IMG/VR virus record: IMGVR_UViG_3300042334_000609
Location: 1 to 28,875 of that record
Strand: one strand, 5' to 3'
DNA from: a virus
Lineage: Duplodnaviria; Caudoviricetes
Length of the DNA: 28,875 bases
Shown here: positions 1 to 28,875 of the stretch, in pieces
Position numbering within the stretch: the stretch's first letter is position 1
Layout: every line of letters starts with the position of its first letter
Position numbers and translations under genes: made by a program
Notes under the pieces: generated by a model
The model's database searches: none
Told to the model about the DNA's origin: nothing
The model's input: the letters and a program-made list of their open reading frames with translations, nothing else

Positions 1-890
1 TAGTCGGTAATTCAAATGGCACTTTTGAAATAAACTCTAATCCATTAAATGCTGCTGCTCCGTTTAGCATTTGTTTTGAAATGGACTTATACGACCCGGT
101 AATTGGGATTATAGAAATATCAATGCCATTAGGAAGTGGAGATGAAGTATTTCAAGGCATATTCAGAATAGCTTCTGCAACCGAGAACTGCAACTTTGCT
201 CCGTTAGGACTTGTGGAGTCGACTACTGGAGATGTTATTGGTGAAATTTACGAGCAAACAACTGGCACTATCGTAGATGGCGATGAGGTTTCTTTTTTTA
301 CAGAGGCCACGATTGGCGTTGCTTCAATAGAAGAGATAAAGAACAAATGCTTTTATATTAAGATTGCTTCCGAATGTTGTTGCGATGATGTGTTTTACAG
401 CAAATGTATAAAGCCATTATCTGACGCTTGCCATACTGTTGGAATAAGCTTTTGGCAAGGGGTTACGGCTACTGTGCCTGCTTACGGATTCGGTTTCTAC
501 TACCCTGCTGCATCCCCAGGCAATGAGTTCAAGCAATTCATGCGTGTATGGGGAGAGATTCGCAATCCGCAGTATGACGGAGAGATGGAAATGTACCAAG
601 ACAGCTTTGGCAGAAGGCAAGTAGTGTATGCTGAGAGCAGAGAGTTTAAGAGCTTCATTATAAACTACTCTCCTGAGTATGTTCACAATGCTTTAAGGCT
701 AGCTTGCAGACATGATAACTTTGAGTTGACAGATGTCAGCTACAATATCATTGCTCAGAACTCTTTCACTCGCTCTGAGGCATATTCTCCATCTTGGATA
801 CGGATAAGCAGGCTTGCACCGGTAACCTTAGAGGTAGAGAAGAAGACTCAGAACCTTGTTGGAGGAAGCTCAAAAACATTCTGTTCTTAA
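1..890 (+). CDS. Putative virion structural (tail-associated) protein, 5'-truncated by the window edge
   Basis: The frame of ORF 81..890 stays open to the left edge (VGNSNGTFEINSNPLNAAAPFSICFE before M81). Cys-rich, beta-rich, directly upstream of the putative tail-tube gene. Function inferred from context only. Confidence 0.55.
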   Translation, partial: VGNSNGTFEINSNPLNAAAPFSICFEMDLYDPVIGIIEISMPLGSGDEVFQGIFRIASATENCNFAPLGLVESTTGDVIGEIYEQTTGTIVDGDEVSFFTEATIGVASIEEIKNKCFYIKIASECCCDDVFYSKCIKPLSDACHTVGISFWQGVTATVPAYGFGFYYPAASPGNEFKQFMRVWGEIRNPQYDGEMEMYQDSFGRRQVVYAESREFKSFIINYSPEYVHNALRLACRHDNFELTDVSYNIIAQNSFTRSEAYSPSWIRISRLAPVTLEVEKKTQNLVGGSSKTFCS

Positions 891-893
891 TTG

Positions 894-901
894 TATATTT
901 G
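894..901 (+). promoter_or_regulatory. Bacteroidota-type -7 promoter element (TATATTTG)
   Basis: Exact TAnnTTTG match 3 nt after the upstream stop, in the intergenic gap before 970. No -33 TTG at the canonical spacing. Confidence 0.6.
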
Positions 902-915
902 TCCTGTCGTGCGTT

Positions 916-944
916 GTGGCCTTGACTTGCCATCCAAATGTCAA
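916..944 (+). promoter_or_regulatory. Predicted H-type RNA pseudoknot in the 5' leader of the tail-tube gene
   Basis: P1 GTGGC(916-920)/GCCAT(929-933); P2 TTGAC(922-926)/GTCAA(940-944). Same architecture as the two at 8712-8767. Confidence 0.6.
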
Positions 945-969
945 ACAAAACATTCCCAAATCTTAAAAC

Positions 970-1518
970 ATGGCATATTTTGAATATGGCTGCGGTACTT
1001 TGCCGAATCACCAGCTTTTAGCTTGTGGTGTTTATGATCGTGGGGGTATTTCGGCAATTGGTATTTTGGAAGCAGACCACACAATTGTTGATTACTCTAA
1101 CGCTTCACAATACACTGCAAACATTGCTGCTGGTAACCTGAAGGTTATCAAAAACATTCGTGGAACAGTACCTGATGCCTCTCCCGTAGAAGGAGATAAT
1201 CCAGTTGGCTGCGGTCCTGATACAATCCTTAACGGATTTAACTTCACCGCTACTTGGCAGGATGCTAACACTAACAGCGCAAACGTAAGCTTTTACTCTC
1301 AGCTTAACACACGCACAACCGAATTGGTATTATTCCTTTGCGGAAGTGACGAGGTGTTGGTTGTGAACAACAAAGTGAACTTTGTATGTAACCCAGTGAT
1401 GGTCCCTGCAAACAACAAAGAACTTCAGATGTTTAACTGTACAGCTCGTGCCTCTATTGGCCCGAACGAGTTGCCACAGAAATACACTGCACCTGCTGGT
1501 ATCTTTGACCTCCCGTAA
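970..1518 (+). CDS. Putative major tail (tube) protein
   Basis: 182 aa, Gly/Asn/Thr-rich and beta-rich. Codon style (aac, atc, ggt, gct) resembles the capsid gene. Has its own promoter, leader and strong terminator, like the capsid gene. Confidence 0.6.
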   Translation: MAYFEYGCGTLPNHQLLACGVYDRGGISAIGILEADHTIVDYSNASQYTANIAAGNLKVIKNIRGTVPDASPVEGDNPVGCGPDTILNGFNFTATWQDANTNSANVSFYSQLNTRTTELVLFLCGSDEVLVVNNKVNFVCNPVMVPANNKELQMFNCTARASIGPNELPQKYTAPAGIFDLP

Positions 1519-1542
1519 TTGTCGCTGCTGACAACTACTTAG

Positions 1543-1574
1543 ACCCTACCTATATGGTGGGGTTTTTTATTTTT
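1543..1574 (+). terminator. Rho-independent terminator
   Basis: ACCCTACC-TATAT-GGTGGGGT stem (one G-U pair) followed by a long T tract. Confidence 0.85.
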
Positions 1575-1604
1575 GGTTGATTAGCAATTAATTGCCTAAA
1601 TTTG
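1572..1604 (+). promoter_or_regulatory. Bacteroidota-type promoter for the glycosylation cassette
   Basis: TTTG(1572-1575)-N21-TAAATTTG(1597-1604). ATG at 1608 follows after 3 nt. Confidence 0.7.
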
Positions 1605-1607
1605 GGC

Positions 1608-2531
1608 ATGACTACGGGAATTATAATGATGGCTTTCGGTAAGCCATCCTACTATCAAATGGCATATAACCTTGCCTTGTCCATCCGTTGCTTCGATAGG
1701 GACATTCCAATTCAACTTGTACACGATGGAAATTGGGGTATCGTAGATGACGATAAGTGGGTGTTTAACGACTTTACCCAAGTAGAGAAAGATGACTTGT
1801 ACGTTGATGGCAAGTTCTCTCCCGGTAAGGCAAAGACTCGCATAGACAAATACCTAATCTATGACAACAACATTTACTTAGATGTAGATGCGGTTTGTTT
1901 GAAGCCTATCGCCCCTTTGCTAGACCACCTAAAGACTCTTAATGGCTACTTCTACTCGCAGACTGCTGCGTGGATGACTGAAGGCGGAAAGACTCCGAAG
2001 GGCAACCTAAAGAGAGATGGGAATAGCTTCCCTGAGATGCAGTGGGCAACCTTAGAGACTATTTGGGAGATTCATAAGCTTAAAGAAGATGCCGAGGTTA
2101 CTGCTATTAACAGCTCGTTCATGTATCTTAAAAAAGGAGCGAAGCTTACCAAGTTCTACGAAAAGGTAAGGGATAATATCGATAACGGCATTCCTATTGA
2201 TAGGCTTGCTATGCCATGGGGAGGCACTTACCCTGATGAGCTTGCTTACAACATAGCTTGCGCTCAGTTTGAGTTAGATCCGTTTGCAGGCGTTAACCCT
2301 ATCATGTTTCAGTACTTAGAGCCTCTAAGAGACATTGCTGGCATGAACGAAAAGTATTACTTCTTAGGACTTTACGGAGGCATAGGCTTCACGCATATCT
2401 CTGCGTGGGAGTACTCCGATAGGCTCATCCGCAAATACCATTCTGAATTAGGATTGCTACACAAATACAAGTGGCATTACTTAGCAAAAGACAAACACGC
2501 TGCAAAGCAAAAAGTACTTGTTGCACGATGA
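1608..2531 (+). CDS. GT-A fold glycosyltransferase, GT8-like
   Basis: LALSIR near the N-terminus, DxD motif in IYLDVDAVCL, NSSFMY (cf. NSGV) and DELAYN (cf. DQxxLN). ATG 1608 preferred because TTG 1602 lies inside the promoter element. Confidence 0.75.
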   Translation: MTTGIIMMAFGKPSYYQMAYNLALSIRCFDRDIPIQLVHDGNWGIVDDDKWVFNDFTQVEKDDLYVDGKFSPGKAKTRIDKYLIYDNNIYLDVDAVCLKPIAPLLDHLKTLNGYFYSQTAAWMTEGGKTPKGNLKRDGNSFPEMQWATLETIWEIHKLKEDAEVTAINSSFMYLKKGAKLTKFYEKVRDNIDNGIPIDRLAMPWGGTYPDELAYNIACAQFELDPFAGVNPIMFQYLEPLRDIAGMNEKYYFLGLYGGIGFTHISAWEYSDRLIRKYHSELGLLHKYKWHYLAKDKHAAKQKVLVAR

Positions 2532-3166
2532 AAGTAAGCATTATAACCACCTGCAAAGGAAGACTCCACCACTTGAAGGAGGCTCTTCCCACATGGCTTG
2601 AGCAGATTGGCAAGACTACCTACGAGATTATCGTAGTAGATTATGCTGACCCTGACAATAGCTACGACTATGTTGCCTCTTTGAACAACCCGAAGGTTAA
2701 GGCTGTAAAGGCTACCGATTGCGGAGATTACTTTAACCTTAGCAGGGCAAGAAACATTGGGGCATTAGAAGCCCGTGGAGACATCCTTTTCTTCTTAGAT
2801 GCAGATGCACTCCTTGAGCCAAAGTTCTTACACTACCATGTCTCTAAAGTGCTTGTAGATGGAAGTTACGTTACTGGCTGGGACTATGGAGATGGCACTG
2901 GCTGTTGTTTTGTTTGGAAGAGAGACTTCCTTGCTGTCAGAGGCTACAACGAAGTGGTAGATGGCTGGGGATGGGATGACATTGACTTCTACTACCGCTT
3001 AGACCAAAAGTTCAGCATTGATAGGCGCAAGTTCGCCTTTGGGCTTACTACAATTAAGCATGGTGATGAAGAACGAATTGAATTTTATAGAGGCAAAGAC
3101 CTTGCTGCTAGCAACCGAGAGAATCAAGCAAAAGCAAAGCGCAGATTTGTTAGCTCGATTGCATGA
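2528..3166 (+). CDS. GT2-family glycosyltransferase with GT7-type (galactosyltransferase) C-terminal motif
   Basis: MKVSIITTCKGR start, EIIVVDY, SRARNIGA, FFLDAD (DxD), and GYNE..DGWGWDDIDF (cf. WGWGGEDDD). ATGA overlap with the upstream stop fixes the start at 2528. Confidence 0.85.
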   Translation: MKVSIITTCKGRLHHLKEALPTWLEQIGKTTYEIIVVDYADPDNSYDYVASLNNPKVKAVKATDCGDYFNLSRARNIGALEARGDILFFLDADALLEPKFLHYHVSKVLVDGSYVTGWDYGDGTGCCFVWKRDFLAVRGYNEVVDGWGWDDIDFYYRLDQKFSIDRRKFAFGLTTIKHGDEERIEFYRGKDLAASNRENQAKAKRRFVSSIA

Positions 3167-4056
3167 TTAAACTACCCATAATTTTGGAAAAGCCTACAAA
3201 AATAAGAGTCATAACAAATTGGTGCGATAGCTTTGCTATTCATGATAGGATTATTGACCAATATGTAAGCACCAAGCAGTTTAAGGACAACCTACACTTT
3301 GTTAACGATGACTCTTACGAGTGGCTTGTGATATTCAATGACAAGAAGGACTTCGATATAAAGGTCCCCAAGAGCAATGTGATAGGGTTTATACAAGAGC
3401 CACCTGATCATAACTTCTTTGACAGAAACATTGGCAGCTACTGCGATGTTGTTTACACTTGCACAGAGCCTGAGGCTTACGGCATAGAAGGCAACTTAGT
3501 AGGCTTCCCTGCTGGGATGTTCTACCACATGGACGGAGATGTCGAAGAGTACCTCCAGCCTATCGAAAAGACCAAAACGCTTTCTATGATTACTTCGGGT
3601 ATCCGTGGAGGCTTCTACGAGCATAGGCACAATATAGCCAGGATGCTTGCAGGCACTAACACTTGCGATGTCTTTGGTAGAGGTCTTAATTACAGAGGCG
3701 TAAAGGGTGAGTTAGGCAATAAGTCTTACGGCTTGCTGCCTTATAAGTTCTCTATCTGTATGGAGAATGGCATTTGGGATGACTACATATCAGACAAGAT
3801 TATAGATGCTGTGATGTGTTCTTGCATTCCTATTTACGTTGGAGCAAGGAATATAAAGAAGCATATGCCTTTTGCGATAGAGCTGAAGTCTTACGAGTCT
3901 CCGAGACACGCTCTAAACGAAATAAACGAAATCATATCGAGTGTAGACTACGATAAGCAAGTCTTAGAGGTAAATAAATTCAAGCAAAAGTTCTTAAAAA
4001 AATACAGCATCTATGAAAGAATCAAAGCTAGTGTACAACAAGCCAGTTGTAAGTGA
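3163..4056 (+). CDS. GT10-family (alpha-1,3/4-fucosyltransferase-like) glycosyltransferase
   Basis: YKFSICMENGIWDDYISDKIIDAVMCSCIPIYVG matches the GT10 motif YKFxLxFEN...DYxTEK...a...iPiyxG. Also QEPP and DVFGRG. Confidence 0.8.
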   Translation: MIKLPIILEKPTKIRVITNWCDSFAIHDRIIDQYVSTKQFKDNLHFVNDDSYEWLVIFNDKKDFDIKVPKSNVIGFIQEPPDHNFFDRNIGSYCDVVYTCTEPEAYGIEGNLVGFPAGMFYHMDGDVEEYLQPIEKTKTLSMITSGIRGGFYEHRHNIARMLAGTNTCDVFGRGLNYRGVKGELGNKSYGLLPYKFSICMENGIWDDYISDKIIDAVMCSCIPIYVGARNIKKHMPFAIELKSYESPRHALNEINEIISSVDYDKQVLEVNKFKQKFLKKYSIYERIKASVQQASCK

Positions 4057-4315
4057 GGGCTTCCTTATTTGTGAGTGCGCCCATAATCGCCCTGAAGAGG
4101 GTGTGCAGATAGACTACCATGCTTTGGGTATATCTCCTCCTATGGAGTCTACCAATTACAACTGGAAACCAGCTCTATTTGCTATTGATGTTATTGATTT
4201 TGCCATTACAATGCACGATTGTGCCGATGGAACACCTACCTTTATGATTAGAGTGCAGGATATGTCTTTTATTATAAAGGGCAAGGTAGAAGACTTTAAA
4301 GACTTGATTATATGA
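4013..4315 (+). CDS. Hypothetical protein within the glycosylation cassette
   Basis: 100 aa ORF filling the gap; ATGA overlap with the next gene. Confidence 0.65.
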   Translation: MKESKLVYNKPVVSEGFLICECAHNRPEEGVQIDYHALGISPPMESTNYNWKPALFAIDVIDFAITMHDCADGTPTFMIRVQDMSFIIKGKVEDFKDLII

Positions 4316-4923
4316 AAGAGATACATTCGATTATCCGAAAGCTTTTAAAGGGCGTAGAATCCCCTATAATTGTAGAGATAGGCGCACATAAGGGAGAAGA
4401 CACGATAGTGCTTGCAGAGGTCTCTAATAGCGTTGTACACGCATTTGAGTGCGACCCTCGTAACCAGCTTACGAGAATGCCTAGCAATGTAGTGGTGAAC
4501 TACAAAGCCATCTCCGATAAGGAGGGTATGACAGACTTTTGGTTAAGCGAAAGACCTGGCGCACAATGGACTTGTTCTTCCAGCCTACTCCAGCCTGGCA
4601 ACCACTTAGTGGAGCATCCCGATATTAACTTCCAGCATAAGGTGCAAATCAAATGCACTACCCTTAGTGGCTACTGCGATGCGAAGGGAATTGATAAGAT
4701 TGACTTCTTATGGATGGATACCCAAGGTGCAGAGGCTATGATTATAGAAGCTTCCTTAGAAGCCATTCAAAAGACTGCATGGATTTATACGGAATATTCT
4801 AACAAAGAAGATTTTAAAGGTCAAAAATCCTTAGATGAAATTATGTTAATTTTGGGGGAGGATTGGGAGATTGTAAAGAAGTGGGATTGGGATGTCCTTT
4901 TAAAGAATAAACGCTATGTGTAA
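4312..4923 (+). CDS. FkbM-family SAM-dependent O-methyltransferase
   Basis: IVEIGAHKGED, VHAFECDP, AISDKEG, SSSLL, IDFLWMDTQGAE and IYTEY are the FkbM/Methyltransf_21 motifs. Confidence 0.85.
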   Translation: MKEIHSIIRKLLKGVESPIIVEIGAHKGEDTIVLAEVSNSVVHAFECDPRNQLTRMPSNVVVNYKAISDKEGMTDFWLSERPGAQWTCSSSLLQPGNHLVEHPDINFQHKVQIKCTTLSGYCDAKGIDKIDFLWMDTQGAEAMIIEASLEAIQKTAWIYTEYSNKEDFKGQKSLDEIMLILGEDWEIVKKWDWDVLLKNKRYV

Positions 4924-4951
4924 GTGTAGAACAAGAGGAGGCAAACGATGA
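4916..4951 (+). CDS. Possible 11-aa micropeptide MCKCRTRGGKR
   Basis: ATG 4916 to TGA 4951. Overlaps the FkbM stop and makes an ATGA overlap with the portal start. Could instead be a non-coding spacer with an SD-like AGAGGAGG. Confidence 0.35.
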   Translation: MCKCRTRGGKR

Positions 4952-6732
4952 TCCTTGAATTAGCAGAAGAACTGCTTTCAAAGATTGCCAAGGAGTATGC
5001 CATTTATGAGCAGAAGAAGAGGTCGAACAAGTATTACGTTCCTGACTTCTATCCTACTTATAAAGAGTGCGTAGAGATGGCAGAGCGTCTGCGTATCCAT
5101 TCGGACTATGACGCATTCCCCGAAAAGTTATTTCGAGAGAAAGCACCCAACGAACTACCTCACGAGTTTAACTATCGTAAGGCTATCTACCGACCTATTA
5201 CGGTCCCTTACTTCCACAAGGCTGTAAACATTGCAGGTCGTGTTTGGAACAGACAGAACTTCGAGGTTCGCTTTGACAACCAAAATCAAGAGCGTTACTT
5301 CACCGAGCAATACCCTCGCTTTGGCAGCTTAGAGAACTACTTCCAGCAGATTGTAAGCTTTGAAACGCTTACCGACCCGAATGCGGTTGTTGCCATTATG
5401 CCTATTAACCTTGAGTACTTCGAGAGCGGTGAGTTCAACGACTCCGTAGAGGTTACTCCAGTAGCGTACTGCTTTAAGAGCAAGCGTGTATGGGCATGGA
5501 AGGACGAGGAGTATGCAATCATTAAGGCAGAGCAGAAGAGCTATGTAAAGACCGGTAATAACGGCAAGGAAGAGGAAGAGGGCTTAGTGTTCTACATCTT
5601 CGATAAGAACGAGATACAAATAGCGAAGCAAGTTGGGAAAAAATCCGACTTTGAGTTCGAGATTGAGTTGTACTACCGACATAACTTAGGATACTTGCCT
5701 TGTCGCAGACTTGGTGGCATATCCGTACAAGAGTCAGGAGACTACTACTTCCAGTCATTCTATACTCCAGCAGTACCTGCCCTTGACCAAGCGGTGAGTG
5801 ACTTCTCTACCTTACAGATGTCTAAGTTCAGCCACGCCTTCTTGCAGAAGTGGGAATACGTTGATGAGTGCGATACTTGTAATGGCACGGGAGAGACTGA
5901 AGAGGCTATCGGCTTCGAAGAGAAAGTAGCTATTGCTTGTAGCAGCTGCGGTGGCTCAGGCACTAAGCGTATGTTTGGTCCGATGAGCGTTTACCAAGTT
6001 CAAGCACCTAACCGCTTTACCAGCGAGACAGAGACCAAGATAAACATTCCGCCTGCTGGCTTCATCGATGTGAAGCACGAGATTCTTGAGTTCTTGAATA
6101 AGCAGGTTATTACGAATATCCAAATGGCTTTCGAGCTTTTGAGTATTGACGTAATGAACAACGAAAAGATTTCGGGCAGAGAGACAGCTACCGGTAAGGC
6201 TATCGATAGGGAAGAATTGTATTCTTTCTTGCTTCGCTTTGCTAACACTGTATTCGATGACTTCGAGTTTGCTATCGATACGATTGGCTCTATGCGCTAT
6301 GGCTCTGAGTGGCAGATGCCAGCAGTACGCTATCCGCAAAACTTTGAGATGCGTACAGATGCAGAGTTGACAGAGGAGATTAAACACGCTCCTAACTTCT
6401 CTCGTGCTATGCTTGCCCAGCAGTACTTAGAGACTCGCTTCCCTATCCAAGAGGCTAAGAGTGCTATTATGAAGCTATCGGTTCAAGTTGACCCTTACTT
6501 CAACTTAGATCCGAAGGATGTGCTTTCTTTAGTTGCTTCAGGCATTGCCGAGAAGTGGAAGGCTGTTATGCACTTTGAAATCGAAGCCATTATTAAGGGC
6601 TTGGTAGAAGAGAGCGAAGGGTTCTTAGACTTACCTATGTTGGAGCAGAAAGCTATCATTGAGGCTAGGGCTAAAGAGATGACTCCACAAGCACAACAAG
6701 GATTATCTGTTGACACTATTTTGAACGCATAA
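4948..6732 (+). CDS. Portal protein with an inserted DnaJ-type CxxCxGxG zinc finger
   Basis: 594 aa, first gene of the portal-minor head-scaffold-capsid block. HNLGYLPC and ETATGKAIDR segments resemble SPP1-like portals. ECDTCNGTG...ACSSCGGSG insert. Confidence 0.8.
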   Translation: MILELAEELLSKIAKEYAIYEQKKRSNKYYVPDFYPTYKECVEMAERLRIHSDYDAFPEKLFREKAPNELPHEFNYRKAIYRPITVPYFHKAVNIAGRVWNRQNFEVRFDNQNQERYFTEQYPRFGSLENYFQQIVSFETLTDPNAVVAIMPINLEYFESGEFNDSVEVTPVAYCFKSKRVWAWKDEEYAIIKAEQKSYVKTGNNGKEEEEGLVFYIFDKNEIQIAKQVGKKSDFEFEIELYYRHNLGYLPCRRLGGISVQESGDYYFQSFYTPAVPALDQAVSDFSTLQMSKFSHAFLQKWEYVDECDTCNGTGETEEAIGFEEKVAIACSSCGGSGTKRMFGPMSVYQVQAPNRFTSETETKINIPPAGFIDVKHEILEFLNKQVITNIQMAFELLSIDVMNNEKISGRETATGKAIDREELYSFLLRFANTVFDDFEFAIDTIGSMRYGSEWQMPAVRYPQNFEMRTDAELTEEIKHAPNFSRAMLAQQYLETRFPIQEAKSAIMKLSVQVDPYFNLDPKDVLSLVASGIAEKWKAVMHFEIEAIIKGLVEESEGFLDLPMLEQKAIIEARAKEMTPQAQQGLSVDTILNA

Positions 6733-7547
6733 TGACTCCTGAGCAATTAGAAAGCAGGATACAAGACAATTTAGACTCTGTGAACGAAGAGTTCATGGAG
6801 AAGGTGGAGGAGTCGCAAGAGGAATTACTTGCACTCCTTTTGCTTTTGTTGCGTAACCTGAAGTATGATGGTGATGAGGTGGCTAACTCGCAAGAGAACT
6901 ACGCTGCTGTAAATGGCATTATGCAGGAGGCAGAAAGGGTTATGGGCAGCGGTAAATACCTTGAGGCATTAGTCTTTTATAGAGACAAGCTTGAAGAGCA
7001 GTTTCAGCTCATTAGAGACTACTTCGAGTCTATTGGTGAGCAGTTATCCCCTGAGGACATTGAAGCCATTGAAGCGCAGCAAAATAGCCTTGAGCGTTCT
7101 GCTCTTGAGTCCCTAACAGAAATAAACGCATCTGTTTACTCTCCTATCCAAAATGCCTTGATTCTAGCCATTGCTGGAGCAGGCACGAGGTCTGTATTGG
7201 AAGACTCCTTTAAGGAGATTGTTGTAGGAGATTCCATTCGTAAAGGCAGGTTATTTGTGTTTGCGAACACTTTATCCGACACGCTGTTCACTTCTATCAC
7301 AAGGTCTTTGGTAAGCACCTTTTCAAGGGTATTAGGCTTTACCAAGTTTAGATACGCTGGTGGATTGATTAAGGATTCGAGAGACTTCTGCGTAGCTAGG
7401 AATGGCGGTGTTTACAACGTAGATACAATTAGGTCATGGGCAGACATTGGCACTTGGCAAGGTAAAATACCAAATACAACAAGGACAACTATCTTCTTTT
7501 ACTTAGGCGGATACAGATGTAGGCACTGGCTTATTCCCGTTAGATAG
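6732..7547 (+). CDS. Minor head / head morphogenesis protein (SPP1 gp7/MuF-like)
   Basis: Helical N-terminus; C-terminal FRYAGG..DSRDFC...GGYRCRHWLIPV Cys/His motif; directly after the portal. Confidence 0.75.
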   Translation: MTPEQLESRIQDNLDSVNEEFMEKVEESQEELLALLLLLLRNLKYDGDEVANSQENYAAVNGIMQEAERVMGSGKYLEALVFYRDKLEEQFQLIRDYFESIGEQLSPEDIEAIEAQQNSLERSALESLTEINASVYSPIQNALILAIAGAGTRSVLEDSFKEIVVGDSIRKGRLFVFANTLSDTLFTSITRSLVSTFSRVLGFTKFRYAGGLIKDSRDFCVARNGGVYNVDTIRSWADIGTWQGKIPNTTRTTIFFYLGGYRCRHWLIPVR

Positions 7548-7577
7548 TTGATTTTCAAATATTCTTACTTAACTTTA
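7548..7577 (+). promoter_or_regulatory. Candidate promoter for the scaffold/capsid operon
   Basis: TTG(7548-7550)-N19-TAACTTTA(7570-7577), one mismatch to TAnnTTTG, in an AT-rich intergenic gap. Confidence 0.5.
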
Positions 7578-7593
7578 TCAAAAAACACAAACC

Positions 7594-7854
7594 ATGGACA
7601 GAAAAATCAGAGCCGTTGGTCCTCGTGGAGTAATTTTTATTTCTGAGGCAACAGCAAGAAACTCCAAGTTTCTATCAAAGTATGGCATCCGAGTAGAGGA
7701 TGAGACCTACTCTGAACAGCAGCCTATTGCTCAAACCAAGATTGGCAAGGCAGTAGTTGCAAGCGAAATGAAAGACCCGATGTTAGAAATATCTGAAATC
7801 GAAGTCCTTCCCAAAAAGAAGATTAAACCACAAACCATTACACCAAACAACTAA
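7594..7854 (+). CDS. Hypothetical head-module protein
   Basis: 86 aa ORF with A-rich start context, ending 2 nt before the scaffold gene. Confidence 0.7.
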   Translation: MDRKIRAVGPRGVIFISEATARNSKFLSKYGIRVEDETYSEQQPIAQTKIGKAVVASEMKDPMLEISEIEVLPKKKIKPQTITPNN

Positions 7855-7856
7855 TT

Positions 7857-8693
7857 ATGGCTATCGATCACAAGGAAATTAGCAAATGGCTATTTGACAA
7901 AGAAGTAGAGTTTGAATCTCTCGACACATTTAAGGATGAACTATCTAAGCGTTATGTCTCTCGTGAGGTTGCTGCCGATGATGAAGACATTCGCAACAAG
8001 GTAACCGGGAAGACTCTCGGCACTCTTGAGACTAAGTTTAAACGCCAGTTTGGACTTACTGAAGAAGAAGTAAAAGGCAAGAAGCTTAGTGACCTCTTCG
8101 AGATTGCTGAGACGAAGCAGAAGGGATTGATTGATGACTTGCAGGCACAGATTAAAACGCCAGGTCAAACTCCCGAAGAGATTAAGGAACTGAAGGCTCA
8201 GTTGGAAGATGCTAAGAAGCGCAGCAAAGAGCAAGAAGAGCTTGCTGTTGACTTAGGCAAGAAGCTACAAGAGAACGAGGGCGAGTTCAATAATCGTATC
8301 AATTCGTATATGGCTGATATGGAATTGAACAAAGTGAAGTCTTCTATTCAATGGGCTGACTCAGCGAATCAATACGCTAAGAAAGGCTTTGAAATTGATA
8401 TTGCAGAAAAGTTTAACTTTGTGCTGTCTGATGGCAAGTTGATTGCTACCGATAAGGCTGGAAATCAGGTTAAGAATGAAAAGGGGACTGGATATATGAC
8501 CCCTGAAGAAATTCTCCAATCTGAAGCCTCCAAAGCTGGATTAATTAAAAAAGCAGGAGAGGCAGGTTCTCAAACGGTAACCACCAACACATCTGTTCAG
8601 ACAAATACTGGCTCAGGCAACGGAGCGCAGAGAAGGTTCATTCACCCACGGGCGCAAGGACATCTCGAAGCACTCGCAGCTGCTAAAGCTTAG
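7857..8693 (+). CDS. Capsid scaffolding protein
   Basis: Highly charged E/K coiled coil with a flexible G/T/N-rich C-terminus, immediately upstream of the capsid gene. Confidence 0.75.
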   Translation: MAIDHKEISKWLFDKEVEFESLDTFKDELSKRYVSREVAADDEDIRNKVTGKTLGTLETKFKRQFGLTEEEVKGKKLSDLFEIAETKQKGLIDDLQAQIKTPGQTPEEIKELKAQLEDAKKRSKEQEELAVDLGKKLQENEGEFNNRINSYMADMELNKVKSSIQWADSANQYAKKGFEIDIAEKFNFVLSDGKLIATDKAGNQVKNEKGTGYMTPEEILQSEASKAGLIKKAGEAGSQTVTTNTSVQTNTGSGNGAQRRFIHPRAQGHLEALAAAKA

Positions 8694-8711
8694 TAATCGC
8701 ACGACAAAGCT

Positions 8712-8767
8712 GTGTCTCGATGGACATTAAACATCGAAGTGTGCCTTGGCTGGGCAGTTAACAGCCG
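8712..8767 (+). promoter_or_regulatory. Tandem predicted H-type pseudoknots in the major capsid leader
   Basis: PK1: GTGTC(8712-16)/GACAT(8723-27) and TCGATG(8717-22)/CATCGA(8732-37). PK2: TGCC(8742-45)/GGCA(8753-56) and TGGCTG(8747-52)/CAGCCG(8762-67). Confidence 0.7.
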
Positions 8768-8793
8768 TTTAACAAAAACTTTGATTTTTAACA

Positions 8794-9828
8794 ATGTCTT
8801 ACGCATTTTCTTCATTCGTTTCTTGCCCTGATATTCAGGGCCGCATTGACGAGGGTTACTTTAAAGCAGACCCTACAATGTTCCCAGGCTTCATTAACAC
8901 CTTGCGTGCCGTTACATCTCCGATGAACGAAGCAGGTATTTTGCAGAGCCAAATCGACTCAAAGAACGGTCACTACCGTGCTGTTGAAGTTGTTTACCAA
9001 CCTCGTATGTCTGACGCAGATACTTCAAGCTCTGCTGAACTTACTTGTGCTGCTGGTCCTACTTTTGGCGAGACCTCTAAGCTGTACACCATCGACCCTA
9101 CCGAAGGTGCTTCACGCAGCTGGTCTCTCTCTTTAGACCAACTCGCTCCACGTTGCGAAAGTGACGAGAACTATGTTGCTCGCCAATTAGCTATGCACAT
9201 GCAAGCTATCAAGCGTTCAATCAACTCTGAGGCTGTATCTTTCCTTTCTACCAACTTTGGTAAATTGGCTGGTGGTGGCACATTGTTGACTACTGCCACT
9301 AAGAACAACACTACTGGTGTTTACTTGGATGACTACTTGAGCGATGTAACTTACGCTTACCAAGTTGCTGAAGGATGGGATCGTCCTATCATCATCGGTG
9401 GTGAGTTGACCCAAAAGTACATGACTGCTTTGAAGAGCCATTGCTGCGCTACTGTAAACGTAGACTTAGAGGCAATGATGCAGAGCGATGCTCAGTCATA
9501 CTTCTTCTTCGAGCCTAAGGCTGACACTGTATTCGGTGCTGGTGAATTCGCATTCATGGCCCCTGGTGCTGTACAGATGCTTCGCTACAACGCTTTCAAA
9601 GGCGCACAAGGCATCCGTGTAATTGACGATGAGTCTATCAAAAAGGGTACTATCGTAGACCCTGAGACTGGCTTGGAGTTCGATTACTATGCTCAGTTGG
9701 ATTGTAACACATGGAAGTTTTGGATGGGATTGAGCTACAAGTTTGTAACTCTACCTGAAGACATCTTCTTGACTACCGATGAGTTGCATGACGTTAACTA
9801 CGTCTTCAACGGCAAGGTTTCTAACTAA
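8794..9828 (+). CDS. Major capsid protein
   Basis: 344 aa, follows the scaffold, strongly biased codons, 100-nt upstream gap and a strong terminator downstream. Confidence 0.8.
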   Translation: MSYAFSSFVSCPDIQGRIDEGYFKADPTMFPGFINTLRAVTSPMNEAGILQSQIDSKNGHYRAVEVVYQPRMSDADTSSSAELTCAAGPTFGETSKLYTIDPTEGASRSWSLSLDQLAPRCESDENYVARQLAMHMQAIKRSINSEAVSFLSTNFGKLAGGGTLLTTATKNNTTGVYLDDYLSDVTYAYQVAEGWDRPIIIGGELTQKYMTALKSHCCATVNVDLEAMMQSDAQSYFFFEPKADTVFGAGEFAFMAPGAVQMLRYNAFKGAQGIRVIDDESIKKGTIVDPETGLEFDYYAQLDCNTWKFWMGLSYKFVTLPEDIFLTTDELHDVNYVFNGKVSN

Positions 9829-9850
9829 GTTTAGAAGGTTCGCAATTACG

Positions 9851-9879
9851 AGGGGTGCTGAAAAGCATCCCTTTTTTTT
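9851..9879 (+). terminator. Rho-independent terminator
   Basis: AGGGGTGCT-GAAA-AGCATCCCT (GNRA loop, one G-U pair) followed by a T tract. Confidence 0.9.
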
Positions 9880-9883
9880 GTAT

Positions 9884-9891
9884 TAACTTTG
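9884..9891 (+). promoter_or_regulatory. -7 promoter element (TAACTTTG)
   Basis: Exact TAnnTTTG right after the terminator; ATG 9896 follows after 4 nt. Confidence 0.7.
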
Positions 9892-9895
9892 AGCC

Positions 9896-10897
9896 ATGAG
9901 TTGCTGGAATAATGTAATAGGTATAAGAGGGTTGTGCGAAGCGCAAGAACCTTCAAGCGGTCTGTATATAAACGACCTTACGGGTATCTCTATTCAAGAC
10001 TTGAATGCAGGGGTAAACAGCGAGGATTCTACCGCATTTACGCTCATTCAGAGGAAGATTGACCAAGCTGCTACTATGATGCAGGCAGAGGCTTTATCTT
10101 ACCTCTACAACCGCTGGAACTACACTACAAGCTCTTGGAACGGACAGATTGGATACTTCCCTGAGTCTTTACGTTCTTTAGGTGCTTCTGCTGTTTATAG
10201 AGGCATAGGAATGCGTTACCGCCAAGCAGACTACATTAGTGTATCTCTGAATGCTGTTACGCTTTTACTACCCGTTACGGCTACGATTAACGTATTGGTG
10301 GTTGACCTTATTACGGGGACCATCTTGGACACCATCCCGGTGAATGCCATTGCTAATAAACAAATTCGTTTAGTTACTAATAAGAAATACGCCAGCAATG
10401 GGCAGATGCTTAATTTAGCTGTTGTGTACAATGCTACATCTGTTGCTTCTTTTCAGACAGGTCTTTACCCTACTTATAACTGCGGAAGCTGCGGAAGAAA
10501 CTATCGCTGGTATGACAATATGCTTGAGCGGACCATTGAAATCCCTACAAGCGGATCTATCCTTGAGCAGAACATTAGCGGTGGAAGCTGGACTGGTGGC
10601 TTGAGTATAGACTACCAAGTGGCTTGTAGCTTCGAGAGCCTTCTATGCGCTCATATAGGGCAGCTAGGCTATCCTTTGCTCTACAAGGCTGGAATGCTTA
10701 TCTTGAAGGAGATGGAGTTCTCTAAGCGTCTTAATGGCGTTATCTCTTACAACAGAGAGCGCAACCAAGAGTTAGGCGAATACTACCAAGCGCAGTACGA
10801 TGCTTATATGCAGAGATACTTTGATGCAGCGCAGCTACCTCAGAGTGGATGTTTTTCTTGTAAGCAGAGAGTAAGGCAGGCAAGCCGAATCCCATGA
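9896..10897 (+). CDS. Putative head-tail adaptor / structural protein
   Basis: 333 aa, immediately after the capsid gene, two CxxC motifs (CGSC, CFSC). Function from position only. Confidence 0.5.
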   Translation: MSCWNNVIGIRGLCEAQEPSSGLYINDLTGISIQDLNAGVNSEDSTAFTLIQRKIDQAATMMQAEALSYLYNRWNYTTSSWNGQIGYFPESLRSLGASAVYRGIGMRYRQADYISVSLNAVTLLLPVTATINVLVVDLITGTILDTIPVNAIANKQIRLVTNKKYASNGQMLNLAVVYNATSVASFQTGLYPTYNCGSCGRNYRWYDNMLERTIEIPTSGSILEQNISGGSWTGGLSIDYQVACSFESLLCAHIGQLGYPLLYKAGMLILKEMEFSKRLNGVISYNRERNQELGEYYQAQYDAYMQRYFDAAQLPQSGCFSCKQRVRQASRIP

Positions 10898-11484
10898 CCC
10901 CTGAGCAATTCATAGCGCAGCTTAAAAGACAGAAGAGTACCTTACAAGCGGCAGCAGAGCAGTCTTTAGAAGAGGCAGCTAAGGCTACGCATATGAAGGT
11001 TTCTTCTCGCATCTTTATCCAAGGTAAGGCTGCTGATGATAGTAAGATAGGCAACTATTCTACCAAGCCATTAGTGGTTTCTAAGAAGTCTTTCGTTAAT
11101 AAGTCTGCTTTTAAGCAAAGCCAGCGACCTAACAAAGGAGGTGGCACTCGCCCTATGTTTATTAAGTTTCCTAACGCCAAGAAGGCTACTCCCGTTATGG
11201 TGTTGCCTGGTGGATACAAGCAGTTAAAGCAGATACAGAACCTTAAAAGCCAGTATGTGGACTTGATATACACGGGAAGAACGCAGAGGGCATTTATAGG
11301 CTCTCTACGGAAGTTTGGAAGGTATGGCTGGGCAGCAATACTCCGAGGCACTAAAACTGCTGAGAAGGCTGTATTGAACGAGAATAAGTTTGGCAAGAAG
11401 ATATTCGCCTTGACTAGGGAAGAGGAAGTATTCTTCACTAGGCGGTTTGTATCCACCTTCAATAAGAAATCTCAAATAACGTAA
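10894..11484 (+). CDS. Putative neck / tail-completion protein
   Basis: Basic 196 aa protein with VDLIYTG motif typical of virion morphogenesis (gp10-like) proteins; ATGA overlap. Confidence 0.55.
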   Translation: MTPEQFIAQLKRQKSTLQAAAEQSLEEAAKATHMKVSSRIFIQGKAADDSKIGNYSTKPLVVSKKSFVNKSAFKQSQRPNKGGGTRPMFIKFPNAKKATPVMVLPGGYKQLKQIQNLKSQYVDLIYTGRTQRAFIGSLRKFGRYGWAAILRGTKTAEKAVLNENKFGKKIFALTREEEVFFTRRFVSTFNKKSQIT

Positions 11485-11489
11485 CTTTG
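11482..11489 (+). promoter_or_regulatory. -7 promoter element (TAACTTTG)
   Basis: Exact TAnnTTTG overlapping the upstream TAA; ATG 11495 follows after 5 nt. Confidence 0.55.
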
Positions 11490-11494
11490 AGGAT

Positions 11495-12091
11495 ATGATA
11501 GTAACGGACATTACGAGCGAGATATTTGAGAGGCTGAAGCAATATCAGCTTGTTAAGCATTACGGCTTTGCGGAGATGCTTCCCGATGGGGATGCTACTA
11601 TCCCTGCTGTATATTGCTCTAATGGCGATTATCGGCACGTTATAAACGATTACGAGTGGACTGAGGGCATTGCCTACATCCGCTACAATGGAGCAGAGAA
11701 TACCACTTTGGTAGACGAGGTCTTTATAGGCTGCCAAGACTTGCTTAATACTGTCTTCCCTATGCGCTTAGTGGTTATAGGCAAGAGGAAAGGGCAGAAA
11801 CCTTACGAGGTAGCTTCTCTGATTAAGAGTAAGATTACCGGTATGTACGAGAACCTTGCCCAAGCTTACGGAGCAGTCTATGTAGACATTACCGCTGCCT
11901 CTGTGCAATACGATATACGGGTTAACTTAAACTCCGAGTTTGATGGAGCAGACATTGCTTGGGACACCGAGCTGTACATTATCTCTGTTGATCTTAACAT
12001 AGAAGTTCGTGGTGATGCCACTTGCTTGAACGACTTAGAGCCTTGCGCTACAAGAATATTTGATAACACTTTTGACCAAACATTTAACTAA
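11495..12091 (+). CDS. Putative tail terminator / structural protein
   Basis: Acidic alpha/beta protein in the neck block with C-terminal RIFDNTFDQTFN. Confidence 0.5.
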   Translation: MIVTDITSEIFERLKQYQLVKHYGFAEMLPDGDATIPAVYCSNGDYRHVINDYEWTEGIAYIRYNGAENTTLVDEVFIGCQDLLNTVFPMRLVVIGKRKGQKPYEVASLIKSKITGMYENLAQAYGAVYVDITAASVQYDIRVNLNSEFDGADIAWDTELYIISVDLNIEVRGDATCLNDLEPCATRIFDNTFDQTFN

Positions 12092-12624
12092 TGGGACAGC
12101 TACTTACAGATGCGTTAGTAATTAAGAACGAAACGCTTTCGGGCGCAAACACCGCAACGAGAGTTGGTGGATGGATGGAAGACGCTGCTACATACATTGA
12201 GGAAACACCGAGTGTGTTAAACTTCTTTGACTTTGCTACTGAAGGCACTACTGTCTTAACGCAAGATGTTTGGTCACCTTTAAACGCTACCATTACGGTA
12301 GGATTTAGCAGAAACGGATTAAGTGTTAATACTGCTGGACTCGTAACTTATACTGGTCCGCAGAAGTACTTCCGTGTAAGCTTTATTGCTGCTGTATTGG
12401 CTCAGACAAATAGGAAAGTGCATATTGCCTTGTTTAAGAATGGGCAGCTATGGCCTTGCTCTGAGTTTGCTCAAGCAGCAGGTTCTGTTAGCGAGGTAAC
12501 CCTTCCAGGTCAATGTGTAGTCCCTTTATCTACGGGAGACACTATCCAAGTTTACGTTAAGTGTTCTACCCACGCCATTACGATTACCTTGGATAACTTG
12601 AATGTGATTATTAACGAGTTTTAA
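12091..12624 (+). CDS. Structural protein with C1q/TNF-like beta-sandwich C-terminal domain
   Basis: N-terminal IKNETLSGANTATRVGG attachment-type motif; C-terminal IALFKNG...VVPLSTGDTIQVYV typical of C1q-like jelly rolls. Confidence 0.55.
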   Translation: MGQLLTDALVIKNETLSGANTATRVGGWMEDAATYIEETPSVLNFFDFATEGTTVLTQDVWSPLNATITVGFSRNGLSVNTAGLVTYTGPQKYFRVSFIAAVLAQTNRKVHIALFKNGQLWPCSEFAQAAGSVSEVTLPGQCVVPLSTGDTIQVYVKCSTHAITITLDNLNVIINEF

Positions 12625-12629
12625 ATTGC

Positions 12630-12637
12630 TAAATTTG
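12630..12637 (+). promoter_or_regulatory. -7 promoter element (TAAATTTG)
   Basis: Exact TAnnTTTG in a 17-nt intergenic gap; ATG 12642 follows after 4 nt. Confidence 0.7.
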
Positions 12638-12641
12638 CAAC

Positions 12642-13145
12642 ATGGCATTATCCAAGCTCACTAACTACGTCCTAAGCGACAGCTTCATTAGGCTCGACTA
12701 TGCTGATGGTCGGCAATGGTATGTCCCTTATGGACAAATCATAGCTACGTTAATTGACCCTACGAGCGGTCAGTACATTGCTAAGTTGTTTGAGAAGGGA
12801 TTGGTAGGAGAGACTTTGGAAGCTACCCAGGCTGACTTAGCTGCTTTAGGCACTAACGTACAAGCCTTTATCGATGCTTTGAATACTATCCTTAAAAACT
12901 TTAGCTTTTGGACTTCTATATATGAGGATTACATGAGCAGAGCTGCTACTGACGGAGGAAGCGTAGATACGAGGTTCAATTCAAGATGTGCTAAGTCCAC
13001 TTTCATAGAGGATATGCCAACTGCTACTGACGAGTACGTTTTAGTTTGGAACACTCAGACAAGGTCTTTAGCTGATGGTGGAAACGGATTCGATGCTAGA
13101 TCCCTTGATTGCTCATATGAAATTGCAGAAGAAATATTAAACTAA
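12642..13145 (+). CDS. Hypothetical structural protein; N-terminal half paralogous to 15788..16045
   Basis: RLDYADGRQ, IDPT.G.Y and DL.ALGT...AF...LN..L are shared with 15788..16045. Confidence 0.75.
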   Translation: MALSKLTNYVLSDSFIRLDYADGRQWYVPYGQIIATLIDPTSGQYIAKLFEKGLVGETLEATQADLAALGTNVQAFIDALNTILKNFSFWTSIYEDYMSRAATDGGSVDTRFNSRCAKSTFIEDMPTATDEYVLVWNTQTRSLADGGNGFDARSLDCSYEIAEEILN

Positions 13146-13152
13146 AAGAATA

Positions 13153-14337
13153 ATGGCTACACCATCCTTATATATTGCCCCTGATATGCTGAAAGCTGGA
13201 AAGCTTTACTCGCAGCTACCTCCTTCAGGCGCAGGTGACTTCACGGTAGTACGCAACACTACTGCGACTCGTGTTAACGCTTCGGGGTTGATTTCGAGCG
13301 TGGCTGCCAACGTACCGAGGATTGATTACACTGGCGGTGGATGCGGAAGCCTTTTAGTTGAGCCTGCTGCGACTAATTTAGTTTTAAGGAGTGAGGAGTT
13401 TAGCGTATCAGGAACTTGGGCGCAGGTTGATACGACAATTACGGCAAACGATTTTACAGCACCTAACGGCACAATGACCGCTGACCGAATGAACATAGCA
13501 GGTCAAAATAGCAGGGTAACACAAAGTTTTTCATTGGGAGCGACTACGGTTACTTTTAGCATTTACCTTTATAGTGCTGTATCTTTTACATTGAGAATTG
13601 TTGCGGTCGTTGATGGCAGTAATGTTAGCAGAAATATTACCATAACTGCTGGGCAATGGACAAGGTTTGCTGAAACATTTACTTCAACTGCTACTATTAC
13701 AAGCGTAGCGGTAAGGGGGTTAGCTGGCGGTAGCACGGGAGACATCTTCCTTTGGGGCGCACAACTCGAAGTCGGCTCAGTCGCTACCTCCTACATACCC
13801 ACGGTCGCAACGACACAAACCCGTAATGCCGATGCAATATCCCTAACGGGCGCATCTGCTTTGATTGGACAAGCGAGCGGTACTGCTTACGTTGAATTTA
13901 CATATAGAGGTGCGCCAACAATTAGAAGTGGTCCGCTTTATTTAAGACAAGCCACCCTTAGAGGTATTAGTTTAAGTTACGCTTCAGCTGTTGGGGGGAT
14001 TGAGGTGTTATCACGCAATAATGCAGGCACTGCTTTTATCACCGCTGTGTCAGGAACGCTTCAAATAGGCACTAATTACAAGATAGCTATTGCATACGAT
14101 GCAGCAGGTACAGCAGCAGGCGGAACTCGGGTTAACGGCATAACTATTTATGTCAATGGTGTTCTTGCTGCAACTGGTAATTTTCAAGTACCTGATGCGG
14201 CAGGTTTAAATGACATATGGTTCTATGGCGCAAATTCTTCTACCGAGGCAGAAGCATTTAATGGGCGCATCAACACCGCTGCCCTCTATCCGACTCGTCT
14301 TACTAACGCTGAACTCGCAGCACTAACCACCTTATAA
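13153..14337 (+). CDS. Tail fibre / receptor-binding protein (carbohydrate-binding plus LamG/ConA-like domains), copy 1
   Basis: Thr/Gly/Ala-rich beta protein; LLVEPAATNL, WGAQLE.GSVATSYIPT, IYVNG, and a LamG-like end (YPTRLTNAELAAL). Confidence 0.75.
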   Translation: MATPSLYIAPDMLKAGKLYSQLPPSGAGDFTVVRNTTATRVNASGLISSVAANVPRIDYTGGGCGSLLVEPAATNLVLRSEEFSVSGTWAQVDTTITANDFTAPNGTMTADRMNIAGQNSRVTQSFSLGATTVTFSIYLYSAVSFTLRIVAVVDGSNVSRNITITAGQWTRFAETFTSTATITSVAVRGLAGGSTGDIFLWGAQLEVGSVATSYIPTVATTQTRNADAISLTGASALIGQASGTAYVEFTYRGAPTIRSGPLYLRQATLRGISLSYASAVGGIEVLSRNNAGTAFITAVSGTLQIGTNYKIAIAYDAAGTAAGGTRVNGITIYVNGVLAATGNFQVPDAAGLNDIWFYGANSSTEAEAFNGRINTAALYPTRLTNAELAALTTL

Positions 14338-15467
14338 TGGCTACACCTTCACTACTAATAATCCCCGACCGCTACAAAGCAGCGAAGCTATACTCACAAA
14401 TCCCCGAATCGGGGGCAGGTGACTTTACCGTTACAAGAGGCACAACGGCTACCCGTGTGAACGCTTCGGGACTAATCGAATCCGTAGCATCGGGAGTGCC
14501 GAGGATAGACTATACTGGAGGGGGTTGTGGTAGCTTGTTGGTCGAGCCTGCTGCTACTAATTTGGCTTTGTACAGCGAAGATTTTACCCAAGCCGTATGG
14601 GCGAAAACGGTAAGCGCATCAGTATCGGGCAACACAACGGTATCGCCTGATGGAACGACAACGGCAGACACTTTTACAGCAGGTGCAAATGGCAGCCAAG
14701 TGCAGCAAGTTTTTGTAGGCGTATCAGGAACGACTTATAATGTTTCTTTTTATATTAAAAGAAGAACTGGCAGCGGAGTAGTAAACATTCGTGCAGTTGA
14801 AAATGTTAATACACCTATAACAATTACCAATAATTGGACAAGGGTTTCTTTGTCTGCAACAGCTACGTCTACCTCTATTAGGGTAGGATTAACGCTTGCA
14901 ACTTCAGGTGATGCGGTTGACATTTGGGGCGCACAACTTGAAACAGGCAGCGTAGCCACATCGTACATCCCTACCGTAGCAACCACACAAACCCGTAACG
15001 CTGACGTTATCTCTCTCTCATCCGTGAGTGGGTTGATTGGGCAGACCGAGGGAACTTTGTATGCGGAGGTAGATGTAAGTAAATTACTTGGCACAGTTGT
15101 CAGGGGAATGTTAACAATTAGCAATAACACCACAGCCAATAGGATTCAAATTGGATTTACTGGTGCATCTGCAAATACTATCAGGGTAATTTATTCGGGA
15201 GCATCAACACTAAATTACAATTTTGCTATAACAACTACTGGCATTTACAAGATAGCATTTGCTTACAGCGCATCTTCTACTGCTTTTTATGTCAACGGTT
15301 CTTTAGTTTCTGCTTTAGGTGGAAATTCATTTTCTGCCTCGGTTGGAAATGTTTATTTAGGTTCAGTTTTTGACGGAACTTCTGCCCTGAACGACCGCAT
15401 ATCCGCAGCAGCAATATACACATCTCGCCTTTCAAATTCTGAACTCGCTCAACTCACAACCTTATGA
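14337..15467 (+). CDS. Tail fibre / receptor-binding protein, copy 2
   Basis: Shares N-terminal, central and C-terminal blocks with 13153..14337; the domains in between are divergent. Confidence 0.75.
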   Translation: MATPSLLIIPDRYKAAKLYSQIPESGAGDFTVTRGTTATRVNASGLIESVASGVPRIDYTGGGCGSLLVEPAATNLALYSEDFTQAVWAKTVSASVSGNTTVSPDGTTTADTFTAGANGSQVQQVFVGVSGTTYNVSFYIKRRTGSGVVNIRAVENVNTPITITNNWTRVSLSATATSTSIRVGLTLATSGDAVDIWGAQLETGSVATSYIPTVATTQTRNADVISLSSVSGLIGQTEGTLYAEVDVSKLLGTVVRGMLTISNNTTANRIQIGFTGASANTIRVIYSGASTLNYNFAITTTGIYKIAFAYSASSTAFYVNGSLVSALGGNSFSASVGNVYLGSVFDGTSALNDRISAAAIYTSRLSNSELAQLTTL

Positions 15468-15748
15468 TAAAGAAATACGAATTTCCGACAAAAGAAAAAG
15501 CACTTGCTGAACTAAACGCAACAAGCGAGCAAGTAGGCTTCCTCCAAGTAGAAGGCGCAGAGAATGCCGTTGACCTTGGGCATATCACTTTGGTAGATGC
15601 CGTAATGGATGGCGAGAAGGTAGTAACCCCTGCGGTCTTATCTCAAGGCTACTGCGTGGATGTGATGTGGACTATTGCACCTCCTGCTCACTTGAGTAAG
15701 TACGAGGTTGCCCCAAAAGTATCAAAGCACGGCTTCAGCGAAAGCTAA
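15464..15748 (+). CDS. Hypothetical fibre-associated protein
   Basis: 94 aa, ATGA-coupled to the second fibre gene. Confidence 0.65.
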   Translation: MIKKYEFPTKEKALAELNATSEQVGFLQVEGAENAVDLGHITLVDAVMDGEKVVTPAVLSQGYCVDVMWTIAPPAHLSKYEVAPKVSKHGFSES

Positions 15749-15787
15749 TAACTTAATTTGTATTACCTTAGTACCAAATTATAAACA

Positions 15788-16045
15788 ATGGCAGCTTTAC
15801 CATCATTGACAGCATTCAACTTCGGCACAGAGCAGTTAAGGCTCGATTACGCTGACGGAAGGCAGTATTTCTTAAACTACAAGGACATTGTAGGAGTGCA
15901 GATTGACCCGACTACTGGCATTTATGTCGTTCGTATCTATCCTTCGGGAGAGGTGGGTGTATCTATCTCCGTTGCAAACCCTGACTTAATAGCTTTAGGC
16001 ACTACCTACACGGCATTCGTTTCTACCCTTAACTCCTACCTCTAA
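15788..16045 (+). CDS. Hypothetical protein, paralog of the 12642 N-terminal domain
   Basis: Clear residue-level similarity; A-rich start context; possible promoter variant TACCTTAG at 15764-15771. Confidence 0.75.
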   Translation: MAALPSLTAFNFGTEQLRLDYADGRQYFLNYKDIVGVQIDPTTGIYVVRIYPSGEVGVSISVANPDLIALGTTYTAFVSTLNSYL

Positions 16046-16368
16046 TGCTACAAGTTAAGCAGTTCCTACTCGAAATCGGAATAAACATCGGCATGGCTCT
16101 TAGTGGCTTTTTTGGCAGCTTACTCTTAGTAGGCAAGCAGAAAGACGCTGACATCCGTACACAGCTGTTCTCTGTAATCGCAGGCACTCTTAGCGCAAAT
16201 TACGTTACTCCACTTGTAGTGGATATTGCCAACCTCGATATGCAGTCTGCTCAGTTTGCTATCGCATTCTTAGTAGGCTTTGGAGGTTTGAAGCTTGTTG
16301 AGCATTTAGATGCTAAGTACATCCATCCTATTACTAAAGTAAAGGAAGATGAGAGCGACTCTAACTAG
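16045..16368 (+). CDS. Putative holin
   Basis: 107 aa with about three hydrophobic segments and a charged C-terminal tail, overlapping the endolysin candidate. Confidence 0.7.
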   Translation: MLQVKQFLLEIGINIGMALSGFFGSLLLVGKQKDADIRTQLFSVIAGTLSANYVTPLVVDIANLDMQSAQFAIAFLVGFGGLKLVEHLDAKYIHPITKVKEDESDSN

Positions 16369-16774
16369 GATTCACCACGAAGAGAAGCAGACAAGAGGTA
16401 CTCTTCAAATCTTTAACAGAGACAATAAGAAGATCTTCGAGTGCTTAACCTTAGAACTCCCTTGGAAGAACAACGAGCGTAAAGTTTCCTGCGTTCCGGT
16501 AGGAGAGTATGATGTTGTCCCTCGTGTTTCTCAGAAGTATAGCAAGCATTTGCATTTATCCAATGTGCCAGGTAGAGACCTTATTCTCATCCACCAAGGC
16601 AATTACCATACAGACATCCTTGGCTGCATTTTAGTAGGCAGCAGGTTCTCTGATATAAACAAAGACGGAGTACTGGATGTGCTTAACAGCAAAGCCACTA
16701 TGAAGTCATTAATGTCTACCGCTCCAAAAGGATTCACTTTAACCATTATAAATCATGCCACTCAAGCAAGCTAA
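16349..16774 (+). CDS. DUF5675-like protein, putative endolysin
   Basis: CLTLELPWKNN..SCVPVGEY and VPGRDLILIHQGN...DILGCILVG (His/Cys pair as in the L,D-transpeptidase-like fold); lies between holin and spanin candidates. Confidence 0.7.
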   Translation: MRATLTRIHHEEKQTRGTLQIFNRDNKKIFECLTLELPWKNNERKVSCVPVGEYDVVPRVSQKYSKHLHLSNVPGRDLILIHQGNYHTDILGCILVGSRFSDINKDGVLDVLNSKATMKSLMSTAPKGFTLTIINHATQAS

Positions 16775-16916
16775 AGGAAAAAGCAAGAAAGCCATGTCTA
16801 AGGCTGTCTCTTCAAACATCTCAGAATTGACTACTGCAAATAAGTCAAAGCCTAAAGGCAAGAAAAGAAGTGCAAAGCAAATTGCTGCTATCGCTTATTC
16901 TGCTGCTAGAAAATGA
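16755..16916 (+). CDS. Small basic protein (53 aa), absent from the ORF track
   Basis: MPLKQAKGKSKKAMSKAVSSNISELTTANKSKPKGKKRSAKQIAAIAYSAARK; fills the gap exactly with an ATGA overlap to 16913. Resembles the common phage MPLKKG...SNI..E...KQAVAIA family. Confidence 0.75.
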   Translation: MPLKQAKGKSKKAMSKAVSSNISELTTANKSKPKGKKRSAKQIAAIAYSAARK

Positions 16917-17422
16917 GAAACCCTCTAAATTATTTAGCTCTCTTTGGCTTGCTTTTATGGCTTGCCTGGATGAACTATGAAACAAGGCATCCAATGCCAT
17001 CCGTAGATGTTTCTGTTTACGAATATCGTATAGATTCTATGAAGAATGCTATGAGCCATTTAGAGGCTCGTAGAGACACGATAATTGAGAGAGTGGTATC
17101 TGTACAAGTAAAATGGAGAGAAAGGCTCGTAGAGGTCAGGAAAACAGCTCCAAACGATTCGATTAAAGTCCCTATTACTACGCCATTAGAACTAGACTCT
17201 TGTAGAGAGGTAGGTATTGCCCTTATGGAGCGTATAGAAGCAACAGATGAGATAGTCTACCTTTATGCCGAGAAGAATGAAATAATGACTAAGCAGATAG
17301 GTGTTTTATCTAATGAAATTCAGAATAAGAATAGGGAGCTTCAGAAGAATAAAAACAGAGCTAGGGTGGCTCATACTGTTACTGCTTTATTAGCAGCTGG
17401 CTTAGTTATAATAGCCCTATAA
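16913..17422 (+). CDS. Putative spanin-like membrane protein
   Basis: N-terminal TM segment, coiled coil and hydrophobic C-terminus; last gene of the lysis block. Confidence 0.55.
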   Translation: MRNPLNYLALFGLLLWLAWMNYETRHPMPSVDVSVYEYRIDSMKNAMSHLEARRDTIIERVVSVQVKWRERLVEVRKTAPNDSIKVPITTPLELDSCREVGIALMERIEATDEIVYLYAEKNEIMTKQIGVLSNEIQNKNRELQKNKNRARVAHTVTALLAAGLVIIAL

Positions 17423-17424
17423 TG

Positions 17425-17449
17425 AAAAAAGAGGGATTCTCACCCTCTT
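17425..17449 (-). terminator. Rho-independent terminator, best oriented for the - strand (possibly bidirectional)
   Basis: AAGAGGG(17429-35)-7 nt-CCCTCTT(17443-49). A6 at 17425-30 gives an immediate U tract on the - strand; the + strand T6 is displaced by GCA. Confidence 0.75.
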
Positions 17450-17488
17450 GCATTTTTTCGGCTGCTGACCGCTTCTTTCGAAGAACTT
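17425..17488 (-). ncRNA. Candidate ~64-nt small RNA
   Basis: Bounded by a - strand TAACTTTG and a - strand terminator; contains CUUC-GAAA-GAAG and CGGU-CAGCA-GCCG hairpins. The 5' end is inferred. Confidence 0.5.
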
Positions 17489-17491
17489 ATG

Positions 17492-17499
17492 CAAAGTTA
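17492..17499 (-). promoter_or_regulatory. -7 promoter element (TAACTTTG) on the - strand
   Basis: CAAAGTTA on +, intergenic, back-to-back with a possible + strand variant TAAGTTTA (17513-17520). Confidence 0.6.
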
Positions 17500-17545
17500 A
17501 GTAAAAATGTTATAAGTTTACCACAACTAACTAAAAAACAGCATA

Positions 17546-18667
17546 ATGTCATTACCTAACAAATTGCAACCATATAGAGAAGAGATAATGTCTCTTTCTA
17601 AATCGGGTTTATCTTGCAACAAAATAAGGGTTATCCTTAAAGACAAGCACGGACTCGATACTTCCCGAAAGCATATAGGCATCTATTTAAGGAATCAGAA
17701 TAAGTTTGCAAAAGAGTTATCCAGCAATGATTTTCAGTTTACCGATAAGTGGTCTTATGGCTGGCTAAAGACTAAGGAAGCCTCTATCTTTATTAAGAAC
17801 GAGACAGAAGAGAAGGATAACTTTAAGGCTCTCACAGAAGAGTTCTTAGAGCTTGTAGCCTCTCATGCTCCTGCTTACCCACTTATAAATAGAGATGCGC
17901 TTACAGAGGCGCATTTGCTCGTTGTAGACCCTTGTGATGTGCATATAGGCAAGCTTGCCAGCGTTGTAGAGACTAAGGAGGAATATAACAACTCCATAGC
18001 CGTTCAGAGGGTGAGAGAAGGAATAGATGGTATTATCTCTAAGTCTATGCCGTATAAGGTAGATAAAGTTCTACTCATAGCAGGCAATGACATCCTGCAC
18101 ATTGATACTATCAAAAGAACAACTACCGCAGGGACCGCTCAGGATACTGATGGCACATGGCATGAGTGTTTTATCATTGCTAAGAAGCTTATGATTGAGG
18201 TCATAGAGAAGCTTTTAACCATTGCCGATGTCCATGTAGTGTTTAACCCTTCCAACCACGACTTTATGTCGGGATTCTTCTTGCTGGACTCCGTTAAGAG
18301 CTGGTTTAGAAACTGCGAGAATATCACTTGGGATACCGATATGACCCATAGGAAGTATTTCAAATACCACGAGAACCTTATAGGCACTACCCATGGTGAT
18401 GGAGCAAAGCAGGCAGACCTACCTCTACTGATGGCTTCCGAAGCTGGACAAGCCTGGGTTTCCAAACATAGATACATTTACGGGCATCACATCCACCACA
18501 AGGTGAGTAAAGACTACATAGGCGTTACCTTCGAGTCTATGCGCTCACCTTCTTCTGCCGATGGCTGGCACAGCCGTGCTGGCTATCAACACGCTCCTAA
18601 GGCTATTGAGGGATTCCTGCACCACCCTATACATGGGCAGGTAAGCAGGATTACCCACATATTCTAG
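17546..18667 (+). CDS. Calcineurin-like metallophosphoesterase with possible N-terminal HTH
   Basis: DVHIGK, GNDILH, SNHD, THGD and GHHIHH metal-binding motifs in the canonical order. Confidence 0.8.
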   Translation: MSLPNKLQPYREEIMSLSKSGLSCNKIRVILKDKHGLDTSRKHIGIYLRNQNKFAKELSSNDFQFTDKWSYGWLKTKEASIFIKNETEEKDNFKALTEEFLELVASHAPAYPLINRDALTEAHLLVVDPCDVHIGKLASVVETKEEYNNSIAVQRVREGIDGIISKSMPYKVDKVLLIAGNDILHIDTIKRTTTAGTAQDTDGTWHECFIIAKKLMIEVIEKLLTIADVHVVFNPSNHDFMSGFFLLDSVKSWFRNCENITWDTDMTHRKYFKYHENLIGTTHGDGAKQADLPLLMASEAGQAWVSKHRYIYGHHIHHKVSKDYIGVTFESMRSPSSADGWHSRAGYQHAPKAIEGFLHHPIHGQVSRITHIF

Positions 18668-18870
18668 CCGAATATTAACTCTGAGATATTGATTTTATGC
18701 TCTTCCAGTAGGGAGTAGAACGCTAACTGCGTTTCTCCATCTGCATTGGGCATGATGTATTGATCTATTTCTTGCAGCACTAATGCCATCTTATAGGCAT
18801 TCTGACACCTTTTGTATTCTAGGACATCGTCCTCTTGCTCCAGGTTAAACTCTAAGATTGCTTTAGGCAT
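18664..18870 (-). CDS. Hypothetical protein
   Basis: 68 aa (MPKAILEFNL...), coupled to the upstream gene by a TAATG overlap. Confidence 0.7.
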   Translation of the reverse strand: MPKAILEFNLEQEDDVLEYKRCQNAYKMALVLQEIDQYIMPNADGETQLAFYSLLEEHKINISELIFG

Positions 18871-19256
18871 TATTTTATTACGTTTATTCCGAATGACTTT
18901 AAGATGGTCTTAATCGTGCCTCCGAGGATATACCCTACACAAAACACAATGGCTGCCTCTAAGGAAGCTATATGCGCTACTAGCACAACCAATACAGCTA
19001 CCCTCACGGCTTGAAAGAAGTGAGAAGCATCCGTAAGGAATACTAATACTGTTTTAAACAATAGTGTTAAAGCTTTAGATAGCGATGGCATACCCATACC
19101 TTTAGCGATTCTTCCTCCCCATCTATGCTTATTTACCCAACTTGTGTCATTATTCCACCAGCTGCCCCAGCTGTCCGGGTAGGAGTTCTCCCATGAAGCC
19201 TCTTCCATTTCTTTAGAGACATAGTACACGAATGCACAGATGAAGATAGTTATCAT
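18870..19256 (-). CDS. Hypothetical membrane protein
   Basis: Hydrophobic segments, SWVNKH and VFLTDASHFFQ motifs; coupled at both ends. Confidence 0.7.
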   Translation of the reverse strand: MITIFICAFVYYVSKEMEEASWENSYPDSWGSWWNNDTSWVNKHRWGGRIAKGMGMPSLSKALTLLFKTVLVFLTDASHFFQAVRVAVLVVLVAHIASLEAAIVFCVGYILGGTIKTILKSFGINVIK

Positions 19257-19537
19257 ACTGATTCAATTGGCTTGTACATCTGCTCAAAGTAGATGGGGTT
19301 AACGATAGTGTATTTAGGCTTATAGACCTGAGTGCAGTAGGAAGCACCATTCTGCCACTCTGCTAGGTAGTGCTTGTAAACATCCTCGTAGCTATTCGAT
19401 GATTCTTCGAATAAAGACTTATAAAATAGCATCTCGCAGGCATTCATAGTCTCTAAAAGCTTTTCTGCTTCCCTCTCTTGCTTACGCTTGGCGTTCCTAT
19501 TTGATTGCTCTCCGAGCAGTAGAATCATATTACTCAT
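19253..19537 (-). CDS. Hypothetical protein
   Basis: 94 aa with ATGA overlaps on both sides. Confidence 0.7.
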   Translation of the reverse strand: MSNMILLLGEQSNRNAKRKQEREAEKLLETMNACEMLFYKSLFEESSNSYEDVYKHYLAEWQNGASYCTQVYKPKYTIVNPIYFEQMYKPIESV

Positions 19538-20148
19538 TGTGTAGATATTTTATGCTCTTCGATTATGTTCAACAACCCCTCTTCTAAGGTAGTCCCCACA
19601 GACAGTAGGTAGTCTGTTACGCTGGCATACGCTTCGGTATTATACCTTAGGGTAATTTTCTTAGCCTTATCATCGTTCTTAACCTTCTCTGCCTCTTCCA
19701 TCATCTCATCCATGCCATACATGATGTCCATACCCATAGCTTCTAACAACTCTTGCTCCCAGTCATTAGCCAAGAGGTCGTAGTCATTTTCACCGAAGGA
19801 TACGTTGTCTTTGATGGTAATGGCTTTAAGCATTTCTAGGCTCGTAGAAGCCTCCAAAATCTTACATGGCACTTCTGCCCACCCAAGCTCTTTAACTGCG
19901 TGTAATCGCATATTACCAGCTATTACGATGTACTCTATCTGTGACTGATGCTTAGACTTTAGAGTAGGTGTGTACGGATACACGATAAGCTCTCTAAGTT
20001 GCATCATATCGGGGTCATCTTGTATCGACTTTAACAACTTATTGAATCTGTTGTCTTTGATTAACCTAGGGTTCTTAGGTAGTCCTTCGATTTGACCGAG
20101 GTTATTCTTTAGCTGATACAGCTTTAGGGTTTTAGTTTCCTTCAACAT
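19534..20148 (-). CDS. ParB/Srx-like N-terminal domain protein
   Basis: PKNPRLIK...KLLKSI, VIAGNMRLHAVKELGW.EVPC and IKDN. Start moved to ATG 20148 because a small ORF occupies 20132..20299. Confidence 0.8.
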   Translation of the reverse strand: MLKETKTLKLYQLKNNLGQIEGLPKNPRLIKDNRFNKLLKSIQDDPDMMQLRELIVYPYTPTLKSKHQSQIEYIVIAGNMRLHAVKELGWAEVPCKILEASTSLEMLKAITIKDNVSFGENDYDLLANDWEQELLEAMGMDIMYGMDEMMEEAEKVKNDDKAKKITLRYNTEAYASVTDYLLSVGTTLEEGLLNIIEEHKISTQ

Positions 20149-20299
20149 TCTTCTTGGCTTTACCTTCCCACTGAACATTGGTAAGTAGTGATAAGCAATA
20201 AGGGCAGAATGCTCCGCCCTTTAAATCTATGTACAGCTGTTTTGGATCGTGTGCTACGAGTCCATGCTTGGGACAGTTTCCTATGTATCCTTTTTTCAT
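20132..20299 (-). CDS. Small zinc-ribbon protein (55 aa), absent from the ORF track
   Basis: MKKGYIGNCPKHGLVAHDPKQLYIDLKGGAFCPYCLSLLTNVQWEGKAKKNVEGN; CxxH...CxxC; ATGA overlap with the upstream stop. Confidence 0.75.
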   Translation of the reverse strand: MKKGYIGNCPKHGLVAHDPKQLYIDLKGGAFCPYCLSLLTNVQWEGKAKKNVEGN

Positions 20300-20565
20300 G
20301 GTAGTTGTGTTTCTCCGAAGAACGGCCTGGTATCGGTGCTTTTATTGCCTTTACATGACCATAACGCCCTAGCAAACCAATTGGGGCTATGCGTCTCTGA
20401 TTTGATGCCAGCAGACCTGGAGCAGTAGTTATCTCCCTTTGGAGTTCCTGGAGAAATGGTGTACCCCTTTGCGCCAAAGTGAACTGATTTATCCCCTTTG
20501 GTCGCTGTGTATTTCTTTCCTTTTGCGGTGCTGCGAGTGATGTTCCACCCTCTAAATTCTGCCAT
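20296..20565 (-). CDS. Small basic hypothetical protein
   Basis: STAKGKKY...VHFGAKGY...YCSRS...SPNWFARALW, a pattern common in aquatic phage proteins. Confidence 0.75.
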   Translation of the reverse strand: MAEFRGWNITRSTAKGKKYTATKGDKSVHFGAKGYTISPGTPKGDNYCSRSAGIKSETHSPNWFARALWSCKGNKSTDTRPFFGETQLP

Positions 20566-20576
20566 GGCTATTTACT

Positions 20577-21110
20577 TTAAATCTTTACCCAAGAGCGACC
20601 GACTATCTCGAAGCCACCTACACCTAACACCTCTTCAACTGCCCTATGGACTCCCCTTGCATCTATGTCGTGACCAGCAAAAATGCCTCCTTTTTTTAGC
20701 TTTGGCATCCACGCTAAGAGGTCTTTTTTAACGCTGGCATAGTCATGTGCCGCATCTATAAAGATAAGGTCGCACGAGCCATCTTTGAACTTAGAGGCAC
20801 TATCCGTAGAGTCTCCCACGATAGTCTCGATAATGTCATTGTTAAGGCAGAGGTGAACATTCTGCACGAATAGCTCAAACATATTCTTAGAGTATGTTCC
20901 TGGGCGTTCACCAGTAGTTCCTTTAAATGAGTCTACCGCATAAATCTTAGGGGACTTACCTGCTTCCTTAGAGGCAGAGGCTAAGTAGTTAATCGATTTT
21001 CCGTAAGCTACGCCTACTTCAACAAAGATGCTTTTGTTAGTTGCTTTTTTTACGGCTTCATCGTAAATTGATGGGAAGTCAAACCATCCGTGTACCTCTC
21101 TCCAAGTCAT
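20577..21110 (-). CDS. Class I SAM-dependent methyltransferase (Methyltransf_24-like)
   Basis: FVEVGVAYGKS, YAVDSF, DLIFIDAAHDY and LKKGGIFAGHD. Confidence 0.85.
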   Translation of the reverse strand: MTWREVHGWFDFPSIYDEAVKKATNKSIFVEVGVAYGKSINYLASASKEAGKSPKIYAVDSFKGTTGERPGTYSKNMFELFVQNVHLCLNNDIIETIVGDSTDSASKFKDGSCDLIFIDAAHDYASVKKDLLAWMPKLKKGGIFAGHDIDARGVHRAVEEVLGVGGFEIVGRSWVKI

Positions 21111-21119
21111 AATCTATTA

Positions 21120-21500
21120 TTATTTAGGTGCTTTTTGCTCCAAATATAATGAAATAAATGCGTTGCACTCTTTCTGATTGCGTAGGATAACGCATTGGCT
21201 GTACAAGTTTCTGTACAAGTTAAGGAACATCTTCCACTTCATCTTCCCATCGGGAGTGAAGAATCCCTTTGTCTCTATTGCTATTGTCTTATTTACTACG
21301 AAGTCCAGCTTGTAGGCTATCTCTCTGACAGCCTTACCCTCATACTTGAAGGACATCATAAGAACGTGCTTCACTTGCTGCTCGTAGGGGATTGAATGCA
21401 GCTCTAACTGCCTCTTTAGGTAGGATTCAAGTTTAGAGTCGGACTTAGTACCATCCGACTCTATAACCTTCTTGTTGCCGTATTTGCTTCTTCCAAACAT
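21120..21500 (-). CDS. DUF1064-type PD-(D/E)XK endonuclease
   Basis: SKYGNKKV..DG.K.DSKLE, YKLDFVV and IETKGF.TP...MKWKMF. Confidence 0.8.
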   Translation of the reverse strand: MFGRSKYGNKKVIESDGTKSDSKLESYLKRQLELHSIPYEQQVKHVLMMSFKYEGKAVREIAYKLDFVVNKTIAIETKGFFTPDGKMKWKMFLNLYRNLYSQCVILRNQKECNAFISLYLEQKAPK

Positions 21501-21781
21501 TAAAAGGGAAGCCCGTCAGAACTAGGATTCAAATCCAGCGTTTCTTCTACCTCTTTCTTAGCTGGTCTCCAATCGCTAATGACTGGGACCAATGTTCCCT
21601 TGCCATCGTCTTGCTTCTTAGGCCATGCAGAGATGCGTATTTCACCCATCTCATCCTGATGCTCAAGCAGGCAAGCAATGAAGTCTTGCACCTTGATTTT
21701 CGTTTCAACGACATTCTTGCCGTTTACATTCTTTAGGTTCTGATAGAACCCTTTAGTCCACTTTGTTTCCGTTTGTGACAT
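21500..21781 (-). CDS. Putative small single-stranded DNA-binding protein
   Basis: 93 aa beta-rich protein with an SSB-type acidic tail ending SSDGLPF. Confidence 0.55.
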   Translation of the reverse strand: MSQTETKWTKGFYQNLKNVNGKNVVETKIKVQDFIACLLEHQDEMGEIRISAWPKKQDDGKGTLVPVISDWRPAKKEVEETLDLNPSSDGLPF

Positions 21782-22064
21782 TTTCTTGAATTTTAGTTAA
21801 TATTGATTTGAATTTTGATCTTTCCTTGCCTAATGGCTTTTTCTGTGATTTTGATCCGTACTTCTTTTGGAAGAACTCTTCGGGTGTCATCTTATACTTT
21901 CTAGGGTGAGCATAGTTTGCATAACCCTCCATGTATGCTCTTTTGATGTTATGCTTTTCTATCGACCTCATCCTATGCAGTTGCTTCTTATAGAAGTTCC
22001 TAGGCATTAACGGAGGCTGGTCATCCAGCCATTCGAATAACCTATCGATTGCTGTTTTAGCCAT
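21753..22064 (-). CDS. Hypothetical protein (KT[AP]...E[KR]xxIxxAYxxG family)
   Basis: MAKTAIDRL...EKHNIKRAYMEG...EEFFQKKYG. TTG 22070 lies within the promoter element, so ATG 22064 is preferred. Confidence 0.7.
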   Translation of the reverse strand: MAKTAIDRLFEWLDDQPPLMPRNFYKKQLHRMRSIEKHNIKRAYMEGYANYAHPRKYKMTPEEFFQKKYGSKSQKKPLGKERSKFKSILTKIQENVTNGNKVD

Positions 22065-22067
22065 ACG

Positions 22068-22099
22068 CAAATATATGTATATCAGGCTTCATAACCAAA
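22068..22099 (-). promoter_or_regulatory. Bacteroidota-type promoter
   Basis: On the - strand TTTG(22099-22096)-N20-TATATTTG(22075-22068); ATG follows after 3 nt. Confidence 0.75.
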
Positions 22100-22100
22100 A

Positions 22101-22571
22101 TCATTCGTTAGTTAGGGTTTCAGACTCAGCAAGCATCTGCCTTCTCATCTCTATGGCTCTCTCTATCCTTGCGTGGGACTCCACTACATATCCGAGCTTT
22201 AAAGCCCTTGCAGCCTTCGACAATTCGTTTACGATGGGGTCTGCATCTAAGGCTATGTCATCCGCTTTGTTTGTAACAACTTTCCGCACCCAGGTGAAGT
22301 CTTTGTTGTTGCAGAATATCTGATCTTCCACCACTTCTATTGCGTGGATGATGGTAGAGTGATGTCTGTCCCCGAATATCTTGCCTAGCTGGCTAAGTGT
22401 TACGCTTGGTGCGTACTTGCGGATGAGCCATATAGCGCACTGTCTTGCTCCCACTATCTCTCTCCTGCGCTTCTTGCTAATCATATCGGCATGGTCTATA
22501 CCGGTATTGTTAGTTACGATTTCTATTACATCTGAGATTACCTTACTGGTGTCTTGCTTCAACTCACTCAC
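22101..22571 (-). CDS. Stand-alone DnaA C-terminal (domain IV) DNA-binding protein
   Basis: ISKKRRREIVGARQCAIWLIRK...TLSQLGKIFGDRHHSTIIHA matches the DnaA domain IV signature. GTG 22571, overlapping the upstream stop, is the likely start. Confidence 0.8.
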   Translation of the reverse strand: MSELKQDTSKVISDVIEIVTNNTGIDHADMISKKRRREIVGARQCAIWLIRKYAPSVTLSQLGKIFGDRHHSTIIHAIEVVEDQIFCNNKDFTWVRKVVTNKADDIALDADPIVNELSKAARALKLGYVVESHARIERAIEMRRQMLAESETLTNE

Positions 22572-22800
22572 TTTCTCCAGTCCTTTCTGTTTGTCCGTAC
22601 TTCTTTTTAAACCATTCTGTATGCATCTGAAGTGGTCTCGACTGACCATCCTTGAATGCGAGGGTAAGGTGTTCACGTTCGTGTTGTATGACCTTATCTC
22701 TAAGGAAGGATACTATTACCTCCTTGAGGTTCTGTGCAGTTATTACCTCTGTGGGCATTTCGGAAATGACTTCCGCTGCAATTTCAATTGGTGTTTTCAT
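22564..22800 (-). CDS. Hypothetical protein (same family as 21753 and 23132)
   Basis: MKTPIE...EREHLTLAFKDG...EWFKKKYG. Confidence 0.7.
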   Translation of the reverse strand: MKTPIEIAAEVISEMPTEVITAQNLKEVIVSFLRDKVIQHEREHLTLAFKDGQSRPLQMHTEWFKKKYGQTERTGESE

Positions 22801-22802
22801 TT

Positions 22803-23135
22803 TTACGGTTTTAGTTTTTGTAAATCATCTTTTAATCGCTTCAAGAAAGACTCGTTTCCATCATCGCCCGACCATAGCCAATCAATTCGCTGCATATAAA
22901 CCTCGGCCTCGGAAATTATTCTAGCCGCTCGTTTAAACTCCTCGATAATTTCGGGTGGGTATTCGTAGTGAAACTTATCATCAGGATATTTTTCATACCA
23001 ATCAGGTCCCATCCACGGCTCGGCTTCCATTTCCTCTTTGGTCTTTTCCTTGCCGTTTTTATCGACCATATCGTCTATATCATCGACCACATCAGCAAGT
23101 CTATGCTGTAAGTAGTCCCAGTGTCCTCCGCTCAT
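22803..23135 (-). CDS. Conserved phage hypothetical protein
   Basis: MSGGHWDY...RIDWLWSGDDGNESF; tightly packed in the operon. Confidence 0.75.
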   Translation of the reverse strand: MSGGHWDYLQHRLADVVDDIDDMVDKNGKEKTKEEMEAEPWMGPDWYEKYPDDKFHYEYPPEIIEEFKRAARIISEAEVYMQRIDWLWSGDDGNESFLKRLKDDLQKLKP

Positions 23136-23362
23136 TTCTGTTTAGTGTTAAAGGTTCCGTTGTAGTATTCTTGCTTCTCAACCAGCATCCAGGTATCTTC
23201 ATCCCATACAGTATGTGAACCTGCTTCATAAGCATCCATAATCACCTCTTTCTCTTTCTCCAACATTGATTCAATCTTGTCTAAGATGACTCTGTGTTCG
23301 TATCCATCAAGTTTTAATTCTGTATTAACCCAATGGTGTAATTCTTGCATCGGTGTTTTCAT
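23132..23362 (-). CDS. Hypothetical protein (same family as 21753 and 22564)
   Basis: MKTPMQEL...EKEVIMDAYEAG...QEYYNGTF. Confidence 0.75.
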   Translation of the reverse strand: MKTPMQELHHWVNTELKLDGYEHRVILDKIESMLEKEKEVIMDAYEAGSHTVWDEDTWMLVEKQEYYNGTFNTKQK

Positions 23363-23511
23363 TATCCAAAAATTAAAGCAATGGCTGCCGTGCCAAAGAA
23401 GGCAAGGAAAGCGCAGTAAGACAGTAAGGCTATGATGTCAATCACAAAATAGATGATGGACTTTGCCCAGTAGCCGATTGGCAGATGGCTGGTTGAATAG
23501 TTAGCTTTCAT
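23362..23511 (-). CDS. Small membrane protein (49 aa), absent from the ORF track
   Basis: MKANYSTSHLPIGYWAKSIIYFVIDIIALLSYCAFLAFFGTAAIALIFG; ATGA and TAATG overlaps with its neighbours. Confidence 0.7.
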   Translation of the reverse strand: MKANYSTSHLPIGYWAKSIIYFVIDIIALLSYCAFLAFFGTAAIALIFG

Positions 23512-23741
23512 TCTTTCTCATCGTTTATAGTCCACTCATCGTTGTCATCATCCTCCAAGGCACGAGTAATTGCATCTTGCAGGTTTAGATACCCACGGAA
23601 CTTACCATTTTGGTAGAGGTCAGCATATTCGCTGCCGATGTAAAGGTCAATGATGTGGTCACCAAGTTCCTCTTCACGTTCTGCTCTCGCATCGTATGCT
23701 GAGTTGTAAGCGTTCAGCTCGCTATCGAATGACTCAGACAT
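23508..23741 (-). CDS. Small acidic hypothetical protein
   Basis: 77 aa, very D/E-rich, overlapping both neighbours. Confidence 0.7.
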   Translation of the reverse strand: MSESFDSELNAYNSAYDARAEREEELGDHIIDLYIGSEYADLYQNGKFRGYLNLQDAITRALEDDDNDEWTINDEKE

Positions 23742-23898
23742 TTGCTGCCTCCTTTACTTTTGCAACCATGCGTGCTTTACTTGCTTCGCTGCGTTTGAAC
23801 GATGCAACACGGATGTCAATCATTTCGATTAACTCTGCTTTGATTTCATCGGGGACTCTCTTCTGAATCATCGATGTGGTGTACGTTAGTTTCTTCAT
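23734..23898 (-). CDS. Small ribbon-helix-helix-like DNA-binding protein (54 aa)
   Basis: SMIQKRVPDEIKAELIEMID strand-helix pattern. ATG 23898 has an A-rich context and lies downstream of the promoter. Confidence 0.55.
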   Translation of the reverse strand: MKKLTYTTSMIQKRVPDEIKAELIEMIDIRVASFKRSEASKARMVAKVKEAANV

Positions 23899-23918
23899 AT
23901 CGTTTTTGTTTGATGCTG

Positions 23919-23959
23919 TAAATCTACAACTTCTCCACAAATAAACAATGCATTGTGGA
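23919..23959 (-). promoter_or_regulatory. Promoter with overlapping palindromic operator
   Basis: On the - strand TTG(23948-46)-N19-TAGATTTA(23926-19). TCCACAA(23934-40)/TTGTGGA(23953-59) inverted repeat and ACAATGCATTGT(23945-56) palindrome. Confidence 0.55.
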
Positions 23960-23969
23960 AGAAATATTT

Positions 23970-25319
23970 TTATTCATTATTCCATTGCCTTACGATTGTT
24001 GTTTTCTCAGGAATGGGAAGGGGTTTGAACTTAGGAGCGTAGTCCATGACCTTGGTATACTTTAGGTCGGTAGAGGCAACAGCTACTCCAAGCTCTCCGT
24101 TTCTATTCTTGCGGACCAATATCTCCATCACATCCTTAGCATCCTCGAAGGCTGGAGCAGACTCTTCCATATACGCTGCTGGACGATAACAGAACAGCAC
24201 CTTGTCTGCATCATATTCCAGCTGGCCACTCTCTCTAAGGTCTGCCATAAATGGTCTCTTATCTTCTCTCTCTTCGACTTTCCGACTTAAGGATGATATA
24301 AGACATATCCAAACACCTTGACGCTTACACATAGCCTTAAACTGCTTCGAGATGTTAGTGATTTGCTCTACCTTGTTTTTCATCTTATCCTCCCTCATCG
24401 GAGAGACAAGCTGGAGGTAGTCGATGTACACGCCTTCCACTCCATGCTGGCGAACCATCCTTGCTATCTCGGATTCTATCTTGACCGGGTCGGCATCGGG
24501 TTGATCACTAATGTACAGCTTAGTGTTTTTAAGTTTGTCTACATGGGCAGCCACTTGGTTTATCTCCTGAACGCTGAGGTTCTCTACGATGTTGATGAAC
24601 TTCTTACCATCTATCTCGGTAGAGTTGCTTAGAAGCCTTGAGGTAAGCTGCTCGGTAGACATCTCCATAGTGATGAAGCCAACTGCTGTATCCTTCTGCG
24701 CTTGGTTGTATGCCATCTGAAGTGCGAGCGTTGTTTTGCCATGGGCAGGTCTGCCTCCAAGGATTATGAAGTCCCCAGGCTGGAAGCCATTCACGATACT
24801 GTCTAAGGCTCTTAGGTGCGTCTTAGTGGACTTAACTTTCTCCTTGCCATCCTTTATCCTCGCAATCTTCTTAACGAAGCTTAGAGCAGCTGTATGAACA
24901 TCTGTGCTGGTAGCATCGATGTCATCCGCATTAAGGACATTGAACTGCTCGAAAGCCTTCGGGATGTCGAAGTCTGCCATAAGCTCCCTCTTTATCTCTT
25001 CCAGCTTATTAGCCTTGTACATATCATGCAGTTCGGCTATGTAGTGTTTAACGTGCTGAAGCTCGAAGATACCGCCAGCACTCATCTCTGCCAGCTTAGA
25101 AGCATTAGAAGCAAATCCTAAGTCCTTCATCTTTTTAAAGATGGTGAGTACATCTACTGGCTTAGACTCCCGATGGAGAACCTGGCAAGCAGCGAAGATG
25201 TTTCTACGCTCACCGCTGAAGTACTCCGCTCTTAGAGATGTAATTACATTGCCCGTATTCATATCGGGGGACATGAGTACTGCGAGGACTTTTTCTTGGA
25301 CTGCTTCAGAATATTGCAT
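23970..25319 (-). CDS. dnaB: Replicative DnaB-like helicase
   Basis: Walker A GGRPAHGKTT, FITMEMS, YIDYLQL, DLRESGQLEYDAD and KNRNG. Confidence 0.95.
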   Translation of the reverse strand: MQYSEAVQEKVLAVLMSPDMNTGNVITSLRAEYFSGERRNIFAACQVLHRESKPVDVLTIFKKMKDLGFASNASKLAEMSAGGIFELQHVKHYIAELHDMYKANKLEEIKRELMADFDIPKAFEQFNVLNADDIDATSTDVHTAALSFVKKIARIKDGKEKVKSTKTHLRALDSIVNGFQPGDFIILGGRPAHGKTTLALQMAYNQAQKDTAVGFITMEMSTEQLTSRLLSNSTEIDGKKFINIVENLSVQEINQVAAHVDKLKNTKLYISDQPDADPVKIESEIARMVRQHGVEGVYIDYLQLVSPMREDKMKNKVEQITNISKQFKAMCKRQGVWICLISSLSRKVEEREDKRPFMADLRESGQLEYDADKVLFCYRPAAYMEESAPAFEDAKDVMEILVRKNRNGELGVAVASTDLKYTKVMDYAPKFKPLPIPEKTTIVRQWNNE

Positions 25320-26016
25320 TGGCTGGTGGCTGGTAAGTTGTTGTTTCTTTCTTTATTGGGGTTGCAAAAATAGATGGAATTTCATCATTGAAGCACTTTT
25401 GATTTAAATAAGTTGTTGGAAGCTTTCGGTAGTTAGGGTCACTCTTCCAAAGGACATAGCTACTGACTGTCTCTAAGACCTTATCCATCTCTTCGGGAGA
25501 TAGCTTATGCCATGACTTGAGTGCTGTTGCTCTGCTTTCCTTTTTATTGTAGACTTCCCAAAATATGTTAAACTTATCCACAATGCTTGTAGGTTCTAAA
25601 TCTTTTGCTTTTTTATCAATTAGACTTTTCTTTTCATTCTTTACATTCTTTTTACTGTCTTCAGTTTGTCTTTGAATCGTCTTCTCATCGTGTAGCGACC
25701 CCTGATAACTATCATAGTTACAAATAGTTATCCGTGTGTACTTTGCCGAACTTTCAGAATTTACCATGAAATCTTTTTGAAGAATCGATATAAACTGCCT
25801 AAGGTAGTCTTTAGAGACTCCTAGGGTAGATGCGATGTCTCTTAGGCTGCCGACTATCTCACCTCTTCGGCATTCTATCACTTCAGAGCCTATAAGCACC
25901 TTCTGATTGCTGTGTGAAGCGTTGAGCAGGATACCTACCCAACACTTCAGTTTAACAGCATCTGACCATATCCAATGATCTTGTAGGGACCGCTCTATCT
26001 TAATCCATCCGCTCAT
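25306..26016 (-). CDS. Phage replication initiator / replisome organiser
   Basis: MSGWIKIERSLQDHWIW...RGEIVGS (wHTH)...ITICNYDSYQ and C-terminal FNIFWEVYNKK..PTTYLNQ; adjacent to DnaB; start set at ATG 26016 by an ATGA overlap. Confidence 0.85.
   Translation of the reverse strand: MSGWIKIERSLQDHWIWSDAVKLKCWVGILLNASHSNQKVLIGSEVIECRRGEIVGSLRDIASTLGVSKDYLRQFISILQKDFMVNSESSAKYTRITICNYDSYQGSLHDEKTIQRQTEDSKKNVKNEKKSLIDKKAKDLEPTSIVDKFNIFWEVYNKKESRATALKSWHKLSPEEMDKVLETVSSYVLWKSDPNYRKLPTTYLNQKCFNDEIPSIFATPIKKETTTYQPPANAIF
25574..25694. other. Candidate replication origin inside the initiator gene
   Basis: GTCTT at 25657, 25668 and 25679 (11-bp period), next to a strand-asymmetric AT-rich tract (~25600-25654) and a perfect DnaA box TTATCCACA (25574-25582). 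Confidence 0.45.
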
Positions 26017-26186
26017 TCTTCCTCCATCAGTTCGAGTTCGTCCAATACAGCCTCCCAAAAGTCTATCTCCTCCTGGTCACCATTCCAAGTGACATCATCT
26101 AATATTTCTAAGGCATTAAGCTCTGCGGACTTCTTATCGCCATTGTGCCGGTGCAACAACGACAATGCTTTCATTTCTGCTGTCAT
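26013..26186 (-). CDS. Small acidic protein (57 aa), absent from the ORF track
   Basis: MTAEMKALSLLHRHNGDKKSAELNALEILDDVTWNGDQEEIDFWEAVLDELELMEEE; ATGA overlaps at both ends. Confidence 0.75.
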   Translation of the reverse strand: MTAEMKALSLLHRHNGDKKSAELNALEILDDVTWNGDQEEIDFWEAVLDELELMEEE

Positions 26187-26539
26187 TTCTTTTCCTCCGT
26201 ATTGTTTAATAGATGATTAGTGGTTGATGGCTCTACAATGCCTCCCTCAGTAGGTATGTATTGAGTTGCTTGCCTATTTTCTTCAAACATCATACTCCCA
26301 TCATATAGCAGCACGTTGCTATTTTCAGATACCTGCATTAGTGACTTTCTTATCATTTCTTGAAACCAATCTGCGCTTATAGCTGCTTGAGGAGCTTGAA
26401 ATTCGTAAACAACCCTTTCAAACCCTATTTCGTAGGATACTGTCTGACCGAGCCATCTGCGCCACCATTTAGGGTGAGGCATTGGCTTAGTATAGTGGTC
26501 TGGTCTTTTTAAAAATACGCTTGCTTTATAATTTTTCAT
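26183..26539 (-). CDS. Hypothetical protein
   Basis: 118 aa ORF, co-oriented and tightly packed. Confidence 0.65.
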   Translation of the reverse strand: MKNYKASVFLKRPDHYTKPMPHPKWWRRWLGQTVSYEIGFERVVYEFQAPQAAISADWFQEMIRKSLMQVSENSNVLLYDGSMMFEENRQATQYIPTEGGIVEPSTTNHLLNNTEEKK

Positions 26540-26545
26540 GGCTGG

Positions 26546-26989
26546 TTATTTAAAAGAGATTGCTATGCTTGCTTTGGTAGGCTTAGGGGGAAGCAATGGC
26601 ACTACCTCTCCAGTAGCCTCATCCACTACCTGCACTCCACCTTTCATCTTATACACTTGCTTGAGGATAGACTCCCTTGCTTTAACAGCCTCTTTGAGTT
26701 CTCTTAAAACAGCATCCTCATCGAGGTCGGGAGTGTCTGCACCCTCCTTGAGTTGGATAGTAGCACCGAAGGCTTCAAAGGACTTGCCTCCGTACTTCAT
26801 TGCCTCTTCCCTCGTTAACTCCTCAGTCTTCTCGATGAGTTCGGCTAAAGCCTTCGTAAGGGCCTTAGCTTTGATGTGCAGTTCGAGAGGGTCAGCCTCG
26901 CCATTCTCTACAAGGGAAATCATTTTGTTTGCGTACTCGGAGATGTCAGCCTTGCCGACATTACTCCTTGGGATTTCGATTAAGTTCAC
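26546..26989 (-). CDS. Hypothetical protein of the recombination/replication module
   Basis: 147 aa, helical, with VDEATGEV motif; GTGA overlap with the methyltransferase stop. Confidence 0.75.
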   Translation of the reverse strand: MNLIEIPRSNVGKADISEYANKMISLVENGEADPLELHIKAKALTKALAELIEKTEELTREEAMKYGGKSFEAFGATIQLKEGADTPDLDEDAVLRELKEAVKARESILKQVYKMKGGVQVVDEATGEVVPLLPPKPTKASIAISFK

Positions 26990-28521
26990 TTTGTTTCGTT
27001 TAAAAGGTTTGCAATGTAATCAATTCTTTTTCCAATCCAATGCATCACGGGTACTGCCATAGAATTTCCGCAGGCTTTATATCGTGGTCCATCGGGGCAT
27101 TTGTCTATCGGCTTATTACGATAAGGTATTCTTGTCCAAGAATCAGGAAATCCCTGAAGTCTTTCACATTCGGTAGGGGTCAATCTTCTGATAGCCATAG
27201 TGTTTTGAGCCTGCTGAATAGCATTAATTTCAGATACAGCTTCATCACTACAACCACCACGGCTGCCTTTACATTGTGTAATGGTAGGAGCAAGTATTTG
27301 AGGCTGCAATACCGCTCCATAGTGGTTTACATCACTTGCAGAGCTGCCGATGGTTTGGCTTGTCTTCTCGTTGACTGTCTGATTGTAGCAGTCTACTGCG
27401 AGGGGTTGTAATACCTTTAAATCACTATCTGCCTGAGTAATGGTTGGGCTTTTGGTCGGGTTTTCAGTAATGTACAGCCCTCCATTTGGTCTGTCTTTCC
27501 TTTTGCCATTTGTATCATTAAAACAAATTTGAATAGGCTGCGCTATCATCTGATCTTGCACAGCACCGATGGTAAATACACGCTCATCTTGACCAAGGTA
27601 TCCTTTTCCAGCCTTCTTGCCCGGAGTTCCTCCTTGCTCGCCAGTCTCTACCTCTGAGCCTCCTCTTATCTTGAAGGCGTGAGCGACTGCGTGAGGTCCC
27701 TTAGCAACTAATGATGGCATTGTCTCCCCTTCCTCAATGTATGGCTCATACTGAGCGTTTACACCTTGGTTGAAGGCTGCTCTATCAATGATGGTAGGCT
27801 CGGTAACTATCGGTGCTTCATGAACGCAGCTAAGGGTAGGACAGCTATTGTTTGTGGTTATCTCAGCATTTGCCTGCCCATGCGCCATCGCTATCGTTCT
27901 GCCACTCTCTCCAATGCCATCCTGAGCTGGTCGGGGAGTTTCTTTCCCCTTTTTTCTGCTCTTCTCAAGATTCCATTGCAAGCTGTGGGACTCAAATAAT
28001 ACTGCTGCGGCAGGTCTCCAGTCTCCAAGGTATCCGACAACAAACACTCTTCTTCTTCGCTGTGCGACTCCAAAGTACTGAGCGTCAAGAATGCGGTAGG
28101 CGAACCCATACCCGAGTTCTGCCAACGCTGTGAGGAAGGTTGCAAAATCCCTTCCTCCGTTACTTGACAACACACCGGGGACATTTTCCCAAACAATCCA
28201 TTGTGGCTTCTTTCTTTCAGCCAAGCTGAGGTAAGTGAGCATGAGGTTTCCTCTAGGGTCATCAAGTCCCTTTCTAAGTCCTGCGACCGAGAAGGATTGG
28301 CAGGGTGTTCCTCCAACGAGAACATCGATAGTTGAGTCATTAAATATTGGGTTTAAGTGAATTTGAGTCATGTCTCCCAAATTGGGAACATTCGGGAATC
28401 TATAATCTAATACAGCGGAGGGGAATGGCTCTATCTCCGAGAACCATTGTGCCTCCCAGCCAAGAGGATGCCACGCAACAGTAGCAGCCTCTATGCCGGA
28501 ACAAACAGATCCATACCTCAC
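26986..28521 (-). CDS. DNA (cytosine-5)-methyltransferase with a long variable region
   Basis: Motif I SVCSGIEA, IV GGTPCQSFS, VI ENVPG, VIII QRRRRVF, IX RRLTPTECERLQGFP and X YKACGNS. Confidence 0.95.
   Translation of the reverse strand: MRYGSVCSGIEAATVAWHPLGWEAQWFSEIEPFPSAVLDYRFPNVPNLGDMTQIHLNPIFNDSTIDVLVGGTPCQSFSVAGLRKGLDDPRGNLMLTYLSLAERKKPQWIVWENVPGVLSSNGGRDFATFLTALAELGYGFAYRILDAQYFGVAQRRRRVFVVGYLGDWRPAAAVLFESHSLQWNLEKSRKKGKETPRPAQDGIGESGRTIAMAHGQANAEITTNNSCPTLSCVHEAPIVTEPTIIDRAAFNQGVNAQYEPYIEEGETMPSLVAKGPHAVAHAFKIRGGSEVETGEQGGTPGKKAGKGYLGQDERVFTIGAVQDQMIAQPIQICFNDTNGKRKDRPNGGLYITENPTKSPTITQADSDLKVLQPLAVDCYNQTVNEKTSQTIGSSASDVNHYGAVLQPQILAPTITQCKGSRGGCSDEAVSEINAIQQAQNTMAIRRLTPTECERLQGFPDSWTRIPYRNKPIDKCPDGPRYKACGNSMAVPVMHWIGKRIDYIANLLNETK
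27891..28340 (-). CDS. Nested alternative-frame ORF resembling the beta polypeptide of M.EcoHK31I-type methyltransferases
   Basis: 149 aa, same strand and different frame, spanning motifs IV-VIII; ends LSDTLETGDLPQQYYLSPTACNGILRRAEKRGKKLP. Confidence 0.6.
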   Translation of the reverse strand: MTQLSMFSLEEHPANPSRSQDLERDLMTLEETSCSLTSAWLKERSHNGLFGKMSPVCCQVTEEGILQPSSQRWQNSGMGSPTAFLTLSTLESHSEEEECLLSDTLETGDLPQQYYLSPTACNGILRRAEKRGKKLPDQLRMALERVAER

Positions 28522-28875
28522 TTTAAGAAGGCTTGAAGGTCTACGATAAGGAGATTGATGTCGGTAGCACCAAGATGCTCAATACGCTTGAGTTGGTCAA
28601 ACTTGTACTTCATAGCTATGCGGACCAATCCACCAGCATCTTTGTTTTTACCTTGCTCCCAAAGTTCCTTAGCCATCTTCACCTGGCCATCACTCGCTGG
28701 CTTCTGCTGTGGTGCTGGCAGTGGCTGTGCTGGAGGAGTAGTTCTGCCTGAAGCCATATTGGCATCGTCATCAAATGCCATCAAGGCCAAGCAGCTCTGC
28801 AAAGTGTACCTGCGGAAATAAGTTATCTCAGATCCGACAGCCTGGGGATTGTTGCTGCCAGTCAGCTTCATCTCG
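28518..28875 (-). CDS. ERF-family single-strand annealing protein, 5'-truncated by the window edge
   Basis: QAVGSEITYFRRYTLQSCLALMAFDDDAN matches the ERF motif GSxxTYxRRY...DDD; the frame is open to the right edge. Confidence 0.85.
   Translation of the reverse strand, partial: EMKLTGSNNPQAVGSEITYFRRYTLQSCLALMAFDDDANMASGRTTPPAQPLPAPQQKPASDGQVKMAKELWEQGKNKDAGGLVRIAMKYKFDQLKRIEHLGATDINLLIVDLQAFLK

Follow-up and report, generated by a model that had tools for sequence, protein, structure and literature searches.

Complementary elements beside leader pseudoknots suggest pairing of capsid and tail-tube mRNAs in a family of tailed phages

Introduction

The heads and tails of tailed phages are built on separate pathways and are needed in matched numbers. 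Structured leaders are found ahead of phage virion genes, as in the Rfam motifs GP20 and Mu-gpT-DE.

Worked examples of mRNA-mRNA control in bacteria are few. In Listeria monocytogenes, the hly mRNA is reported to pair with the 5′ end of the prsA2 mRNA and to stabilise it, with restoration in a double mutant (PMC8722363). Among compact H-type pseudoknots, the CPK-1 class is described as having a second stem (S2) of 6–7 bp, a first loop (L1) of 1–2 nt and no loop between the stems (PMC3835772), and gene 32 of phages T2/T4, whose mRNA leader carries a knot of this kind, is reported to be repressed by its own single-strand-binding product (PMC3835772, PMC10690425). The leader knot of tisB is tied in the published description to S1/30S loading, with a single-stranded standby region that lies 100 nt ahead of a ribosome-binding site which is itself sequestered (PMC7708055). 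Here we compare with these systems the leaders of the capsid and tail-tube genes in a 28,875-nt stretch of a tailed virus (Duplodnaviria; Caudoviricetes; IMG/VR record IMGVR_UViG_3300042334_000609, positions 1 to 28,875), hereafter the window, and in its relatives.

Gene layout and host

Three genes of the window are central to the analysis:

970..1518, + strand: tail tube protein gene, 182 aa (AlphaFold model with pLDDT 70; tail/tube matches in Foldseek)
7857..8693, + strand: probable scaffold gene, 278 aa (an ORF labelled from its position only)
8794..9828, + strand: major capsid protein gene, 344 aa (AlphaFold model with pLDDT 65; phage-capsid matches in Foldseek)

The capsid and tail-tube identities, guessed in an earlier note on this DNA, are borne out by the structure models. 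The capsid model matched phage capsids with a best E of 7.7e-9 in Foldseek, and the top match of the 182-aa model was a phage tail chain with an E of 3.9e-4, weaker than in the capsid case; tube proteins, among them V of lambda, came lower in the list at weaker E-values. Neither the 344-aa capsid ORF nor the 278-aa ORF in scaffold position was assigned to a PHROGs or Pfam family, and no solved structure was related to the capsid ORF by sequence. The capsid leader spans 8694–8793.

We infer a Bacteroidota host from sequence signals and from a weak portal match: in tblastn against a phage collection, the portal matched only the Polaribacter phages P12002L and P12002S (24%). In P12002L, the gene that occupies the capsid position is preceded by a gap of 34 nt. 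The same kind of search of the cultured-phage collection gave no match for the capsid, the capsid of locus L185 or the tube, and among prokaryote genome scans one was empty and another returned one weak 31-residue match.

Leader pseudoknots

Three H-type pseudoknot patterns lie in the two leaders:

8712..8737, + strand: PK1, capsid leader (S1 8712–8716/8723–8727; S2 8717–8722/8732–8737)
8742..8767, + strand: PK2, capsid leader (S1 8742–8745/8753–8756; S2 8747–8752/8762–8767)
916..944, + strand: PK3, tube leader (S1 916–920/929–933; S2 922–926/940–944)

The positions and crossed pairings of these units, put forward in the earlier note, were re-derived and agree, as do the shared TGTG(T/C/G)C start of all three and the distance from the last knot to the ATG of 26 nt (capsid) and 25 nt (tube). 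Some details need correction. PK3 has a 2-nt interstem loop and the L3 CCAAAT; in PK1, a 6-bp S2 requires a 0-nt L1, and a 1-nt L1 leaves an S2 of 5 bp. The heptamer AACAAAA, said to follow the last knot in both leaders, begins 3 nt past PK2, whereas in the tube leader it takes in the final paired base of PK3. Its letters are not conserved in relatives, which have A/U-rich linkers.

In their compact H-type shape, their short L1 and their place in the leader of a phage mRNA, these units resemble CPK-1 and the T2/T4 gene 32 pseudoknot (PMC3835772, PMC10690425). They differ from CPK-1, as described, in that S2 often has 4–5 bp in place of 6–7 (6 in PK2 including a terminal U-G, 6 or 5 in PK1, 5 in PK3 and 4–9 in relatives) and in the interstem loop of PK3, which PK1 and PK2 lack. 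The L1 of 1 nt in PK2 and PK3 and of 0–1 nt in PK1 agrees with the class and is longer in several distant relatives; PK2 alone has all the features listed for CPK-1 in that source. In contrast to the gene 32 operator, which responds to its own gene product, the window's knots precede capsid- and tube-fold genes and, in the capsid leader, stand in tandem. A frameshift or readthrough pseudoknot was considered and rejected, as the scaffold stop TAG at 8691–8693 is followed directly by TAA, with a TGA at 8782–8784 in the frame of the capsid start.

Equally stringent knots occurred at 7.1 per strand in shuffled sequence (n=30), compared with 17 and 10 rows, partly duplicates, in the window. Since a single knot of such stringency is common by chance, the case for the knots rests on relatives. 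Knots beginning with TGTG numbered two in total over the 30 shuffles against three on the + strand of the window. A perfect H-type pattern at window positions 7686–7712, which lies within an 86-aa ORF and carries no leader signature, may be due to chance.

Viral library scans yielded 73 capsid loci and 45 tube loci, with 28 different leaders among the former and 27 among the latter. Covariation was assessed in an alignment of 14 of the 28 capsid leaders, all close relatives. Conserved crossed pairing in homologous leaders, proposed in the earlier note as a check, was present: both sides of PK1 S2 change, in compensating fashion, at 5/5 pairs, and its pairing was kept in 90.3% of cells, compared with 81.2% after shuffling (0/500 shuffles) and 33–47% in slid controls. 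S1 of PK1 is uninformative, since it is invariant in this alignment; S1 sequences do differ from one unit to another and in distant clades. The signal for PK2 S2 is weaker, with 81.4% paired, compensatory change at 2/5 pairs and the last pair broken in 10/14 leaders. In PK3, the S2 sequence differs between relatives and the pairing is kept.

A library scan that specified only S1 and part of L3, leaving S2 free, returned 96 matches, in which an S2 of at least 4 Watson-Crick pairs was found for 53/54 capsid-family matches versus 8/42 others, one of these eight being a truncated capsid leader. An exact-S1 tandem pattern, run over the viral library, revealed no other gene family clearly bearing the motif. 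The proposal that the knots are dedicated to the capsid and tube genes is upheld in the 29 loci scanned, where every intergenic unit ahead of an ORF precedes one of these two genes and two loci have no unit; the signature was derived from these same units, and some loci are overlapping fetches. Where it was detected in these loci, the last knot lies 20–32 nt before the ATG. A comparison of own versus cross S2 pairing (4.96 vs 2.87) is discounted as evidence, as the figure is biased by the selection of units for pairing and by parses that took alternative hairpins. The permissive knot finder missed many visible knots at the threshold used.

The leaders also appear, as the earlier note had supposed, to lie outside the named families. 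They differ from the Rfam phage late-gene motifs in that Rfam gave three sub-threshold matches in the window (E up to 5), none of them at the leaders, and no match at gathering score in 18 related loci. In the candidate-RNA catalogue of PMC10690425, the short leader motifs were unmatched in 4/6 listed supplements, and a prior listing elsewhere in that catalogue is possible. Taken together, the leader knots very probably fold and function, and they add a further case to a type of leader structure already described.

Relatives vary in what accompanies these knots. One distant clade (L190, L193, L195, L201, L222, L235) has tandem capsid-leader knots with different S1 sequences, directly behind its own promoter box. 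Capsid leaders of the L007 clade (e.g. L007:3400-3450, L043) could form an alternative pseudoknot that reuses the 3′ half of PK2 and in which an A-rich loop would pair with the U-rich linker, to within 11–13 nt of the ATG; it might compete with PK2. In L239, L240, L241, L256 and L258, a longer, different second structure follows capsid PK1, and PK1 ends 84–87 nt ahead of the ATG in L239, L240, L241 and L258. In L182-type loci (L182:9830-11583, L186, L189), the tube gene is directly behind the capsid gene, and the capsid leader has other structures, including hairpins with U-runs.

A complementary element in the two leaders

The earlier note regarded the motif as cis-regulatory only. This view is incomplete: a covarying complementary ("handshake") element joins the two leaders.

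905..913, + strand: tube-side element, exact reverse complement of 8698–8706, predicted to form the first bases of the tube transcript
8698..8706, + strand: capsid-side element, 4 nt past the upstream stop codon, covarying with the tube element

The two elements, each of 9 nt and just 5′ of the knots, are 7.8 kb apart. The window has no exact copy besides these two, which read on opposite strands. The predicted duplex has 9 bp and an energy of -14.6 kcal/mol.

To compare cognate with swapped partners, the 18 nt after the tube promoter-like box were set against the capsid leader. Among 15 representatives, which are lineages with a long tube leader picked after the element had been noticed, the exact complementary run averaged 8.3 nt for cognate and 5.2 nt for swapped partners (0/100,000 permutations), and the duplex energy was -15.8 versus -11.2 kcal/mol. 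With one representative for each of the nine element classes, the run was 8.8 nt versus 5.2 nt swapped (1/362,880 permutations). Runs in the same orientation (4, 4, 5, 8, 4, 4, 4, 5 and 6 nt, against a mean of 4.8) stayed near background, one class excepted. Of 204 other upstream windows, in 13 loci, only 4 had a run as long as the cognate one.

A census covered 53 distinct leader pairs, each from a single locus. In 31 of these, many of them close kin, the tube leader is long and has a box; the run was at least 7 nt in 30 and 6 nt in one. The remainder comprised 13 pairs in which the tube gene comes immediately after the capsid gene and lacks a separate leader, 8 with a tube leader of at most 25 nt and one in which no box was found. 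The clade with a tube leader of 20–21 nt (four representatives: L193, L201, L222, L232) showed no such element, with A/U matches of 4–6 nt only.

The element is rewritten even in close clades, being already different among phages with capsids about 75% identical. The match is kept with changed sequence in L120 and L181, whose capsids are 30% and 41% identical to that of the window, and further distant lineages with a rewritten match are L185 with L237, and L239–L244. An ACG core is kept in 30/31 runs of the census. An excess of G-U wobble pairs flanking the duplex would tell RNA pairing from a DNA site; the 38 flank positions had 5 G-U versus 9 A-C, which gives no support for RNA pairing. By energy, the capsid site was top-ranked in 4/15 loci only, with ranks of 1–47 among about 340–960 windows. 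Across lineages, the capsid element is close to the upstream stop codon, between 12 nt ahead of its end and 17 nt beyond it. Between the L185 capsid leader and the L237 tube leader, the tube 5′ end fits two stretches of 7–8 nt about 20 nt apart, a possible split duplex. In one sequencing run (contigs of unspecified kind), no joints were found on window positions 1–12000, a weak result that is uninformative on expression.

Predicted transcripts and start regions

Signals that would delimit the two messages, and the regions ahead of the start codons, are as follows:

894..901, + strand: predicted Bacteroidota-type -7 promoter box TAnnTTTG of the tube gene (consensus match)
945..969, + strand: A/U/C-rich linker without Shine-Dalgarno, predicted unstructured (fold of 945–990, -2.9 kcal/mol, linker unpaired)
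1541..1572, + strand: predicted intrinsic terminator after the tube gene
8768..8793, + strand: A/U-rich linker without Shine-Dalgarno, predicted unstructured (fold of 8768–8810, -1.1 kcal/mol)
9850..9880, + strand: predicted intrinsic terminator after the capsid gene

TAnnTTTG is described as the Bacteroidetes promoter consensus centred at -7 (PMC7366714). The tube box is exact in 10/15 representatives, a one-letter variant in three and a weaker match in two. As the tube element starts 0–8 nt past the box (19 pairs), it is predicted to form the first bases of the transcript. A terminator was predicted after the capsid gene in 12/15 representatives and after the tube gene likewise in 12/15, with none detected behind the tube gene in the other three; the position of the tube element at the predicted transcript start, together with the terminator behind the tube gene, favours two separate RNAs. 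An antisense promoter in the capsid leader was rejected as a candidate, the near-match being present in the window only and not kept in relatives.

The open, A/U-rich start regions lacking a Shine-Dalgarno sequence fit initiation in Flavobacterium, which is reported to favour low structure and upstream adenines, with bS1 contacts suspected to matter (PMC7797042). When the whole capsid leader was folded without knots the linkers paired, and the open start region thus holds only if the knots form. A leader knot upstream of the start region recalls the standby pseudoknot of tisB (PMC7708055); in contrast to what is described there, the start region here is 20–32 nt from the knot and is predicted to be open and not sequestered.

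Discussion

We propose that the capsid and tube mRNAs pair directly, shielding the tube 5′ end and tying tail-tube supply to the capsid mRNA, a reading that the sequence comparison makes somewhat likely as a whole. Taken by itself, the step in which the two elements pair as RNA is probable. Among its possible effects, stabilisation of the tube mRNA is, by analogy with hly and prsA2, the likeliest main one, at slightly less than an even chance. According to this hypothetical scenario, the tube gene would have its own short transcript starting at the element, whose first 7–11 bases would form a trans duplex with the capsid message next to the scaffold stop codon; the duplex, adjoining a pseudoknot on each strand, would guard the tube 5′ end from end-dependent decay of the RNase G/Y type; and the knots, 20–32 nt ahead of an open A/U-rich start region, would serve as cis stability elements and as ribosome- or bS1-loading elements. 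Bacteroidetes are described as having RNases Y and G but no conserved RNase J and E (bioRxiv 10.1101/2021.04.08.439066), and 5′-end status is reported to affect cleavage by RNase E/G and Y (PMC3071783), so that any protection would be against endonucleases. The 5′ nuclease block suggested in the earlier note is therefore weakened if a 5′-3′ exonuclease was meant, insofar as that description of RNase J applies. At the level of the family, the chances are evenly balanced that a widespread group of phages couples its head and tail messages through an RNA complex of two molecules, in which a short duplex is flanked by pseudoknots at both ends and which would set the head-to-tail ratio with neither a regulatory protein nor a small RNA.

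The proposed pairing resembles that of hly with prsA2 in that one full mRNA would pair with the 5′ end of a functionally linked mRNA, the effect published for Listeria being stabilisation (PMC8722363). Complementary regions in the two mRNAs are kept by compensating change, as expected for regulation of this type, and comparison strongly supports the capsid-tube match as a putative variant of mRNA-mRNA pairing. The systems differ in that, in the published case, pairing joins a 3′ UTR to a 5′ UTR and blocks RNase J1, whereas here two 5′ leaders are involved, each beside pseudoknots, in an inferred host group described as lacking RNase J, and the evidence is comparative. The separate transcripts are here a prediction from the promoter box and the terminator in 12/15 representatives. 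A literature search, thin in its coverage of subscription papers, returned no account of capsid-tube mRNA pairing and none of such pairing for phage virion genes. Counting against pairing, the duplex is short, and the upstream reading frame of some lineages runs up to 12 nt into the capsid element, an overlap that would let ribosomes terminating there melt the duplex.

That position beside the stop codon, within -12 to +17 nt of its end, is also what one would look for if the mRNAs paired with the capsid message as the main target, the tube 5′ end guiding cleavage or altering translation beside the scaffold stop, so that a knot-capped capsid mRNA is freed or the ratio of scaffold to capsid is set. 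Further in its favour, the capsid leader lacks a -7 box in 14/15 representatives with the element and has one in 4/4 of the clade without it. However, these four controls are one clade, and L243 has its own capsid box yet keeps the match. The predicted fold of the window would let the element sequester PK1 until its partner binds, a cis switch that is not seen across lineages (mean z -0.18, 13 of 14 parsed) and is unsupported as a general mechanism. We consider the capsid message unlikely to be the main target. A different origin of the match, as a DNA site for a phage regulator placed at the tube start and inverted in the capsid leader, with the knots as independent cis elements, appears quite unlikely. 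The ACG/CGT core in 30/31 runs is what a protein reading DNA or RNA might keep, the flanks show no excess of G-U over A-C, and the tube copy overlaps the predicted +1 region. On the other hand, the orientation relative to transcription is always opposite, even in L243, whose two elements each follow closely on a box of their own; only two exact copies exist in the window, and other gene-preceding boxes are not followed by the element; and the sequence differs already between phages whose capsids are about 75% identical.

It is also conceivable, and in our view very unlikely, that the knots alone matter, as cis translation enhancers or protein sites, and that the complementarity has no present function or forms a long-range cis pair in a read-through transcript. 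The tandem capsid knots of the clade without the element, the reported need of a leader pseudoknot for S1 and 30S binding in tisB (PMC7708055) and the lack of a detected terminator behind the tube gene in 3/15 representatives are consistent with this. A functionless match, however, would not be rewritten in step across nine classes, and a predicted terminator lies between the two elements, 7.8 kb apart in the window. Being inverted repeats at the DNA level, the elements could in principle serve DNA inversion; this is rendered extremely unlikely by the location of the tube and capsid genes on the same strand in 101/101 loci with both (repeat fetches included), and the sites, of only 7–11 bp, have no long shared consensus.

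Under the preferred reading, the trans pairing of the capsid and tube mRNAs, the knots look like a separable cis module and the element is dispensable, since in one clade the tandem capsid knots, behind a box of their own, and a separate tube gene are present in the absence of the element. If this reading is true, pairing between the most abundant messages for virion proteins would offer a simple means of counting heads versus tails. The family offers natural controls, in that the tube gene may stand immediately after the capsid gene, apart from it without the element or apart from it with the element, and a duplex of 8–11 nt is an easy target for tests with compensatory mutants. The knots may in addition show how the Shine-Dalgarno-blind ribosomes of Bacteroidota reach high output.

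Further features of the window

Glycosyltransferase-like genes (PF00535, PF00852) and a methyltransferase gene lie between the tube and portal genes (1602–4923), suggesting glycosylation of the virion or the DNA. The portal protein (4948–6732) contains a short CxxC insert at residues 306–339 that is weakly similar to DnaJ-type zinc fingers, below the Pfam cut-off. Positions 13153–15467 encode two neighbouring tail proteins (phrog_34853, phrog_5939), paralogues that resemble each other at both termini. TAnnTTTG boxes at 9884–9896, 11482–11495 and 12630–12642, only 4–5 nt ahead of late-gene start codons, suggest leaderless mRNAs for minor virion proteins, in contrast to the structured leaders of the capsid and tube genes.
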